Shown piece after piece: positions 1 through 64,000 of a stretch of DNA of 64,000 nt. This DNA comes from Candidatus Saccharimonadales bacterium (lineage in GTDB: Bacteria > Patescibacteriota > Saccharimonadia > Saccharimonadales > UBA10212): the NCBI GenBank assembly GCA_035758565.1, contig DASTXL010000002.1, positions 275,118 to 339,117 of the forward strand. The letters are read 5' to 3'. The translations under genes were made by a program, and so were the position numbers. Position 1 is the stretch's first letter. Every line of letters starts with the position of its first letter. The notes under the pieces were generated by a model that saw nothing but the letters and a program-made list of their open reading frames with translations, made no database searches and was not told where the DNA came from.

Positions 1-181
1 TTTGTTTTTCGGTCATTACTTTAATTATAGCTCTATTGAAGCTTAATGCTAACGGTAATAAAATAAGAGCAATGACAAAAGCTAAAAACCAAAACGGTTT
101 CTTTACACTGATCATTCTCGCAGCCCTGGTTATAGTCGCCGTAGTTTGGCTCAGCTACAAACATGTTTCCAGTGTTCAAAA

Positions 182-748
182 ATGAAAGTTCTCTTAATCA
201 ACAACCACACCGATTACCTCCACAATGTCGTTAATGCTCTTGCCGGCCATGAAGTTGAAGTTCAAAAATACGAACCTGGCTTAGATTTTCATTGGCAAGG
301 CAAAGACCTGATAGTTTTATCGGGGGGCGGCGGCGAAGGCTACGAACTTAAAGATAAGCGCGGTAACAAGTACTGGTACGAAGACGAGATGAACTTTGTG
401 CTTACTTGCAACAAACCACTGGTTGGCATTTGTATGGGTTTTGAAGTTATCAGCGCCGCTTTTGGTTCCAGGGTTACCGATCTTGGCAGCCGGGTAACCG
501 GATTTCACACTCACAGAGTGTCGCCGGTAGGCAAAAAACACCTTATTCACCCTAAGCTAAAACAGTACGAACATCACCAATTCGCCATTCCGGCGGTTTC
601 CGAAAAGCATTTCGAGGTTATGGCTTATTCTGACACGGGCATAGAGATGATCAAGCACAAGCAGCGAAAGCTAATCGCCAGCCAGTTTCATCCAGAAGTA
701 AAGGACGGTACCATAGGTTTAGATCATCTGATTGCGCGGGTGATCTAG
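182..748 (+). CDS. class I glutamine amidotransferase-like protein
   Basis: ORF 146..748; ATG at 182 (MKVLLINN). Nucleophile-elbow-like GICMGFE and QFHPE motifs typical of GATase1. Confidence 0.55.
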   Translation: MKVLLINNHTDYLHNVVNALAGHEVEVQKYEPGLDFHWQGKDLIVLSGGGGEGYELKDKRGNKYWYEDEMNFVLTCNKPLVGICMGFEVISAAFGSRVTDLGSRVTGFHTHRVSPVGKKHLIHPKLKQYEHHQFAIPAVSEKHFEVMAYSDTGIEMIKHKQRKLIASQFHPEVKDGTIGLDHLIARVI

Positions 749-789
749 ATATTGATTTTTTATCAAAAAAGTGTTATAGTCTGCGGGTT

Positions 790-1212
790 ATGGATAGCAA
801 AATCATAGGTGCTTTTGAGAAAGTTAGCTTCCCGGATTTCGGGCTGGTTGATCTTGTGGCCAAAATCGATACAGGCGCGCTCAGCGGCGCTTTGCACGCT
901 ACTGGTATTACCGAGGTAGATTTACCTACGGGCCAGAAAGCCGTTAGTTTTTTGCCATACGGCCGTGAGCCACGCGTTGAGGTAGCCGATTTTGAGAAAA
1001 AACTAGTCAAAAGCTCTAATGGCAAATCCGAAGAACGCTATGTTATCGCAACCACAGTTGTTATTCGGGGTGTGCAGTATCCCATTCACATCAGCCTGTC
1101 TGATCGCAGTAACATGATGAAAGGCGTGCTCGTTGGCCGCCGCTTTTTGAGACAGCATGGTTTTCTGGTTGACGCGAGTGGCGGAGCTGAGTATCGTTAC
1201 GAGGTAAAGTAA
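790..1212 (+). CDS. RimK-associated ATP-dependent zinc protease-like protein (DUF785/retropepsin-like)
   Basis: 140 aa with a KIDTGA motif, directly upstream of rimK as in many bacteria. Confidence 0.6.
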   Translation: MDSKIIGAFEKVSFPDFGLVDLVAKIDTGALSGALHATGITEVDLPTGQKAVSFLPYGREPRVEVADFEKKLVKSSNGKSEERYVIATTVVIRGVQYPIHISLSDRSNMMKGVLVGRRFLRQHGFLVDASGGAEYRYEVK

Positions 1213-1217
1213 AGCTT

Positions 1218-2129
1218 ATGAAAATCGCGATTTTATCTAAGGGTCCTGGAAATTATTCGACTAAGCGCTTAAAAGAAGAAGCCATCAAGCGCGGCCACGA
1301 GGTTGATGTTATTAACTATGTCCAATGTGAGGCCCAAATCGAAAAGAACAATCCGGTCGTCATGTATAACGGCGAAGAGTTAAGAGGCTACGATGCCATC
1401 ATTCCTCGCATTGCTTCCAGCTACACGCGTTACGGCTCGGCGATTGTGCGCCAGTTTGAGATGCAGGGCGTCTTTACTACGGCGAGCTCCATCGCTATTG
1501 TGCGTTCGCGCGATAAACTGCGCTCAATTCAGTTACTAGCCCGCGCCGGTATCGGTATTCCTAAAACTATCTTTTCTCGTGGTTTAGCCGACTCGGACAG
1601 CATTGTCGAAGAGATTGGCGGCCCGCCCGTAATTATCAAATTGGCTCGTGGCACGCATGGTCGCGGTGTAGTTTTGGCCGAGACCAAAAAGGCCGCCCGC
1701 TCAGTATTACAAGGCTTTTCTTTAATGGACGACGACGGTACAAACATTCTTTTGCAAGAATATATTGAAGAATCGGCTGGCACGGACATCCGCGCTTTTG
1801 TGGTTGGCGGCCAAGTAGTCGCTAGTATGAAGCGCCAAAGCCTAACAGATGATTTCCGCTCGAACTTGCACCAAGGCGGTGAAGGCACAATTGTTAAACT
1901 GACCGACGAAGAGAAAAAGGTTGCCGTAAAAGCCGCTCGCGCCATGGGCCTTTCGATCTGCGGTGTTGACATGATGCGCTCTAACCGTGGCCCGCTTGTA
2001 CTCGAAGTTAATTCTAGTCCTGGTTTTGGTATCGAAAAGTACACTAAGCGCAATGTTGCCGAAAAGATTATTGATTATGTTGAGCGCAACGCCAAAGGCC
2101 GGCACAAAAAAGACAGAGTAGGGGCCTAA
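1218..2129 (+). CDS. rimK: ribosomal protein S6 glutamate ligase RimK (ATP-grasp)
   Basis: 303 aa with ATP-grasp motifs (IIKLARGTHGRGV, LLQEYIEES, LEVNSSPG). Confidence 0.85.
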   Translation: MKIAILSKGPGNYSTKRLKEEAIKRGHEVDVINYVQCEAQIEKNNPVVMYNGEELRGYDAIIPRIASSYTRYGSAIVRQFEMQGVFTTASSIAIVRSRDKLRSIQLLARAGIGIPKTIFSRGLADSDSIVEEIGGPPVIIKLARGTHGRGVVLAETKKAARSVLQGFSLMDDDGTNILLQEYIEESAGTDIRAFVVGGQVVASMKRQSLTDDFRSNLHQGGEGTIVKLTDEEKKVAVKAARAMGLSICGVDMMRSNRGPLVLEVNSSPGFGIEKYTKRNVAEKIIDYVERNAKGRHKKDRVGA

Positions 2130-2134
2130 AAGCC

Positions 2135-2617
2135 ATGGAAGGGGCTCGCCGGTTGCCCATGAAAAACACGGTATTGATGGGTCTGATTTTTGTGCTCGTT
2201 GCCGGTTTGATAGTTGGGCTCTCGGTAAGCTTGGCTTCGCTAAATTGCAATCAGGGCTTTCGTACTGACGAGACTATCTCAATCAACGACCAAACCATGA
2301 ATCTTCAAATAGCCGATACCACTAAGGAGCAAGCCAAAGGTCTGGGTGGTCGCAGTTGTATTGGCGAAAATCAAGCTATGCTTTTTGAGTTTGGCAAGCC
2401 GGCAGACTATCGTTTTTGGATGAAGGGCATGAAGTTTCCAATTGATATCGTTTGGATGGATGCCGACCACCGGGTGGTACAGATTAACGCTAACGTTACT
2501 CCGGGTACCTACCCGGAAACTTTTAGTGCCGACGAGCCGGTGCAATATGTTCTAGAAATGAAGGTCGGCCGCGCCGTCCAGCTGGGTCTTCAAGACGGAC
2601 AGACAATCAATTTCTAA
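2135..2617 (+). CDS. DUF192 domain protein
   Basis: N-terminal TM segment, then MLFEF...FWMKGMKFPIDIVWMD typical of DUF192. Confidence 0.6.
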   Translation: MEGARRLPMKNTVLMGLIFVLVAGLIVGLSVSLASLNCNQGFRTDETISINDQTMNLQIADTTKEQAKGLGGRSCIGENQAMLFEFGKPADYRFWMKGMKFPIDIVWMDADHRVVQINANVTPGTYPETFSADEPVQYVLEMKVGRAVQLGLQDGQTINF

Positions 2618-2640
2618 AAAGCTCATGCTAAAATGGCGGT

Positions 2641-3105
2641 ATGCCGGATATTGCCTTGGCCGTCCTGATATTAGTTCCGGCGGCCATCACATTCTTTCTT
2701 AAAAGCAACGCTGCGCTAAGTTATCTGGCGTTGTGCGCCGGCTTTGTTTTGAGTACGTCTGTTATTGGCGACCTAAAACATCTTTTAAGCGAAACGAACT
2801 TGAGTGTCACCAGTGATACACTGGCGCTGGTGCTTTTAATTGCTCCGTATTTGTTGACGCTTTTAGTTACCCGTAAGGTTCACGAAAAAGGGCTATTTTT
2901 GTATTTAAATTTGATAATCGCCTTACTGGGCGGCGGACTACTGGCCCTAAGCGCCGGACCGCTTTTCGGTTCGTCTTCCAACTTTGATATTGTTGATTCA
3001 AAATTTTGGACACAACTTTCTAATTACCAAGCTGCTATTATCGGCGCCGGCGCCGGACTTAGCCTACTTATGATTTGGTCAGGCCGTCATCACAAAAAAC
3101 ATTAA
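2641..3105 (+). CDS. hypothetical multi-pass membrane protein
   Basis: 154 aa, several hydrophobic segments, no recognisable domain. Confidence 0.4.
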   Translation: MPDIALAVLILVPAAITFFLKSNAALSYLALCAGFVLSTSVIGDLKHLLSETNLSVTSDTLALVLLIAPYLLTLLVTRKVHEKGLFLYLNLIIALLGGGLLALSAGPLFGSSSNFDIVDSKFWTQLSNYQAAIIGAGAGLSLLMIWSGRHHKKH

Positions 3106-3296
3106 TTATCTAGAGTTTTTATGAGGGTGGGCGGCAGGAATTGCCGGGCGGAAACTAAAATAACAGGAATGCTTAGAATTCCTGTTAGGTACTGAGCGAC
3201 AGTTATGTTTTCTCCTGCTTTAAAGATGTCATGAAAGAATAAGAAATCTACTGCTAAAAATCCTAGTATGAGTGCAATTGCTAATGTCTTTTTCAT
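3102..3296 (-). CDS. small hypothetical membrane protein
   Basis: 64 aa with two hydrophobic segments. Confidence 0.3.
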   Translation of the reverse strand: MKKTLAIALILGFLAVDFLFFHDIFKAGENITVAQYLTGILSIPVILVSARQFLPPTLIKTLDN

Positions 3297-3362
3297 ATCA
3301 ATATTTTACCACTATGTTTATCTAATAAAAAACAGCCCACCTCTATAGGTGAGCGTATTTAT

Positions 3363-3439
3363 TGGAGGGCCCAGTGGGATTCGAACCCACGACACGTGGC
3401 TTAAAAGGCCACTGCTCTAACCAACTGAGCTATGGGCCC
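3363..3439 (-). tRNA. tRNA-Lys(UUU)
   Basis: Manual cloverleaf: GGGCCCA/TGGGCCC acceptor, anticodon loop CTTTTAA, TTCGAAT T-loop, encoded CCA; 77 nt. Confidence 0.9.
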
Positions 3440-3549
3440 TCGTCGAAGCTTGCGCCACTACCTCGTTTTGCCCGTGGGCAAAAGCTTCGGTTTATGGCTA
3501 CGCTTCTCCTCTCAAGATTTTAAACAGCTACACTTGGTTTAAAATCTTG
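3440..3549 (-). repeat. structured tRNA 5' leader element, copy 1 (abuts tRNA-Lys UUU)
   Basis: Hairpin, then AGAGGAG, GCC, CGAAGC-hairpin(TTTTGCC/GGCAAAA)-CGAGG, GGCGCAAGCTTCGACGA, then tRNA +1. Confidence 0.75.
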
Positions 3550-3655
3550 GGTTAGCTGCAGAGCCTGCAAAATAACACCTTACATTATCTGTTTTTTGGG
3601 CAAAAAGTCAACCGTCCGGCTTTTCAAAACGCTTAAGCCAACTTATGATTTATTC

Positions 3656-3895
3656 ATGCGCCTGAATAAATTTTTTCTTGCCTTACTACTTTCCGTACTG
3701 GCGGCTAGCAGTTCTTTTGCCTTACTTCGCCAGGATCACGCCGAAAGGTTCGGAAGCTGGGCAGAAGTTACTTCGATAGACAGAGTTTATATTGTTATCT
3801 GGTGGGTAGCCTTAGTCAATATGGTAGTTTGGCTTACGTTAAGCTGCATAAGTCTGGGTCATTTAATTAACAAAACCATTAACAAAGATAGCTAA
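3656..3895 (+). CDS. hypothetical membrane protein
   Basis: ORF 3596..3895; ATG at 3656 starts a hydrophobic segment. Confidence 0.3.
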   Translation: MRLNKFFLALLLSVLAASSSFALLRQDHAERFGSWAEVTSIDRVYIVIWWVALVNMVVWLTLSCISLGHLINKTINKDS

Positions 3896-4560
3896 AAAAT
3901 TGGCTCTTCTAGCTCGCTGTAACTTCGTTTTTTAAATTTATGCAAGCGGGCAGGGCGATGGCGCAAGCCTGTTAACTGCTGGGCGGTCGGCTCAATTATA
4001 TCCAAGGATAGAATTTTCTTTCTGAAGTTACGCTTGTCAACCGGGTGCCCTAAAATCACCTCGTAAACTTCTTGCAATTGGCTTAGTGTAAATAGTTTGG
4101 GTAAAAGCGAATAGGCCACATTGGAATAGCCAAGTTTGGCGCGCAACCTTTTGGTAGCGTAAGTCATAATAGAGTCGTGGTCAAAAGCAAGATCTTTGAC
4201 CCCTTTTTTTATACTCAGAATTTCAACTCCCGGCTGCAGGTGCTTTAACTTATCAATCGGAGCTAAAGCGAAATAGGCGACGCTTATAATATGTCCTCTT
4301 GGATCGCGCTTGGGATTGTCGAACGTGTATAGCTGTTCCATGAACAATCCACTAACACTGACCTTGTGTTTTAAAATTCGTTCTGCCGCTTCGGCGGTAG
4401 TTTCTTTTTGCCACAAAAAACCACCAGGCAAAGAAAGTTTGTCTTTGCCAGGAGACTGATCGCGTTTAACCAGCACAACTTTTAAGTTGCTGTCGTCGAT
4501 AGTAAAAACAGCCACATCGACAGTTATTTCTGGATTCGCTTTTGGCGGTCGTTGATCCAT
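3892..4560 (-). CDS. nrtR: Nudix-related transcriptional regulator (NrtR-like: Nudix domain plus C-terminal winged helix)
   Basis: Nudix-like fold (LPGGFLWQKETTAEAAERILKHKV), C-terminal wHTH-like region, divergent from pnuC-nadR. Start taken at MDQRPP. Confidence 0.65.
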   Translation of the reverse strand: MDQRPPKANPEITVDVAVFTIDDSNLKVVLVKRDQSPGKDKLSLPGGFLWQKETTAEAAERILKHKVSVSGLFMEQLYTFDNPKRDPRGHIISVAYFALAPIDKLKHLQPGVEILSIKKGVKDLAFDHDSIMTYATKRLRAKLGYSNVAYSLLPKLFTLSQLQEVYEVILGHPVDKRNFRKKILSLDIIEPTAQQLTGLRHRPARLHKFKKRSYSELEEPIF

Positions 4561-4690
4561 ATTAATTATCTTAACAAAAATGTACTTAATGTAAAATATA
4601 CAAAAACTAATTGACACTTAGTGTTATATACACAATAATGCATGTAGAGTTAGTGTAAAAAATATACTAACTAAGAAAAGGAGACATAAG

Positions 4691-5389
4691 ATGAAAACGT
4701 CAAAAAGGATAGAAGAATTTACCCACAATAGGGCCTTGCATATTTCCACTCTGGCAACCTTCGTTGCGGGGAATATTCTGGGATATTTATATCTCGGTGG
4801 CCTTAATTTTGTGCAAAGTTGGGGAGGGTCGTTCGCGGCGGTGATCGCCACCGCTTTCTTGGTTACCAAATCGCAGGGTTACTGGTTTTGGATGATTGTG
4901 AATGCCGGCCTTTGGATGACATTATTCTTGCACCAGGGTCTTCCAATGTTGGCCTGGCTGCAGCTAAGCATTCTATTACTGTCTATTTATGGCATGGCCC
5001 GCTGGGCGCTAGTTTCGCGTAAAATAATCGGCTACCTGGGAACCAACTTAGATAAATGGGGAGTTTTGTTTGCGACGGTTGTCTTTGTAGCTTCGATTGC
5101 GGCTTATTGGAATATGCCGGGTTATCGACTGACAAGTTGGTGGTGGGTGGAGTTTGGCAGCGTAGCTACCTCGATAGCCGCAATAGCTATGGACTCGTAT
5201 CGTTACAAACTTAACTGGTTAGCCTGGACGATTTCTAATGCTTTCTCTGCGCCGCTATTCCTGCATGGCAAAATGTGGGGACCGTTCGTAACATTGTTCA
5301 TGTATCAGGCAATAAACGTCTTGGGTTGGTTTGTCTGGCTCAACGAAGAAAAGAATATTTTGGCCGAGGAGGTAGCTGAAAATGCGTAG
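4691..5389 (+). CDS. pnuC: nicotinamide riboside transporter PnuC
   Basis: 232 aa multi-TM, W-rich PnuC-like sequence, followed by an overlapping nadR. Confidence 0.7.
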   Translation: MKTSKRIEEFTHNRALHISTLATFVAGNILGYLYLGGLNFVQSWGGSFAAVIATAFLVTKSQGYWFWMIVNAGLWMTLFLHQGLPMLAWLQLSILLLSIYGMARWALVSRKIIGYLGTNLDKWGVLFATVVFVASIAAYWNMPGYRLTSWWWVEFGSVATSIAAIAMDSYRYKLNWLAWTISNAFSAPLFLHGKMWGPFVTLFMYQAINVLGWFVWLNEEKNILAEEVAENA

Positions 5390-6353
5390 GGGATTAGTAT
5401 TCGGCAAGTTTATGCCGCTGCACCGCGGGCACGAACTATTAATCAATGCAGCGCTGTCTCAAGCAGACGATGTAACAATTGTGGTTTACGATTCTAAGCC
5501 TAAAGGCGACTATCCACCGATGCCAGTATCAAAGAGGTTGAAATGGCTGGGCGAACTCTATCCAGAAGCTAGCGCAATTGTTGCCGTGTATGATCCGCAT
5601 GGTGGCCAGCCGGACGCCGACGACGAAAAGTACGCTCAAGAATATGCCAACGGTCTGGCGTTCTTGGGTAAATTCGATCTGGTTTTTACCAGCGAACCCG
5701 GCTATGAAAAATTCGCTCAGGCGCTAGGCGCGCGGCATGTAATTGTTGATGCCGCGCGCGAGCTGGTGCCAATATCCGGTACAAAAATCCGCGAAGACGT
5801 TTATATGCACCGCGGCTGGATGGATCCTAGAGTATACGGCACTCTAATTCAAAAGGTTGTGTTCGTGGGCACCGAGTCAACAGGCAAATCAACGCTGGCC
5901 AAAAGAATGGCCGAAGAACTCGATACGGTCTGGACACACGAATACGGGCGCGAGCTCTGGACGGCGCAGGGAGGTGGAACTTTTCATGATCATTTGCCTA
6001 TGGCTCATCGCCAGTATGCCCGCGAACAGGCAGCTATGCATCAGGCCCACGGCTTTGTGTTTTGTGACACCAACGCCTGGACTACGCTGCAGTGGTCGCT
6101 GATGGCCTACAACGCGGCCGACGGCCGGCTAATAGATCTGGTAGAAAAAACCAAAGATGAATACGTTTGGATTCTTTGCGCGCCCGACTTTGGCTGGGTT
6201 GATGACGGCATCCGCGAACTGCATGGCAGAAAGGCCCTCGATTTTCACGAAGAACAAATAAAGGATCTCGATAAGCGAGGAATTAAATATTATCAAGTAT
6301 CTGGCTCGGTAGAAGAGCGGGTAGAGCAAGTTAAAAAAATCATCAAAGCTTAA
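5382..6353 (+). CDS. nadR: NadR-type NMN adenylyltransferase / ribosylnicotinamide kinase
   Basis: GKFMPLHRGHELLI (HxGH nucleotidyltransferase) plus a second domain with Walker A GTESTGKST. Confidence 0.8.
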   Translation: MRRGLVFGKFMPLHRGHELLINAALSQADDVTIVVYDSKPKGDYPPMPVSKRLKWLGELYPEASAIVAVYDPHGGQPDADDEKYAQEYANGLAFLGKFDLVFTSEPGYEKFAQALGARHVIVDAARELVPISGTKIREDVYMHRGWMDPRVYGTLIQKVVFVGTESTGKSTLAKRMAEELDTVWTHEYGRELWTAQGGGTFHDHLPMAHRQYAREQAAMHQAHGFVFCDTNAWTTLQWSLMAYNAADGRLIDLVEKTKDEYVWILCAPDFGWVDDGIRELHGRKALDFHEEQIKDLDKRGIKYYQVSGSVEERVEQVKKIIKA

Positions 6354-6396
6354 GCAGTTAATTTATAGTCCGCTTCGTGCCATGATTTAAAGCAAG

Positions 6397-7827
6397 ATGA
6401 GGCGGTACAAAAGAACCACCTTGATAACAGTTGGCTGCCTGGCGGCGCTAGCCGGGCTGGGTCTGGCGCGCAAGCTGCAATTCTTTCCGCCGGAGTGGAT
6501 TTTTATTTTTTGGCCGGCGCTACTCATTCTTCGGCGCCGTACAGCTCTCGGCCTGATTTTGGTAGTAATTTTAGGTTTAGGATTAGGACTCTGGCGCGGC
6601 GCGGCATATAGCCATAAGCTGGCCGAGCTAAAATCGCTAGCTACCCATCCGGTGACAATTGAAGCCACTGCGCTCACAGACTCTGTTTATGGCAACAATT
6701 CGCAGATACAATTTACCGCTAATCAAATTCAGCTAGTCGAACCCTATCAAAAACCACTGGCTGGCACATTTAAAATCAGCGGCTTTGGTGTGCATATGAT
6801 TTATCGAGGCGATCGCGTCGAAGTTTCTGGCAAACTATATCCAACTCGTGGCTCTAATCAAGCGACCATTGCTTATGCTCAGCTGGCCGAAATTTCTACC
6901 GGGCATAGTTTCTTTGCCGATATTTCTAGAAAGTTCACAACTGGCATGCAGAACGCTTTGCCGGAACCTTTAGCTAGTTTTGGGCTTGGTCTTTTGGTGG
7001 GATTGCGAACAATAATGCCGCAGGACATTCTGAATCAATTAACTGCTGTTAGTTTAGTTCACATAGTGGCGGTTAGCGGTTACAACCTAACGATTATTGT
7101 TCGTGGTATTGCCAGGTTAAAAATCCGCTCCAAATACCAAAGAACAATGTTGTCACTGGCTTTAATCGGCCTATTTGTGATGGTGACCGGTTTCAGCGCT
7201 TCAATTATTAGGGCAGCTTTGGTAAGTGCTCTAAGCTTGTGGGCGGCCTACTATGGGCGTCGGGTTAAACCGATGGTGCTTATCAGCTTTGCGGCCGCTC
7301 TGACCGGGCTTATGAACCCATTTTATGTATGGGGCGATTTGAGCTGGTACCTGTCTTTCTTAGCCTTCTTTGGAATTTTAATAATCGCGCCAACTATTCA
7401 GGCGCGGTTGTTTAGCCGGCAGCCAAAATTAATAACAGCTGTGTTGCTAGAAACATTGAGTGCCGAGCTCATGACTCTGCCGTTAATAATGATGAGCTTT
7501 AGTCAGTTGTCGATAATATCTCTGCTCGCTAATCTGTTAGTTGTGCCGCTTGTGCCACTGGCGATGTTACTCGCGGCGACGGCTGCCTTTGTGGGCGCGT
7601 TACTACCTCAACTAGCTGGTTGGTTTGCCTGGCCGGCCGTGGTGTTGCTAACTTATATGCTCGACGTGGTGCATATTCTTGCCAATATTCCATCGGTGCT
7701 ACTACATACATCTATCAGTGTGAATTTAATGCTGACATTCTACGTAATTCTTTTGCTTAGCGTATTGACTATGAGGCGTCGAGCCCGCATGAAATTATCC
7801 GAGATTGAAACTGTGCTAATAAGGTAG
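6397..7827 (+). CDS. comEC: ComEC/Rec2 family DNA uptake channel (no beta-lactamase domain)
   Basis: 476 aa polytopic membrane protein with an N-terminal DUF4131-like region and a competence domain (LVHIVAVSGYNLTI). Confidence 0.75.
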   Translation: MRRYKRTTLITVGCLAALAGLGLARKLQFFPPEWIFIFWPALLILRRRTALGLILVVILGLGLGLWRGAAYSHKLAELKSLATHPVTIEATALTDSVYGNNSQIQFTANQIQLVEPYQKPLAGTFKISGFGVHMIYRGDRVEVSGKLYPTRGSNQATIAYAQLAEISTGHSFFADISRKFTTGMQNALPEPLASFGLGLLVGLRTIMPQDILNQLTAVSLVHIVAVSGYNLTIIVRGIARLKIRSKYQRTMLSLALIGLFVMVTGFSASIIRAALVSALSLWAAYYGRRVKPMVLISFAAALTGLMNPFYVWGDLSWYLSFLAFFGILIIAPTIQARLFSRQPKLITAVLLETLSAELMTLPLIMMSFSQLSIISLLANLLVVPLVPLAMLLAATAAFVGALLPQLAGWFAWPAVVLLTYMLDVVHILANIPSVLLHTSISVNLMLTFYVILLLSVLTMRRRARMKLSEIETVLIR

Positions 7828-7861
7828 CCATAACACCTTAAAATATGTTAAAATAAGTGTA

Positions 7862-8593
7862 ATGTCTGGTCACAGCAAATGGTCTACAATCAAGCGCCAA
7901 AAAGAAGCCAACGACGCTAAACGCGGCGCTATGTTCACTAAGCTCGGCAATCAAATTGCCGTGGCTGCTCGCAGTGGCACAGATCCAGCCACGAATTCGG
8001 CTTTGGCGATGATTATTGATAAAGCTCGCAAATCCGGCATGCCAAATAGCAACATCGAACGTTCCATCCAGCGTGCCGGCGATAAATCAGCTGCCGCAGT
8101 CGAAGAAATTATGTACGAAGGTTACGGCCCGGGCGGCGTAGCCATCATGGTGGAGTGTGCTACTGATAATAAAAACCGCACCTACCCGGAAGTCCGCTTG
8201 GCGTTTAGCAAAAACGGCGGCAACATGGCCGAACCCGGCAGCGTGGCTTTTCAATTTAGCCGCAAGGGCGTGATTCGCGTAAAGGGAGTCGGCGATGATG
8301 TCGAACTAGCAGCTATTGAAGCCGGCGCCGACGATGTTTTCGCGGAAGAAGAAACCGGCGAGACGGTTGTTCAGACCGCTCCGACCGATCTTGCGAAAGT
8401 TCGTGACCAGCTGAAAGCAGACGGCCTGGAAGTAACCGATGCCGAACTAACTTTTGTACCGAACAACACTATCGAAGTTTCAGATAAGGAAGTTGCCCGT
8501 AAAGTCATGAATCTCATGAACGCTCTCGAGGATCTTGACGACGTGTCTAATACTCACACCAACTTCGACATCGCCGAAACAGTAGAGGTGTAA
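7862..8593 (+). CDS. yebC: YebC/PmpR family DNA-binding regulator
   Basis: MSGHSKWSTIKRQKEANDAKRG N-terminus is diagnostic. Confidence 0.9.
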   Translation: MSGHSKWSTIKRQKEANDAKRGAMFTKLGNQIAVAARSGTDPATNSALAMIIDKARKSGMPNSNIERSIQRAGDKSAAAVEEIMYEGYGPGGVAIMVECATDNKNRTYPEVRLAFSKNGGNMAEPGSVAFQFSRKGVIRVKGVGDDVELAAIEAGADDVFAEEETGETVVQTAPTDLAKVRDQLKADGLEVTDAELTFVPNNTIEVSDKEVARKVMNLMNALEDLDDVSNTHTNFDIAETVEV

Positions 8594-8595
8594 AT

Positions 8596-9069
8596 ATGAG
8601 AGTGCTTGGCATCGACCCCGGAACGGGAATCCTGGGTTTTGGCGTGATCGACTGCCAGAAAGGCAAGAATATTTTAGTTGACGCTGGCGTAATCCGTACG
8701 CCAGTCAAAGAAGACGATGCCGTGCGTCTGCAAACAATCTTCGAAGAACTAAACGATATTATTGCTGCCACTAAGCCAGACCAAATGTCGATAGAGAAGT
8801 TATATTTTTCTCAAAACGTGACTACGGCTATGACAGTCGCGCAGGCTCGCGGCGTCGCAATTCTCGCCGGCAAATTAGCAGGTCTAGAAATTGCTGAGTA
8901 TACGCCGCTGCAAATCAAGCAAGCGATAACCGGCTACGGCAAAGCCGACAAAAAACAAATGCAAGAAATGGTACGCGTCCAGCTTGGCTTAAAAGAGGTG
9001 CCCAAGCCGGATGACTGTGCCGACGCCCTGGCCGCCGCCATAACCCACGCCTCGTGTAGAATTAAATAA
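8596..9069 (+). CDS. ruvC: crossover junction endodeoxyribonuclease RuvC
   Basis: MRVLGIDPGT...; yebC-ruvC-ruvA order. Confidence 0.9.
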   Translation: MRVLGIDPGTGILGFGVIDCQKGKNILVDAGVIRTPVKEDDAVRLQTIFEELNDIIAATKPDQMSIEKLYFSQNVTTAMTVAQARGVAILAGKLAGLEIAEYTPLQIKQAITGYGKADKKQMQEMVRVQLGLKEVPKPDDCADALAAAITHASCRIK

Positions 9070-9070
9070 G

Positions 9071-9643
9071 ATGATTGCAGTATTAGACGGGAAAGTATCA
9101 GAAAAGCTCGGCGACCTAGTTATCGTGACTTGCGGTGGGGTAGGTTACGGCGCATTTGTGTCGTTCGAAGACTTCGGGTCTTTAAATGTTGGCGAGCCGG
9201 CCAAACTCTACATTTACGAGCACATCCGTGAAAATACCCATGACCTATTCGGTTTCCGCTCGCTAGAGACCAAGCAGTTGTTCGAGCAACTGCTGAGCGT
9301 GAATGGAGTTGGGCCAAAAATGGCGCTGGCGATCTTATCGATCGCCTCCAGCGCGCATGTCCGCACCGCCATCGCCGGTGGCGACACCAAGTTTATTAGC
9401 CAAGCTCCAGGCGTAGGCAAGCGAGTCGCCGAACGAGTAGTAGTTGATTTAAAAGATAAAGTCGGCCTAGCTGCTAGCGAGGGCGCCACAGAATTTTTGA
9501 CCACTAGCGCAAACCCTAACGATGAAGCTTTGCAGGGTTTGGTAGCCTTGGGCTACAGCGTTCAAGACGCTGCTGAAGCTCTAAAAAAAGTAGACAGTAA
9601 ATTGCCTCCAGAACAAAGGATCAAAGAAGCGTTGAAAGGATAA
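9071..9643 (+). CDS. ruvA: Holliday junction DNA helicase subunit RuvA
   Basis: HhH motifs (LLSVNGVGPKMALAIL, FISQAPGVGKRVAERV). Confidence 0.9.
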   Translation: MIAVLDGKVSEKLGDLVIVTCGGVGYGAFVSFEDFGSLNVGEPAKLYIYEHIRENTHDLFGFRSLETKQLFEQLLSVNGVGPKMALAILSIASSAHVRTAIAGGDTKFISQAPGVGKRVAERVVVDLKDKVGLAASEGATEFLTTSANPNDEALQGLVALGYSVQDAAEALKKVDSKLPPEQRIKEALKG

Positions 9644-9644
9644 T

Positions 9645-10022
9645 ATGGGAAGCCCTGAAACATCTGGCAGCGAACAATCGCCGGCACCACCCACAGAAGA
9701 AGAACTAGAGGCTATTCAAAGAGTCGTAGACCTAGGCCACTTTAACAGAGTGCAGGCCGAAATTGATGTGCTGGGTGCAGCCAGAGCGGCCGCCTGGCGC
9801 CTTGGTGTACCAGCAGATGAAGCGCCAAGCGAAACCACCACTGAACCTAGTCGTTCGTTAAGCTCGCGCCAAGAACAAAAAGAGTTCAACATGCGCGTAG
9901 CCAAACTGGCTAACGAAGCAATGCAATCAGAGCAGGGCACAGAAGAGTACTTGCGTGGCCTGCCGCCAAGCTCAGAACGCGACAAGTTACTGGAGGCTTT
10001 CGAAGACCCTAAAGCTGCCTAA
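9645..10022 (+). CDS. hypothetical acidic protein
   Basis: 125 aa, compositionally biased, translationally coupled to ruvA. Confidence 0.35.
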   Translation: MGSPETSGSEQSPAPPTEEELEAIQRVVDLGHFNRVQAEIDVLGAARAAAWRLGVPADEAPSETTTEPSRSLSSRQEQKEFNMRVAKLANEAMQSEQGTEEYLRGLPPSSERDKLLEAFEDPKAA

Positions 10023-10027
10023 AATCT

Positions 10028-10879
10028 ATGAACTTAACCAAACCATTTTTTATATTGGCGCCGATGGATGATGTCACCGACACGGTTTTTCGCCAGATCG
10101 TGGCTGATTGTGCCAAGCCGGATTTATTTTTTACAGAATTTGTTAATGTTGATGGTTTGCAAAGCCCCGGCCGTCCGCATTTACTGCCAAAGCTTTTATT
10201 AACAGACAAAGAAAAACCAGTTATCGCTCAGGTTTGGGGTTTGAAGCCGGATAACTACTATAAGACCACCCAAGAGTTAAAGAATATGGGTTTTGCCGGG
10301 GTAGACATCAACATGGGTTGTCCGGCAAAAACAGTCGTAAAGAATGGCGCGTGCAGCGCTTTGATTAATAACAAGCCATTAGCCGGTGAGATTATTGACG
10401 CGGTCAGGGAAGCTGCCGGCAGCGACTTCCCTGTCTCGGTTAAAACGCGTGTAGGTTTTACATCAGTAGACATGAGTTGGCCAGAATTTTTATTATCAAA
10501 AAAACTTAACATGTTAAGTATTCACGGCCGCACCCGGGCTGAAATGTCTAAAGTTCCAGCCAACTGGGAGCTAATTGGCGAGATCGTAAAAATGCGTGAT
10601 GCGCTCTGCCCTTCAACCTTAATTGTTGGTAACGGCGACGTGCGCAACCGCCAGCACGGTCTGGAATTAATAGAAAAATATAACTTAGACGGTGTAATGA
10701 TCGGTCGGGGAATATTTGACGACCCGTTTGTATTCGCCGAACGCAGTCCGTGGAGCGGGTGGACAAAAGACCAAAAGCTAAATCTTTTCAAAAAACATAT
10801 TGAGTTGCACGTAGAAACTTATAAAAACCGTGAGCGCCGATTTGAAACTCTGCGAAAATTCTGCAAAGTTTATAATTAA
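10028..10879 (+). CDS. dus: tRNA-dihydrouridine synthase
   Basis: LAPMDDVTDTVFR, GVDINMGCP and HGRT motifs. Confidence 0.8.
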   Translation: MNLTKPFFILAPMDDVTDTVFRQIVADCAKPDLFFTEFVNVDGLQSPGRPHLLPKLLLTDKEKPVIAQVWGLKPDNYYKTTQELKNMGFAGVDINMGCPAKTVVKNGACSALINNKPLAGEIIDAVREAAGSDFPVSVKTRVGFTSVDMSWPEFLLSKKLNMLSIHGRTRAEMSKVPANWELIGEIVKMRDALCPSTLIVGNGDVRNRQHGLELIEKYNLDGVMIGRGIFDDPFVFAERSPWSGWTKDQKLNLFKKHIELHVETYKNRERRFETLRKFCKVYN

Positions 10880-10882
10880 AAG

Positions 10883-12067
10883 ATGGGTGAATCAGATCAA
10901 AATCGGCGTCTCTATAGTATCGAGGGTGGCAAGCCCGATTCCATAAATGTGTCGAACACCTATGAAGAACTAGAAGACAGAAGCGTGCGCCTGGAATCGG
11001 TGGTGTTGGCGATCGAGCACCACCACGGCGAAGAGCAAATTGACAGGCTCGGGGTAACGACCAGGTTCTTACGGAACGGTTTTTTGATGATGCAAGAACT
11101 TGCTCATAGCGGCGGCCATAGATCCCTGTCTGATATATCGAATGAATTTGCGACTGCCTACGCCTTGGCAGCCCCGCAGCAAGATCAATCCGAGGCTTAT
11201 AACCGGCTAATGAAAAGCAACGCCGAAGCCTTGCACGAACTGCGAGAAGCGATGTTTGAACCTGAAGCCCAGTTTGTTGCTGACTATCCTCAAGGCGATT
11301 GGAGCGATCGAGAGCTAAAAGAAGCCGTGTTTGACGGCATCGGTCAGTCGGCGGCGATTTTAAGATTAATACTGCCCCAAAACGAAGGCGAAGAAACTTC
11401 GGCTTATTTAGCGCGCTGCAAAGATTTTATGCAGCGTTCGATTGATAGCATTCGCGAAGAGAGCGGCAAGGCAGACGAGGCGATATCGCTAATAAAAAAC
11501 GCCGATGAAATCATAGATGCGCTCGAGAGATTGGAGGTTAGGCCAGAAACTCGGTATGATCGAGGCTTAACTCTTTTAAGAATGGCAGTGTCAATGGTTG
11601 TTGGACTAGCCCGCGAGCCTAAGCAGAATCCTCTTACCTTTGCGCAGGCACAGATTCAGCAATTCGACAAACTTCCGGGCGAGCAGGGACGGCGAGCGGA
11701 GTCTATGCGCTTATTTGACTCTTTAGAATTCCTAGAAGAAACATACGATGAACTTGCCAGGTCAAACGACCCAGAAGCTGATGCTGTCCGCCACCGGGCA
11801 TTTTTAGAAAAGGAATTTTCAAGCGAAACTTTTGCTAACCCTGAAACCGAGAAAGACTTGCGTAAAATTCTCCACCATTCTTACGAAATACTAAAAATCT
11901 TAGCTGGCCCAGAAGCAGCAAATCACGACGACTTAATAGAGGTGATTAACAGGCTAAAGATAATTTTTTTACATCAAGGAGCAAGAATTACCAACCCTGA
12001 CGGGGTGGAAGCAGGCCACTTAAGATACTTGGCTTGGCAAGATTTTCCCGAGCCCGAATCTAAATAA
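10883..12067 (+). CDS. hypothetical protein (394 aa, acidic, helical)
   Basis: Long ORF in an operon-like position; no domain recognised. Confidence 0.4.
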   Translation: MGESDQNRRLYSIEGGKPDSINVSNTYEELEDRSVRLESVVLAIEHHHGEEQIDRLGVTTRFLRNGFLMMQELAHSGGHRSLSDISNEFATAYALAAPQQDQSEAYNRLMKSNAEALHELREAMFEPEAQFVADYPQGDWSDRELKEAVFDGIGQSAAILRLILPQNEGEETSAYLARCKDFMQRSIDSIREESGKADEAISLIKNADEIIDALERLEVRPETRYDRGLTLLRMAVSMVVGLAREPKQNPLTFAQAQIQQFDKLPGEQGRRAESMRLFDSLEFLEETYDELARSNDPEADAVRHRAFLEKEFSSETFANPETEKDLRKILHHSYEILKILAGPEAANHDDLIEVINRLKIIFLHQGARITNPDGVEAGHLRYLAWQDFPEPESK

Positions 12068-12092
12068 AAGAACTCCCAAAATAGAGTTCTTT

Positions 12093-12117
12093 TGGTGGGG
12101 CTGGTTGGATTTGAACC
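12093..12117 (-). repeat. duplicate of the 3' terminal 25 nt of tRNA-Ile2 (T-arm half, acceptor, CCA)
   Basis: tggtggggctggttggatttgaacc is identical at 12093-12117 and 12138-12162. Confidence 0.85.
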
Positions 12118-12137
12118 CGACTATGATAATGAAGTTT

Positions 12138-12213
12138 TGGTGGGGCTGGTTGGATTTGAACCAACGACCAATCAGTTATGAGCCGACTGCTCTAACCCCT
12201 GAGCTACAGCCCC
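12138..12213 (-). tRNA. tRNA with CAU anticodon, probably tRNA-Ile2 (lysidine)
   Basis: 76-nt cloverleaf, loop CTCATAA. Variable/T region TTGGTCGTTGGTTCAAATCC resembles E. coli ileX. tilS is present in the window. Confidence 0.7.
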
Positions 12214-12266
12214 TCGTCACAACGACAGAACTAGTATAACAGATAGCCTAAGGTATAATAATCCTT

Positions 12267-12716
12267 GTGCTTAGCAATTACACAAAATTTTTAAACAACC
12301 CCAAAATAAAGCAATTGGCGGATGTTAGGAATATCGCCCTTTACGTTTTTTGTTTAATTGTTCTAGCTATAACATGGAGCGGGGTTAAAACTCTTCAGAA
12401 TAATTACGAGCTGCAAAAGAAGATATCAACACTTAAGCAGCAAAATCAGGTTTTGCGCCTCCAGAATGAAAATACAGCACTGCAAAACCAATATTACCAA
12501 ACTAACGAATATTTAGATTTGGCGGCCAGGCAGGACCTGGGCTTAGCGGCTCCTGGCGAGAAGGTCTTATTAATTCCTAAGACTGTTGCCATGAAGTACG
12601 TTGATCAAACAGTCGCTGGTAGCACACAGTCAGCGAACCAAAGCGATCAGCAGTCGAAACATATTCAAAACCTGGAAGCCTGGCGGGATTTTTTACTGGG
12701 CCGCAAACCCCTATAA
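12267..12716 (+). CDS. FtsB/DivIC-like septum formation initiator
   Basis: N-terminal TM then a coiled coil (LQKKISTLKQQNQVLRLQNENTALQ); GTG start. Confidence 0.5.
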   Translation: MLSNYTKFLNNPKIKQLADVRNIALYVFCLIVLAITWSGVKTLQNNYELQKKISTLKQQNQVLRLQNENTALQNQYYQTNEYLDLAARQDLGLAAPGEKVLLIPKTVAMKYVDQTVAGSTQSANQSDQQSKHIQNLEAWRDFLLGRKPL

Positions 12717-12720
12717 CCAA

Positions 12721-12749
12721 TTGACAAAACCCCTCTAACAGATTAGAAT
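12721..12749 (+). promoter_or_regulatory. sigma70-like promoter upstream of the leader and tRNA-fMet
   Basis: TTGACA, 17 nt, TAGAAT. Confidence 0.5.
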
Positions 12750-12816
12750 TACTAATTGATTCTACTTTTAAGCAAGGGAAAGGTAGTAGCCACAATTTGC
12801 TAAAGCATTTTGGGGT

Positions 12817-12923
12817 CCCCACAAAATCAGCGAAGCGTATTTTGTGGGGTAGAGGAGCAGCCTAACCGTAAACCGAAGCTTTTGCTGAAAAGCAAAACGA
12901 GGTAACGGCGCAAGTTGCGACGA
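12817..12923 (+). repeat. structured tRNA 5' leader element, copy 2 (abuts tRNA-fMet)
   Basis: ccccacaaaat...attttgtgggg hairpin, AGAGGAGCA, CGAAGC-hairpin(GAAA loop)-CGAGG, GGCGCAAGTTGCGACGA. Confidence 0.75.
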
Positions 12924-12998
12924 CGCGGGGTGGAGCAGTGGCAGCTCGCGTGGCTCATAACCACGAGGTCGTAGGTTCGAATCCTACCCCCGCTACCA
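12924..12998 (+). tRNA. initiator tRNA-fMet(CAU)
   Basis: CGCGGGGTGGAGCAG... close to E. coli tRNA-fMet; 1:72 mismatch; encoded CCA. Confidence 0.9.
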
Positions 12999-13044
12999 AA
13001 TTTAGATAAATAAAAACTCTCGGGTACGGGAGTTATTTTTATAA

Positions 13045-13602
13045 ATGAGCAAGAACCAAGAGTCTAAGAACCCCTCTCGCGAGCGAGTCATACACGCCAT
13101 TGAAGCATCGGCCGCAGCCTACGGCTTGTATAAGGTTGCTAAGTATTGGGTGCGTCATCACCAAGATGCCGAAGACGTGGCTCAAAACGCCTATCTAAAA
13201 GCGCTTCGAGGCGCCGACCGGTTTCTTGGTGGCAGCGAGGTTGATACATGGCTTCATCGAATTGCTATCAATGCTTCTAAGGACGAGCTAGCCAAAAGAA
13301 AACACGATCCACTCACCGGACTTAATGAGGTAGACGAAGACTCTGTTTTATGTCTAGAAGACGAAGACGGCGCTCTGGACCCGGTATTTAGTTATTTACT
13401 CTCGGAGTCTAACGAGAGAGTTAAGGAACTGCTGGCAATTTTGCCGGAAGATCAAAAGAAAGCCGTTGGCCTGGAGCTGCTAGGCTTTAACGTCGAAGAA
13501 ACCTCAGATATGACCGGCATGCCGGCAGGAACAGTTAAGGCCTATAGACACCGTGGCCGCAAAACCATCGGGAAAAAACTCGAAGAAGAAAAAGGCCAAT
13601 AA
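13045..13602 (+). CDS. sigma-70 family (ECF-type) RNA polymerase sigma factor
   Basis: Region 2 (DVAQNAYLKALR...WLHRIAINASKD) and region 4 HTH (MTGMPAGTVKAYRHRGRK). Confidence 0.8.
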   Translation: MSKNQESKNPSRERVIHAIEASAAAYGLYKVAKYWVRHHQDAEDVAQNAYLKALRGADRFLGGSEVDTWLHRIAINASKDELAKRKHDPLTGLNEVDEDSVLCLEDEDGALDPVFSYLLSESNERVKELLAILPEDQKKAVGLELLGFNVEETSDMTGMPAGTVKAYRHRGRKTIGKKLEEEKGQ

Positions 13603-13651
13603 AAACTCCCGCGACAAAGAGTGGGAGTCTTTATTGGCTGGATTTAGACTC

Positions 13652-14338
<687 letters not shown>

Positions 14339-14587
14339 TTAACCTCCCGACCACATAGAAAAGACCTGTGCCGATAAAACGCATAGTTAAGATTTAACTA
14401 ATTTTCAGGAAATTTCGTTTGCAGTCTTAAAAATATTTTGTATCTTCCACCTCACAATTTGCGAAAGACACAATTTCCATCCTACAAAATCATAAAATTA
14501 TGTCAAACCCGTCCCTGTTGGCGCTGTTGTAAAGAATGAAAAACCCCGGACAAACCGGGGTTTTTCGTTTCGAAAATCGATTTAAAA

Positions 14588-14842
14588 TTAACGATTCTCT
14601 TTAGGGCGGGCCTGGTCGACAGAGATTGTGCGACCACCCAATTCGCTACCATTCATAGCGTCTTGGGCAGCTTTACCTTCGTCGTCGTTTTCGAATTCAA
14701 CGAAGCCAAAACCCTTGCTGCGGCCAGTTTCGCGGTCACGAACAACGGTAGCACTAGCTACGGTGCCGTGGGCAGCGAAAGCGTCGCGCAGTTCGTCGTC
14801 GGTAGTAGCAAAAGGCAAGCCACCTACAAACAATTTGTACAT
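14588..14842 (-). CDS. RRM-type RNA-binding protein
   Basis: RNP-2 LFVGGL and RNP-1 KGFGFVEF. Confidence 0.85.
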   Translation of the reverse strand: MYKLFVGGLPFATTDDELRDAFAAHGTVASATVVRDRETGRSKGFGFVEFENDDEGKAAQDAMNGSELGGRTISVDQARPKENR

Positions 14843-15007
14843 GTAGTTAAAACTTTCTAACTTATTTTTAGGAACGACCTCTTTTCAGTCTTTTTCGGTA
14901 AGGCCGCCCGTTAAGGACTGGAGCACTTCTCGAACAGAACAGATAAGATCCTGGCGTGATTTAAACATAAAAACAGACAATATACAATCATTTTATGACA
15001 GAAAATA

Positions 15008-15035
15008 TTGACTTTTTAAAATGTTTATGTATAAT
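15008..15035 (+). promoter_or_regulatory. near-consensus promoter for the small ORF unit
   Basis: TTGACT, 16 nt, TATAAT. Confidence 0.5.
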
Positions 15036-15089
15036 AAAAATCAGTTTTAGCCAAAAACAAAAAATTACAAAAATAAAAAGGGGAAGAAA

Positions 15090-15164
15090 ATGCCTGCACT
15101 GGCCTATGAGCTTTTGCCGTCAACAGACGAACGAATCGTAAAAATCGACAGTTTGTTGAACTAA
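15090..15164 (+). CDS. candidate 24-aa small protein (MPALAYELLPSTDERIVKIDSLLN)
   Basis: Purine-rich RBS (aaaaaggggaagaaa) ending at the ATG; intrinsic terminator at 15186-15212. Below the ORF-track cutoff. Confidence 0.3.
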   Translation: MPALAYELLPSTDERIVKIDSLLN

Positions 15165-15375
15165 AAGTTAAAGTTTTTGAGCACTAACCGGCTTTGCGAG
15201 AGCCGGTTTTTCTTTACTCGCCTAGTCTGCGAGCCTTGAGGTAGGGCGAGTGGGTAGAGTGATAAGCTTGAAAAGCCAAACAAAAAACGCGCCAACTTTA
15301 TTGCGCGATTTAATGCTCGGCTGAAAGGTAAACTTCTGCGCGCAGCTTTGAATATGAGTCCTCTTTTGTACTTTT

Positions 15376-15452
15376 TGGTAGCAGCGACTGGATTCGAACC
15401 AGTGACCGCAGGCTTATGAGTCCTGTGCTCTAACCAACTGAGCTACGCTGCC
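15376..15452 (-). tRNA. elongator tRNA-Met(CAU)
   Basis: 77-nt cloverleaf very similar to E. coli metT (GGC.. GTAGCTCAGTTGGTTAGAGCAC); encoded CCA. Confidence 0.85.
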
Positions 15453-15471
15453 ACAAAAAAGTACAAAACTT

Positions 15472-15497
15472 GTTCTAACCAACTGAGCTACCCTGGC
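15472..15497 (-). pseudogene. orphan tRNA 5' fragment (acceptor 5' strand plus D-arm) fused to leader copy 3
   Basis: GCCAGGGTAGCTCAGTTGGTTAGAAC follows the leader end GCGACGC and stops in the D-arm. Confidence 0.6.
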
Positions 15498-15610
15498 GCG
15501 TCGCAATTTACGCCTCTGCCTCGTTTTGCTATTCGCAAAAACTTCGGCTTGTGGCTAGATTGCTCCTTACAAATTTTACAAGCAAGACAATCACTTGTCT
15601 TGTAAAATTT
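15498..15610 (-). repeat. structured tRNA 5' leader element, copy 3
   Basis: Hairpin with agacaagtgattgtcttgct apex, AAGGAGCA, GCC, CGAAGT-hairpin-CGAGG, GGCGTAAATTGCGACGC. Confidence 0.7.
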
Positions 15611-15673
15611 AAAAATCAACAGGGGGAGTATAGCATTTTAAACTGTTAGTTGCCAGACTGCTAAAATAAGCTT

Positions 15674-16174
15674 ATGCAAACCACAGACCAGAAACAGGAT
15701 ATTGTCGATCGGGCTTTTAAAATCAGTCTGATTCTAAAAGGTCTGGACGGCTTGCTAGAAATTTTGAGCGGGCTTTTGCTTCTTGCCATAAGGCCGGAAC
15801 AAATTCAAAAGATCTCACACCACTTAACCGACTCGACGTTGGCGCGCAGTCCACACTCCTTCTGGGCCAGTCATGTTGCTACTTGGGCGTCTAACTTAGG
15901 TAAGGGGTCATTGATTTTCGGAGCAATTTATTTATTGAGTCACGGTATCGTAAAACTTTTTGTAGTCGTGCAGGTCTGGCGCAATAAATCCTGGGCCTAT
16001 CCGCTGCTATTGATTGTCATTGGGTTATTCGTTATATACCAGGTTTATTATTTGATTTTCAAAAAAGTCACGGCCGGCATGATTGCGCTAACTGTTTTCG
16101 ATCTAATAATTATTTATCTGACGTTTATCGAATATCGCCGGCACAAAGCTCGGCACAACTTTGCCGATAGCTAG
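15674..16174 (+). CDS. DUF2127-like membrane protein
   Basis: 166 aa, 4 TM. Confidence 0.45.
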   Translation: MQTTDQKQDIVDRAFKISLILKGLDGLLEILSGLLLLAIRPEQIQKISHHLTDSTLARSPHSFWASHVATWASNLGKGSLIFGAIYLLSHGIVKLFVVVQVWRNKSWAYPLLLIVIGLFVIYQVYYLIFKKVTAGMIALTVFDLIIIYLTFIEYRRHKARHNFADS

Positions 16175-16410
16175 TCACCTTTCCTGGGTGGAGAGTAGCC
16201 TAATATGCCGCGGTTGCCGGGGTCTTCGACTTCGTCGGCTCCAGAAATTCCTTCATCGTAATGCTCCATAGCATCAACATTTGTGTCGGCTTCCGGATGG
16301 GTGTCGTCGGTTGTGTCGTCGACGCCGTCCGGCGCCGAAAAAGGTGTTGAATAATCTTGAGGTAATTCCTCCTGGCGGTCTTCATCGTTGGTTACTCCTT
16401 GTGGTGGCAT
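16171..16410 (-). CDS. hypothetical acidic protein
   Basis: 79 aa, D/E-rich. Confidence 0.3.
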   Translation of the reverse strand: MPPQGVTNDEDRQEELPQDYSTPFSAPDGVDDTTDDTHPEADTNVDAMEHYDEGISGADEVEDPGNRGILGYSPPRKGD

Positions 16411-16534
16411 GGCAAATCCTCCCTTTTAGTATTTTTATTAAACTACCGCTTTAAAAATCCATAAGTTAAATAAGTTACAGCCCGTTGGTGCGACACGGAC
16501 TATCTTTAGTAAATAGTAACTTCAAGGAGGATTT

Positions 16535-17071
16535 ATGGCTGATTTATCTGGCAAAAAAGTGGCTGTTGTCGCAGCTGATTACTTTGAAGAAGCAGAACTA
16601 ACCGAGCCGGTCAAAGCCCTGCGCGAAGCCGGCGCAGAAGTTGAAGTAATTAGTGATAAAAAAGATAAGATTCAAGGTTTAAAGCACGTTGATCCCGGCC
16701 AAAAAGTTAAGGTCGACAAAAATCTCGATGAAGCTAATGCCGAAGACTACGATGCGCTAGTTCTTCCAGGCGGTGCGGTGAACGCCGATAACTTGCGCAT
16801 GAATCAGAAAGCTCGTGATTTTGTAACCAAGATTATGGATGAGGAAGGAAAACCTACAGCGGTGATATGCCATGCTCCGTGGATATTAGTTAGCGCGGGT
16901 TTGGCTCGCGGCAAGAAGCTGACAAGCTTTTTTACGATCCAAGACGATATGCGAAATGCCGGAGCCGAATGGGTTGATGAAGAAGTTGTGATTGACGACA
17001 ACTTAATTACTAGCCGCAACCCCGATGATTTGCCAGCATTTAACGATGCTCTAATTAACGCCCTGGCTTAG
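16535..17071 (+). CDS. DJ-1/PfpI family protein
   Basis: AVICHAPWIL nucleophile elbow, LPGG motif. Confidence 0.85.
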   Translation: MADLSGKKVAVVAADYFEEAELTEPVKALREAGAEVEVISDKKDKIQGLKHVDPGQKVKVDKNLDEANAEDYDALVLPGGAVNADNLRMNQKARDFVTKIMDEEGKPTAVICHAPWILVSAGLARGKKLTSFFTIQDDMRNAGAEWVDEEVVIDDNLITSRNPDDLPAFNDALINALA

Positions 17072-17331
17072 CTTGTTTTACGAGAAACCCAGCGCTTTTT
17101 AACGGCCGATACAGTTAGGGTCGAGACAAAGAAGCCGGCCACCGGCACCACGGCATTAACCCACGGATCGATATGGACGACAATTGAAAGGTAGCAGACA
17201 ACCGTAAGGTAGGTAAGAAGCATAATAATGAGCCGCCTGAGCCAGCTGGTTTCCCAGGCTTTATCAGCTTCAACCCGTTTGTTGCGGGCTTCCAACCTGT
17301 CGAGCCGTTTTAAGATTTCGGTATCTTTCAC
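17068..17331 (-). CDS. hypothetical 2-TM membrane protein
   Basis: 87 aa. Confidence 0.35.
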   Translation of the reverse strand: MKDTEILKRLDRLEARNKRVEADKAWETSWLRRLIIMLLTYLTVVCYLSIVVHIDPWVNAVVPVAGFFVSTLTVSAVKKRWVSRKTS

Positions 17332-17346
17332 TGCTAAGATAATAAA

Positions 17347-18237
17347 ATGGAATTGTCCGATTTGAAACCTGGTAAATACGTTGTGGCCGTAAGCGGGGGT
17401 GTGGACTCTATGGTTCTACTCGACATTTTGGCAAGCCAACTCGGCGCAAAGATTATCGTGGCGCACTTTAATCACGGAATTCGTTCGGATGCGCAGATCG
17501 ACGAAGAATTAGTTGTGCAGACTTCTAAAAAACATGGATTACCCATCGAGATTGGTAGGGCAAACTTAGGCCCCGAAGCCAGCGAAGCGGCTGCTCGCCA
17601 GGTTCGCTATAAATTTTTAGAAAACGTAAAAAAGAAATACGGCGCAAGTGCGATAATCACCGCTCATCATCAGGATGACTTGATTGAAACAGCCTTCATC
17701 AATATTTTGCGCGGCACAGGACCTAGAGGTCTAACGGCCATTAGCAATAACACTGGCGTACTCAGGCCGCTATTAAAAGTTGGTAAAAATGAAATTATCG
17801 AATATGCCAAGAAAAATAATATTAAATGGCACGAAGATTCCACCAACAGTGACGATAAATACTTGCGCAATTACTTACGTTTAAAAGTTATTCCGAATCT
17901 GAGCACTAGGCAGCGAGATAACCTGCTAGAAAACCTTAGCAATCTGGCCAGCAACACGCAGGTCAAAACCGAAGCGCTTCAAGACCTGAACGGCTACCTG
18001 GCAACCAAGGACGGGATCATCAGATCCAGGCTAAGCGTTCTTTCTAACGATGTTGCTTCGGAATTCATTGCGCACTGGCTAAGAATGTCCGGCTTTTTTG
18101 ACTACGATAAAAAATTAATTAACAGCTTGCTTGCTTTTGTCAAAACCGGCCAACCGTCGGCTCGGTTTAACCTGGGGAAAAATATAGACGTAGTTTTGTC
18201 TAAAACGACCGCCTTACTAGAGACTAATGACCGCTAA
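17347..18237 (+). CDS. tilS: tRNA(Ile)-lysidine synthetase
   Basis: PP-loop VAVSGGVDS and AHHQDD motifs. Confidence 0.85.
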   Translation: MELSDLKPGKYVVAVSGGVDSMVLLDILASQLGAKIIVAHFNHGIRSDAQIDEELVVQTSKKHGLPIEIGRANLGPEASEAAARQVRYKFLENVKKKYGASAIITAHHQDDLIETAFINILRGTGPRGLTAISNNTGVLRPLLKVGKNEIIEYAKKNNIKWHEDSTNSDDKYLRNYLRLKVIPNLSTRQRDNLLENLSNLASNTQVKTEALQDLNGYLATKDGIIRSRLSVLSNDVASEFIAHWLRMSGFFDYDKKLINSLLAFVKTGQPSARFNLGKNIDVVLSKTTALLETNDR

Positions 18238-18251
18238 AACTGATATAATGT

Positions 18252-20132
18252 ATGGATATGGACAGAAAGAAATTACGACTGAATAGTGGCCGAGGCGGCA
18301 AGAACAAGAACAACAATTTTAAAAATGTTGGTTTTATAGTGCTGGTTATTCTGTTTGGTTTGATTTTTTATGCGGCTTTCAAAACGCCCACTCAACTAAA
18401 AACAGTTCCTTTTTCTCAGGTTATTAGTCAGGCCAACGATGGTCAAATCAAGCAAATAACCGTCAACGGCGACGAGCTAGATATTATACCCAAAGGCAAA
18501 AGCGTAGTTACCGAAAAATCTTACAAAGAACCAGGTTCAAGCATTTACGAACAAGGTCTAAAGCAGGGCAAAGTTGAGCTGGTTAACAAGCCAACCAGCG
18601 ACAGCGGTACCAGCATTTGGGATCAACTGCTGGTTGGAGTTTTGCCGGTGGTGATAATCGCTTTGATTTTGATTTTCATGTTCAGGAGCGCGCAGGGTCA
18701 GGGCAATCAAGCACTAAGTTTCGGTAAAAGCCGCGCCCGTTTGTATGGTACCGAGAAAGACAAGATAAACTTTTCTAGTGTTGCCGGAAACGATGAGGCC
18801 AAACAGGATCTGCAAGAAGTGGTAGAGTTTTTGAAGTTTCCTAAAAAGTTTGAGGGCGTGGGCGCCAAAATTCCAAAAGGCGTTTTGCTGGTTGGTCCAC
18901 CCGGAACCGGTAAAACCATGCTGGCCCGGGCCGTAGCCGGCGAGGCCAACGCGCCATTCTTTTCAATCAGCGGTTCTGAATTCGTGGAGATGTTTGTGGG
19001 CGTTGGTGCTAGCCGAGTACGTGACTTATTTAATAAGGCCAAAAAGAATTCGCCGTGCATAATCTTTATCGACGAAATTGATGCTGTCGGTCGCCGTCGC
19101 GGATCCGGCATGGGTGGTGGGCACGATGAGCGCGAGCAAACTTTGAACCAGATTTTGGTAGAAATGGACGGCTTTGAACAAGGCCAGAACGTTATTGTTC
19201 TTGCCGCTACTAACCGCGCCGATGTACTCGATCCAGCGTTGCTTCGCCCAGGGCGCTTTGACCGCCGTGTCAACATTGACCTCCCGGACCGCCCAGCCCG
19301 CGAATCTATACTGAAGGTTCACTTTGCCGACAAGCCAGTCAGCAAAGATGTCGACCTCAACTCGTTGGCTGCCAAAACTGCCGGCAGCAGCGGTGCCGAC
19401 CTGGCCAATATTGCTAACGAAGCAGCAATTTTAGCCGCTCGCAATAATCGCAAAGTAATCGAGAACGAAGACGTAGTTAACGCTTTCGAAAAAGTCGCCA
19501 TTGGTCCGGAGCGCAAAAGCAAAGTAATGAGCGACAAAGAAAAAGAGCTCACCGCTTATCATGAGGCTGGCCATGCCGTGGTTGGCCATGTGCTGCCAGA
19601 CAGCGACATGGTTCACAAGGTTACCATCATCCCGCGTGGCCCAACCGGTGGCGTCACCTGGTTTATTCCACCGGAAGATAAGAGCTATCACAGCATCATT
19701 GAATATAAAGATGTACTAGCTCGAATGTTGGGTGGTCGTATCGCCGAGGAGCTCATCTACGGGTCGGAGCGTGTAACCACTGGCGCTGGCAACGATTTGC
19801 AAAAGGCCGCCGAACTAGCCCGCGAGATGGTAGTCAACCAGGGTATGGGCAAAAAATTGCGCGACCAAGTTTTTCATGTTGACGAAGGCGTGATGCTGGA
19901 TCGCCTGGTTCGCGAGCGCCAATATTCGGACGAAACTGCCAAGGTCATAGACGATGAAGTTGAGAACCTGATTACAGAGGCCGCCAACAGGGCCCGTACC
20001 GTTCTTAAATCTAATATGGATAAACTTGAGGTTCTTAAAAAAGCCCTAATAGAAAAAGAAACCGTCGAAGCCGACGATGTAATGAAATTGCTAAAAGGAT
20101 CGCACTTACCCAAAGCCGCCGCCTTGTACTAA
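18252..20132 (+). CDS. ftsH: ATP-dependent zinc metalloprotease FtsH
   Basis: Walker [18 protein letters not shown] zinc site. Confidence 0.95.
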
Positions 20133-20150
20133 TCAAATAGACCTTAAGAA

Positions 20151-20795
20151 ATGGAAGTTACCCTCACACACCGCCAGGAGACAAAATATGATTGTCCGCC
20201 GGGCTTTGTGGGACGATCAATTGTTCATTTCGATATGCATGACCCTAGGTGGGAGGAGGCTGAATACGCCTACGCCGATGGCGCTTTGCCGCCAGCAAAG
20301 TTAGGCGTGACCGGTTGCGTACCAACTACGCTAGCCGAGGTTGCTTCAACTTTTCATAATACTTTCATTTTTCCAAACCAAGTGGCCGAACTCTTGGAAT
20401 CGGCTCATACTAAAAATGGGACCGCGGTAGATAAAGCTCTCGATATTTTTTGTCGAGTCTATCAACTGCAAGTAGTGGATAAGATTCAAGTTTCGAGCTT
20501 GGTTGAAGTAGAAAAACTCAGAGATCATTTGGCGAACGGCCACATCGTAATTGCAAGTTTTAACAGTGAAAGTCCCTTCACTAACGCCGCTCACGTTATA
20601 GTTATCAGGGGTATTTCCGAAGATTTGCAGAGATTTATGGTTGTTGACAATAACGACACAGACCAATACCAAGAGGGAAAATTGCCGAACCGAAATCAAA
20701 CCGAGTTTAGTACCTTCGACCTGCCGCAGTGGCTGAAGAATGGCTGTTGGGTTATATCCAAACAACCCGAAGCTAGCAGTGAAATGCTAAACTAA
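20151..20795 (+). CDS. hypothetical protein, possibly a C39-like papain-fold peptidase
   Basis: [10 protein letters not shown] (Cys) and AHVIVIRG (His) spacing resembles the Peptidase_C39_2 family; weak. Confidence 0.35.
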
Positions 20796-20800
20796 AGGGT

Positions 20801-21832
20801 ATGGCTATCGAACGAATTGTGAACACTGCTGGTCCGACAGATGATCCAGCAGAGGAACAATTAGAAAACTCTTTGCGTCCACGTGATTTTGCTAATTATG
20901 TTGGCCAGGAACGCTTAAAGAAAAACTTAAAGCTAGCTATTGATGCTGCAAAGAAACGTGGCGAGGCAATCGACCATATTTTGCTCTATGGTCCGCCGGG
21001 TTTGGGCAAAACCACCATGGCAACTGTAATTGCCAACGAAATGGGCGCCCAAATTAGAATTACAAGCGGCCCGGCAATTGAACGGGCCGGTGATCTGGCT
21101 AGCTTGCTCACTAATTTGCAAGACGGCGATATTTTATTCATTGACGAAATTCACCGTCTGCACCGAACAGTCGAAGAAGTCCTGTACAGTGCCATGGAAG
21201 ATTTCAAGTTAGACATTATGCTTGGCAAAGGGCCAAGTGCTCGCAGCTTACGCTTGGACTTACCTAAGTTCACAATCATCGGCGCCACCACTCGCACCGG
21301 TTCGCTGGCCGCTCCTCTGCGAGACCGTTTTGGCTTAATTCATCGTCTAGAGTTTTATGCTCCGGATGAAATCGGTAGAATTATTAACCGCTCAGCCAAG
21401 ATTTTGAATGTTCCGGTTGATAAAAAGGCTGCTGGCCTACTAGCTGAACGCTCTCGTTTGACACCGCGCATAGCTAACCGTTTGCTAAAACGCGTGCGTG
21501 ACTATGCCGATATTAACGGTGACGGAATTATTGACGAAAAGGTCGCCGGGCAAGCTTTGAAGCTGCTCGAGATTGACGAGCTTGGCTTAGACCCATCAGA
21601 CCGCCAGCTTTTGACTGCGATAATCGAGCATTACGACGGCGGCCCGGTTGGTGTTGAGACCCTGGCAGCCTTAACTGCCGAAGAACGAACAACTATCGAA
21701 GACGTTAACGAACCATACCTGATGCAGATCGGCCTGTTAGAGCGTACGCCGCGGGGCCGCAAGGCAACATTGCGTGCTTGGAAACACTTAGGTAAAAATC
21801 CGAAAACCAAAGAGCAGGCTAGCTTGCTATAA
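20801..21832 (+). CDS. ruvB: Holliday junction DNA helicase RuvB
   Basis: [15 protein letters not shown]. Confidence 0.95.
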
Positions 21833-21843
21833 TCATAAGAAAT

Positions 21844-22440
21844 ATGGAACCAGACCAATCTAATCAGTCTTCGATTGAACCAGCCGCTAGCAAAATTGGT
21901 GCAATGGCAGTTAAAAACGCTGACTCTTCTTTGGTTGAGCCGGGCGAACAAGTTATGGACGTAATCCACCGTCATGCAGTGGGGATTATTGGAATCTACG
22001 CGCAAATGGTAATAGCTGTCGGCGCTATATTTGCGCTCGCTATTCTTGCCAACAACGATGTTTTCGGGCAGATACCATCCGGCTACAAGGGCCCAATCCT
22101 TGGTGGCGCCATCTTGCTTAGCGGCATCATCCTCGTACCGCTGCTTATCCAAAGGTTTGTCTATCGACAATGCCGAGTAATAGTCACAGATAAAAGTCTG
22201 GTTACTGTGGTTCAAAAATCGTTATTTAGCAAAAAGACCTCAAGGCTCAGTATGTCTAATGTCGAAGATGTAAGTGCCGAGCAAAACGGAATACTGCCCA
22301 GCATGTTTAATTACGGCACCCTAACCATTCAGACTGCCGGTGAAGAAGATAACTTTATTTTCCCGCTTTGCCCTAAGCCAAACGATATTGCTGATAAAAT
22401 TCTAGAAGCCCGACAGGCCTACGCTAGAGCTGTCAGATAA
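21844..22440 (+). CDS. membrane protein with a bacterial PH (YdbS/DUF304-like) domain
   Basis: Two TM segments followed by a bPH_2-like C-terminus. Confidence 0.5.
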   Translation: MEPDQSNQSSIEPAASKIGAMAVKNADSSLVEPGEQVMDVIHRHAVGIIGIYAQMVIAVGAIFALAILANNDVFGQIPSGYKGPILGGAILLSGIILVPLLIQRFVYRQCRVIVTDKSLVTVVQKSLFSKKTSRLSMSNVEDVSAEQNGILPSMFNYGTLTIQTAGEEDNFIFPLCPKPNDIADKILEARQAYARAVR

Positions 22441-22443
22441 TTT

Positions 22444-22932
22444 TTATTTTACAGAAGCTTTGATATAGCTTCCGCCGGTTTCTAAGTTGGCGGTTAGCAT
22501 GTAACTAGTACAGTCAGTGTGGTCGTTATCGCAGCCTGCTGGTGAAGGGTCGTAGCCATAGCAACCCTTGGATGGCGTAGCCGATGCTTGCAATTGGACC
22601 TGACCGCTAGAAGTGCAAGAGCTATTGCTAGACTTCCACAAAGGGTCAGTTAGACTGCTGACATCAAGTTCTTTCATATTTTGTGACCTAAAAGACGCAC
22701 TATCCATCTGCTTTACGCTTGGGTATTTATCGGTCTCGGCCTGATAGGTCTCTATTTGAGCCTCTAGCTTTACGATGTCGGATTTTCGTTCGGTGTCTCG
22801 GTTTCGCTCTTCGACGCCATTGTGGGTTACCAAAACTAACGAGCCCAAAATGACTATGAGAACGATGACGATCAAGAGTTCGATCGTTGTGAAGCCGGAT
22901 AACTTATCTTTTAGTTTTATGTGCATTCCCAC
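22444..22932 (-). CDS. type IV pilin-like protein (prepilin N-terminal methylation motif)
   Basis: G|FTTIELLIVIVLIVILGSL class III signal. Confidence 0.7.
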   Translation of the reverse strand: MGMHIKLKDKLSGFTTIELLIVIVLIVILGSLVLVTHNGVEERNRDTERKSDIVKLEAQIETYQAETDKYPSVKQMDSASFRSQNMKELDVSSLTDPLWKSSNSSCTSSGQVQLQASATPSKGCYGYDPSPAGCDNDHTDCTSYMLTANLETGGSYIKASVK

Positions 22933-23084
22933 AAAATTATTACCTCCAAATTATAGCATAAGCGTGTTATCAACTTCTCTACAAAAATAGCTAACGCTTA
23001 AATAGAAGTAAATGCAGCAACATTTTTCACGTACCGGCAAAAACCAGCTATACTATTTATACGTATTTGATGAGGAGGTATAAG

Positions 23085-24107
23085 GTGGCAGATAAGACAA
23101 AAGCACCAACGAGCGATAAGGCCGCTAGCGGCAAAGAGCAGGCGCTGAAATTAGCAGTTGACCAGATTGAAAAGCAATTCGGTAAGGGCAGCATTATGCG
23201 GTTGGGCGAAGCCCACGCGGCAAATGTCGAGACCATTCCAACCGGCAGCTTAAGTTTAGACTTGGCCCTGGGCGGCGGTATTCCAAAAGGCCGCATCATA
23301 GAAATTTATGGTCCGGAAAGTTCTGGTAAAACCACGGTTTGCCTGCACGCCGTGGCCGAAGTTCAAAAATCCGGTGGTACGGCTGCCTACGTTGATGCGG
23401 AGCACGCGCTCGATCCGGCTTACGCCAAGCGCTTGGGCGTTAATATTGATAATCTTTTGATAAGCCAGCCAGACAGCGGCGAGCAAGCACTAGAAGTTGT
23501 CGAGACTTTGGTGCGGTCTAACGCCGTTGACATTATTGTTGTCGACTCGGTAGCAGCACTTGTGCCACAAGCGGAAATCGAAGGCGATATGGGCGACGCC
23601 CACATGGGCTTGCAGGCCCGCTTGATGAGCCAAGCCTTGCGCAAACTAACCGGTATTATCAGTCGCACCAAGTGCACGGTTATATTCGTCAACCAGCTGC
23701 GCATGAAGATTGGTGTGATGTTTGGCAACCCAGAAACTACAACCGGTGGTAACGCGCTGAAATTTTATGCCAGCGTACGCATGGATATCCGCCGCATTAG
23801 CCAAATTAAGCAAGGCGATGCCGTAATCGGCAATCACTGCCGAGTAAAAGTAGTCAAAAACAAGATCGCTCCGCCGTTCCGCGAGGCCGAATTCGACATT
23901 ATGTACAATCAAGGTATTAGTCGCGAAGGTGACGTAATTGACCTGGCTGTAGCTCACAACGTAGTTGGTAAATCGGGTGCTTGGTTCGAATACGAAGGCC
24001 AAAAGATTGCCCAAGGCCGCGAAGCCGCCAAGAAGTATCTAGCCGACAATCCAAAAGTTTTCGAAAAAGTCGCCGAGCAAACCGTTGCCGCCGCCACCAA
24101 GGAATAA
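23085..24107 (+). CDS. recA: recombinase RecA
   Basis: GPESSGKTT and L1/L2 regions. GTG at 23085 sits 6 nt after the GAGGAGG RBS; the ORF track starts earlier at 23067. Confidence 0.95.
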
Positions 24108-24109
24108 CA

Positions 24110-24490
24110 ATGTCTGGTTTTGAAACCGAAGAAGAATGGCAGGCAGCTAGAGATAGAACCAGTGAGATTTTGGGAAGAATCCATGGTTCGATAGTTGGTA
24201 ACTTTGTAGTGAACAAAGCAACCTCAAACGGTGACCATCCTGAGGCGGTGAGTGCCTCTTGGCAGAGTGTTCTATTGCCTGTGAGAGAAAAATTCACTCC
24301 AACCGGTGAAGGCCCGATTAAAGTTGTGGCTATAGACGCATTTAATTCTCTGGTAGAGGTTAACACCGACGAGACAGTTCTGCAGTACTGGCTAGATATC
24401 CTGCAAAGAGGCGGTGGCAACGAATATACAACGTTTGGTTTTGACCGCCGAGACGGCGAGTATCTGCCGCTTTTGCCGCTTGGGGACTAA
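24110..24490 (+). CDS. hypothetical protein (126 aa)
   Basis: ATG 3 nt after the recA stop; the 23981 start in the ORF track overlaps recA. Confidence 0.4.
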   Translation: MSGFETEEEWQAARDRTSEILGRIHGSIVGNFVVNKATSNGDHPEAVSASWQSVLLPVREKFTPTGEGPIKVVAIDAFNSLVEVNTDETVLQYWLDILQRGGGNEYTTFGFDRRDGEYLPLLPLGD

Positions 24491-25101
24491 TGAAAATTAC
24501 GACCTTAAAACAGCAAGTCAAGAACCCGAAGCGGGTTAGTATTTTTGTTGATGGAAAGTACGAATTTTCATTGAGCCTTGACGAGGTTGTTAAGTACAAA
24601 ATTACCAACGGTCAAGAGTTAAACAAAGCAGACCTTAAAAAGTTTAAAAAAATATCAGAAGACGGCAAACTGCGAGCCAGGGCTCTGGAGTGGCTGTTGA
24701 ATCGCCCGCACAGCACCAAAGAGTTCAAAGATTATCTCTACCGCAAAAAAGCCGATCCGGAATTCGGCGAAACATTGAGGGAAGAATTTAGCGCCAAAGG
24801 CTATTTGGATGATATTAAGTTTGCTGCTTGGTTTATTGATCTTCAGACTCGCAAAAATAAAAGCCGCCGGGCTATTCGCATGGAGCTTATGAAGAAGGGG
24901 ATCAGTGGAGAGCAGTTGGATATTGTTATGGAAGGCCAAGAAATCAACGAAGAAGAAGCCATAAAGGCCATTATTGATAAAAAGAAAAATTTAACGCGCT
25001 ACAAAAACGACCCGGTAAAGCTTAAGCAGTATTTAGTGGTGCAGGGGTTTAGCTACGAATTAGTTGATAAAACTATAAAGAAAGTTTTGGGGACCCCATA
25101 A
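24490..25101 (+). CDS. recX: RecX family regulator
   Basis: Position after recA; three-repeat helical RecX-like sequence. Confidence 0.7.
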   Translation: MKITTLKQQVKNPKRVSIFVDGKYEFSLSLDEVVKYKITNGQELNKADLKKFKKISEDGKLRARALEWLLNRPHSTKEFKDYLYRKKADPEFGETLREEFSAKGYLDDIKFAAWFIDLQTRKNKSRRAIRMELMKKGISGEQLDIVMEGQEINEEEAIKAIIDKKKNLTRYKNDPVKLKQYLVVQGFSYELVDKTIKKVLGTP

Positions 25102-25192
25102 AATGCCAACGGAGTGCATTTTATGAGGCTTAGTACTTAACTAGTCAAGGAATTTCTAACGACAAGGTTCGGCAAGCGCTAAAAGAATCAGG

Positions 25193-25717
25193 CTAAGCGG
25201 TTACAGCCGCCGCCGAAACTTCTTCTGCCCCAGCCTTAATGTCGGTGTCCTGTACCAAAATGTAATTATCAGTGACTTCAATAATCTGAGTCCGGTCAAT
25301 TATGGCCGTAGCATTATTGGTCAAAACTTTCACCAGCGATTTGCCCACGTACAGTTTCTGCACAAACATTCCCTCGTTGTAGCTAAAATCTTCTACATGG
25401 CCAATCTTGGTGCGCTTGGTTCGGACCAGCTTGCCCATGAGTTTAAAATCAAGGTCTATAATTTCTCTGTGGCGAACTAAATCTTCTACCGATGACAAAG
25501 CCTCTTCGTTATTTACGGTTATAGCGTCAATTAATAAATCTCGGACATCGTCAGCTAGTAGAACTTGCAGTTCTTCCTCCCCGCCAACACGGCACCACCA
25601 GCCAATAATCTTTAGATTATGAGGGTTAATTATGGGCTCTGTGGCCGTAGCAATCTTGCCCCCTACACGTAGGCTGACTACTGGTTGATTAAATAAAGAT
25701 GCGCTTAATCGCAACAT
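25193..25717 (-). CDS. PRC-barrel domain protein
   Basis: Two PRC-barrel-like halves (NQPVVSL..G.KIATATEPIINPHNLKIIGW). Confidence 0.45.
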   Translation of the reverse strand: MLRLSASLFNQPVVSLRVGGKIATATEPIINPHNLKIIGWWCRVGGEEELQVLLADDVRDLLIDAITVNNEEALSSVEDLVRHREIIDLDFKLMGKLVRTKRTKIGHVEDFSYNEGMFVQKLYVGKSLVKVLTNNATAIIDRTQIIEVTDNYILVQDTDIKAGAEEVSAAAVTA

Positions 25718-25901
25718 GATTTAAGTATAGCGCTTTAAGAGGTTTTTGATAGTTAGCCAAACCGCTCATGCTATTGATATTTTAAGGTGATTATGTTAAA
25801 ATATAGTTGGTTTCAGGCAAGTGTTATTGTTTAAAGCAAGAGCAAGTCTGGGATAGAACCCTGATCACCTTAGCGGTGGTCGCGAATTCGAGGAGGAATC
25901 C

Positions 25902-26372
25902 GTGAGTTATTCGCACGAGCTGCTGACGGCCGTGTACCTGACCCTGTTGGTTGGGGCGGTTTGCAACACCTGTTACGTCGTCGAGAAGGTACGCGACACG
26001 CTGCTCAGCCACTGGAGCACGGGCCTGCAGAAGGCGGCCCGGCTGCTCGGCCAGCTGTCGTTCTGGTTCGTGCTCTCGCCCACCTGCGTGGCTGCCGGCC
26101 TGATGGCCGGCAAGGAGATCTCGCCGAACCAGTTCCCGAACACGACGTTCTGGAACAGCTACCCCACCTGGCACAGCCTGCGGGCCATGCTCGGTGGGTC
26201 GCTCCTGCTGGCCACGCTGGCGATGTGCATCGCGCTCATCTTGCGCGAGTACGTCAACTCGCCGCGCTACAACGCGCTCATGGCGGAGCGACGCCGGAAG
26301 CGCCAGCAGCGGGAGCGGTTCTCGTCCCGCGTCGAGCTGCCCGCCGACTTCATCCCCGGCTACCCGGCCTAG
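25902..26372 (+). CDS. hypothetical membrane protein encoded in a high-GC island
   Basis: GTG start 5 nt after AGGAGG. Nearly all codons end in G/C, 3-4 hydrophobic segments, GC-rich hairpin after the stop. Confidence 0.6.
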   Translation: MSYSHELLTAVYLTLLVGAVCNTCYVVEKVRDTLLSHWSTGLQKAARLLGQLSFWFVLSPTCVAAGLMAGKEISPNQFPNTTFWNSYPTWHSLRAMLGGSLLLATLAMCIALILREYVNSPRYNALMAERRRKRQQRERFSSRVELPADFIPGYPA

Positions 26373-26540
26373 GTCCTCCCCCGCACACGCCCAGCATGTC
26401 TCTGGCGAGACATGGTGCAGCGGCTCGTTCACTCGAGCCGTTCTGGGCCCTTCCCAAGGTTCATCAAGTTTTGGTGGCTCTTGGAAAGTAAACTGCTACT
26501 GCTTGCTCTTTATGGTTCGCTTAAATACAATCACTCACAA

Positions 26541-27866
26541 ATGAAGCGTCCGAGGATATTCTCTTGGGTGGTAGCGGTGGTTTTATTAAGTTCGGTGCTT
26601 ATACCTGGCAACGCATTTGCCACTGGATCGTCCCTATCAATACGAGAGATAAAGATAACCGACGATGAGTTTGTAATTATACAGAACACCGGTAACAACG
26701 ATATTGATCACCTAAGTGATTATTGGTTAGGGTACGTAGGCAGCGATACAAGCATGGCACCCCCTGTTCAGGATTTGCCGGACTACCGGCTACCATCAGG
26801 CGGGGTAGTTTTACTTAGCGGCGGCGGGACAGTTAATACCTGCGATGCCGACATAGTAAGCGACCTGTCGCCGTCACTCAGTGACAGCAAAGGCACACTC
26901 AACCTTTGGGAGCAAACGTCGAGCGGCTTTAGCCTACTATCGGGCAACCAAGCCCAAGTACGCTGGAATAAATCCACCTCCTCTGACGTTAACCTTAGTG
27001 AAGAGACCAGCCAATATGCTAACCCGGTGTGGTTTTACGATACTTCAAGCGGCTGGCTCTTGACTGATATGTCTGGTTGCACACTGACTACTTACAACGG
27101 CTCAACCAGTACGACTGCGGCAGTTTGGCCAGAGAACGATTCCAGCCCGCCGGCTATTATTGAAAGCGTTGCTGAAGGTCAGGGTTTGGTTGGCTTACCG
27201 GCTGCTGATATTGGCTTAAAAGCTCCGCAAATCAGTGAGCTTTTGCCCAACCCATCTGGCAGTGGCACAGATGATACGGATGAGTTTATAGAACTTTACA
27301 ATCCTAACGATACTGCCTTCGATCTTTCGGGTTTTGCCTTAGAGACTGGTTTGACCACCAAACATAAATATTCTTTTGAAGACAGCACGCTTTTGCCAGC
27401 TAAAAGCTTCACGGCGTTTTACTCAGCCGATACTGGGCTAACGTTGAGCAATACTTCAAGCCAGGCGATTTTGCTAGATCCTCTGGGCACTACGATTAGT
27501 CAATCCGACGCCTATAGCTCTGCTAAAGACGGCATGTCTTGGGCGCTGGCTAACGGCAAATGGTATTGGACTAACGCGCCAACGCCTGGTGCTACTAATG
27601 TAGTCAACCAAGCGTCGCCTGATTCATCTAAGGCTAACAAATCTTCGGCTCCAACTGTAAAAGGACTTTCCACGGGTAGTTCAAACTCAGCGCCTAATAG
27701 CTTTAGTAACACTACAATCGTGTCTACGCCCATACACGCTTGGACGCTTGCTGGGGTTGGTGCTGCCGCGTTACTATATGCTGGCTATGAGTACCGTAAT
27801 GACTTGGCAAACAACCTCTACCGCGTCCGACGATACATCGCGGCTCGGCGAGCTGCTAGGAAATAA
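26541..27866 (+). CDS. secreted, C-terminally membrane-anchored protein with a lamin-tail-domain (LTD) motif
   Basis: Signal peptide MKRPRIFSWVVAVVLLSSVLIPGNAFA; LTD motif ISELLPNPSGSGTDDTDEFIELYNPND; C-terminal TM plus basic tail. Confidence 0.6.
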   Translation: MKRPRIFSWVVAVVLLSSVLIPGNAFATGSSLSIREIKITDDEFVIIQNTGNNDIDHLSDYWLGYVGSDTSMAPPVQDLPDYRLPSGGVVLLSGGGTVNTCDADIVSDLSPSLSDSKGTLNLWEQTSSGFSLLSGNQAQVRWNKSTSSDVNLSEETSQYANPVWFYDTSSGWLLTDMSGCTLTTYNGSTSTTAAVWPENDSSPPAIIESVAEGQGLVGLPAADIGLKAPQISELLPNPSGSGTDDTDEFIELYNPNDTAFDLSGFALETGLTTKHKYSFEDSTLLPAKSFTAFYSADTGLTLSNTSSQAILLDPLGTTISQSDAYSSAKDGMSWALANGKWYWTNAPTPGATNVVNQASPDSSKANKSSAPTVKGLSTGSSNSAPNSFSNTTIVSTPIHAWTLAGVGAAALLYAGYEYRNDLANNLYRVRRYIAARRAARK

Positions 27867-28287
27867 ACTCGCCGGTGGCGAAGTTATCGAACTGGCGGCC
27901 GATCTTGGCGGCGGCAAGACTACATTTACCAAAGGTTTGGTTAAAGGTCTGGGTAGCCAGGACAATGCAACTAGCCCAACCTTTACGCTAAGCAAAATTT
28001 ATAAATGCCGCGGAGGGCTGGAGGTTCATCATTTTGACTTTTACCGCCTGGACGAGCCTGGCATTATCGCCGATCAATTAGCGGAATCAGTCAATGACGG
28101 CAAAGTGGTCACTGTTGTTGAATGGAGCGACATAGTAAATGATGTTTTGCCACAAAATCGCATTACTATTAGCTTCAGCTCGACGCCAAACGACCCGGAT
28201 GAGCGCCAGATAATTTTTTCCTATTCCGAAAATTTTGCTGGCTTGATCCGCGCTGTTGAAACCGAATGGGAAGAGGTAAAGCCGTGA
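27787..28287 (+). CDS. tsaE: tRNA t6A37 biosynthesis ATPase TsaE
   Basis: GDLGGGKTTFTKG P-loop, SPTFTL, HFDFYRL. Start uncertain; overlaps the upstream gene. Confidence 0.8.
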   Translation: MSTVMTWQTTSTASDDTSRLGELLGNKLAGGEVIELAADLGGGKTTFTKGLVKGLGSQDNATSPTFTLSKIYKCRGGLEVHHFDFYRLDEPGIIADQLAESVNDGKVVTVVEWSDIVNDVLPQNRITISFSSTPNDPDERQIIFSYSENFAGLIRAVETEWEEVKP

Positions 28288-28676
28288 TAATTTTGACAAT
28301 CAGAACAGACAAGCCAGAAGCCGAACTGGGTGTTTACGAAAACGAAAAGCAGTTGGCTTACGAAACATGGCATGCGCATAGGGAATTGGCGGAAACAATT
28401 CACCAGAAAATTGAAGAAATACTTAACAAGTCAAGCAAATCACCGCAAGATATCCAAGGAATAGTAGTGTTCAAGGGTCCGGGCAGTTTTACCGGCCTTA
28501 GGATTGGCTTGTCGGTCGCTAACGCTCTGGCTTATTCTTTATCGATCCCAATCACTGGCTCTGATTCCGGAGCTTGGATTGCTCAAGGTGTCTCCAGCCT
28601 AAAGGCAAACAACAATGACAAAATAGCTTTGCCCGAATACGGTGCGCCAGCTCACGTGACTGCGCCCAAGAAGTAG
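28284..28676 (+). CDS. tsaB: TsaB (YeaZ) N-terminal-domain protein
   Basis: GPGSFTGLRIGLSVANALA; GTGA start/stop overlap with tsaE. Confidence 0.7.
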   Translation: MIILTIRTDKPEAELGVYENEKQLAYETWHAHRELAETIHQKIEEILNKSSKSPQDIQGIVVFKGPGSFTGLRIGLSVANALAYSLSIPITGSDSGAWIAQGVSSLKANNNDKIALPEYGAPAHVTAPKK

Positions 28677-28756
28677 CTCCCCTTGACAAAAGCATAAGCT
28701 TCACCGCATATTTATAGGTGAAAGTTTATTAAAACTAAAACTTTAAAAAGTGGGTT

Positions 28757-29800
28757 ATGGACGGCACTAACATTTTTATGAACAATACCTCGATGGACGC
28801 TGATTTGCGTTCGCGCATGCGTGGTTTTGAGCGTCGCCCGATAGTCTACGAAAAACGTCCGCCTGCTATAAATCCTAAATCAATCTCAGACATTTCTTTG
28901 AGCTCGGCAAATAATCCTAAACCGGTTGAATCCGCCGACCGAGTGGATTTTGTCGCCTCGCTGGAAGCTCCACCCAACTCTCCGATAAACAGTTTTGAAG
29001 CTGACTCGTCAGCTTCCTACAAGTCACCACCTGTCGCTATAGAACCTGAGGTAATAGAAATAGCGCAGCAGCCTAATTTGATGATGCGAGCCGGCCAGAA
29101 TGTTAAGCTGGCTGGTGACTGGCTTTTAGATATCAAAGAAAGAGCGCTAGATTTCGCCGACAAATACTTAAGGTTTAGGCCTAGACCACGTACTTTAGTG
29201 ATAGTGGCTGTGATAACAGTAGCGGCGCTCGGTGCTTACAGATTTTATTTTTCGCATAGTAAAATTGCTAATCAGCCGAGTAATCTGCAAGTCGTTGAAG
29301 CAAATGCCGCCACCGCTCCGGTTAGTGCCCAGGCCGTCAAAGAATACTCTGTTGCCGCCGATCAGCCGAAAATAATCGACATAACTTACTTGGGCGTACA
29401 CGCCAGAGTTAAGGCCCTGGCCGAAAAGGCCGGCGTCGTGCAAACAGCCTTCAACGTGAATGATGTTGCATGGGATAGTTCATCTGAAAAACTTGGCGAA
29501 CCGGGAACTAGTGTTATGGCTGGTCAGATTTCAGACGGCAGTACAAAGGGCGCGTTCTACAATCTTGTTAATGTTCGTGTCGGCGATATCATTCAGATAA
29601 CACGGGGCGATAATCAAATCTTTAAGTACCAAGTTATGAAAACCGAAACATACAATTCGCAAAATGTCGATATGGCCATGGCGACCAAAGGTGTTGACCA
29701 GGCTCGCTCCTGCTTGAATTTAGTGGCTGTTGCTACAGAAAATTCCTCTGTGAATCCCGGTTTTAACCAAAGGGTAATTGTCTATACTGAGCAAATCTAA
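28757..29800 (+). CDS. membrane protein with a sortase-like C-terminal domain (catalytic His not evident)
   Basis: TM at ~150-170. C-terminus GTSVMAGQ...FYNLVNVRVGDIIQI...IFKYQV...SCLNLVAV resembles the sortase beta-barrel but has Q where AGH is expected. Confidence 0.4.
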   Translation: MDGTNIFMNNTSMDADLRSRMRGFERRPIVYEKRPPAINPKSISDISLSSANNPKPVESADRVDFVASLEAPPNSPINSFEADSSASYKSPPVAIEPEVIEIAQQPNLMMRAGQNVKLAGDWLLDIKERALDFADKYLRFRPRPRTLVIVAVITVAALGAYRFYFSHSKIANQPSNLQVVEANAATAPVSAQAVKEYSVAADQPKIIDITYLGVHARVKALAEKAGVVQTAFNVNDVAWDSSSEKLGEPGTSVMAGQISDGSTKGAFYNLVNVRVGDIIQITRGDNQIFKYQVMKTETYNSQNVDMAMATKGVDQARSCLNLVAVATENSSVNPGFNQRVIVYTEQI

Positions 29801-29982
29801 AGCAATCATTTTCATTGCTTAAGACCAAAAAAATACGTATAGTATTTTTAGGATTTCTATTTGTTTTGGGGATTTCCGAACTACACGATATTAATATTTG
29901 ATACCCGCGCCTTAAAGCTAACGAAGTGATAGTGATTGCTTATAAAGACTGCCGGGTTTCTGAAAAACAAGGAGACTAGACG

Positions 29983-31497
29983 ATGATTGTACTTGCTATT
30001 TTGCTAGGAATAGCTGGTCTTGCTATTGGTGGAGGTGGAGGCGTAGCCGTTACTCGCAGGCAACAAGGCAAAGCAGCCGAAGAGGCGGAAAAAGAACTTC
30101 GAAAAGCTAAAAAAGAGGCTGCTGAAACTATTCGCAAAGCCGAAGAAGATGCCGCTCGACGAGTGGAAGAGACTCGAAAAGACGAGCAAAGACGCCGCAA
30201 CGAACTAAAGGATATTGAGCAGCGTCTGCTCAACCGCGAAGAATCACTGGACAAAAAACTGGATGATCTTGATAAGCGTAGCGAGAACCTTCGTAAGGCG
30301 GAGTCTGAAGTCGAAGAACTCAAAAATGAGATTCGCGATATCCGCAGCAAGCAGCAGGATAAATTGGAGAAAATCGCTAAACTCACCAAGACGGAGGCTG
30401 CTGAAAAATTAATGACCATGACCGAACGCGATATTCGCGGTGATCTTTTGAATTTAGTTAATAAATTGCAAAACGAAGCTCGTGATAACGCCGAGGAATT
30501 ATCGGCCATGATTCTAGCGACCACTATGGAGCGTATGGCTAGCGAAGTAACAGCTGAGCGCACAGTTACATCTGTGAAGTTGGAAGACGAAGAAATGAAA
30601 GGCCGAATTATCGGTAAAGAAGGCCGCAATATTCAGGCTTTGCAGCGAGCAACCGGCGTCGACATTATGGTCGACGATACTCCTGGCTATATTGTGCTTT
30701 CTAGTTTTGACCCGGTTCGTCGTGAAGTTGCCCGCTTGAGTCTTGAGATGCTACTAAAGGACGGGCGAGTCCATCCGGGACGCATTGAGGAAGTAGTCGA
30801 AAAAGCTCAAAAGCAGGTCCAAAAAGAAGTAGTTCGCGCTGGCGAAGATGCTGCGCGCGAGGTGGGCTTGGTTGGTATTCCAAAAGAAGTTTTGCAGCTG
30901 GTTGGCGAACTTAAGTATCGTACCAGCTACGGCCAGAACGTACTCAAACACTCGGTTGAGATGGCCCAGCTGGCCGGCGTGTTGGCCGAAGAACTTGGCG
31001 CCAATGTTAAGGTGGCGAAGTATGCCGCGTTAACTCACGATATGGGCAAAGCCTTGAGTCACAAGGTAGAAGGCAAGCACCACCACATTACCGGCGAGAT
31101 GCTGCGTAAATATGGCGCTCCGGAAGAAGTTGCTTTGGCTGCCGAACAACACCACGACGACATGGAAGCAACCAGCGTAGAAGCATTGATTGTCCGGGTG
31201 GTTGACGCTATTAGCGGTGCTCGTCCGGGTGCGCGCAACGTCAGCGCCGAAAACTTCGCAGAGCGCATGAAAGACCTAGAAAACACCGCCCTCTCATTTG
31301 ACGGCATTGAAAAAGCCTACGCTATCAGCGCCGGTCGAGAAGTCCGCGTATTTGTTAGGCCGAAGCAAGTCGATGATCTGACAGCTATCAAGATGGCTCG
31401 TGACATAGCAAACAAGATTGAATCTACCATGCAATATCCTGGCACGATCAAGGTTAACGTTATTCGCGAAACGCGGGCAATCGAATTCGCTAAATAA
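29983..31497 (+). CDS. rny: ribonuclease Y
   Basis: N-terminal TM, coiled coil, KH (GRIIGKEGRNIQAL), HD domain (LTHDMGKA). Confidence 0.9.
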   Translation: MIVLAILLGIAGLAIGGGGGVAVTRRQQGKAAEEAEKELRKAKKEAAETIRKAEEDAARRVEETRKDEQRRRNELKDIEQRLLNREESLDKKLDDLDKRSENLRKAESEVEELKNEIRDIRSKQQDKLEKIAKLTKTEAAEKLMTMTERDIRGDLLNLVNKLQNEARDNAEELSAMILATTMERMASEVTAERTVTSVKLEDEEMKGRIIGKEGRNIQALQRATGVDIMVDDTPGYIVLSSFDPVRREVARLSLEMLLKDGRVHPGRIEEVVEKAQKQVQKEVVRAGEDAAREVGLVGIPKEVLQLVGELKYRTSYGQNVLKHSVEMAQLAGVLAEELGANVKVAKYAALTHDMGKALSHKVEGKHHHITGEMLRKYGAPEEVALAAEQHHDDMEATSVEALIVRVVDAISGARPGARNVSAENFAERMKDLENTALSFDGIEKAYAISAGREVRVFVRPKQVDDLTAIKMARDIANKIESTMQYPGTIKVNVIRETRAIEFAK

Positions 31498-31944
31498 ATG
31501 ATCAAAGCTATTCTGTTCGATAACGACGGGGTAATGTCTAAGTGGTTATTGCCCCGGTTTAGAATGCGGCGGCTGGCTAAGCAGCTTAGGCAAGATGGAA
31601 TCAAGGTTGGCATGCTGTCTAATGTCATCTGGGGGTTTGCGCAAGTTTATAAGTTAACGCGAGGCTATGACGGCTACGATTTAGTACTGCTGTCGTATAA
31701 AGAAAAAATGTCTAAACCCAATCCGGACTTTTATATGCTGGCGGTTAAAAAATTTGGCTTAAAACCTCACGAAATACTTTTTGTCGACAACCGAGAGGAT
31801 CTACTTGTTCCCGCTCAAAAGCTTGGTTTCAAAACCCTGCACTCCAAATCGGCCAGACAACTGCTTGTAGATATCAATCATTTGTTAAGCAAAGAAAATA
31901 AAAGACCGCCTAAAAGACACCCGCATCTAATTGGGCGAGGATAG
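31498..31944 (+). CDS. short HAD-superfamily hydrolase-like protein
   Basis: LFDNDGV motif I, SKPNPD, VDN. Confidence 0.5.
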   Translation: MIKAILFDNDGVMSKWLLPRFRMRRLAKQLRQDGIKVGMLSNVIWGFAQVYKLTRGYDGYDLVLLSYKEKMSKPNPDFYMLAVKKFGLKPHEILFVDNREDLLVPAQKLGFKTLHSKSARQLLVDINHLLSKENKRPPKRHPHLIGRG

Positions 31945-32066
31945 AGGACAACGCTTTCGCTTGCTCCACCGAACCTCCGACTATTGTCAGCTTCGCCGCC
32001 GAGTGGCAGACCGGGCCTTATCTCAAAGATAAAAATAAGCTCACCAAAAGGTGGGCGTATTTTTTA

Positions 32067-32143
32067 TGGTCGGGGATAGAGGACTCGAACCTCCGACCTC
32101 GCGGTCCCAAACCGCGCGCGCTAGCCAACTGCGCCAATCCCCG
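32067..32143 (-). tRNA. tRNA-Pro(UGG)
   Basis: 77-nt cloverleaf, loop TTTGGGA, encoded CCA. Confidence 0.9.
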
Positions 32144-32258
32144 TCGTCGGAATTTGCGGCTTTTCCTCGTTTTGCGGTTCCGCAAAAGCTTCGGTCTAAG
32201 CCTAGATTCCTCCTCTCAATTTAACAAAAATTGCTAAAGCGGATTTTTGTTAAATTGG
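32144..32258 (-). repeat. structured tRNA 5' leader element, copy 4
   Basis: Hairpin, AGAGGAGGA, GGC, CGAAGC-hairpin-CGAGG, GCCGCAAATTCCGACGA. Confidence 0.75.
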
Positions 32259-32300
32259 TTTAAGAACTTGGCAAATTATAGCAAAGAACAGAGGTAATAG

Positions 32301-33155
32301 CTAGTCTAGCAACTTGCCTTTTTTGCCGTCGTTAGTAATTACTCTCCAGTAAAGCGTGGCAGTGAATACAGCGCTTAAAACCTTGGTTACAATCAAGAAG
32401 CCTAAGAACACTACGATTGGCACCAGCCAGCTGGCAAGCCGGGCTCCACCGTTATTTTGAGAATGACTAAGAGCTTTGGGTAGTAAGCTGACGCCGGCTA
32501 AGATCAAAATCAAAAGATAGCTGCCAATTTTTAGAACTAATCCTTCACGCCACGCTTGACCCAACGTTGCTATAGTGTGGCGGACGGTTTCAAATAGATC
32601 CTCTTCGTCTTCGGAGAGAATTGCCGGCGCCAGCTGAGCCATGCTGAGTGAGTACGAACTGCCAACGACGGCCGCGGTGCTTTTAAAAATTTTGTGTTTT
32701 TGGGCCATAACGCCAACCGGTATAAAGACAAAAGGAATAGAAAATATCCCAAAGCGGCTGATCTTGCCTTTATTCTTATATATCAACTTTAGGCCTTGTA
32801 AAAATGGGGTTGGTTGGCCGTCGAGTTCGGCTAGCACAGCGGCGCTTATAAGGCAGGTGAAAAAGGAAATTATAAGTGCGGTGTAAAGAGCAGTAACCAA
32901 GACAGCAATATAGTAAAAGACACTTTTTGTGGCTTGCTCGTCAAATGAGAAGATTGAATGATGGGCTGCTCCGTTGAAGGCGGCTAAGATCAGTGCGTTA
33001 ATCGTCGGTACCGTAACCAGTACTACCAAAAAAACCATAACAGGATAGACGATTATGAAAATATCGCGGCGGAGCGATGACAGTCCCTGGCCACTTATCT
33101 CGCCGGCGTTGCGCACAACTCGAGTTACGTTGGTTCCATTTTTCTTTGAAAACAT
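32301..33155 (-). CDS. hypothetical polytopic membrane protein
   Basis: 284 aa, ~6 TM. Confidence 0.4.
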   Translation of the reverse strand: MFSKKNGTNVTRVVRNAGEISGQGLSSLRRDIFIIVYPVMVFLVVLVTVPTINALILAAFNGAAHHSIFSFDEQATKSVFYYIAVLVTALYTALIISFFTCLISAAVLAELDGQPTPFLQGLKLIYKNKGKISRFGIFSIPFVFIPVGVMAQKHKIFKSTAAVVGSSYSLSMAQLAPAILSEDEEDLFETVRHTIATLGQAWREGLVLKIGSYLLILILAGVSLLPKALSHSQNNGGARLASWLVPIVVFLGFLIVTKVLSAVFTATLYWRVITNDGKKGKLLD

Positions 33156-33213
33156 AGTGCTTAAGTTAGACTAATTCTACCAGCTTTTAGTAAGTTTAAA
33201 AAGAGAGTTCTGC

Positions 33214-33228
33214 TATAATTACCCCTGT
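33214..33228 (+). promoter_or_regulatory. stable-RNA promoter motif TATAATTACCCCTGT (tRNA-Pro CGG)
   Basis: 15-mer identical to 42147-42161; lies 44 nt upstream of the tRNA. Confidence 0.5.
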
Positions 33229-33271
33229 TAGGTCGCCGAAAGACAGCCTACGGTTTCTTTTAGGGCTATAG

Positions 33272-33348
33272 CGGGGTGTGGCGCAGTTGGCTAGCGCGCA
33301 GCGTTCGGGACGCTGAGGTCGGAGGTTCAAGTCCTCTCACCCCGACCA
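33272..33348 (+). tRNA. tRNA-Pro(CGG)
   Basis: 77-nt cloverleaf, loop TTCGGGA, encoded CCA. Confidence 0.9.
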
Positions 33349-33523
33349 ATAAAAGCTGACCAATAAAATTTGGTCAGTTTTTATTTATTGAGAGTACAAC
33401 TTAAACCGATAGGCATGAATAGCCAGTTGGCTGTTCATGTTTTCCTTGCTTGACCGCCTTGCGCAATTGCTTTAGCAATTTTGTCGCAGGCGCATGATAA
33501 CTCAAGTCCTCTCACCCCGACCA
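33349..33523 (+). repeat. tRNA-trailing module: terminator, ~150-nt insert, then 22-nt repeat of the tRNA-Pro(CGG) 3' end
   Basis: tcaagtcctctcaccccgacca at 33327-33348 and 33502-33523. Confidence 0.8.
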
Positions 33524-33569
33524 AATCGTATTCTATTTTTGTTTAGGCAATCGCGATACAATAACGTTA

Positions 33570-34208
33570 ATGCTAAACATTTTTCTTTGCCTTTTAATTC
33601 CTTTTTTAATCTTGGTTCTGGCAGAGTACTTGTGGCGCAAAAAGATCTTGCGTGGTGAACTGCAACGCAAACTAATTCACATAACGACCGGATGCTTTGT
33701 GGCTAGTTGGCCGTGGTTAATAAGTTGGCGCTCAATCTGGATTATTGGCTTGGCAATGGCTATTGTCGTGGCGTTGAACAGGGTGGTCACGGTGCTGCAC
33801 TTTTCAGATCGCATAAACAGAGATAGTTATGGCGATTTATTTTTCGCTTTGACTATTTTCTTCAGTGCTTTATTTATAACTAATAAAACTTATTTTGCGA
33901 TTGCTATTTTAATAATGTCGCTTTCGGACGGCTTAGCTGCCTTGGTGGGTAAAAAATATGGTAAGTCTAACAGCTACAAAATTTTTGATCAAACAAAGTC
34001 GATTGCTGGATCGGCTACCTTCTGGGCGGTGTCTTTAATTATCCTGGCAATTGGTTTATCTGGCCAACACTTAAAGCCGCATGAATATTGGTTGGTCGTG
34101 ATTTTGCTTCCACCGGCGCTAACATTAATAGAAAACACTGTAATACTGGGTCTTGATAATCTCGCAGTGCCGTTAATAGCTCTGCTGGCCTTAAGTTCTC
34201 TGAACTAA
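33570..34208 (+). CDS. polyprenol/dolichol kinase-like (CTP-transferase 1 family) membrane protein
   Basis: SLSDGLAALVGKKYGK motif, ~6 TM. Confidence 0.45.
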   Translation: MLNIFLCLLIPFLILVLAEYLWRKKILRGELQRKLIHITTGCFVASWPWLISWRSIWIIGLAMAIVVALNRVVTVLHFSDRINRDSYGDLFFALTIFFSALFITNKTYFAIAILIMSLSDGLAALVGKKYGKSNSYKIFDQTKSIAGSATFWAVSLIILAIGLSGQHLKPHEYWLVVILLPPALTLIENTVILGLDNLAVPLIALLALSSLN

Positions 34209-34684
34209 GAAGCGCCTATTAAAATGCCGGCTCCAAAGACAATAGCTCCGCCCAACATTACGATGGCAAGTGAACGCCAAAGCGGCGTTTCAAAAAACTT
34301 ATATCGAATGTAGCTAATTACCATCAGCTCTACACCCACGACAACGAAGGCCGTGATAATGGCGGCGTGGAAGTTGTGCAGTAAAAAGGGCAGAGTATGA
34401 AAAATACCTCCCAGGAAGGTCATCAAGCCAATAATAACTCCGCGTCTGAAAGGATGGCCGCGACCGGTTAAAGATCCGTCGTCGCTTAAAGCCTCGGCAA
34501 AAGCCATGCTTATTCCAGCGCCCACAGCAGCGGCTACACCGGTGACGAATGCATAGTGTGGTTTGTGGGTCGCAAAGGCCACGGCAAATATCGGCGCCAG
34601 CGTAGAAACGCTACCATCCATTAGACCGGCCAGGCCAGGCTGGACGGTTTGTAATACAAATTCGTCAGTATGTTTCTTGGCCAT
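34205..34684 (-). CDS. VIT1/CCC1 family iron/manganese transporter-like protein
   Basis: LMDGSVSTLAPIFAVA... Start at MAKKHT, because the longer ORF runs into tRNA-His. Confidence 0.6.
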   Translation of the reverse strand: MAKKHTDEFVLQTVQPGLAGLMDGSVSTLAPIFAVAFATHKPHYAFVTGVAAAVGAGISMAFAEALSDDGSLTGRGHPFRRGVIIGLMTFLGGIFHTLPFLLHNFHAAIITAFVVVGVELMVISYIRYKFFETPLWRSLAIVMLGGAIVFGAGILIGAS

Positions 34685-34695
34685 AATTATAAAAA

Positions 34696-34773
34696 TGGGG
34701 CGAAAGATGGGACTTGAACCCACGGCCTCCGGAGCCACAATCCAGCGCTCTAACCAACTGAGCTACTTCCGCC
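34696..34773 (-). tRNA. tRNA-His(GUG) with encoded G-1
   Basis: Loop TTGTGGC; extra 5' G opposite discriminator C; encoded CCA. Confidence 0.9.
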
Positions 34774-34890
34774 ACGTCCTCCCGTACGCCATTATCTCGT
34801 TTTGCCGCAGTAGCGTCAAAAACTTCGATTTATGGCTGCGGTCGTCCTCTCAATTTTGCAAAATCAGCGTAAGATGATTTTGCAAAATTG
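34774..34890 (-). repeat. structured tRNA 5' leader element, copy 5 (divergent 3' end)
   Basis: Hairpin, AGAGGACGA, GCC, CGAAGT-hairpin-CGAG, GGCGTACGGGAGGACGT. Confidence 0.7.
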
Positions 34891-34959
34891 TAAGAACAGC
34901 CGCTTCTTCTGGCTCCTGCAAAATTTATACCAGGATGATTATAACAGAGACGGGGGGAA

Positions 34960-35154
34960 TTATCGAGGGCGGTTTGAGTAGGCCACAAAATAATAAACAA
35001 TGGCGACGATTGGGTGAATGAACACCATGCCGATGCACCACAAAAACTTTTCGTTATAGGACAATCGAGGATTTCTAAACGCGTCAAAAAACATCCAAAC
35101 TTCAAAGGCGAGAATAAGGACCAGCGCAAAAATAATTAAGCCTAAAAATCTCAT
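34960..35154 (-). CDS. small membrane protein (PLD-nuclease N-terminal-domain-like)
   Basis: 64 aa, 2 TM, FDAF..P motif. Confidence 0.45.
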   Translation of the reverse strand: MRFLGLIIFALVLILAFEVWMFFDAFRNPRLSYNEKFLWCIGMVFIHPIVAIVYYFVAYSNRPR

Positions 35155-35176
35155 AAGCCGGCTATATCATAAGCTC

Positions 35177-35905
35177 TTAGGCTACGGGTACGACTTCGGC
35201 GACAAGCGCCAAGTGATCACTAATAGGAAGTCGGGGAGCTTCCACTCTCCGGAGCCGTAACCTATTTAGGGCAATGTGGTCAATCTGTCTGGTTGGAGCC
35301 CATGACGGATTTGTTGGCGGCCCCTCAATTACGTTAAGACCATGCTCGCTCATGCAGTCACGGGCTTCGGTGAGTTCAATATTGTAATCACCCATCAAAA
35401 TGTGAGGACCGCTACGCTGTAATAAAGCTGTTGCTGCGCGTCCAAGCATTTCGCGATTTTTTCTACCCCCAGTATGAGTTACGCCGACAGATAGCTCGCA
35501 GCCTCGAATTGCCGTCGTGGCCATAATCATATTTCGTGGCTCCGGCAAAAATTCGATGCATTGGCCCATAAGCTTGAATCTTTGCCAATCGCCTTTTAAT
35601 TTCAGTACCTCAACATTTCTAATATCGCCTCTTACCAATAGAGCATTGCCAACTCGACCTTTGCCGCGGTAGGTGCGCGTCTTAGCAAACACGTAGTTCA
35701 TTCCTGTGGCTTCTGCAGCAATTGCCGCCAGATCAATCTTTTTGGAGCGCGGTACGCCTACGTCTACTTCCTGCAGTCCAAGAATATCGGCGTCGAGCTC
35801 TTTACAGGCTGCGGCTACCAAGCCGGGATAACCGCGGCCGTAATCACCTTTTGCTCCATGCTGAATGTTAAAGGAAGCTACTCGGATTGAATCTGCCCCT
35901 GTCAT
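35177..35905 (-). CDS. endonuclease/exonuclease/phosphatase (EEP) family protein
   Basis: SFNIQHG, LGLQEV, SDHLAL motifs. Confidence 0.7.
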   Translation of the reverse strand: MTGADSIRVASFNIQHGAKGDYGRGYPGLVAAACKELDADILGLQEVDVGVPRSKKIDLAAIAAEATGMNYVFAKTRTYRGKGRVGNALLVRGDIRNVEVLKLKGDWQRFKLMGQCIEFLPEPRNMIMATTAIRGCELSVGVTHTGGRKNREMLGRAATALLQRSGPHILMGDYNIELTEARDCMSEHGLNVIEGPPTNPSWAPTRQIDHIALNRLRLRRVEAPRLPISDHLALVAEVVPVA

Positions 35906-35945
35906 GAGGCTATATTATCTAACTTATATGCAAATTAATCAACTG

Positions 35946-36122
35946 TGGTACCCCCCGGCAAGATAGCGCCACGCTTCTCCGCTCACAAATGCTCGGAATA
36001 AATTCCTGCGCGTTTGTTCGCTGCGCCGAACTTGCGACTTGCGTCAGCTGTCGCTGCCGCGTCGCAAAACCGAATCTGTCAGAAGACCATAAAAATAGCC
36101 CAGACAAGCTGGGATATTTTTA
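35946..36122 (-). repeat. tRNA-trailing module behind tRNA-Arg(UCU), ending in a repeat of its 3' end
   Basis: tggtaccccccggcaagat (35946-35964) versus tggtacccccggcaagat (36123-36140); internal gcaagttcg T-arm half at 36027-36035. Confidence 0.8.
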
Positions 36123-36199
36123 TGGTACCCCCGGCAAGATTCGAACTTGCGACCTTGAGCTTAGAAGTCTCCTGCTCTATCCAACTGAGCTACGGGGGC
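36123..36199 (-). tRNA. tRNA-Arg(UCU)
   Basis: 77-nt cloverleaf, loop CTTCTAA. The anticodon stem has only 3 Watson-Crick pairs (27:43 and 31:39 mismatched). Confidence 0.75.
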
Positions 36200-36313
36200 T
36201 CGTCGAAGCTTGCGGCCTTGTCTCGTTTTGCCTGCTCGGCAAAAGCTTCGACCTTGGCCTAGGCTTCTCCTCTAAAATTTGTGAGCAAGACAACTACTTG
36301 CCTCACAAATTTT
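36200..36313 (-). repeat. structured tRNA 5' leader element, copy 6
   Basis: Hairpin with aggcaagtagttgtcttgct apex, AGAGGAGAA, GGCC, CGAAGC-hairpin-CGAG, GGCCGCAAGCTTCGACGA. Confidence 0.75.
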
Positions 36314-36372
36314 GTTGCTACTGACTGGCCTAATGGCCACATCGTCTTCAGCTTATCGCTACTCCTCCTCTA

Positions 36373-36468
36373 CCCCACAAAATAAATTTTGCAGGGAAAC
36401 CCTAGCTCTATAGGAAAAAGAGCAGCGAGCTTGGTTTTGCTTAAGGCAAAACTCGGCTTTGCCGACGA
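36373..36468 (+). repeat. degenerate orphan copy of the leader element (no tRNA follows)
   Basis: ccccacaaaataaattttgcaggg hairpin ... AAGAGCA ... GGTTTTGcttaagGCAAAAC ... GCCGACGA. The opposite strand carries AGAGGAG next to the same hairpin. Confidence 0.4.
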
Positions 36469-36504
36469 GCGATGAGAAAAAACATAGGTTTTGTCTCATA
36501 TTGG

Positions 36505-36579
36505 TGGTGCGGGATGGGGTAGTCGAAACCCCGTCTCAAGTTTGGAAAACTTGCATATTAACCGTTATACGAATCCCGC
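36505..36579 (-). tRNA. tRNA-Gly(UCC)
   Basis: 75-nt cloverleaf, loop TTTCCAA, 4-nt variable loop, encoded CCA. Promoter TATAATCACCTCTGT lies upstream (36593-36607 on the + strand). Confidence 0.85.
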
Positions 36580-36668
36580 GCGTTAGGCGATAACAGAGGT
36601 GATTATAGCAGAATCCATCTGTCACTTAAACTTTTTAGGCGTACAATAAAACTAAAGGGGGATAAAAT

Positions 36669-37004
36669 ATGGATGAAATTTTGGTAGTCACAACAACTAC
36701 TAACGACGTGCCGGGCTATAAGGTAGTAGAGGTTTATGGTGAGGTTTTTGGTTTGATAGTTCGAAGCCGAAACATGTTCAGTAACATTGGTGCTAGCTTT
36801 AGAACAATTTTTGGGGGCGAGGTCAAAGGCTACACAACTTTATTGAGCGACAGCCGCGAGCAAGCCGTCGAGCGTATGCGCGCGAGCGCCGCCGAAAAGG
36901 GCGCTAACGCGGTTATTGGCATGAGCTTTGACACGGCCGATATAGGCGGTGTTATGAGCGAAGTCGCGGCTTACGGTACGGCCGTCAAAATCAAAAAGGT
37001 TTAG
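36669..37004 (+). CDS. YbjQ/UPF0145 family protein
   Basis: 111 aa, GANAVIGMSFD motif. Confidence 0.8.
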   Translation: MDEILVVTTTTNDVPGYKVVEVYGEVFGLIVRSRNMFSNIGASFRTIFGGEVKGYTTLLSDSREQAVERMRASAAEKGANAVIGMSFDTADIGGVMSEVAAYGTAVKIKKV

Positions 37005-38527
37005 GTTTCGTGAACGATGGTAATTTTAGCGCCTAGGCTGTTGAGTCGCTCGGCCAGATCTTCGTACCCTCTGTTTATCGTATAAATGTTGCGCAGCATT
37101 GAGGTACCGCTGGCGGCCATCATGCCAATCAGCACAATGACGGCCGGCCGCAAGCCGCTTGGGGCAACGATGTCTGCGGCGCGCCACCGGGTTGGTCCGT
37201 TGATAAAAATGCGATGCGGGTCGGCTAGTTCCATATCAACGCCAATCTTTTTCATCTCGGTGTACATTAGAGCTCGGTCTTCATAGACCCAGTCATGAAT
37301 CATGGTACGACCTTTAGCCACAGCTGCAATTGGCACAAAGTAAGGCAAGTTATCTATATTGATACCAACGCCGCCGGGCAGGGGATGTAGTTTTTCTTCT
37401 GGAGCGTGCAGTTCGCCATTGTGCTTATAAACTGTAATGTCGGCCAGGTCTGTTTGCCCGTTTTCGGCTTTATAAAATTTACTGACGTCGTACTTTAAGC
37501 CCATATGATGCAGCTTAAGAAGTTCGAGGTCTATGAATTCAATCGGCGCTCGCTTAATAGCTATTTGCGAATTTGTCGCAACCGCAGCTGAGATAAAGGT
37601 GATAGCTTCAACCGGATCCTCGCTCAAAGAATAAGTGACGTTCTTCTTGATGTTTTTAACACCGCGAATTTTCAAGGTAGGCGAACCTATGCCGTCTATT
37701 TTGACGCCCAACTTCTGCAGGTAAAAGCATAAGTCTTGAACCATATAATTGCCGCTGGCGTCTTTAATGATAGTTTCGCCTTCCATTCTAGCGGCCGCTA
37801 GAATAGCGTTCTCGGTTGCTACGTCACTCATTTCGTACATAACAACGGGATTGACAGGCTGTCTTCTATTCACTGTGATTTCGTAATGGCCACTATGAGC
37901 TTCAATGCGTGCGCCGAACTCTTCCAGAGCGTAAATGTGTGGGATTATTGTTCTGCGACCCAGTTCGCAGCCGCCGGCGTAAGGTATTTTAAACTCTTTA
38001 AAGTCATGCATCAGGGCGCCGGCCAGCATGATAACAATGCGTGTTTTGCGAGCGGCTTCTTTATTCATTTTGTCTAAGTTAAGACGCGCTGGTGGTTTTA
38101 TCTCGAGGTCGTTTCCAGGAAGCCATTTTATGTGGACGCCGATACTAGTTAAAACTTCTATAACGCGGTTAACTTCTTCAATCCTAGCCACGCGTTTTAG
38201 GCGAGTTGTGCCTTTGTTTAATAAGCTAGCGCACAATATAGCCACGGCCGCATTTTTTGAGGTTTTAACTTCTATTTCGCCGGAAAGCTCCTGGCCGCCC
38301 TCTATACGAAGGTTTACGGCTCCGCCACCCAAAGAGATTATTTGCTTGTTCAGAACATCGCTGATTCGGCCAACGGTCTCAATGCTCAAGTTTTGCTTGC
38401 CGTGCTCTATGCGGTTGACGGCCGATTGGCTGGTACCTAAACGCCGGGCAAATTCTGCTTGAGTCAGCCCGCGCTCTTGCCTTATTTGTGAAATTAATAA
38501 ACCAATTTGCTCGTTTGTCTGGTGCAT
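37001..38527 (-). CDS. murA: XRE-type HTH domain fused to a UDP-N-acetylglucosamine 1-carboxyvinyltransferase (MurA)-like enzyme
   Basis: N-terminal ~65 aa HTH (GLTQAEFARRLGTSQSAVNRIEHGK). MurA-like body with KTSKNAAV and catalytic-loop GGCELGRR. Confidence 0.8.
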   Translation of the reverse strand: MHQTNEQIGLLISQIRQERGLTQAEFARRLGTSQSAVNRIEHGKQNLSIETVGRISDVLNKQIISLGGGAVNLRIEGGQELSGEIEVKTSKNAAVAILCASLLNKGTTRLKRVARIEEVNRVIEVLTSIGVHIKWLPGNDLEIKPPARLNLDKMNKEAARKTRIVIMLAGALMHDFKEFKIPYAGGCELGRRTIIPHIYALEEFGARIEAHSGHYEITVNRRQPVNPVVMYEMSDVATENAILAAARMEGETIIKDASGNYMVQDLCFYLQKLGVKIDGIGSPTLKIRGVKNIKKNVTYSLSEDPVEAITFISAAVATNSQIAIKRAPIEFIDLELLKLHHMGLKYDVSKFYKAENGQTDLADITVYKHNGELHAPEEKLHPLPGGVGINIDNLPYFVPIAAVAKGRTMIHDWVYEDRALMYTEMKKIGVDMELADPHRIFINGPTRWRAADIVAPSGLRPAVIVLIGMMAASGTSMLRNIYTINRGYEDLAERLNSLGAKITIVHET

Positions 38528-38657
38528 TTCTATAAAATTATATCAAATATGATATCTATGGCAAAGTATTTTTTACTGCAATTTTTGATTTAAATAACTT
38601 GATACAATGGTGTCATGTTATAGCTTACTCTTAAACCCCGGCAAAGTAAAAGTAAGC

Positions 38658-39950
38658 ATGAGGATTTTAGAGATGGACGACAAGACGACCGCGCAGCTGA
38701 TTGCTGCCGAAGAAAACAGAGAGAGGGAAGGGCTAGAGTTAATACCTAGTGAAAACTATGTAAGCCGCGATGTTTTGACGGCTTTGGGCAGTGTTTTCAC
38801 AAACAAATACTCCGAGGGCTATCCGGGCAAACGTTATTACGGGGGGCAAGATTTTACCGACCCGCTAGAAACGCTAGCCATTGAGCGGGCTAAAAAATTG
38901 TTTAACGCCGATCATGCCAACGTTCAGCCACATTCTGGTGCCCCAGCTAACGTGGCTGTCTATTTTGCTTGGTTGGAACCTGGCGACACGGTTTTGGGCA
39001 TGAAGCTTGATCATGGCGGGCACCTAACCCATGGCCACCCGGTTACTACCATGGCCAAGCTTTACAACTTTGTGCGCTATGGAATCAAAGATGTTGAGAC
39101 GGGCGAAATAGACTATAACGAAATGCGCCAGGTTGCCCTGCGCGAAAAACCAAAGATTATCTTAGCCGGCTTCAGCGGCTACCCGCGCAACCTTGACTAT
39201 GCCAAGTTCGCCGAAATCGCCAATGAATGCGGCGCTATGCTCATGGCCGATATGGCCCATATTGCTGGGTTGATTGCTGGCAAAGTTCTACCGAACCCTT
39301 TTGATTACGGTTTCCATGTCATTACCACCACTACGCACAAAACTTTGCGCGGCCCGCGCGGGGGTATGATCTTAACTCGTGGCAAGGTTGGCAACCCGCT
39401 AAGAAAAGTCGAAAAAACTCTGGAGAACCTACCAACATTAATTGACCGCGAAGTCTTTCCTGGTTTTCAGGGGGGTCCGCATATGAACAATACTGCGGCT
39501 AAAGCCGTTGCTTTTGCCGAAGCGCTCAAACCGGAATTCCACAATTATGCCCAAGCCGTTTTAGATAATGCCAAAAAACTAGCCGACGAGATGATGAGCC
39601 GCGGATTCAAACTGGTTACCAACGGCACGGATAATCATTTGATTATGGCTGACGTTAACACCAGCTTTGGGGTCAATGGCCGTGAAGTGCAGGATATTTT
39701 GGACAAAGTTGGTCTAAGCGCTAATTGCAACTCTATTCCGGATGATCCATTGCCTCCATTTAGGCCTAGTGGTCTGCGTTTAGGTACGCCGGCCATGACC
39801 ACCCGCGGCCTTAAGCAAGAGCATATGGGCCAGGTGGCGGAGTGGATGAAGCAAGCAATTCTAAACCGCAGCGACGAAAAGAAACTATTGCAGCTAAAAA
39901 ACGAAGTTAAAGAGTTTAGTTTGCAATTTCCGCTGCCAAGCGACAACTAA
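38658..39950 (+). CDS. glyA: serine hydroxymethyltransferase
   Basis: LIPSENY, TTTTHKTLRGPRGG. Start uncertain (38607, 38658 or 38673). Confidence 0.9.
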   Translation: MRILEMDDKTTAQLIAAEENREREGLELIPSENYVSRDVLTALGSVFTNKYSEGYPGKRYYGGQDFTDPLETLAIERAKKLFNADHANVQPHSGAPANVAVYFAWLEPGDTVLGMKLDHGGHLTHGHPVTTMAKLYNFVRYGIKDVETGEIDYNEMRQVALREKPKIILAGFSGYPRNLDYAKFAEIANECGAMLMADMAHIAGLIAGKVLPNPFDYGFHVITTTTHKTLRGPRGGMILTRGKVGNPLRKVEKTLENLPTLIDREVFPGFQGGPHMNNTAAKAVAFAEALKPEFHNYAQAVLDNAKKLADEMMSRGFKLVTNGTDNHLIMADVNTSFGVNGREVQDILDKVGLSANCNSIPDDPLPPFRPSGLRLGTPAMTTRGLKQEHMGQVAEWMKQAILNRSDEKKLLQLKNEVKEFSLQFPLPSDN

Positions 39951-39953
39951 TTG

Positions 39954-40469
39954 TTAGCTGTCCGAAAATACAGATATATCAGGTTGCCTGAACAAGTAAG
40001 TTAGCCCTACTTTTCCTAAAACGTTATTGAAGTCTCTGGTGGATCCATTCTCGTAGCCTAAGTACAGAGCTTGGCCGATGGTTTGCCACTGTGCTGTGTC
40101 TAGCGAATCTACTACCGCTTCTAAATCTTCATCAAAGAGAGCGCGCTCCTTATTAAAACTAAGTACATCTTCAGCCAAAACGGAGTTGATAATATCTATT
40201 CTGGCTTTGATCTCTTCGGCATGAAAAACATCAAGCGTATCTGCTTTTGATGAGCCGGAAGCATCAAGCTCGCACACAAGCGAAATAAGATTAAAAAAAT
40301 CAATCGAAGATATCATTCTGGCAACGTCAAAACGCGCCAAATTAGCGGCCGATGGGTTTAGTACAAATTTTTCGACCTCAGCGGTCAGTCGATCGCGCGC
40401 TGAATCAAGAGTTTCGATTTGGCGGTCGATCATCGTTCCGCCCTGAAACTCGCCTTCGTTTATTGCCAT
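39954..40469 (-). CDS. hypothetical protein
   Basis: 171 aa, acidic, helical. Confidence 0.4.
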   Translation of the reverse strand: MAINEGEFQGGTMIDRQIETLDSARDRLTAEVEKFVLNPSAANLARFDVARMISSIDFFNLISLVCELDASGSSKADTLDVFHAEEIKARIDIINSVLAEDVLSFNKERALFDEDLEAVVDSLDTAQWQTIGQALYLGYENGSTRDFNNVLGKVGLTYLFRQPDISVFSDS

Positions 40470-40511
40470 TCAAAAAGAATAATTTTATAACAATGTTTTT
40501 GTCAAAGGTAA

Positions 40512-41540
40512 TTAAGGCAACAGTTCCGGCTCTTGCTCAAGAATAATGTCGAACATCTGCTCGACTTTATCAACAATTTTAGACTTAAATTTCAGCAGAT
40601 CAGCAGTTGATTTAGCGTGCTCATTTATTAGAACTAAAGCCTGTTTTTCGCTAGTAGCCATGCCCGTTTGCTCGTCGTGGTAACCACGGAAGCCAGCTCG
40701 TTCTACCAGCCAGCCAGCAGCTATTTTTACTCTGCCGTCGCTAGCTGGCCAGCCCTTAATTTCAGGATAATTTTCTTTGAGTCTTTCAAATTGATCAGCG
40801 CCAATTATGGGATTGGTGAAAAAAGAGCCGTTGTTGGCCACTATTGCCGGATCGGGCAACTTGGCTGAGCGAACGGCTATAACAGCATTGCGGATGATTT
40901 CTGGCGTGTAGTTTTGAACCCGATTTTGATCTAGGTAGGCTTGCAAGACTTCATAAAAGGGTGGGCGGGGGTTGGACTTTTTTAACTTCATGACTACGCT
41001 GGTAATAACAAAGCGACCGCGGTCGGTCGTCTTAAAACGACTTGTCCTGTAGCCAAAGCCGCAGTTCTTTCCAGAAATTGACCCAAAGCTACCTAATTTT
41101 TTATCGTACGCCGCCACCTCAACTAAAGTGTCTGCGATTTCGGCGCCGTAAGCACCAATGTTTTGTATCGGACCGGCACCAACACTGCCCGGAATTAAAG
41201 ACAAAAATTCAAGGCCCGACAGTTTTTGATCTACGGTCCAGGCGACTACTTCATCCCAGACCTCGCCGGCGCCCACGCGAACAGTTGCACTATTTTCATC
41301 CTCATGCAAAACTTCTTTACCCATGATTTTATTAACAATAATCAGCCCTGGGTAGCCTTCGTCACGCCAGACAATGTTGCTGCCGCCGCCAATCATAAGG
41401 CAGTCCAGACCTTGGGCCTGGGCCCAATTCACCATTTCGACCACTTCGCGCTGGGAAGCAGCCTCAGCCAAATAGCGTGCCTTGCCGCCAAGACGCATAG
41501 TGCTATAACTAGCCAAGCTTACGTTCTCAAGAATATTCAC
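40512..41540 (-). CDS. murB: UDP-N-acetylenolpyruvoylglucosamine reductase
   Basis: FAD-binding N-terminus (YSTMRLGG.A, GGGSN) and MurB C-terminus. Confidence 0.85.
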   Translation of the reverse strand: MNILENVSLASYSTMRLGGKARYLAEAASQREVVEMVNWAQAQGLDCLMIGGGSNIVWRDEGYPGLIIVNKIMGKEVLHEDENSATVRVGAGEVWDEVVAWTVDQKLSGLEFLSLIPGSVGAGPIQNIGAYGAEIADTLVEVAAYDKKLGSFGSISGKNCGFGYRTSRFKTTDRGRFVITSVVMKLKKSNPRPPFYEVLQAYLDQNRVQNYTPEIIRNAVIAVRSAKLPDPAIVANNGSFFTNPIIGADQFERLKENYPEIKGWPASDGRVKIAAGWLVERAGFRGYHDEQTGMATSEKQALVLINEHAKSTADLLKFKSKIVDKVEQMFDIILEQEPELLP

Positions 41541-41592
41541 TAATCTAATTATACTTCGCTATAGCAAATTGTGGGTGCTACAATGGTTCTAT

Positions 41593-42135
41593 ATGAGTAA
41601 TACCGACTCAAAGGGAGAATACAAGCTGTTAGGTCAGCAGCTAAAGGCCTTGCGTTCACGAGTTAACGAAAGCTTGGCCGAAGCCAGTGGCGCCGTAGAA
41701 ATTGACGCCCGAGAACTTGCCAGTTTTGAGCTGGGCGAGAAATGCCCGAGTGAAGATGTTTTGCTGCTTTTGATAAGTCACTTTGGCGCTCAAGATGACG
41801 AGGCTGTTAAGTTGTGGGAGATGGCCGGTTACGGATCAAGTAAGGTGCCTGTAGTCCAGATGCGAAACGAGCCCACTATCCAGCCGGTTCAAAACCAAGA
41901 AAACCGTGTATTATTTACCGATGTAGTTGATGTGGTAGTTAATAACTACGGCGTGGTTATGAATTTCCTGCAAGGCGGGAATCCTAATAGCGGACCGGTA
42001 ACTGTAGCTAGAGTTGGCATGAGTCGTGAACACGCCAAAAGTGTTTTAGAAGTGTTATCTGCGACTTTATCGCAAGTAGAGAAACAAAATCAGCTGCATA
42101 AAAAACAAATAACCGATCAGAATAAGACAGTTTAG
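41593..42135 (+). CDS. HTH (XRE-like) protein with a DUF3467-like C-terminus
   Basis: ATG at 41593. N-terminal HTH-like region; C-terminal VARVGMSREHAKSVLEVL. Confidence 0.5.
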   Translation: MSNTDSKGEYKLLGQQLKALRSRVNESLAEASGAVEIDARELASFELGEKCPSEDVLLLLISHFGAQDDEAVKLWEMAGYGSSKVPVVQMRNEPTIQPVQNQENRVLFTDVVDVVVNNYGVVMNFLQGGNPNSGPVTVARVGMSREHAKSVLEVLSATLSQVEKQNQLHKKQITDQNKTV

Positions 42136-42146
42136 CGTACACTTGG

Positions 42147-42161
42147 TATAATTACCCCTGT
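42147..42161 (+). promoter_or_regulatory. stable-RNA promoter motif TATAATTACCCCTGT (tRNA-Arg UCG)
   Basis: Identical to 33214-33228; lies 16 nt upstream of the tRNA. Confidence 0.5.
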
Positions 42162-42176
42162 CCCTGCCTGATTTCT

Positions 42177-42253
42177 GCCCGCGTAGCTCAGTGGATTAGA
42201 GCATCTGTCTTCGGAACAGAGGGTCGGCGGTTCGAATCCGTCCGCGGGTACCA
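42177..42253 (+). tRNA. tRNA-Arg(UCG)
   Basis: 77-nt cloverleaf, loop CTTCGGA, encoded CCA. Confidence 0.9.
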
Positions 42254-42432
42254 AAATAAAACCTCCAGCTTGTCTGGGTTTTTGTTTTGGTAATTCTGCC
42301 CGGCAGAATTGAACCGCCGAGGCGGTGCGGCGTAGTGAAAATCGCGCGCAAGAATTTATTCTGAGCACGATTGAACGAAGAAGTGCTTGCTCAGAGAGCA
42401 AGTGTGCGATATCCGTCCGCGGGTACCAAAAT
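42254..42432 (+). repeat. tRNA-trailing module behind tRNA-Arg(UCG), ending in a 22-nt repeat of its 3' end
   Basis: atccgtccgcgggtaccaaaat at 42236-42257 and 42411-42432; internal ggcggtgcg T-arm half at 42321-42329. Confidence 0.8.
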
Positions 42433-42437
42433 CACTT

Positions 42438-43004
42438 ATGAATATTGTAGACAGCGAAGATAAGATATCCCAACTTATTGAAGCCGACGATTGGATGATG
42501 AAGGTCTTAAACGCCGCATCCACACTTAATTTGCCGGACTGGTGGATTGGCGCGGGTTTTTTGCGGAACAAGATCTGGAATTTTATGGAAGGTAAAAGTC
42601 CAGAGCCATCGCGCGATGTAGACCTGGTTTATTTTGATAGCAAAAACAAAACAGAAGAGGCAGACTGGAATTATGATGCTAAAATGTCGCTTCTGTATCC
42701 CTTTGCGGAATGGGAGGTTCGCAACCAGGCCAGGATGCACTATGTGAATAATTTCGAGCCTTTTATGTCTACATCTGACGGAATTGCGCACTGGGTAGAA
42801 ACAGCGACTTGCATAGGGGTGCGTCTGACTGGTAAAAGACTTGAATACTTATTTTGCTATGGCACCGCCGATCTGTTCGGGCTAGTAGCCAGACCAACAC
42901 CTTACTTTAGTGCAGACAAAGAACTTCTCAAAAAATTCTTTTATCGCATAGACGAGAAAAATTGGAAAAACAAGTGGCCTCACCTGCGCATTGAGACTCA
43001 CTGA
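42438..43004 (+). CDS. nucleotidyltransferase family protein (PF06042-like)
   Basis: WWIGAGFLRNKIWN...RDVDLVYFD. ATG at 42438; the ORF-track start lies inside the repeat. Confidence 0.5.
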   Translation: MNIVDSEDKISQLIEADDWMMKVLNAASTLNLPDWWIGAGFLRNKIWNFMEGKSPEPSRDVDLVYFDSKNKTEEADWNYDAKMSLLYPFAEWEVRNQARMHYVNNFEPFMSTSDGIAHWVETATCIGVRLTGKRLEYLFCYGTADLFGLVARPTPYFSADKELLKKFFYRIDEKNWKNKWPHLRIETH

Positions 43005-43726
43005 GATTCGCCGCGAGCCTGTCCATCGCCTTTTAGCCAATCAAGACCAGAAAGCATTTTGCCGTAAATATCGTGCGTGAAGTCAAGGTTTAATAAAGAT
43101 AGTTCGTCAACCGATGGGTCATTGTCTACAAAATCAACAAATGGAATATCAGAAATTACGGCAATAGGAGTTTGTTCGGCGCCTTCTCCCATTACGACTA
43201 CCGCCGCAGCTGCCAACCCCTCAACCACACTAGCCCGTACATCGGTTTTGTTCTTTTTGGTGGCCAAAAAACCGCTATGGGCAATAGAAATTCCGCGCAC
43301 ACCGCGCATCAGCGGCGCGGTTGTGCTGTCGGTCAAAATAACTCCTATATTCTTGTGGCCACTTTTTTTACGGATAAATTCCCGGATTTCATTTGCTGTT
43401 TTTTGCGGATCCTTTGGCCACAAAATATAACTTTGGCTAAAGTCGGACTTATCGATACCGGCTTTTGGAATCAAAATGTTACGGGTGATTGTAAGTTTAT
43501 GGGCCGCAGTTTCAAAAGGCAGATAATAATCAGATTCTCTTTTGATCAATTCAGATAAAGAAGTATCTTTAAATGGCACGAGTCGGTTTTCGCAGATCGA
43601 TACTACCTTAGAAGTTATGGCGATTATCGAACGGTCGGTAACCTCCGGAAAAAATTTATCTAGAACCTCAAGAATGCTTAGGGTCTTAGGCCTGATGCGG
43701 TCGGTTTTGATAGCGGTAACTTTCAT
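42998..43726 (-). CDS. F420-0:gamma-glutamyl ligase (CofE)-like protein
   Basis: AITSKVVS, GIDKSD, ILTDS motifs. Confidence 0.55.
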   Translation of the reverse strand: MKVTAIKTDRIRPKTLSILEVLDKFFPEVTDRSIIAITSKVVSICENRLVPFKDTSLSELIKRESDYYLPFETAAHKLTITRNILIPKAGIDKSDFSQSYILWPKDPQKTANEIREFIRKKSGHKNIGVILTDSTTAPLMRGVRGISIAHSGFLATKKNKTDVRASVVEGLAAAAVVVMGEGAEQTPIAVISDIPFVDFVDNDPSVDELSLLNLDFTHDIYGKMLSGLDWLKGDGQARGESQ

Positions 43727-44202
43727 TTGCTACTCTCGGTTATTACTAGATCAAGCTTAATATCATGCGGCTCATTAGGAATTTTTGCAACTCTGCCGGC
43801 CTCGAAGGACAAGCCGACTTTTAGCGCCTCGTTCTGCTTTGCCAGAAACTGGTCGTAAAAGCCGCCGCCCCAACCTAGCCGAAAGCCACGGTTATCAAAA
43901 GCCAGTGTCGGTACGATTATTAGATCATATTGCCTCGAGTTTTGGTATGGTAATTTCCGAGACTTATTTTGAATAATCACGTCAACTTGAGGCCAACCTA
44001 TTTTTAAAAAATCAAGCAACGGCCGAGTGTCTACCTCGTTAAGGTGGTTGATTGGTTGATAGCAATGCAGGCTTTCAATATTGTTCCAATCGACCAGCTT
44101 AATTAATGAATCGATTATGATCTCGCTTTTCTTGAGCACTTCGGCCTCCGGCATCCGAAGGCGAATGCCGCGCATCCTCTGTCGCAAGCTTTCTTTATCC
44201 AC
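43723..44202 (-). CDS. 5-formyltetrahydrofolate cyclo-ligase
   Basis: GWGGGFYDQFL motif. Confidence 0.75.
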   Translation of the reverse strand: MDKESLRQRMRGIRLRMPEAEVLKKSEIIIDSLIKLVDWNNIESLHCYQPINHLNEVDTRPLLDFLKIGWPQVDVIIQNKSRKLPYQNSRQYDLIIVPTLAFDNRGFRLGWGGGFYDQFLAKQNEALKVGLSFEAGRVAKIPNEPHDIKLDLVITESSK

Positions 44203-44296
44203 TGTGAAATTATATGTTCTTTGCTCGTTAAATTCCTAACGGACAAAAATATTTAAGACGCAGATACTTAGCGAGGTAAGCCTTAAGGAGACGACA

Positions 44297-44665
44297 ATGC
44301 ACGATAGAGAAGAAGAGGCTCGCAGCTCGATTCAATCGATGGCGTTGGTAAACCTAGTGCTAGGAGTCTGGTTAGCTATTTCGCCTTGGATTCTAAATTA
44401 TTCAACAAGCGTTTGGAATCAGGTAATTTTTGGAATAGCGGTAGTAGTGCTTTCGCTAGTCCGACTGCTTGCTCCCGCTCGGCAGTGGTCTAGTTTCTTT
44501 AGTGGACTGTGCGGAGTTTGGTTGATAATTGCGCCATTTATTGTTGGCTATCACGAAGCGGCGGCTTACTGGAATGGAATTGTTGCCGGCATAATAGTGG
44601 CTTGGCTGGGTTTCATCAATAACACAATGTATGTCAGTCAAAGGCATCACCACGGTACAGCCTAA
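44297..44665 (+). CDS. SPW-repeat membrane protein
   Basis: AISPWILNY and IAPFIVGY repeats, 4 TM. Confidence 0.55.
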   Translation: MHDREEEARSSIQSMALVNLVLGVWLAISPWILNYSTSVWNQVIFGIAVVVLSLVRLLAPARQWSSFFSGLCGVWLIIAPFIVGYHEAAAYWNGIVAGIIVAWLGFINNTMYVSQRHHHGTA

Positions 44666-44706
44666 ATGCTGCAGCTAAATAAGGCTCATTAAAGAGCCTT
44701 ATTTTA

Positions 44707-44744
44707 TTTACAAAAACAGGGGTGCATGTTAATATTTCACCTGT
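44707..44744 (+). promoter_or_regulatory. promoter upstream of the leader and tRNA-Lys(CUU)
   Basis: TTTACA, 17 nt, TAATAT, then ttcaCCTGT. Confidence 0.5.
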
Positions 44745-44751
44745 CCTAAAT

Positions 44752-44866
44752 AAAAATTTGCGAGACAAGTAATTGTCTTGCTCGCAATTTTTAAGAGGAG
44801 CAACCTAGCCTAAAAACGAAGCTTTTGTCTATAGACAAAACGAGTTATAGGCGCAGGTTGCGACGA
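44752..44866 (+). repeat. structured tRNA 5' leader element, copy 7
   Basis: Hairpin with agacaagtaattgtcttgct apex, AGAGGAGCA, GCCT, CGAAGC-hairpin-CGAG, AGGCGCAGGTTGCGACGA. Confidence 0.75.
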
Positions 44867-44943
44867 GGGCCATTAGCTCAGTTGGTTAGAGCAGCGGCCT
44901 CTTAAGCCGCGTGTCCGGGGTTCGAGTCCCCGATGGCCCTCCA
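44867..44943 (+). tRNA. tRNA-Lys(CUU)
   Basis: 77-nt cloverleaf, loop CTCTTAA, encoded CCA. Confidence 0.9.
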
Positions 44944-45132
44944 AAAATAGAGCCGCACTTTAGGTGCGGTTTTGTTTTTGGAACGCTTAATCGAGCAAGC
45001 CAACTGCTTGGCTTGCGTGGGGCTCGAACAGGCGCAGCGATGTCGAACAATTCAGCGAGACCGCGAGCCGGGCCCGCGAGCGAAAAGCAAAGCTTTTCGA
45101 CTTGTGGGTCGAAGTCCCCGATGGCCCTCCAA
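44944..45132 (+). repeat. tRNA-trailing module behind tRNA-Lys(CUU), ending in a 20-nt repeat of its 3' end
   Basis: agtccccgatggccctccaa at 44925-44944 and 45113-45132; extra T-arm half GGGGCTCGAA at 45019-45028. Confidence 0.8.
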
Positions 45133-45280
45133 GCATAAGCGCTATAAAGGTGCTTAGAATTCCAGACCTTTCAAGTTAAGCCGAATACATTTGTTGCAAT
45201 AGCCTCCACTATGTCCCTCCAGCTTGGTTTATGCTGAAACTTCTCTACTGCGAGGAGTTTTTTATTGCTATTCTTTGACT

Positions 45281-45859
45281 ATGGAAACTTTTAAAGACTT
45301 ACCTGTTTTACATTTTGCTTCACAACAAGACTGGCGTGCGTGGCTTGAACACAACCACGGTCAACCGCAAGGCGTATGGCTCAAGCACGCTAAGAAATCA
45401 TCTGGCAAGGAATCTGTAAGCTACCAAGAAGCCCTTACTGAAGCGCTGTGCTACGGATGGATAGACAGTCAAAAGCAAGCGTACGATAAAGATTTCTTCT
45501 TGCAGAAATTTAGTCCCAGGAGACCAAAGAGTATATGGTCAAAGGTTAACGTAGCTAAAGCAAAAGAACTCATAAGTTCAGGCAGGATGCAGTCGGCTGG
45601 CTTGGCGGTGGTTGATGTTGCAAAACATGATGGCAGGTGGGACGGGGCCTATAATTCTCCTAGCGCGAGTTTGGTGCCGGAAGATTTTCAGGCTGCGTTA
45701 GACAAAAATCCTAAAGCCAAGCAATTTTTTGAAACGTTGAATAAAACGAATGTTTATGCATTCTGCTGGCGAGTCCAGACTGCCAAGAAGCCGGAAACCA
45801 GAATGGCAAGGATAGAAAAATTTATAGACATGCTGAATCGTGGCGAAAAACTTCACTAA
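45281..45859 (+). CDS. YdeI/OmpD-associated family protein
   Basis: ALCYGWIDS, RRPKSIWS motifs; start at METFKD. Confidence 0.7.
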   Translation: METFKDLPVLHFASQQDWRAWLEHNHGQPQGVWLKHAKKSSGKESVSYQEALTEALCYGWIDSQKQAYDKDFFLQKFSPRRPKSIWSKVNVAKAKELISSGRMQSAGLAVVDVAKHDGRWDGAYNSPSASLVPEDFQAALDKNPKAKQFFETLNKTNVYAFCWRVQTAKKPETRMARIEKFIDMLNRGEKLH

Positions 45860-45900
45860 CTAGCAAACGATAAGGTGCGATAAGGTGATAGTATAGAGGA

Positions 45901-46698
45901 GTGAAAATTCTAAATGGCTCCGAACTAGCCGGATTTATTAAAGAGCGACATGCTCACCAAGTCCGCTCTCTGCGGGCTAACAAAGTATTCCCAAAGCTAG
46001 CAATTGTTCAGGCCAAAGACGACCCGGTAATTAACACTTACGTTCGGCTAAAAAAACGCTACGGCGCCGATATCGGCATAGAGGTAGAAGACTTTAAGGT
46101 CGCCCAGGCCGAAGCGCCTGATCTGATCAGAAAACTGAATAACGATGAGAGCGTACACGGCATAATTGTTCAGTTGCCTTTAAGCGACCCCTCTCAAACC
46201 GATGAACTAGTCAACCTGGTAGCTCCCGGCAAGGACGTCGACGCTCTCGGCAAAAACTCGCATTTCGATCCAGCTACTCCCATGGCCATAATGTGGCTTT
46301 TGGCCGGATATAACATAGAACTTCGCGGCAAAAAGATTTTGCTCATTGGCCGCGGCAAACTAGTCGGTGCGCCACTTGAAGTCATGCTAAAGAAGTCCGG
46401 CTTTGATGTGAAAGTTATAGATCGAGAAGTCGCGAATCTCAAAGCCCGCACCACTGATGCCGATGTAATTATCACGGCCACCGGTAGTCCGGCCATTTTA
46501 TACCCCGACATGATTAAACACCGCGCTATAGTCGTTGATGCCGGCGTTGCCAGCGAAGACGGCAAAACGGTTGGCGATCTGGCACCCGAAGTTTATGAGA
46601 GGAATGATTTAACGGTGACGCCAACTAGGGGCGGCGTAGGTCCATTAACGGTTTGCGCGTTGTTTGAAAACGTTATCCGGGCTGCTTTAAAGAGGTAA
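45901..46698 (+). CDS. folD: bifunctional methylenetetrahydrofolate dehydrogenase/cyclohydrolase
   Basis: YVRLKKR, GIIVQLPL, TPTRGGVGPLT. Confidence 0.9.
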   Translation: MKILNGSELAGFIKERHAHQVRSLRANKVFPKLAIVQAKDDPVINTYVRLKKRYGADIGIEVEDFKVAQAEAPDLIRKLNNDESVHGIIVQLPLSDPSQTDELVNLVAPGKDVDALGKNSHFDPATPMAIMWLLAGYNIELRGKKILLIGRGKLVGAPLEVMLKKSGFDVKVIDREVANLKARTTDADVIITATGSPAILYPDMIKHRAIVVDAGVASEDGKTVGDLAPEVYERNDLTVTPTRGGVGPLTVCALFENVIRAALKR

Positions 46699-46700
46699 TC

Positions 46701-47345
46701 GTGAAAGTCGGAGTTTTTGATAGCGGAGCTGGCGGTCGCCACGTTGCCGATAGTATTAAAAAAGCCATGCCAGAGCTAGAGGTGGTATACAAGGAAGATC
46801 GCGACCACGTGCCCTACGGTGTCAGATCTATAGAAGAAATCCATGGCTTTGTAAAGCCTATCTTCCAAGAATTTGTCGGCGAAGGTTGCCGAGTGGTTGT
46901 AGTGGCCTGCAACACCGTTACCACCAACCTCATCCAAGAGCTAAGAGAAGAGTTCAAGGTGCCCCTGGTTGGCGTGGAACCGATGATTAAACCAGCTGCT
47001 ACCGCCACCAAAACAGGTGTTATTTGCGTTTGCGCTACGCCTCGCACGCTGCAAAGCGCGCGCTATCAGGAACTTAAGGTACTATACGCCCAAGGTATAG
47101 AAGTCCTGGAGCCTGATTGCGGCGACTGGGCTCTAATGGTCGAAACCAATCAGGTCGACAGAAACCACATTAAAACTATTATTGATGACGCTTGTGCTAA
47201 GGGAGCTGACCAGATAGTATTGGGTTGTACCCACTATCACTGGATAGAGGAGATGATTAATCAGCTGTCAGCCGGAAGGGCAGAGGTGATTCAGCCGGAA
47301 CCAGCGGTCATAAGGCAACTGGCGAGAGTTATTTCAACACTATGA
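46701..47345 (+). CDS. murI: glutamate racemase (short form)
   Basis: VFDSGAGG, VVACNT, LGCTHY. Confidence 0.8.
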   Translation: MKVGVFDSGAGGRHVADSIKKAMPELEVVYKEDRDHVPYGVRSIEEIHGFVKPIFQEFVGEGCRVVVVACNTVTTNLIQELREEFKVPLVGVEPMIKPAATATKTGVICVCATPRTLQSARYQELKVLYAQGIEVLEPDCGDWALMVETNQVDRNHIKTIIDDACAKGADQIVLGCTHYHWIEEMINQLSAGRAEVIQPEPAVIRQLARVISTL

Positions 47346-47489
47346 GAACCGATTTTAAATATAAAGACATAGGTCAGCATGGCCACTCCTATAAGCAAGA
47401 GGTAAGTGACACTAATTTTGCCCCAAAACTAAAGCTGCCCAAAACTAAACCAGCTAACAGATTCCATAAAAAACGTACTATAAAAAGCA

Positions 47490-48851
47490 CTACGCTGGTA
47501 AGGCCATAACGGCCTTTTTAAATTGATTACCTCGATCTTTATAATCTTTGAACAAGCCAAAACTCGAACAGCCAGTAGATAGCAGTACTATGTCACCGGC
47601 GTGAGCTCGGGCCTGGGCTTCGGCAACTATCTCAGGCATAGTGGTCAGTCCCTCGGTAATATTGGTGAAACCTCGATCGCGGAGGAGCTTGGCAATTTTT
47701 GGAGCTGTCATGCCGATAGCTATGACATGGCGGACGTTACTTTTAGTAACTGCTCGAGCCATTTCGTCGAACGAGGAGCCCTTATCATGGCCGCCCAAAA
47801 CCATGATTTTAGGTTCAGAAAAAGCCTGCATAGCCACAATAGCCGTATCTGGGGTGGTGCCAAAAGAATCATCATAATAGCGAACACCTTCGAGATCACG
47901 CACAAACTCTAGGCGGTGCTCTAAGCCAGTGAATGAAGCTAATATTCGCCGAACAGCATCTAGGTTATCGGTGACTTGCAAAACAGTGGTTACGGCCGCG
48001 CAAATATTCTGAAGATTGTGCGCACCCAATAACTTAACATCTTCTTTATTAATGATTTTGGTCTTGCCTCCGTCAGAAACAATATCGCTACCGCTATCTA
48101 CGAAAACGCCAGGCGGATGAAAATAAGGAATTTTATGCCCGGGCGAGTAGGCGGCAATCTTCGCGCTCAGCTTGTTATTGGGGAAGAATATAGCAATATC
48201 ATCGGATTTTTGATGACGGAAAATATTAGATTTGGCCTCTACGTAATCATCTATGTCGTGATGCCACTCCAGGTGCTCCGGTGTAATCATCAGGCATACG
48301 GCTATATGAGGGCTATAGGGGAATTTATACAGCTGGAAATTAGCCAGCTCCAGCACCACCCAGTCGTCTGATTTAACTTCTTTCACGAAGTCTAAAACAG
48401 GTCGGCCGACATTGCCGCCAAAATGAACCGATTTGCCGGCGGCTTCAAGCATTCGAGTAATTAAGGTAGAAGTCGTGCCTTTGCCCTTGGTGCCGGTAAC
48501 ACCTATAACATTTTTGGTGGCTACTGTTTCAAAGAAGATGTGCTGGTTGGTGGTGGCTTTTTGCCAAAACGAATGGTCATCTGGAAACAGCTTCTCTAAA
48601 TTCTTACGTGCTACAGGGGTGTATACGATTTTGTCGCAATTTTCTATATCATTTAAGTAACTTAAATCAGAGATATTGCCGGTGAGGCCCGGTGGCCTGC
48701 CCCCGCTCAGGTACTTAACCTTAATCTTGGCCGATTCTTCAGGAAAATCATCAAGAGGTGTCTCGTTAACAATCAAATACTCATGATTCGGGCCAAAATA
48801 ATTAAAGGCGCTTTTTCCCTCTAAGCCCCAACCGACAATACCGATCTTCAT
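47490..48851 (-). CDS. murD: UDP-N-acetylmuramoylalanine--D-glutamate ligase
   Basis: GVTGTKGKGTT P-loop, Mur ligase middle and C-terminal domains. Confidence 0.85.
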   Translation of the reverse strand: MKIGIVGWGLEGKSAFNYFGPNHEYLIVNETPLDDFPEESAKIKVKYLSGGRPPGLTGNISDLSYLNDIENCDKIVYTPVARKNLEKLFPDDHSFWQKATTNQHIFFETVATKNVIGVTGTKGKGTTSTLITRMLEAAGKSVHFGGNVGRPVLDFVKEVKSDDWVVLELANFQLYKFPYSPHIAVCLMITPEHLEWHHDIDDYVEAKSNIFRHQKSDDIAIFFPNNKLSAKIAAYSPGHKIPYFHPPGVFVDSGSDIVSDGGKTKIINKEDVKLLGAHNLQNICAAVTTVLQVTDNLDAVRRILASFTGLEHRLEFVRDLEGVRYYDDSFGTTPDTAIVAMQAFSEPKIMVLGGHDKGSSFDEMARAVTKSNVRHVIAIGMTAPKIAKLLRDRGFTNITEGLTTMPEIVAEAQARAHAGDIVLLSTGCSSFGLFKDYKDRGNQFKKAVMALPA

Positions 48852-48940
48852 ATGTATTCCAATGTTAACCCTAATATCTTAGCTTAGTCTAGTTAAGACT
48901 CTTATGCTTGCCAACAAATACTGGTTGCTATACTCTAATT

Positions 48941-49597
48941 CTTGGCAAAAAAGTCGTAGCTATGAAGCTCCTTAACGCCAGTTGAGCGCACGGAAACCCC
49001 GTTCGCAGCTCCTTAAGGAATCGGACTAAAAAATTCAGCGCGGGGGAGGTAGCTTTGCGGGCAGTTAAGAGCCGTGGAGCCTAACGTCGTAGACACCAAC
49101 CACACGCTGATGTAGCAGAGTAGGGCTCGCAACCCGGATCTCTGCTCCTCGGAGGGGCGACAGCTAACTTTCTGACTTTCTACGCCCGTCAGGGACAGGA
49201 GAATGATCAGTAGTGGGCTCGGTCGCCCCTCCAAAGGCTTAAAATTCCTTCCGGTAGGGGGTGAACTGACGGCATCAGTGACCCCCGAAAGACCCTGTCG
49301 GAGGGGATCTTCCTCGATGGGGCGGTTCTGTGGCGTTCCCTCCAGAGCTGCTGCTTGAAGGGACATCGAGGAAGCGCCGCGGTTCGTGGACGGGAGCTGA
49401 CGCCACTCTCGTCCGCGACCGCGGTCTATAATTCGAGCTAGAGCTCGAGCAAGACCGCAGGTCGGCTGTAGCGAAAGCGACAGGGGATCAGACCCCTCCA
49501 CCTGCTTCGTCAACGCTCGCCGGCCTGCGGCTCCAACCGTGAAACTAAAGTCCGATTCCTTTCTTCACACCACCCTATCAGGGTGGATCTTTGATTT
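48941..49597. ncRNA. candidate large structured noncoding RNA (or a long structured leader of murD); identity unknown
   Basis: GC-rich with no credible ORF and many local hairpins. 13-bp long-range helix (49015-49027 with 49549-49561). Extended -10 TGcTATACT at 48926-48934 and a + strand hairpin plus U-rich tract at 49570-49597. Confidence 0.35.
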
Positions 49598-49680
49598 ATA
49601 GACCGCTTAACGCTTGTGCTTCATACTTAAAAGTGGTGAAAACTATTGACATATTTTAGTGCTTGTGGTAAAGTATTGAC

Positions 49681-49866
49681 ATCCTCGCTTCTTAGGCGAT
49701 GAGGTGGAAATCTCTACGAGGCAATAAGGGCAACTTTAGAGCTTCGGAAGCCTTCGGCGGGTGAGGTGCAAGCTTAACAAATCGGATCATGAGAGTTCAG
49801 CTTGAACTCTGCCGCCAAGTTAATAAAAACGTTCAAGAGCTTATATATCGTAAGCTCCGTTTTTGT
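49681..49866 (+). ncRNA. candidate small RNA (promoter-to-terminator unit of ~185 nt)
   Basis: TTGACA-17-TAAAGT at 49646-49674; intrinsic terminator gagcttatatatcgtaagctc plus T-run at 49837-49865; no ORF. Confidence 0.3.
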
Positions 49867-50051
49867 ATTTGGCGGTTGTTTAGCTAGAGCTAACTTTTCG
49901 CATACATTTTAAGGGTCACCAAGTAGAGCTAGCGTTACAGACGATAAATAATTGTCGTTTGTAGCGCTAGCTCTCCACTCCGGAGCGCAAGCAAAAGAGT
50001 GCGGTGACCGGGCCCGGTCACCGCACTGTTCATTCGACCAGGAGGTGCACG

Positions 50052-51287
50052 ATGGGCCACAAGTTGCACAGCATCAAGAGGTCCGCGGCCATCACCCTGG
50101 CCGTCGCGATCCTCGCCGTTCTCGGAGCCGTCGTCGCCATCGAGGCGCCGACGTCGCACGCTGCGACGGCCTCGGCCGCCCCGGCGTCCGCTCAGCACGT
50201 GATGGACTCCACGTGTCCGGTGCAGTTCGCTGCGCCGATCTACACCTGCGAGATCCAGCCGGTCGGGGTCAAGACGAACAAGTCGTCGAGCTCGACCTCC
50301 CACGTGCACGTCACGACGAAGAAGAACACCACCGTGACTCTCACGATGGTGAAGCGGTACGAGAAGATCAAGCACGTCCGCGTCGCCATCAACGGCGGCG
50401 CTCCCGTCAAGACGGGCTGCGTCGACCCGACGAAGATCAAGTCGTGGAACTTCCACGACGGCGACTCCTTCTACAACGCCGACAAGTTCCACCGCGAGCT
50501 CCCGGACACCTGGGAGAGCGGCTGGGAGATCTGCGGCGCCCATCCCGTGCGCAACTGGCACGGGCACCCCGGCCTGTACGAGGTGGGCAAGAAGAAAAAC
50601 TGCCGCAACACGCCGATCGCCATTCCGATCCAGGAGCAGGAGATCGCCGTGCCGCAGAAGGTCGTCGAGATGACGAAGACGCAGTTCGTGTCGAACTTCG
50701 ACCGCGTCGTCAAGAAGTCATCGACCTCGACCAGCACGAAGGACGTCGAGTACTACTGCCGCACCGCCGGGTACAACCCCGGCGTGGTGAACGGTCGCGA
50801 GGTCTGCTACCACGTGGTGCAGATCCCGGTCGGCACCACGCCGACGACTCCGACGGGCACGATCGTGTGCAGCAACATCGGCAACAACAACGGTGGCAAC
50901 TGCAACACGAACACGACGACGACCGTGGTGACCACCACCACGACAACGCCGTCGCAGTCGCCGAGCTGCACGCTCAACCTGGCCGAGAGCAAGGGCAACC
51001 AGAACGCTCAGGCCTCGGTCAACACGACCGGCGGTTCGGCCACCTTCGTCCAGTTCACCTGGGGCGACGGGGCGACGGACCAGGGTTCGTTCGTGTCGGC
51101 GACGCACACCTACGCGACGCCGGCTCCGGCTCCCGCCGGGACGTACGTGACCTACACGATCACCGCTCGCGCGGTGATCGGCGGCAACTGGTTCGACTGC
51201 GGTCACCGCGACTACAAGGTCGCGGCACCGCCGACGAACCCGACGGGGACCAACCCCGACGGGCCTCCCGGTCTGCCGAACGGCTAG
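50052..51287 (+). CDS. secreted Cys-rich protein with a C-terminal PKD-like domain, encoded in a high-GC island
   Basis: AGGAGG RBS 6 nt upstream. Signal peptide ending SHA|AT; FTWGDGATD...HTYATP...GTYVTYTITAR PKD-like motif. About 9 in 10 codons end in G/C. Confidence 0.65.
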   Translation: MGHKLHSIKRSAAITLAVAILAVLGAVVAIEAPTSHAATASAAPASAQHVMDSTCPVQFAAPIYTCEIQPVGVKTNKSSSSTSHVHVTTKKNTTVTLTMVKRYEKIKHVRVAINGGAPVKTGCVDPTKIKSWNFHDGDSFYNADKFHRELPDTWESGWEICGAHPVRNWHGHPGLYEVGKKKNCRNTPIAIPIQEQEIAVPQKVVEMTKTQFVSNFDRVVKKSSTSTSTKDVEYYCRTAGYNPGVVNGREVCYHVVQIPVGTTPTTPTGTIVCSNIGNNNGGNCNTNTTTTVVTTTTTTPSQSPSCTLNLAESKGNQNAQASVNTTGGSATFVQFTWGDGATDQGSFVSATHTYATPAPAPAGTYVTYTITARAVIGGNWFDCGHRDYKVAAPPTNPTGTNPDGPPGLPNG

Positions 51288-51553
51288 TCAACCAGGCAAC
51301 GGCTGGGGCGGGCGTGAAGCCCGCCCCAGCTCGCGCCGATTGTGTGTGAAGGGTAATAAGCTCGCTGAACCAAAGCGAGTGGGGTGGAGCGCGGCTTTTT
51401 AAGTCCTGCGTTCACCCCTCTCTCAACCCAAAATGGATTCTCATGATCCGATTGTTTCTTAGGCTCGCCTCGGGCGAACATTAAAAATTTGAAGCGAACG
51501 GTTAGTCAAAAAATATTACAGATTTAATATGAAATTTAAGAAAGGATACAACT

Positions 51554-52603
51554 ATGCGCAAACTTAGTTTTAAGCGACTTGGTCTTTATGCCGCTATTCC
51601 TGCTGTTATTGTGGGTGTAGCTGCTATAGTTTCTGCCGCTGCTACGTTTGGCCCGAGCCGCCCAACTTTTACTTGGGCAGACCCAGCTAACTACATCACT
51701 TTCAACTCCATCACGGATAATCCGACATGGGGTGATGAACGTCAGCTTTTGAAAACTCGTGATTTAAACTCTAGCACCAGTGCATATTCGACCTCTACTC
51801 AGGTTACTGATGGTGAAGACGTTGTTTTGGCTGTTTACTTCCACAACAACGCCGCTACCTTTCTTGGCCTGAGCGCAACCAACACCCAAGTTAAAATAGT
51901 TCTTCCAAGCGGCTCTGCTTCCACCCAGACCGCCACGGCCTATATCTCTGCCGACAATGCTAATCCAGCTCAAGTTTGGGCCACAGCCGAGTTAACTAAC
52001 GCTCAGCCTTTCAGCCTTACCTATGAGCCTGGTACCGCCAAGCTTTACACTAACTACGTTAACGGCATCGCTTTGAGCGACAACGTTGTTAATGGTGGTA
52101 CTCTAGTGGGCAGCAACGGTCCCGACGGCAAGGTTCCTGGTTGTGCTCAGTTTAGTGGCTACGTAACTATTCGCGCTAAGGTCCATGTACAACCAGTGCA
52201 ACAAACCTTTAGCGCTACCGCCACCGCTAGCGCCACCGCCAGTGCTTCTGCCAAGGCTACTTGTCCGAACACCGGCGCAAGTGCCAGCGCTACAGCTAGC
52301 GCCTCAGCTTCTGCAACAGCCACAGCTACATCTAACGTATCTCAGGCCGACGCTCAGTCTAAGGCCCAGAACCAGGCCCAGCAACAGGCCAACGCCAACG
52401 CCCAGGCTAAAGCTAAAGCAGATGCCCAGGCCAAGGCCAACGCCTCTGTCAATTGTTCGACTCCGGTAACGACCACAACTTCTACACCTAAGCCAACGGC
52501 TTTGCCGAACACTGGTGCGGGTGACGTGGTTGGTCTGTTCAGCGGCATCAGCACTGTTGGCGCCGCCGGCCACTACATCGTTAATCGCCGTAACCGTCGC
52601 TAA
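51554..52603 (+). CDS. LPXTG-anchored surface protein
   Basis: Signal peptide, low-complexity Ala/Ser/Thr/Gln stalk, C-terminal LPNTG, hydrophobic stretch, then RRNRR. Confidence 0.75.
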   Translation: MRKLSFKRLGLYAAIPAVIVGVAAIVSAAATFGPSRPTFTWADPANYITFNSITDNPTWGDERQLLKTRDLNSSTSAYSTSTQVTDGEDVVLAVYFHNNAATFLGLSATNTQVKIVLPSGSASTQTATAYISADNANPAQVWATAELTNAQPFSLTYEPGTAKLYTNYVNGIALSDNVVNGGTLVGSNGPDGKVPGCAQFSGYVTIRAKVHVQPVQQTFSATATASATASASAKATCPNTGASASATASASASATATATSNVSQADAQSKAQNQAQQQANANAQAKAKADAQAKANASVNCSTPVTTTTSTPKPTALPNTGAGDVVGLFSGISTVGAAGHYIVNRRNRR

Positions 52604-52811
52604 GCCTTAAGTAGCTGATCTTGTGGATAAGCATTTGCGCTTTACGCAAGATTATGCTAGGGTGGGTTTAGTACGAAGAGTAATCGTGACTGACCGCTCT
52701 TAAAAACAAAATTTAGCCATTAATCCCTCGAACACGTGGTGAGGACGTGCCTCGGGGGATTTTTGGTGCCAGAGAGGAGTTAATGTGATAAAATCTCTCT
52801 GTTGTTTTAAT

Positions 52812-52918
52812 CAGAAACATAAGACAAGTAATTGTCTTGCTTGTGTTTCTGGAAGGAGCAATCTAGCGCTAGGCGAAATTTTATTTATAAAATAGAGCAA
52901 GCGTGTAAATTGCGACGT
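52812..52918 (+). repeat. structured tRNA 5' leader element, copy 8 (variant hairpin 2)
   Basis: Hairpin with agacaagtaattgtcttgct apex, GAAGGAGCA, GCGC, CGAAATTTTAT-tta-ATAAAAT, GCGTGTAAATTGCGACGT. Confidence 0.7.
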
Positions 52919-53133
52919 GGTCCCATCGTCTAGCGGTTAGGACACCGGGTACCTTCACCCCACAAAACAAGTTTTGCGGGGACCCCGATCATTCCGGCAA
53001 CAGGGTGAGAACTGCCATTTGGCAGTTCGCAAGGCCACAGGCGCGACGGCGCCGAGGAGGGCCCGACCGAATTTTCAGCAGAAAATTACGGGTGGGTCGA
53101 TTCCGAATCGAACGTATACAATTAGTCGACAAT
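52919..53133 (+). pseudogene. disrupted tRNA-Glu copy: intact 5' half, then degenerate pieces of the remainder separated by hairpin-containing inserts
   Basis: 52919-52950 is identical to 53134-53165. CATTCCGGCAACAGGGT and GGGTCGATTCC match later parts of tRNA-Glu. Confidence 0.55.
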
Positions 53134-53208
<75 letters not shown>

Positions 53209-53210
53209 CG

Positions 53211-53241
53211 AAAAAACCCGATTCTTGCAGTCGGGTTTTTT
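53211..53241. terminator. bidirectional intrinsic terminator
   Basis: aaaaaacccga-loop-tcgggtttttt between tRNA-Glu (+) and the KGG gene (-). Confidence 0.7.
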
Positions 53242-53258
53242 CGTTGGTCAAGCAGGAA

Positions 53259-53462
53259 TTATCTGGTGCGCCGGGATGCTTTGCCGCCTAGCCGCCCAGC
53301 ACGAGCGGCTTTTTCGCGATCGTTCTTGAAGTTGCCGCCGCTGGCCGAGCCGCCGCGGCTGGCAATTTCGCGCTGTTTCTTAGGGTCCATCGAAGCAAAG
53401 CCTCGATTACTCGTTCCGCTGCGCTGGCCAGCAGTGTCATCATCATCGTTGTTATTTGCCAT
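53259..53462 (-). CDS. KGG-repeat general stress protein
   Basis: GFASMDPKKQREIASRGG ... AGRLGGKAS. Confidence 0.65.
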   Translation of the reverse strand: MANNNDDDDTAGQRSGTSNRGFASMDPKKQREIASRGGSASGGNFKNDREKAARAGRLGGKASRRTR

Positions 53463-53617
53463 TTAGGTCCTCCTCTCTTAGTGAACTCTAATATAGTCCA
53501 AAGCCTTTTGGCCGACTATAAACTTTCTAACGGTACGTGCGTAATGTAGTTAACAGCTCGTATTTTGGTAGTGCTTAAGGTTTTGTATACTTATAGTTAA
53601 GAAATGGTGGGAAAAAC

Positions 53618-54922
53618 TTGAGTTTTAATAAAAAAACAATCCGTGATGTGGACTTAAAGGGCAAGCGGGTGTTGCTCAGAGCGGACTACAATGTTCCCTT
53701 AAAAGACGGGCTCATCCAGGATGATTACCGGTTGCGCCAGTCCTTGCCGACCATTAAATATATTCTTTCCAAAGAGCCGGCTGCCTTGATTATTATGTCC
53801 CACTTGGGGCGTCCAAAAGGCCAGCCGGATCTCAAATATAGCCTTCGACCAGTAGCCAGACGATTGGCCGTTTTACTTGGTCAGCATGTGGAATTTACCG
53901 GTGACTACCTGGGCCCGCCAGCATCAAACGGTCTCGCCAATCTAAAAAACGGCGGGGTGGCTTTGCTGGAAAACCTTCGCTTTCACCCAGAAGAGGAGGC
54001 AAATGATTCGGCGTTTGCTAAAGAAATTGTGGCTAGCACCGGCGCGGAAGTTTTCGTAGCCGATGGTTTTGGCGTAGTGCACAGAGCTCATGCCAGCACA
54101 GAGGCTATTACCAAGTTTTTGCCATCGGTGGCCGGTCTTTTGCTAGAAAAAGAAGTCGATACTATTACCGAAGTTATGGCTAATCCCAAACGGCCGTTAG
54201 TGGCCGTAGTTGGCGGCGCCAAAATCAGCGATAAAATCGATGTCCTCAACCGTTTAATAGAGATAGCCGACTGCGTAGCGGTTGGCGGCGCTTTGGCCAA
54301 TGACTTTCTGCGAGCCCAACGAATTGGTGTGGGTGCTAGTTTGTGCGATGACGCCTCGCTTGGAATCGCTAAAACCGTTCTACTGCAGGCAGCGCGCACC
54401 GAACGTAAACGTAACTTTAAATTCTTAGTTCCTGGTGATGCGGTTGTGGCCAAAAAGGCTGACGGCAGAGCAAAAACTCGTATAGTAGACCTATTTACGC
54501 ACAGCGTGGCCGACATAGAGAACTATCCTAAAACTCCCAATCAAAAGTCGCATACCATTCAAAAAGACGAAATGATTTTAGACGCCGGTCCGGTGAGTGC
54601 GGCGCGGATTGCCGGTGCTATAGACATGGCCCAAACCGTAATTTGGAGCGGAACGCTCGGAGTGACAGAAGTTAAGGGAATTGCCGGAGCTCGTGACCCG
54701 TTTGGCCACGGTACCCGAACTATAGTTGAAGCCATGATTGGCGATAGCAATACTCACGCCAACAAACCCTTTAGCGTGGTTGGCGGCGGCGACACGGTAG
54801 CTTACGTGGAGTCTCAGGGTTTGGTGAGCGACTTTAATCATGTTTCGACAGGCGGCAGTGCCAGCTTGGAGCTAATGGCTGGTCGCAAGCTGCCGGGCGT
54901 GGAAGCACTGGAGAATAAATAA
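53618..54922 (+). CDS. pgk: phosphoglycerate kinase
   Basis: RADYNVP, SHLGRPKG, GGGDT; TTG start. Confidence 0.9.
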   Translation: MSFNKKTIRDVDLKGKRVLLRADYNVPLKDGLIQDDYRLRQSLPTIKYILSKEPAALIIMSHLGRPKGQPDLKYSLRPVARRLAVLLGQHVEFTGDYLGPPASNGLANLKNGGVALLENLRFHPEEEANDSAFAKEIVASTGAEVFVADGFGVVHRAHASTEAITKFLPSVAGLLLEKEVDTITEVMANPKRPLVAVVGGAKISDKIDVLNRLIEIADCVAVGGALANDFLRAQRIGVGASLCDDASLGIAKTVLLQAARTERKRNFKFLVPGDAVVAKKADGRAKTRIVDLFTHSVADIENYPKTPNQKSHTIQKDEMILDAGPVSAARIAGAIDMAQTVIWSGTLGVTEVKGIAGARDPFGHGTRTIVEAMIGDSNTHANKPFSVVGGGDTVAYVESQGLVSDFNHVSTGGSASLELMAGRKLPGVEALENK

Positions 54923-55061
54923 CCATAATCGTGTACAATAGGCTTAAGAGCGCTTACGCTTATGAGACAAACCTATGGTTTTTCTCATCGCTCGTCGGCA
55001 AAGCCGACCCATACACGGGCAAGCTCGCCGCTCTTTTCCTTTTATTAAAAACGAGTGGGCA

Positions 55062-55844
55062 ATGAGGAAGATATTAATTGCTGGGAACTGGAAAATGCAC
55101 CTGAATACTCATCAGGCCAGTGTTTTGGTGCACCGGCTCACAGAGAATATTCCGGTTCATAAAAACGTGGAAGTGGTTTTGGCACCTAGCATGCTGAGTT
55201 TGCAGCCATTGAGCGTTCAACTAGACCGCCGGAAATTCCGCTTGGCTGCGCAGAACGCTTATTTTCGTGACGAGGGTGCGTTTACCGGCGAAGTTAGCTT
55301 CACGATGCTGCGAGATCTAGTCCACTACGTCATCGTTGGCCATAGCGAGCGGCGTCATATCTTTAACGAAGATTTGCCGATGATTCGCGACAAAGTCGCA
55401 GCTGCCGTACGCAATGAAATCACGCCTATTCTGTGTGTCGGCGAAACCAAACAAGAAAAAGACGACGGCGAAACCAAACAGGTGCTGCACGACCAACTCA
55501 TGACAGCTTTATCAAACCTGACAGCTGACGAAGTGGCGACCTCGGTTATTGCTTATGAGCCCGTTTGGGCTATCGGTACGGGCGATATTGCCAAAGCGGC
55601 CGAGATCCAACCAGTCGTTAACTATATCAGGGATTATGTTAAAGATATTTTTGGCGAACGGGCAGCTAGCGAGATACAAGTACTTTATGGCGGCAGCGTA
55701 GTGCCCGAAGTCATTCATGGATACTTAGACATAAAGGGAATAGATGGCTTTTTGGTAGGTGGTGCCAGCCTCAACTATCATGATTTTTCGAAGATTGTCG
55801 AAAATGCTTACCGATGGCAGAGAGACAAGGGCGGGGAGGATTAA
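55062..55844 (+). CDS. tpiA: triosephosphate isomerase
   Basis: AGNWKMH, GHSERR, AYEPVWAIGTG; ATG at 55062. Confidence 0.9.
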   Translation: MRKILIAGNWKMHLNTHQASVLVHRLTENIPVHKNVEVVLAPSMLSLQPLSVQLDRRKFRLAAQNAYFRDEGAFTGEVSFTMLRDLVHYVIVGHSERRHIFNEDLPMIRDKVAAAVRNEITPILCVGETKQEKDDGETKQVLHDQLMTALSNLTADEVATSVIAYEPVWAIGTGDIAKAAEIQPVVNYIRDYVKDIFGERAASEIQVLYGGSVVPEVIHGYLDIKGIDGFLVGGASLNYHDFSKIVENAYRWQRDKGGED

Positions 55845-57059
55845 ATGGACGAACCTAAAGTTTTTGATATCTCTAAACCAAAGCCAAGTGCTGGAACCAG
55901 GCCGGTAATTACACCGGTTCCGACTCCAGACCCAATGGTTAAAACGAAAACACCAGCCCCCGCAAAAGTAGTGTCTAATGACGAACCGGCCGGTGAAAGC
56001 ATAAAAGTTAACGTCACGCCGCCGGCGCCAGCTACTATACCTTCATCACCTGTTTCTGTTGATCCTGTACCCGAACCGGTGCCGCCAGCCGAGCCGATTG
56101 TTCCGACTACGCCTGAACCCGAGATAACCGATATTCCGGTGAGTCAGGCTCCAGCCCCAACGCCGGCTGCCCAAGCCAGCGTGCAACATATTGAGGCGCC
56201 GAGCACTGTTTCGCCGTCGCTGCCCGGAGTTAACGGAACTAGCTTTGATAACATTCCAAAGTTTGGTGAATTGCAGCCAAAAATTGATGCTCACCCGCTA
56301 TTTTCTGGCAGCAAAGACCACCGTGTTAAAGTTCGTAGAACACCTAGATTTGCCTGGCCGCTAGCCACTCTGCTAGTTTTGATTGTTGTTGGCTATTTAG
56401 CGGTTGATGCTGGTGTGGTTCGCGGCTACTCTCACTTGCCCTTCCATTTCTTTAAAGAAAAGCAGGTTGCCGATACCCCGGCTATTACGCCGCCGGCAAC
56501 AACGGCCTCGGCTTCGCAAACCCAAGCTTCTACCGATCCTTATGCTGACTGGTTGAGCTACCATTCAACAGCCTTTGGCTACAGCTTTAAGTTTCCTAAA
56601 GAGTTTGTATCATTTACTGCCCAAAAAACTGCCGATGCAAATATTACCAGCACCTTTGTGAGCACCAGTCCCTCCTCGGCTGTGGATGGTGCACAGGGCC
56701 CAATTACTCTTACTGATTACAAAACGGCTACAGTAGCCATCGCCACCTACAAAAATGGTCCTTCGATTGCTCTGCAAAACGGCAACTGGATAGTAACGAC
56801 CGCGAATTCTCTCGATCCAAATAAGTACAAAGTTGGCGATACTTTCAAAGATATCAGTAGCGTTACTAACAATCAGCAGGCTGTTTACACATTCCAAACC
56901 AAAGACGAGTCTTCTCTAAGCTATAACATAGTCTTTGTTGCTAAGAACTCGCTGCACGAAATAAGTTTGCCGGGCTTTGTTACTTCTTCGTCCACAGATC
57001 AAAGTACCTACGACGCAATGTACAGACAACTTCGCGACAGCCTTGAGCTCACGCCTTAG
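55845..57059 (+). CDS. hypothetical Pro-rich membrane protein
   Basis: 404 aa: Pro-rich N-terminus, one TM, globular C-terminus. Confidence 0.4.
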   Translation: MDEPKVFDISKPKPSAGTRPVITPVPTPDPMVKTKTPAPAKVVSNDEPAGESIKVNVTPPAPATIPSSPVSVDPVPEPVPPAEPIVPTTPEPEITDIPVSQAPAPTPAAQASVQHIEAPSTVSPSLPGVNGTSFDNIPKFGELQPKIDAHPLFSGSKDHRVKVRRTPRFAWPLATLLVLIVVGYLAVDAGVVRGYSHLPFHFFKEKQVADTPAITPPATTASASQTQASTDPYADWLSYHSTAFGYSFKFPKEFVSFTAQKTADANITSTFVSTSPSSAVDGAQGPITLTDYKTATVAIATYKNGPSIALQNGNWIVTTANSLDPNKYKVGDTFKDISSVTNNQQAVYTFQTKDESSLSYNIVFVAKNSLHEISLPGFVTSSSTDQSTYDAMYRQLRDSLELTP

Positions 57060-57077
57060 CTTGGTAGAATAAGTTAA

Positions 57078-59261
57078 GTGCAAGATTTACTAGCTGAGCT
57101 TAATGATGAGCAGCGGCGGGCGGTCGAGGTAACCGAGGGCCCGCTTTTAATTCTGGCTGGTGCGGGTAGCGGCAAAACCAAGACCCTGACCCACAGGATT
57201 GCTTACATATTGGAGCAGCATAAAGCTACGCCTTTTAATATTTTGGCCGTGACATTTACAAATAAGGCTGCCGGCGAAATGCGCGAGCGCATCTGGAAGC
57301 TTACACAAGGTGGTAATGCCGGCGATGACATTCCGCGCGGCTTCATGCCTTTTATGGGTACTTTCCACAGCATTTGCGTGCGGTTGCTGCGTCAGGACGG
57401 CGAGGCCTTTGGCGTTCCGCGTAACTTCGTAATTTGGGATGAGGCCGACCGCCAAGCGGCCGTTAAACAAGCCGCTCGGGCGCTAAGTCTTGATGAAAAG
57501 CAGTTTCCAGCGCGCATGTTGAGCTCGTTGATTTCCAGCGCCAAAAACGAAATGGTTAGCCCGGCCGAGTTTGCAGCAACCGCCGGTAATACCCCAGCCG
57601 CCCAAGCGGTTGCCAAGGTTTATCCGGCGTACGAACGACTGTTGCGCGAGGGCGCCGCATTAGACTTTGACGATTTAATTAGCCGTACAGTACAGATGCT
57701 GAAAGATCACAAACAAATCCGCGACAAATGGCAACAGCAATTCAAGTACGTAATGGTTGACGAGTATCAAGATACCAACGCCGCTCAGTACCGCCTGGTG
57801 AAACTTTTAACCGGACCGCATAAAAATATTGCCGTGGTTGGCGACGACTGGCAAAGTATTTATTCTTGGCGCGGCGCCGACTTTAGAAATATTCTTAATT
57901 TTGAAAAAGATTATCCAGGTTGTGTGGTTATCAAGCTTGAGCAAAACTACCGTAGTACCAAGAATATCTTGGAGGCCGCCCATAAAGTTATAAGTCAAAA
58001 CCGCCAGCGCAGTGATAAAAAACTGTGGACGGCCAGCGCCGCCGGATCTCCGGTACAGGTTTTGCCGGTTGCCAGTGAGCGGTCCGAGGCCGAAACTATT
58101 GCCCGCCGTATAAAAAACGCCGTTGATATGCGCGCTCGCAATTATCACGATTTTGCTGTTCTTTACCGCACCAACGCTCAGGGCCGCGCTATTGAAGAAG
58201 TTCTGCTCCACTACGGTTTGCCGTACAGAATTGTTGGCGGGGTGCGTTTTTACGACCGCAAAGAGATCAAAGATATTGTTGCCTATTTACGCTTAATTTA
58301 TCAGCCGGACGATACGGCGGCCTTTGAGCGAGTAGTAAACGTGCCGACTCGGGGCATTGGTCCACGCTCTATAGAAGTTTTTAACGAGTGGCGGCAAACT
58401 AATAACTATTCCTTAAGCCAAGGCTTAGCTATGGTTGAGCAATGCGCTGAACTGACACCCAAAGCTCGGCTTGGCCTAGTTCAACTTGCTGATATTGTTG
58501 CGAGTTTTCGTGAGCAGATGAGCGAACAAATCCCATCGGTCTTGATTGACAGTTTAGTCAAAAGGTTGAACTATCTTAATTATTTGCAAGACGGTTCGCC
58601 GCAAGGGGATGCCCGCGCCGAAAACGTCCGTGAGCTTTTGAGCGTGGCTGCCGAGTACCAAGACGTGGGTCTTGATGATTTTTTGGAAGAGGTTTCGCTA
58701 ATTACTGACCTAGAACGCGCTAACCAAGAACCCGACTCAATCGTATTAATGACTCTGCACTCTGCTAAGGGTTTGGAATTTCCGGTTGTTTTTATGACTG
58801 GCCTTGAGGAATCCATTATGCCTCACAGCCGAGCACTTTATGATGCCAACGAAATGGAAGAAGAGCGCCGGTTAATGTACGTAGGAATGACCCGCGCTCG
58901 GGAGGAACTATTTTTGAGCTACGCCACTGAGCGAACTTTGTTTGGTGGTCGCCAGCATAATCCGCCGAGCCGGTTTATTTCCGATGCTGGAATAACTTCG
59001 GTAGCCGAGCCGGTTTATGCACAGTCTGGCTTTGGACAAAGAAAGTTTGAATCATCTTCTGCTAATGATTACTCACCGCTTGCTCCTTCAAGTGATGAGC
59101 CGCGCTATGTGCCAGAACTTGAAGAAGGCGATGGCGTGCGTCACCAAATATTTGGCGTTGGCACGGTGTTGGAATTAGATGGCGATACGGCTACGATTTA
59201 CTTCAAGGGCAAGGGTAGCAAGCGCCTAAACATATCTTTTGCCCCGATTGAAAAGTTATGA
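57078..59261 (+). CDS. pcrA: ATP-dependent DNA helicase PcrA/UvrD
   Basis: AGAGSGKT, DEYQDTN, TLHSAKGLEF, VGMTRA. Confidence 0.9.
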   Translation: MQDLLAELNDEQRRAVEVTEGPLLILAGAGSGKTKTLTHRIAYILEQHKATPFNILAVTFTNKAAGEMRERIWKLTQGGNAGDDIPRGFMPFMGTFHSICVRLLRQDGEAFGVPRNFVIWDEADRQAAVKQAARALSLDEKQFPARMLSSLISSAKNEMVSPAEFAATAGNTPAAQAVAKVYPAYERLLREGAALDFDDLISRTVQMLKDHKQIRDKWQQQFKYVMVDEYQDTNAAQYRLVKLLTGPHKNIAVVGDDWQSIYSWRGADFRNILNFEKDYPGCVVIKLEQNYRSTKNILEAAHKVISQNRQRSDKKLWTASAAGSPVQVLPVASERSEAETIARRIKNAVDMRARNYHDFAVLYRTNAQGRAIEEVLLHYGLPYRIVGGVRFYDRKEIKDIVAYLRLIYQPDDTAAFERVVNVPTRGIGPRSIEVFNEWRQTNNYSLSQGLAMVEQCAELTPKARLGLVQLADIVASFREQMSEQIPSVLIDSLVKRLNYLNYLQDGSPQGDARAENVRELLSVAAEYQDVGLDDFLEEVSLITDLERANQEPDSIVLMTLHSAKGLEFPVVFMTGLEESIMPHSRALYDANEMEEERRLMYVGMTRAREELFLSYATERTLFGGRQHNPPSRFISDAGITSVAEPVYAQSGFGQRKFESSSANDYSPLAPSSDEPRYVPELEEGDGVRHQIFGVGTVLELDGDTATIYFKGKGSKRLNISFAPIEKL

Positions 59262-59707
59262 AATTCTTGGGAAGACTATCTTTTATTTTGTCGCTGCCGC
59301 TACTTAGGGCGTATTTGCGACGAAGCAGGCGGGCTTACGGTCTGATAGTTTGCGGCAACGAAGTTGTTTTGGTCAAAGGCTGGCTCGGTCGCCAAAAATG
59401 GCAATTTCCCGGTGGCGGTACGAGGCACGGCGAAACCTCACCAGAAACCATAGTTCGCGAAATCAAGGAGGAGGTCGGGCTAGACATTGATTCAAAGAGC
59501 CTAAAATACATCGGGAGTGGCCGCTGGCAGACCGATGGCCTCGGTCACGACTACGACCTTTATTTATGCAAGTTCCCCAGTAAGAAATCACTAAAAACCA
59601 GAAGACCCGAGCTAATAGGGGCCGCTTGGGTAAAAGTTTCGGACCTAGACGCTACAAATTGTTCATCAGAAATCATCGAAGCGTTGCATAAGGTTAATTT
59701 GTTATAA
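59258..59707 (+). CDS. NUDIX hydrolase
   Basis: Nudix box GGGTRHGETSPETIVREIKEEVG. Confidence 0.7.
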   Translation: MKFLGRLSFILSLPLLRAYLRRSRRAYGLIVCGNEVVLVKGWLGRQKWQFPGGGTRHGETSPETIVREIKEEVGLDIDSKSLKYIGSGRWQTDGLGHDYDLYLCKFPSKKSLKTRRPELIGAAWVKVSDLDATNCSSEIIEALHKVNLL

Positions 59708-59770
59708 TAGGACTGCTTTTAAGGTGTCTGTCATTGACCTTGCGGTGGGCGCCCAAAGAGTTATTAGCTC

Positions 59771-61033
59771 ATGAGATTTATTCCAAGCTTAATTTCTAAT
59801 CCGTTAAGTACGGCGCGCAAGTTTGGCCGCCATCATGTGCACCAACGGCCTTACATTGTGCCCATATTAGGTATTCTTTTGGGGATCGCTATCGTTGGCG
59901 GTGTAATTTTAAGTCGCCCGACGCAAAGCTTGCGTCCTAGTGATTCGCACGTAGTTTATTTGTCTGATAACGGCCAGCGTGAAACGCTTGATACCAAAGC
60001 CGCTACTGTTGGCGAGCTAGTGGGCAAGCTGCCTCTGCATCTTATGCCGCAAGATGTAGTGGAACCTTCGCTTGACACTAAAATTGTGCAGGATAATTTT
60101 AGGATTAATGTTTATCGCGCCCGCCCGGTAACGGTCGAGGATAATGGCGTAAAGACCGTGACGATTACCGCTCAAAAAAGTCCGCGAGTGGTTGCCGAAA
60201 ACGCTGGTTTAACGGTTTACCCAGAGGACAATGTAAGCTTTGCACCCGGCAGTATTCAAGAGAATATTATCGGCGAGAAAGTAGTGGTTGATCCCGCCAC
60301 GCCAGTACAGTTCAGTCTGTATGGCACCCCTCTAACAATACGTACCCATGCTAAAACAGTCGCCGCCTTGCTTGAGGAAAAAAATGTAAAGCTATCCAAA
60401 GGCGACACTGTTCAGCCGGCTGGCGATACGCCAGTTACGCCGGGTATGCAAATCTTTGTTAATCGCAACGGCACTACAACTATTACCGCCCAAGAGCAAA
60501 TCCCAGCTCCGGTTCAAACAGTTCCGGACCCGAACCTAACTCTCGGCGCGACAGCGGTCCGCCAAGCTGGAACTCCGGGCGTTAAGGCTGTGACTTATCA
60601 AATCACTACTATCAATGGAGTCCAGACTAGCAAATCCATCATTCAGCAGGTTATTGTCAGCCAGCCAGTGGCGGAAATTCTGGCCCAGGGCACAAATGTT
60701 GATGTGGCGGGCAACAAAACTTCTTTGATGGCCGCCGCTGGTATTGGTCCTAGTGATTACGGCTACGTGGATTATATTGTCAGCCACGAATCCGGCTGGT
60801 GCCCGACTAAAGCCCAGGGCGAGGGTTACTGTCCGATTACTCCAGACAATTCCATGACGCCGAACGGCTATGGTCTTTGTCAGTCAACCCCGGGCTACAA
60901 GATGCAGAGCGCCGGCGCCGACTGGGCCACTAACCCAATTACCCAGCTGAGATGGTGTGACGGCTATGCTGCTGGCCGCTACGGCAGTTGGTATAGCGCC
61001 TATTTGCATTGGGCCGCTTATCATAATTGGTAA
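59771..61033 (+). CDS. DUF348/G5-domain protein with a C-terminal lysozyme-like (transglycosylase) domain (RpfB/YabE-type architecture)
   Basis: N-terminal TM, DUF348-like repeats, G5-like region (VRQAGTPGVKAVTYQ), C-terminal HESGW...YGLCQ motif. Confidence 0.65.
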   Translation: MRFIPSLISNPLSTARKFGRHHVHQRPYIVPILGILLGIAIVGGVILSRPTQSLRPSDSHVVYLSDNGQRETLDTKAATVGELVGKLPLHLMPQDVVEPSLDTKIVQDNFRINVYRARPVTVEDNGVKTVTITAQKSPRVVAENAGLTVYPEDNVSFAPGSIQENIIGEKVVVDPATPVQFSLYGTPLTIRTHAKTVAALLEEKNVKLSKGDTVQPAGDTPVTPGMQIFVNRNGTTTITAQEQIPAPVQTVPDPNLTLGATAVRQAGTPGVKAVTYQITTINGVQTSKSIIQQVIVSQPVAEILAQGTNVDVAGNKTSLMAAAGIGPSDYGYVDYIVSHESGWCPTKAQGEGYCPITPDNSMTPNGYGLCQSTPGYKMQSAGADWATNPITQLRWCDGYAAGRYGSWYSAYLHWAAYHNW

Positions 61034-61140
61034 ACCTTGAATGACAACCATCCGGTTTTCCTTCAACGCCGCTTTCGGAATGAATCCGAATCCGGCAATT
61101 GCCGGATCGCGGCTACTACCTTTCCCTTATAATTAATATA

Positions 61141-61971
61141 ATGAACGATATTCCTAAGAAGTCTTTAGGGCAACACTGGCTGCGTGACCCTCAGGTTTTG
61201 GAAGCCATTGTGGATTTAGCCATGATAGAACCCGCCGACACAGTGCTAGAAATTGGACCCGGCCTCGGCACCCTTACTCATTATTTGGCTAGGCAGGCTC
61301 GACACGTCGTTGCCGTGGAGTTCGATGAGGTATTGGCAGCCAAACTTCCGCAAAGAGTTCAGGCAGCAAACTTAAGCGTGGTTCAGGAAGATATTTTAAA
61401 GTTTGACCTACTGAGTCTACCCGACCGTTATAAGGTAGTCGCCAATATTCCATATTACCTAACGAGCAACTTGTTGCGTGTTTTAAGCGAGTCATTGAAT
61501 CCACCAAGACTTATGGTGCTTTTGGTTCAGAAAGAAGTCGCCGAACGGATTTGCGCCAAGCCAGGCCAAATGAGTTTGCTGTCGGTAGCGGTGCAGCTAG
61601 ATTACAGCTGCGAGCTCGGACCGGTCGTGCCTGCCGACATGTTCGAACCGCCGCCCAAAGTCGATTCACAAGTGGTGGTTTTGCGGCAACATTTTCAGCC
61701 GTTATTCAAACAGCTTGATAGGCAATTATTTTTTAGAGTGGTTAAAGCCGGTTTTTCGGAAAGGCGCAAAAAAGTACGCAGCAGTCTAGCCGCCGGCCTG
61801 CATCTAGAAAAGGGGCAGGTAGACCAGATCCTTTTAAGCGCCGAAGTCAACGGCGATCTTAGGGCTCAGAACCTGAGCCTAGCGCAGTGGCACCGTATTT
61901 ATATTGAGGTCGCCGCGATGCAAAGCCTTAGAAATTTTGTTACCTCCCCTGCTCCCCGCAAAAAAGCTTGA
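61141..61971 (+). CDS. rsmA: 16S rRNA (adenine1518/1519-N6)-dimethyltransferase
   Basis: KSLGQHWL, LEIGPGLG, NIPYY. Confidence 0.9.
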   Translation: MNDIPKKSLGQHWLRDPQVLEAIVDLAMIEPADTVLEIGPGLGTLTHYLARQARHVVAVEFDEVLAAKLPQRVQAANLSVVQEDILKFDLLSLPDRYKVVANIPYYLTSNLLRVLSESLNPPRLMVLLVQKEVAERICAKPGQMSLLSVAVQLDYSCELGPVVPADMFEPPPKVDSQVVVLRQHFQPLFKQLDRQLFFRVVKAGFSERRKKVRSSLAAGLHLEKGQVDQILLSAEVNGDLRAQNLSLAQWHRIYIEVAAMQSLRNFVTSPAPRKKA

Positions 61972-62021
61972 CGTGTTAAGTAATTGTCCTTAAGATTAGT
62001 TCATAAATAAGGATAAACACT

Positions 62022-62411
62022 ATGGCCAAAAGTAAGTTTCCTCCCCTGCTCCACTTGACGTACGTTTTACAACAAGCATCTGAAGAACTCCTACTTCGCG
62101 AAGCAGGGGTATCCTTAAGCCATGCCAGAATAATGAGCGGGCTAAGTCCTTCTATTGCTAAATCACAGCGCCAATTGGCGGTCGAGCTAAGACAAACCGA
62201 GGCGAATATTAGCCGCCAGCTGCAAGCAATGAAAAAATTGGGGCTGGTTAGCATTACCAAAAATAAAAAAGATGGCCGCCAGCGTGACGTCAAGCTAACG
62301 GCCAAAGGTTCGGGCAAATATCAAAAGGCCGAGGAACTGCTGGTTAAAGAACAAAGTAATCTGGTTCGGCTAGTCGACTTTGACGCCCAAAAACTACTTA
62401 CGAATCTCTAA
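62022..62411 (+). CDS. MarR family transcriptional regulator
   Basis: wHTH with QRQLAVELRQTEANISRQLQAMKKLGLV. Confidence 0.7.
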   Translation: MAKSKFPPLLHLTYVLQQASEELLLREAGVSLSHARIMSGLSPSIAKSQRQLAVELRQTEANISRQLQAMKKLGLVSITKNKKDGRQRDVKLTAKGSGKYQKAEELLVKEQSNLVRLVDFDAQKLLTNL

Positions 62412-62499
62412 ACGTACAGTTGGAAATTATTGACCTTTTGTGCTATAATAACAGTAGTCGAGGTGGTTAATTCATCCACTCGATGGAACTTGAGTTTTC

Positions 62500-62620
62500 A
62501 AATTTTCTAAGCCAGCGAGCGGCTTTGCCGACTCGAGCGCTTAGGAAATTTAGAGGAAGAACAAAGTCGTAAGTTGAAGTCTTGATATTCAAAACGAAAC
62601 AACGGCGCAAGTTCTGACGA
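62500..62620 (+). repeat. structured leader element, copy 9, abutting the tmRNA 5' end
   Basis: Long hairpin, AGAGGAAGA, GTCG, TGAAGTCTTGAtatTCAAAACGA, CGGCGCAAGTTCTGACGA, then GGGGCTGA. Promoter TTGGAA-18-TATAAT at 62420-62449. Confidence 0.7.
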
Positions 62621-63011
62621 GGGGCTGATTTAAGCTCGACGATCGGACATTAACAAATTTAGATGGCAGGTCGGTAAAGCACTGAACGTTATCCGGTGCA
62701 AGCCAATAACTGGCAACAAACTTACAGCTGCTATCGACAGCGTTCTCGCTAGTCGCCAGCCAGCTTACGCAGCCTAATTTAGGTTGCCATCGGCTATTTT
62801 GACGCCAGATAGAAGTATCAGCCGGTGTCATATCATCTGGACGCTCTGAAGCTTTCGGTAATCCGCCGAAGCTTTAGCTAAGATTTCCTGGATTGCCACC
62901 AAGGTTTTTTGACCGTTTCAAGCCTTGGTTTAAGTATCCAAACGGCCTAAGCCTGTAGTCATCAAATTTGTTACCAATCGGACGCGGGGGCAGTACCCGC
63001 CAGCTCCACCA
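62621..63011 (+). ncRNA. ssrA: tmRNA (SsrA)
   Basis: 5' GGGGCTGATTT, 3' GGACGCGGG..CCCGCCAGCTCCACCA, G3:U70. Internal reading frame ends ...ASRQPAYAA-TAA (stop 62775-62777); terminator at 63016-63045. Confidence 0.85.
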
Positions 63012-63145
63012 AAAACGCATCAGCTAGTTCGCTGGTGCTTTTTTGTTTGGTCTTATTTTCTATCTAGTGTTGCCGGCTGTCGTAAATTTATTTACTGCTT
63101 TTTGCTCGTAACCGGAGAATTATTGAACATTGAAGGGGGAAGTGT

Positions 63146-63511
63146 ATGACATTTAGGGAGATGGTTAAAAAGGTCCAGCACTATTCCGGATTTTCAGATT
63201 CCGAGAGCAAAGACGCTCTAGAAATGATGGTAGAAAGTTTAGCTGTGCACCTAACGGAAGGTGAGCGCAAAGATTTTGCCAGCCAACTGCCGCAAGAACT
63301 TAAAGATATGGCGCTGAGCGTCGACGCTACAGAAGAAAATTCGCGCGAAGACATGGTTAGGCAGTTTATGGAAATTGAAGATATTGATGAAAGCCGCGCC
63401 AAAAAGCAAATACTATCCGCTTGGCGGGTGCTCAAAGATGCTTTGAGTGAAGGCGAAATTAACCATATCCGTGATCAACTGCCTAATGCAACGGTGGCTT
63501 TTTTGCACTAA
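63146..63511 (+). CDS. DUF2267 domain protein
   Basis: 121 aa; pattern resembles DUF2267. Confidence 0.5.
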   Translation: MTFREMVKKVQHYSGFSDSESKDALEMMVESLAVHLTEGERKDFASQLPQELKDMALSVDATEENSREDMVRQFMEIEDIDESRAKKQILSAWRVLKDALSEGEINHIRDQLPNATVAFLH

Positions 63512-63520
63512 AATAGGTTT

Positions 63521-63934
63521 ATGAGTAAATATAAAATTGTTAATGCTAATGATGTTAAAGATGTTTACCAGGGCAGCAGCGTTCCTGGAGAATTTAGGAG
63601 TTTAACTAAAGACCTTGACTCCGACCAGCTAGCGGTAACCCTAATCCGGATCCCGCCTCACAGTGACTTTGAGCAAAGCACCGGCCACTACCACGATGAC
63701 ACTGAAGAGATCTACATCATAACCCGCGGCTTACTTACTATGCGTTTTGATGATGATATTCATCAAGTTGGTGCCGGTTCGGTGGTCAGGGTGGCGCCTG
63801 GCACCAAAAGATCACATCGTAACGAACACGAAGAAACAGTAGAAATGTGGGCGGTTTCACGCAAGGGTGGTCATGACGCCCACAAAATTACCGACTTTTG
63901 GAAAGCTTCCGACAAGGCCAAGCAAACGCGCTAA
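63521..63934 (+). CDS. cupin domain protein
   Basis: GHYHDDTEEIYIITRG ... VRVAPGTKRSHRN. Confidence 0.6.
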   Translation: MSKYKIVNANDVKDVYQGSSVPGEFRSLTKDLDSDQLAVTLIRIPPHSDFEQSTGHYHDDTEEIYIITRGLLTMRFDDDIHQVGAGSVVRVAPGTKRSHRNEHEETVEMWAVSRKGGHDAHKITDFWKASDKAKQTR

Positions 63935-64000
63935 CGCTTTTAGCCAACGGCGTGGTGGTGCCGGTGAACTTCGGCGATCTCTATGCCATCCCAAGTGGCC

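Follow-up and report, generated by a model that had tools for sequence, protein, structure and literature searches.

A candidate family of large structured RNAs beside a divergent secreted-protein gene in Saccharimonadales

Structured bacterial RNAs that exceed 500 nt and have no known function are rare, and OLE, ROOL, GOLLD and raiA each opened new biology, including nanocages made of RNA only. ROOL, GOLLD and OLE form homo-oligomeric RNA assemblies (PMC12286853). These three families are listed in Rfam as RF03087, RF01998 and RF01071, respectively. No large structured non-coding RNA of Saccharibacteria or the CPR is described in the open-access literature that we searched. Members of the CPR have tiny genomes with little spare DNA, so that retaining a non-coding gene of 0.5-0.7 kb implies a real cost and a real benefit. 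We analyzed a stretch of 64,000 nucleotides from a Saccharimonadales genome (the window), in which positions 48941-49597 are likely to constitute a stand-alone gene for a plus-strand non-coding RNA of ~650 nt, belonging to an uncatalogued family of this clade, of which strongly diverged copies occupy the corresponding locus in soil-dwelling relatives; its transcription is inferred, as no expression data are available.

The region lies between murD (47490-48851, minus strand) and a GC-rich secreted-protein gene (50052-51287, plus strand). Inspection of the sequence and its ORFs revealed no credible protein gene in this gap, in line with an earlier note on this DNA, which had found none in the ~1 kb upstream of murD. 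The GC fraction is 0.55-0.63 across 48950-49550, compared with 0.41-0.45 in the flanks and 0.478 in the whole window, and the GC enrichment that the note had pointed out is thus plain from the profile. The note had treated the gap as a single feature; this holds for the RNA (~48941-49597), but a separate conserved promoter and leader (49646-50051) occupy the gap as well. The promoter (TTGACA-17-TAAAGT, 49646-49674) and the ~370-nt leader of the secreted-protein gene (49683-50051) are both on the plus strand and both distinct from the RNA. The window holds a second GC-rich block of similar composition at 25830-26430, which was rejected as a second element on account of a plausible membrane-protein ORF with a strong ribosome-binding site.

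A promoter-like site can be read on the plus strand at 48908-48934. It consists of TTGCCA (48908-48913), a 15-nt spacer and the extended -10 TGcTATACT (48926-48934), and it implies an unmapped transcription start near 48941. Because the spacer is short, a simple sigma-70 scan does not list this site; the extended -10, which had been proposed before, is present, and its role as a promoter is an inference. At the other end, a terminator scan identified an intrinsic terminator on the same strand (49570-49597), composed of the hairpin CCACCCU-AUC-AGGGUGG and a U-rich tract, again as previously suggested. Independent transcription and stability of a ~650-nt RNA are inferred, as are its promoter and its ends.

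We examined the fold of the window copy. The sequence AAGGAATCGGACT (49015-49027) pairs perfectly with AGTCCGATTCCTT (49549-49561), forming a long-range helix of 13 bp (P1) with 521 nt between its arms. By our estimate, ~0.01 perfect 13-mer inverted repeats would be expected by chance in a region of 1.25 kb. In the minimum free energy (MFE) fold of 49005-49600, P1 (5' strand AAGGAAUCGGACU, 3' strand AGUCCGAUUCCUU) closes a junction with eight hairpin arms, H1-H8, all read on the plus strand. H1 (49035-49110) is a three-way junction with two hairpins, H2 (49114-49146) is a hairpin with the loop CUCGCAA, and H3 (49147-49237) is a long hairpin, CCUC GGAGGGGCGAC ... GUCGCCCCUCC AAAGG, also detected as an inverted repeat. 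H4 (49244-49308) carries the loop motif ACUGACGGCAUC at 49265-49276. H5 (49309-49374) is formed by cuuccucgaug ... caucgaggaag and H8 (49452-49532) by ccgcaggucggc ... gccggccugcgg, both of which are inverted repeats; between them lie H6 (49376-49425), a long GC-rich hairpin, and H7 (49432-49449), a short hairpin, uucgagc uaga gcucgag. The part of the predicted transcript that precedes P1 (48941-49014) would form two further hairpins, at ~48942-48981 and 48984-49011, according to RNAalifold on the window and the syntenic sister strain L018, and a repeat search detected in it a direct repeat, AGCTCCTTAA, at 48966 and 49007.

The plus strand folds with an MFE of -278.3 kcal/mol, against -222.6 +/- 7.3 kcal/mol for 100 dinucleotide shuffles (z = -7.67). 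The minus strand of the element also folds below its dinucleotide shuffles (z = -7.81). The dense, nested hairpins described in the earlier note are therefore matched by a folding energy far under that of shuffled controls (z ~ -7.7). Its observation is confirmed, with the long-range 13-bp helix and most other features present where it had placed them: the hairpin given as cctcgat/atcgagg extends to a perfect 11-bp pair (cttcctcgatg/catcgaggaag), and the hairpins cgtggacgggag/ctctcgtccgcg and ttcgagc/gctcgag are both part of the MFE fold. Only the ctgtagc-GAAA-gcgacag hairpin is doubtful, for it contains an A.G mismatch, lies outside the MFE fold and is not conserved in L018.

Searches against catalogued RNA families did not identify the element. 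A cmscan run of the entire window against Rfam 15 gave no match within 48800-50050 at gathering score, and a permissive search (E<=10) yielded, for the element, only chance matches to skipping-rope and miRNA models. Covariance models of ROOL, GOLLD, OLE, HEARO and raiA, which the earlier note had suggested including, were not matched by the element at gathering score or at E<=10. Likewise, 11 related loci gave no matches in Rfam 15. Elsewhere in the window, the Rfam scan detected a tmRNA (62621-63011, 88 bits) and 12 tRNAs, and ARAGORN reported nothing within the element. The prior failure to recognize RNase P RNA, tmRNA, SRP RNA, an intron or a riboswitch class was borne out by these scans. 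We rejected tmRNA since neither Rfam nor ARAGORN places one in the element and the window's own lies at 62621-63011. RNase P RNA was rejected as no model matched and as the element is missing from two of the related loci (L019 and L051) and from about half of those that bear the leader. Group I and group II introns were rejected because no intron model matched at E<=10 and because the element lies between genes and has a promoter-like site and a terminator of its own. A riboswitch or cis-acting leader was rejected as the terminator (49570-49597) and the promoter (49646-49674) both stand between it and the next gene; riboswitch models were unmatched at E<=10, and no conserved core common to the related copies was found.

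The locus in L018 (Logan SRR12170513) displays a mosaic pattern of similarity to the window. Identity is 81.6% in the murD coding sequence, 81% in the 5' part of the RNA, 98.7% from P1 to H3 and 99.5% in the downstream leader; H4 is wholly deleted (61 nt), and H5-H8 are 65.5% identical, with indels. The L018 copy nevertheless folds according to the same plan (z = -6.2), with a P1 of 14 bp, identical H1-H3, no H4, and different hairpins at the positions of H5-H8, among them a different long hairpin in place of H6 and a different short one in place of H7. RNAalifold on the pair finds at least 11 base pairs changed on both sides. H5 shows compensatory changes, and an A-U pair of H8 is replaced by G-C in L018. 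Two differences bear on the strand. The second 5' hairpin contains an A-U pair that has become G-U, and H8 contains a U-G wobble; both are valid pairs only on the plus strand and would be C-A mismatches on the minus strand.

A search with nhmmer, in which the element was compared with all loci and the remainder of the window, retrieved only an identical copy (L001) and L018, so more diverged relatives are invisible to sequence search. The promoter and leader downstream are conserved across lineages, and we therefore scanned the metagenome collection with GGTARAGTATNNNCATCCTCGCTTC, which recovered 22 related loci. About half of them harbor, immediately before the leader promoter, a GC-rich block that measures 460-730 nt. 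These blocks fall into seven sequence groups: A (the window and L018), B (L030, L032, L049 and L045), C (L020 = L021 = L039), D (L046), E (L034 = L040), F (L036) and G (L037), the last two being cut at the 5' end. One locus, L050, was left out of the family set because of a signal-peptide ORF in its GC-rich block and a fold that is more stable on the minus strand. Copies of the element come from the samples SRR25158471 and SRR12170513, from JGI 3300028800 and from the Ga0265338, Ga0207667 and Ga0068853 series. With 11 copies in seven groups the comparative set is small, and the groups could be aligned with one another only by their synteny, their architecture and a few short motifs.

In every complete copy, a promoter-like site and a hairpin region at the 5' end are combined with a closing helix, 5-10 arms and a plus-strand terminator. 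The closing helices of groups A-E are found at the same place and differ in sequence: AAGGAATCGGACT in A, GACAAGTCT(G) in B, AGATCAGT in C, AATTTAAG in D (extended in the fold) and GGAATTACC in E, spanning 463-719 nt across groups. P1 starts with GGAAU in A, C and E and contains AAGUCUGAU in B and D. The 12-mer ACUGACGGCAUC recurs in an arm of A, C and E; a hairpin loop of group B contains CCUGACGGCGAC. Promoter-like sites are present on the plus strand in the groups with an intact 5' end: they are of the TTGCTATACT type in A, C and D, TTGTAC-17-TATAAT in B and gTTATAAT in E, the TATAAT-type sites of B and E standing at the same relative place as the site in the window. Within this pattern, TTGCTATAC(T/G)C is kept in L018 and L020 and TTGCTTTACTC in L046, and the -10 hexamer of L018, TATACG, is a weaker match. 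A hairpin followed by a T-run occurs on the plus strand at the same relative place in every related copy, 50-60 nt before the leader promoter.

Group C illustrates how far the architecture outlasts the sequence. The murD of L020/L021 is 69% identical to that of the window, and a GC-rich block of 730 nt sits in the same place, followed by a terminator. Its P1, GGAAUUAGAUCAG/CUGAUCUUCUUCC, has two internal mismatches. The first three arms of L020 follow the order and topology of H1-H3, with similar loops: H1 has the same topology, a different sequence and the same GUA loop on its small hairpin; the counterpart of H2 is 35 nt long with the loop CUCCAAA; and H3 reads CCUU..GGAGGG...CCCUCCGAAGG, with a similar apex, CCCGU(C/A)AGG. 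A MAFFT alignment of H2-H3 between the window and L020 was too poor, so that no cross-group covariance model was made. Turnover is also seen within a group, as in B, where L032 and L049 are 93% identical at the 5' end, 100% identical at the 3' end and unalignable in between. On these comparisons, arms are evidently gained, lost or replaced between close strains. We found no conserved junction core across the copies.

Group B, whose four sequences are 73-96% identical, allowed us to assess covariation. RNAalifold predicts 177 pairs, 21 of which are changed on both sides with pairing kept. Column shuffles gave 9.5 +/- 2.2 double-sided changes, and none of 500 reached 21; sliding the 3' partners by 1-3 columns left 2-7 such changes and lowered the proportion of paired cells from 94% to 37-49%. 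Phylogeny is not accounted for in the shuffle control, and the alignment that was tested had also served to derive the structure. The double-sided changes in group B are consistent with the covariation of P1 between groups, as judged without an R-scape-type test on a full-length alignment. Compensatory changes, as far as the alignments allow, support the predicted helices while the primary sequence drifts beyond alignability, and the homology search in relatives that the earlier note had called for thus uncovers the same architecture in diverged copies. As for the strand, the plus strand has a lower MFE than the minus strand in each of the nine complete copies, with a margin of 6-55 kcal/mol, and also in both copies cut at the 5' end, that is, in seven of the seven groups. 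Together with the terminators, which lie on the plus strand in all groups, this favors the option of a plus-strand transcript running from the extended -10 to the terminator.

Generic criteria for a stand-alone sRNA gene (promoter, terminator, absence of a conserved ORF, covariation) are met, with the proviso that the transcription signals are inferred from sequence. We consider it highly probable that the element represents a real, previously uncatalogued family of plus-strand structured non-coding RNAs. The main reading of the earlier note, a large structured RNA of unknown class, gains support from the lack of any Rfam 15 match and from the architecture kept in relatives.

The element is tied to the downstream leader and its divergent secreted-protein gene, not to murD. 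The promoter and leader are the only element constantly linked to the RNA, in all seven groups and in the same orientation. The leader is ~300-450 nt long across loci and has strongly conserved motifs in 19 distinct lineages; the signal-peptide protein gene that follows it is very divergent and mosaic, with a GC fraction of 0.61-0.68 in every locus. A high-GC island had been recognized here earlier; its GC richness stands, but the idea of a one-off horizontal transfer does not, since the gene is GC-rich at every related locus, which makes the island a stable property of the locus. The locus is a divergence hotspot, and its GC richness could partly reflect processes linked to recombination and not selection on the RNA. 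Pfam and PDB searches with the neighbouring proteins gave nothing above threshold.

Upstream, groups A, C and D have murD as the neighbour, and B and E have a gene for a sensor histidine kinase. The element is optional: it is missing from about half of the related loci, and is thus dispensable. Where it is missing, L019 and L051/L052 have an ORF of 130-162 aa in its place, without a Pfam or PDB match above threshold, and elsewhere a stretch of 150-450 nt separates the end of the kinase gene from the promoter. Among loci whose murD is 65-74% identical (L019, L022-L026, L051-L055) the element is partly absent, and a genome scan through murD reached only relatives at 49% identity, which do not have it.

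This constant linkage sustains the main rival explanation, which we regard as improbable though not negligible: the element may be a cis-acting upstream module of the surface-protein gene, either a long leader used conditionally or a transcription unit placed upstream, which modulates the strong promoter ~50 nt downstream by read-through of the terminator, transcriptional interference or insulation and has no role in trans. The fixed downstream neighbour, the terminator set 50-60 nt before the -35, the varied genes upstream (murD, histidine kinase and others) and the weak, interrupted U-tract of the window terminator would all suit such a module. However, terminators are strong in most copies, the downstream gene is served by a near-consensus promoter of its own and carries the same leader in loci that lack the element, and a multi-arm fold of 500-700 nt closed by P1 far exceeds what an insulator or attenuator needs. 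Complementarity between the RNA and the downstream leader, as computed by RNAduplex, gave z values between -2 and +1.

A further possibility, for which we see little room, is that the block is a non-functional GC-rich remnant of a recombination hotspot, produced by GC-biased gene conversion and cassette exchange, with hairpins arising as by-products of composition. It would account for the abnormally GC-rich, mosaic gene next door in all lineages, for the optional presence of the element and for the mosaic identity between the window and L018. Yet a remnant would explain neither folding far below dinucleotide shuffles in both strains, nor a closing helix retained at the same place in five groups with a different sequence in each, nor the excess of double-sided pair changes, nor the promoter-like sites and terminators kept across groups; moreover, comparison with the neighbouring GC-rich genes showed no similarity to the element, whether in translation or at the nucleotide level.

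The presence/absence polymorphism at a single site and the perfect 13-bp terminal inverted repeat recall a MITE-like mobile element inserted upstream of the promoter, with P1 as its terminal repeats. We think this very improbable. Ends recognized by a transposase are conserved, but these inverted repeats are wholly different between groups; the element is single-copy in the 64-kb window, with none elsewhere in the fetched loci; no target-site duplication surrounds P1; and the promoter and terminator lie outside the repeats. Furthermore, blastn of the element against phage and plasmid collections returned no matches, and scans of viral contigs with the promoter motif or the P1 motif returned chance matches only.

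The remaining two explanations we hold to be next to untenable. A long structured 5' leader of murD on the minus strand, the alternative raised in the earlier note, could draw on the position of the element upstream of murD in A, C and D and on the good fold of the minus strand, but several observations contradict it: the contigs of B and E either carry murD at a distance of 5-8 kb or do not carry it at all; where murD homologues are 65-66% identical, the genes immediately before them code for response regulators; in every group it is the minus strand that folds less stably; the terminators are on the plus strand; and a promoter-like site for murD (48914-48886) lies between the element and the gene. 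A protein-coding gene or pseudogene would have to be the only long ORF of the element (49013-49513, minus strand, 166 aa), and although several groups contain long stop-free minus-strand frames, such frames are expected at 60% GC; this one has no Pfam match, its sole relative among 5.8 billion sequence clusters and 1.84 billion cluster representatives (P0001) is a spurious, frame-broken ORF called on the L018 copy of the same element, the 61-nt indel between the window and L018 breaks any reading frame across the element, and between groups its stop-free frames are similar in no frame. No reading frame is conserved across relatives, so a coding gene, which calls for a conserved frame with homologues or domains, is not supported, and the earlier remark that the translation does not resemble a protein was sound.

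Returning to a stand-alone structured RNA, we can offer only a speculative account of what it does. P1 and the terminal hairpins would yield a compact, nuclease-resistant RNA, which could act in trans as an architectural or protein-binding scaffold; its specificity might be conferred by a small number of conserved single-stranded elements, the ACUGACGGCAUC loop among them, and its function may be connected with the adjacent variable cell-surface locus. A trans-acting scaffold is a tentative proposal, its function inferred, and such a scaffold possibly self-assembles, by analogy with ROOL, GOLLD and OLE. A ribozyme or riboswitch is hard to reconcile with rapid sequence turnover and the lack of a conserved junction core, a housekeeping RNA with the optional presence of the element, and a Csr-type sponge with the absence of repeated loop motifs. 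A bolder version, which we put forward as a long shot, is that of a modular, fast-diversifying 'ornate' RNA of episymbiotic Saccharibacteria, whose arms are exchanged together with the hypervariable surface gene, which takes part in host range, phage resistance or cell-surface variation, and which may assemble into an RNA or RNP particle as ROOL and GOLLD do.

The mode of evolution is unusual, with a conserved architecture, a nearly free sequence and arms swapped or lost between close strains, and the family stays in tight linkage with the promoter and leader, themselves highly conserved, that drive expression of a hypervariable secreted protein. Should transcription and folding be confirmed, the RNA would provide a testable handle on cell-surface variation in uncultivated epibionts and a new target for RNA structure determination.

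Several known systems resemble the element in part. Long 5' leaders of highly expressed surface-layer genes recall the locus, in which a strong promoter and a long, conserved leader precede the gene for a secreted or surface protein; this description, however, fits the leader at 49683-50051, from which the element is set apart by a terminator and a promoter. In bacterial RNase P RNA, P1 likewise pairs the 5' and 3' ends around a multi-helix core, and peripheral helices come and go between lineages, but the element matches no RNase P model, lacks a universally conserved core sequence of the P4 type, and is missing in about half of the close relatives, as no essential RNA could be. Sponge RNAs such as CsrB and RsmZ share with it a hairpin array with its own promoter (here inferred from the sequence) and intrinsic terminator, a hairpin number that varies between relatives, and fast sequence evolution. 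They differ in that the hairpin loops of the 11 copies contain no motif, such as GGA, repeated across arms, so that the criterion for a CsrB-like sponge is not met, and in that the long, GC-rich arms of the element lie within a closing helix, a feature absent from Csr-type RNAs. Unlike ROOL, GOLLD and OLE, the element matches no covariance model at E<=10 and belongs to a different host phylum (CPR Saccharibacteria), shows no prophage or tRNA linkage in the window and fetched loci and no genes for OLE-associated proteins nearby, and is much less conserved in primary sequence, with arms swapped or lost between close strains. Like them, it measures ~0.5-0.8 kb, has a many-armed GC-rich fold that is conspicuous in a genome of lower GC, and appears as a stand-alone gene of unknown biochemical function with a narrow lineage distribution.

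Downstream of the candidate structured RNA that precedes murD, a near-consensus promoter (TTGACA-17-TAAAGT, with TG) and a leader of ~370 nt occupy positions 49646-50051 of the + strand. The 5' hairpin of the leader reads CAUCCUCGCUUC...GCGAWGAGGUGGA and is followed on its 3' side by GGCGGGUGAGGUG...CUUAACAA. These motifs are kept across 19 distinct lineages, and comparison with Rfam gave no family match for them. We propose 49646-50051 as a candidate for a new cis-regulatory 5' UTR, in which CAUCCUC could pair alternatively with either of two GAGGUG segments.

The first gene after the leader (50052-51287, + strand), which the earlier note called a high-GC island, encodes a signal-peptide protein, and a gene of this kind holds the same position in the related loci L019-L050. 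Its GC content is 0.61-0.68 in all related loci, compared with ~0.45-0.48 for the genomes, yet from one lineage to another its sequence diverges extremely and is mosaic. A search of 5.8 billion sequence clusters yielded essentially no homologue of the protein encoded in the window. The locus has the appearance of an expression site for a hypervariable surface protein. In many lineages it is bordered by a sensor histidine kinase with HisKA/HATPase domains, whose long forms are 7TM, and by response regulators, found upstream of the RNA element or the leader in L029, L033, L034 and L045, and also in L023-L026. The leader -35 is preceded, at a distance of 25-35 nt, by a conserved GCTTGTGCTT box that could be a regulator binding site.

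Identity between the window and the syntenic sister-strain locus L018 over 48800-49900 is itself mosaic: 81.6% in murD, 98.7% in the RNA from the closing helix P1 to hairpin H3, 65.5% in hairpins H5-H8 and 99.5% in the leader. Either extreme purifying selection acts on P1-H3 and the leader, or recent recombination took place with breakpoints inside the RNA gene; the pattern remains unexplained. The 5' part of the RNA carries a 10-nt direct repeat, AGCTCCTTAA, at 48966-48975 and 49007-49016, the second copy extending into P1. Its CUCCUU resembles an anti-Shine-Dalgarno sequence, a likeness of unknown significance.

In L019 (3268-3660) and L051 (2400-2888), the interval between murD and the leader promoter holds, at the RNA site, a 130-162-aa ORF on the strand opposite to murD. 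Neither ORF has a Pfam match; judged by eye alone, both proteins contain a short ...LFAR... stretch.

Elsewhere in the window, Rfam identifies a tmRNA gene at 62621-63011 (+ strand, 88 bits) that ARAGORN did not report. A second very GC-rich block (25830-26430, + strand, GC up to 0.69) is situated upstream of the gene for a secreted LTD-domain protein (26544-27866). The block contains CUGACGGC and folds with z = -4.3. Its ORF of 156 aa includes three hydrophobic segments and has the ribosome-binding site GAGGAGG; the block is probably a protein gene, although this is unresolved. Another GC-rich gene (13652-14338, - strand) encodes a secreted protein with LysM and transglycosylase-like (Rpf-type) domains. 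This combination is typical of Actinobacteria, with which gene flow from actinobacterial hosts would be consistent.

Follow-up and report, generated by a model that had tools for sequence, protein, structure and literature searches.

The tRNA-Glu locus described here appears to be a composite, in which insertions have entered an ancestral unit of promoter, leader, and tRNA-Glu gene; we hold this reading with moderate confidence. Its characteristic component, designated E, would be a selfish insertion element that leaves a relic copy of the tRNA gene beside an intact one. E is a non-coding element of ~85–110 nt with three hairpins. The same arrangement, with an E-interrupted partial copy next to the intact tRNA gene that it matches, recurs on many contigs and for many types of tRNAs.

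Organization of the tRNA-Glu Locus

Self-comparison of the window (the whole stretch of 64,000 nt analyzed here, which contains 12 tRNA genes and one tmRNA) reveals a 33-nt exact repeat, 52918–52950 and 53133–53165, with an offset of 215 nt. It corresponds to position −1 and positions 1–32 of tRNA-Glu, and ends at the first base of the anticodon loop. The upstream unit thus contains the acceptor 5′ strand, the D-arm, the 5′ strand of the anticodon stem, and the first loop base. Behind insert 1, the copy continues with the end of the anticodon loop, the 3′ strand of the anticodon stem, the variable region, and the start of the 5′ strand of the T-stem (Table 1). This middle piece, TCATTCCGGCAACAGGG at 52989–53005, is identical to 53168–53184 at 16 of 17 nucleotides. 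The T-arm-like piece GGGTCGATTCC at 53094–53104 is identical to 53184–53194 at 10 of 11 nucleotides, a resemblance that is near chance when taken alone, yet collinear. Altogether, the partial copy represents the 5′ two-thirds of tRNA-Glu and is devoid of the acceptor 3′ strand. The fold-back that follows is complementary both to the adjacent upstream remnant and to 53185–53193. Approximately 182–183 nt lie between the repeats, and the ORFs of at least 50 aa found there overlap RNA features and run into the tRNA.

Much of this had been recognized in the first-pass annotation, which described a broken copy preceded by leader copy 8 and sharing 32 nt with the intact gene, the middle and T-arm-like pieces, and two hairpins in the inserts. 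All of these are confirmed, the exact identity extending to 33 nt and both hairpins lying where they had been placed.

Table 1. Components of the tRNA-Glu locus, numbered from the first nucleotide of the window.
Feature	Coordinates	Strand	Basis
Candidate promoter P1 for leader 8 and the partial copy	52766–52794	+	consensus scan
Variable upstream hairpin P0 of leader 8	52812–52851	+	inverted repeat I3, 12-nt arms, 92% complementary
Leader copy 8	52839–52918	+	leader model R1, 63.1 bits
Partial tRNA-Glu copy, positions 1–32	52919–52950	+	identical to 53134–53165
Insert 1, in the anticodon loop	52951–52988	−	38 nt, inverted leader 5′ module
Partial tRNA-Glu copy continued, approximately positions 35–50	52989–53004	+	alignment of homologous loci
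Element E, variant 2	53005–53096	+	R2 match, variant-2 alignment
T-loop/T-stem 3′ remnant of the partial copy, TCGATTCC, approximately positions 55–62	53097–53104	+	
Fold-back, inverted T-arm fragment GAATCGAAC	53105–53113	+	inverted repeat I6; reverse complement of tRNA positions 52–60
Candidate internal promoter P2, TATACAAT, with −10 hexamer TACAAT at 53117–53122	53115–53122	+	
Intact tRNA-Glu(UUC)	53134–53208	+	ARAGORN; Rfam tRNA model, 63.9 bits
Intrinsic-terminator-like hairpin after tRNA-Glu	53208–53244	+	inverted repeat I2, 14-bp arms, 100% complementary, T run

The stretch 52951–53133 is known from one assembly, and Logan contigs end or start on either side of it. One of them (SRR25158471, locus L083) contains an LPXTG gene, leader 8, and 29 nt from the start of the partial copy, stopping inside the 33-nt repeat. 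The junction between leader and partial copy is therefore not peculiar to this assembly. The other Logan contig (L082) begins at position 53179 of the window. Exact-protein look-ups for strain variants of the locus matched one sample only. The 215-nt unit could be imagined to be a mis-join at the 33-nt repeat, as both Logan contigs, which come from the one run carrying this genome, are interrupted in the repeat or close to it. An assembler using k = 31 would, however, be expected to stop at a repeat of 33 nt and in conserved tRNA sequence, and the middle of the unit is a complete, well-formed E with the part order of three unrelated contigs. An assembly artefact of this kind is hardly credible.

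The order of LPXTG protein, conserved motif, terminator, promoter, and tRNA-Glu is also seen at four other loci (L001, L010, L011, and L012), where the leaders of tRNA-Glu are ~75–135 nt long and unrelated to the leader in the window. The pgk gene of the window and its neighbors group with Candidatus Saccharibacteria, the best pgk identity being 63%. No RNase P RNA was found in the ORF-poor region at 48.8–50.1 kb of the window.

The Leader Family and Insert 1

Nine leader copies of ~85 nt are present in the window, each of which stops at the first base of a tRNA, the tmRNA, or the partial tRNA-Glu copy. Their consensus fold is a long irregular hairpin, from the GAGGAG box to CGACGA, with 22 pairs, 13 of which show compensatory changes. 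Leader copy 8 contains what characterizes the family: the GAGGAG box, the long irregular P1–P3 hairpin, and a CGACGN end at +1, here CGACGT, which abuts 52919. Its apical hairpin is replaced by an AU-rich one, and of the nine copies it has the lowest R1 score (63 versus 77–98 bits). The predicted promoter P1 consists of GTGCCA, a 17-nt spacer, and TAAAAT, with TG before the −10, and is placed like the promoters of the other leader copies, which are also preceded by P0-type hairpins.

The leader has no Rfam 15 match either at gathering thresholds or at lenient E-values. It was not found in 25 other Saccharibacteria pgk loci, which indicates that it is lineage-restricted. Four tRNAs in the window (Met-a, Pro-CGG, Gly, and Arg-TCG) have no such leader, and three of the four lie behind ordinary TGnTATAAT promoters; a tRNA without a leader is thus normal here. 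A search of 52951–53133 with R1 returned no match at E-values up to 10. A second, degenerate leader inside the insert, consisting of GAGGAG at 53055–53060 and a P3-like hairpin, was considered and rejected on this result; the box and the hairpin belong to E.

Leaders of the same family are associated with E on other contigs. At two loci (L122 and L176) such a leader directly precedes the partial copy with E, and a TATAAT or TACAAT box stands before the intact tRNA, as in the window. At a third (L155), the leader abuts the intact tRNA, with 77.7 bits, and E sits downstream. The leaders ahead of E-bearing copies score 63 bits in the window, and 35 and 32 bits in L122 and L176, compared with 77–98 bits for the leaders of intact tRNAs.

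Insert 1 is composed of a P0-type hairpin, CCCCGCAAAAC..GTTTTGTGGGG, and a degenerate TAGAGGAG box. Reverse-complemented, it can be aligned with the leader's 5′ module (P0 and TAGAGGAG), as seen in the fMet leader and in the start of the orphan leader at 36352–36402. The match to 36372–36397 covers 26 nt at 88%, and further matches extend to 12812–12850. This alignment agrees with the resemblance already pointed out between the CCCCACAAAA...GGGG hairpin and the starts of those two leaders. Judged from the alignment, insert 1 is an inverted copy of the leader 5′ module. It is not present at three homologous tRNA-Glu loci (L094, L149, and L184), where the anticodon loop of the partial copy is whole, which indicates that insert 1 is a later, lineage-specific event.

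Homologous tRNA-Glu Loci and a Candidate Internal Promoter

In the alignment, the parts of these three loci, two of which have their best match in a Saccharibacteria locus, are ordered as in the window. The shared order is tRNA-Glu 1–53, E, GATTCC(C), an inverted T-arm fragment (GGAAACGAACC or GGAATTGAACC in the three loci), a −10 box, 8–12 nt, the intact tRNA-Glu, and a terminator. The −10 box takes the form (G)TTTACAAT or TATACAAT in the four loci. Each of the four partial copies carries the lineage-specific substitutions of its own intact tRNA.

In the window, TACAAT at 53117–53122 ends 11 nt before tRNA-Glu, and its position is conserved at the three homologous loci. More widely, a match of at least 5/6 to TATAAT, ending 8–14 nt before the intact tRNA, is seen in 23 of 34 distinct loci with E upstream of the intact gene (pattern A, defined below), versus 12% of shuffles. 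The candidate promoter P2 has no good −35 and was missed by a generic promoter scan. Because the same layout and box occur at the three homologous loci, the intact tRNA-Glu probably has its own promoter at TACAAT.

The earlier view that the intact tRNA is without its own leader is half sustained: R1 detects no leader of the leader-8 family, and a conserved −10-like box nevertheless stands 11 nt upstream. Release from a ~320-nt precursor, which that view had called for, is probably not required, given the conserved TACAAT and its frequency among the loci above. A promoter directly upstream of 53134 had been named as the observation that would speak against the long precursor; the candidate −10 weakens that reading, and read-through from the leader may remain.

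Structure and Distribution of Element E

E consists, in order, of GUGAGAAC, hairpin Pa, GUUCGCAAGG, hairpin Pb in one of two main forms, a G-rich linker, and hairpin Pc. The copy in the window is 92 nt long: GUGAGAAC is followed by Pa of 8 bp (53009–53028 including the loop), GCAAGG, Pb, GAGGAGGG, and Pc. Here Pb is the core hairpin GGCGC-GACG-GCGCC, and Pc is CCCGACCGAAUUUUC-AGCA-GAAAAUUACGGGUGGG. The R2 model matches 53002–53088 with 34.6 bits (E-value ~9e-6), and this is the sole copy of E in the window. The predicted fold of 52989–53114 has a z-score of −4.5. The ends of E (GUGAGAAC... and ...GUGACC) are not mutual inverted repeats, and the repeats flanking it consist of host tRNA sequence and differ in length.

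When the 183-nt insert was compared by BLAST with the retrieved loci, 52997–53034 matched L011 at 89%. At that locus, E lies downstream of tRNA-Glu, within a copy of the 3′ part of the tRNA. R2 applied to 80 pgk loci, 855 kb in total, detected E in L011 only. Further copies were gathered from sequence collections with the 20-base pattern GTGAGAACTGCCA(1–4 nt)GGCAGTT, which occurs on more than 120 metagenome contigs among the matches listed. Since this pattern fixes Pa, Pa is invariant in the copies collected, and neither the breadth nor the conservation of the Pa helix is independent evidence.

In 41 variant-1 copies, 98.8% of the pair cells are paired, and 185 cells are changed on both sides, versus 46.6 in shuffles and 11–22 in controls with slid partners. 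The variant-2 alignment, consisting of the window copy and 17 others, contains 13 pairs with compensatory changes. The window copy keeps all invariant columns of this alignment. It has CCACAGG where CCGGAAG is near-invariant in the family, and with this replacement it may be inactive, whatever E does.

Of the E loci, 26 have some protein in common with the named loci, and 20 of these match Saccharibacteria best, three of them at 72–80% identity. Judged from these sequences, E is a large family of Saccharibacteria-type contigs. It has no match in Rfam 15 at gathering thresholds or at lenient E-values, was not found in IMG/VR by the strict pattern, and was not found in phage and plasmid collections by blastn. 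Neither E nor the leader is described in the searchable literature, whether by sequence string or by topic; subscription-only papers were outside this scope. No convincing K-turn, loop E, C/D-box, hammerhead, or HDV-like motif was seen in E by eye. As far as Rfam 15 and the searched literature go, E would be new; its kind would be an insertion element of stable-RNA genes, with a real chance that its mechanism is new as well.

Context of E across Contigs

The context of E was surveyed in 127 instances among the matches listed. In about 100 of the 127, an intact tRNA lies within ~200 nt. It either starts 130–190 nt downstream of E (pattern A) or ends 77–90 nt upstream of E (pattern B). The neighboring tRNAs in this survey represent 16 amino-acid types and are always on the same strand as E. 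In every aligned case, the neighboring intact tRNA is the tRNA matched by the E-interrupted partial copy. The insertion site in the partial copy is most often the T-loop, and the D-loop and the anticodon loop are also used, in sense orientation. The window represents a T-loop case of pattern A, with 130 nt from the beginning of E to that of the intact tRNA-Glu.

Pattern A retains the 5′ part of the tRNA in full up to E, with only ~8–20 nt of tRNA beyond it. Pattern B has only positions ~43–55 ahead of E, and its 3′ part reaches CCA and another terminator; here E lies behind a terminator and is devoid of a promoter of its own. On the truncated side, the adjacent tRNA segment recurs in inverted form, namely as the reverse complement of positions 42 to ~66 in pattern B and as a GGAATCGAACC-like sequence in T-loop cases of pattern A. 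These inverted fragments suggest template switching or fold-back repair at the stem-loops of the tRNA. Long partial copies are 100% identical to the neighboring tRNA at 23 of 37 (pattern A) and 17 of 38 (pattern B) distinct loci.

A few hosts of E are hairpins other than tRNAs (L129 and L143, and also L175/L185, L090/L118, and L200). RNase P RNA was considered as the host in L129 and L143 and rejected, as Rfam gave no match there at E-values up to 0.01. In L107, E is present as three units; behind each is a small ORF, one of these ORFs encoding a GNAT acetyltransferase, and each unit is bounded by the 9-nt 3′ end of tRNA-Lys; a protein with HTH_7/HTH_38 is encoded at one end of this array. In L147, E units flank both sides of one tRNA. 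As a possible pair of filled and empty sites, L115 and L001 (80% protein identity) were compared. Their flanks are too diverged to align, and L001 has a possible remnant only.

These data bear on the origin of the locus. The first-pass annotation had left open whether a 215-nt unit was inserted or a tandem duplicate decayed through hairpin insertions. A product of insertion and duplication is upheld, and decay by chance hairpins is not, the second insert being the conserved element E. The partial copy, having no acceptor 3′ strand, is indeed non-functional, and other partial tRNA copies without E are found in the window at Met-c and Met-a, as ordinary decay would produce. However, the family to which the second insert belongs as a complete member has a fixed context and numbers more than 120 instances among the matches listed, the same tRNA-Glu layout occurs on three other contigs, and insert 1 is templated from the leader module. 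Ordinary decay of a tandem tRNA-Glu duplicate through chance hairpins, or a single isolated insertion of 215 nt, without broader significance, is thus very unlikely.

Integrative elements targeting tRNA genes could also leave such loci. The locus would then be a scar of att sites, with E as the recombination site or the end of a mini-cassette, and the 183 nt would be what is left after loss of the cargo. Integrases that target tRNAs classically cross over in T-loops and anticodon loops with symmetric stems on either side, as Williams reportedly described in 2002, and here, too, part of a tRNA is directly repeated up to a loop (33 nt, anticodon loop). The E units with small ORFs, tRNA-Lys 3′ ends, and the HTH_7/HTH_38 protein in L107, and those on both sides of one tRNA in L147, fit this scheme, too. 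Integrase events usually duplicate the 3′ part of the tRNA, whereas it is the 5′ part that is duplicated in the window. Besides, there is no recombinase or any other ORF between the repeats here or at ~100 other loci, the distance from partial to intact copy is only 80–190 nt, E occupies the would-be crossover point with tRNA flanks on both sides, and viral, phage, and plasmid collections yielded no E. Fragments of tRNA genes derived from integrase-type events are common in prokaryotes, according to an excerpt of PMC9897764. As far as the excerpt describes them, they share with E loci the partial direct repeat of a tRNA by the intact gene, the junctions in loops, and the symmetric stems. E loci differ in spanning ~100–200 nt with no gene between the copies, in that the 5′ part can be duplicated, and in the structured element at the junction together with inverted tRNA fragments. 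On this evidence, an integrase scar is unlikely.

Comparison with Introns and Other Insertions

E might be a true intron, either self-spliced or removed by an enzyme, so that the E-bearing copy would yield a tRNA. Its sites in loops, including the canonical position 37/38, and its constant sense orientation are in line with this. The idea was tested on 28 instances of E without a neighboring tRNA by deleting E with 33,733 combinations of boundaries and rerunning ARAGORN on each. A complete tRNA was restored in only 1 of the 28 instances (L190), where E is truncated, and an intron of complete tRNAs was rejected on this result. The E-bearing copies are without one end of the tRNA.

A group I intron was rejected as well. 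Group I introns follow a 5′ exon ending in U and themselves end in G. With the 215-nt unit taken as the intron, the final bases of exon and intron are one and the same base of the repeat, so this rule cannot hold. The region 52600–53300 has no group I match at E-values up to 10, and the partial copy is incomplete. The tRNA genes of Patescibacteria do carry group I introns, but these are longer, self-splicing, recognized by the group I model, and located in the anticodon loops of complete genes (PMC13011429). They resemble E in interrupting tRNA genes of the same organism group, whereas E is 85–110 nt long, contains no group I core, and has partial hosts.

The distribution of E is reminiscent of the mobile tRNA introns of Thermoproteales, for which PMC10714607 (citing Fujishima 2010) describes a related short non-coding sequence in many tRNA genes of one genome. 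Both are short and non-coding, and both occur in many tRNAs, at D-, anticodon, and T-loops, in sense orientation only. The archaeal introns interrupt complete genes and depend on a splicing endonuclease and a bulge-helix-bulge, while E lies in truncated copies beside an intact gene and has its own conserved three-hairpin core; the junction bases differ between E copies. Taken together, these features make a true intron extremely improbable. The bacteria that carry E are not known to have a splicing endonuclease of the archaeal tRNA-intron type.

Two other classes of insertions show some similarity. The intervening sequences (IVSs) of 23S rRNA are sporadic, ~100-nt, non-coding stem-loop insertions, which RNase III removes without religation, and the rRNA tolerates this. 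Like IVSs, E is a non-coding stem-loop insertion of ~100 nt in loops of stable RNAs. IVSs lie in functional rRNA, in contrast to E, which is found only in non-functional copies, a tRNA being intolerant of such removal; there is no sequence relationship. MITEs and other small non-autonomous repeats are short, hairpin-rich, multi-copy, non-coding elements without an enzyme gene of their own, and the same description applies to E. Unlike MITEs, E appears to have neither constant terminal inverted repeats nor a target-site duplication, and it is strictly oriented relative to the host gene. Moreover, its targets are the loops of RNA genes, and a partial duplication of the host gene accompanies it.

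Discussion

The integrase scar, the true intron, random decay, and assembly error are weaker explanations, as at least one feature tested here contradicts each of them. In the main rival, the partial tRNA copy and E would together form a functional chimeric small RNA that the host retains, and the adjacent tRNA would be only its evolutionary source. Such an RNA, expressed via a tRNA promoter (here via the leader), might have a regulatory role or act as a decoy, give rise to tRNA fragments, or bind a protein. The helices of E are kept by compensatory change across many contigs, and its junction nucleotides are invariant. At most loci, the identity of the long partial copies to the neighboring tRNA is complete or at least 95%, and they share lineage-specific substitutions with it. 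Small, streamlined genomes have kept the arrangement, which is found for the 16 amino-acid types, and a long helix formed by the inverted tRNA fragments would surround E, suggestive of a designed fold.

Other observations speak against a kept RNA. The leaders before E-bearing copies are those with the lowest scores, the window copy has the extra insertion in the anticodon loop and substitutions in a near-invariant motif of E, and in the downstream arrangement E follows a terminator without a promoter of its own. L001 seems to keep a remnant only, and the sequence reveals no function. In all, the functional chimera is possible but doubtful. The degenerate leaders, the secondary insertion, and the altered motif of E argue for relaxed constraint in the window.

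We return to the composite locus, the reading that we prefer. E would be a selfish insertion or intervening element landing in the loops of tRNA genes and occasionally in other hairpin-forming non-coding sequences. Disruption of a single-copy tRNA gene would be lethal, and the survivors would be those events that leave or create an intact copy alongside. The intact copy would obtain its own promoter if the 5′ part is duplicated, and its own terminator if the 3′ part is duplicated. Here, the ancestral gene would have been leader–tRNA-Glu, and an E-associated event would have split it in two: a relic composed of the leader, the 5′ copy, and E, and, beside it, an intact gene served by a short new promoter. 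The tRNA-Glu would now probably be transcribed from the internal TACAAT promoter, with a leader of a few nucleotides. It may also be supplied by read-through from the leader promoter and RNase P cleavage at 53134. The leader, which is the most degenerate of the leader copies, the partial copy, and E would form a relic transcript, and the relic would later have gained its second insertion, the inverted leader hairpin module, in the anticodon loop.

Two sets of observations run against parts of this reading. No pair of filled and empty sites was found among the loci compared, nor any enzyme associated with E, which counts against a selfish element. The covariation of E and the near-identical partial copies, which count against a relic, could equally mean a functional RNA under selection.

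It can be speculated, tentatively, that E is an element of Patescibacteria acting at the RNA level, mobile or catalytic, for example a small ribozyme or intron-like RNA that enters the loops of stable RNAs and is copied back into DNA, or else that it forms a functional tRNA-fragment chimera serving the epibiotic lifestyle. The layout of the loci would then be the signature of propagation.

If the composite reading is true, a sizeable structured non-coding family has been overlooked in Saccharibacteria-type genomes, given that one strict pattern retrieves more than 120 contigs among the matches listed. E would explain many of the "pseudo-tRNA" fragments and broken tRNA calls in these genomes. 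On that reading, the expression of tRNA-Glu at this locus need not depend on the processing of a 320-nt precursor. Its well-defined, covarying RNA fold makes E amenable to direct tests of self-cleavage, protein binding, and mobility. E would be a bacterial counterpart of the mobile tRNA introns and split tRNAs of archaea, and its loci would illustrate how an essential single-copy gene survives insertion, via partial duplication and the acquisition of a new promoter or terminator.

A Leader Family in Front of RNase P Substrates and a Look-alike

Nine copies of a structured leader of ~85 nt, composed of a GAGGAG box, a covarying hairpin and CGACGA, are found in the window. In seven copies the leader ends precisely at +1 of a tRNA; in the other two it does so at +1 of the partial tRNA-Glu and of the tmRNA. 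Each of these is an RNase P substrate or resembles one. The family matches nothing in Rfam and is not present in 25 other Saccharibacteria pgk loci; it is also found in three loci on other contigs (L155, L122 and L176). An orphan leader start consists of a hairpin of the P0 type, the variable upstream hairpin of the family, and TAGAGGAGGAG, with neither the full leader hairpin nor a tRNA behind it. The 38-nt insert in the anticodon loop of the partial tRNA-Glu has its closest relative here.

Upstream of tRNA-Glu lies a unit composed, in this order, of a perfect DnaA-box-like TGTGGATAA, a conserved motif with TGACTGACCGCTC at its end, and a terminator. Synteny extends to L001, L004, L010, L011 and L012, where the unit likewise has the LPXTG gene on one side and tRNA-Glu on the other. 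The unit has no Rfam match, and may be a small RNA or a regulatory site.

Features of the window
Feature	Position	Strand
Leader copy	3440-3525	-
Met-a tRNA-Met and copied 3' end	about 12090-12213	-
Leader copy	12838-12923	+
Met-c locus	15376-15582	-
Leader copy	15498-15582	-
Leader copy	32144-32229	-
Leader copy	34774-34863	-
Leader copy	36200-36286	-
Orphan leader start (P0-type hairpin and TAGAGGAGGAG)	36352-36402	-
Leader copy	44781-44866	+
DnaA-box-like TGTGGATAA, conserved motif and terminator	52633-52760	+
Leader copy	52839-52918	+
Leader copy	62539-62620	+

tRNA Fragments with and without E

The Met-c locus is analogous to the arrangement of leader, broken copy and intact tRNA, but lacks the three-hairpin element E. 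Here, the 5' fragment behind the leader is 27 nt long and comes from another tRNA (GCCAGGGTAGCTCAGTTGGTTAGAACA). A spacer of 18 nt separates it from an intact tRNA-Met that lies between the arms of an inverted repeat, CTTTTGTACTTTT / AAAAGTACAAAAG; a remnant, AGGACTCATA, comes after these. Seventeen nucleotides downstream of the Met-a tRNA-Met is a 29-nt direct copy of its own 3' end (GTCGGGTTCAAATCCAACCAGCCCCACCA) with one mismatch, an att-like tRNA fragment.

In locus L107, three E units form an array (11150-12700), the third being truncated. Each is preceded by the 9-nt 3' end of tRNA-Lys and a terminator, and followed by a small ORF. One ORF encodes a GNAT acetyltransferase; the other two have no significant family match. 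The array adjoins a gene for a 164-aa protein whose only domains are HTH_7/HTH_38, and the 14 kb examined contains no intact tRNA.

E also lies in hairpin loops of non-tRNA sequences (L175/L185, L090/L118, L129/L143 and L200), none of which matches an Rfam family. In L175, 22 nt from the 5' part of the host are present twice. In L088, L102, L139, L144 and L166, one insertion holds the Pa-Pb part of E and, after it, a further E-like unit (for example, ...CGGG-GUGAGAAAGUCC...), indicating that E is modular. No E is detectable in the Saccharibacteria locus L001, where an inverted T-arm fragment (GGAGCGAACTCC) and the motif ATCGTGAAG past the tRNA-Glu terminator (about 4229-4330) may represent a decayed unit.

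Putative Promoters of the Intact tRNAs

At loci where the intact tRNA starts 130-190 nt downstream of E generally, and at 53117-53133 of the window, a -10 box ends just 8-14 nt ahead of the +1 of the intact tRNA. Leaders of the primary transcripts would therefore be ~1-7 nt, and transcription of these intact tRNAs would be close to leaderless.
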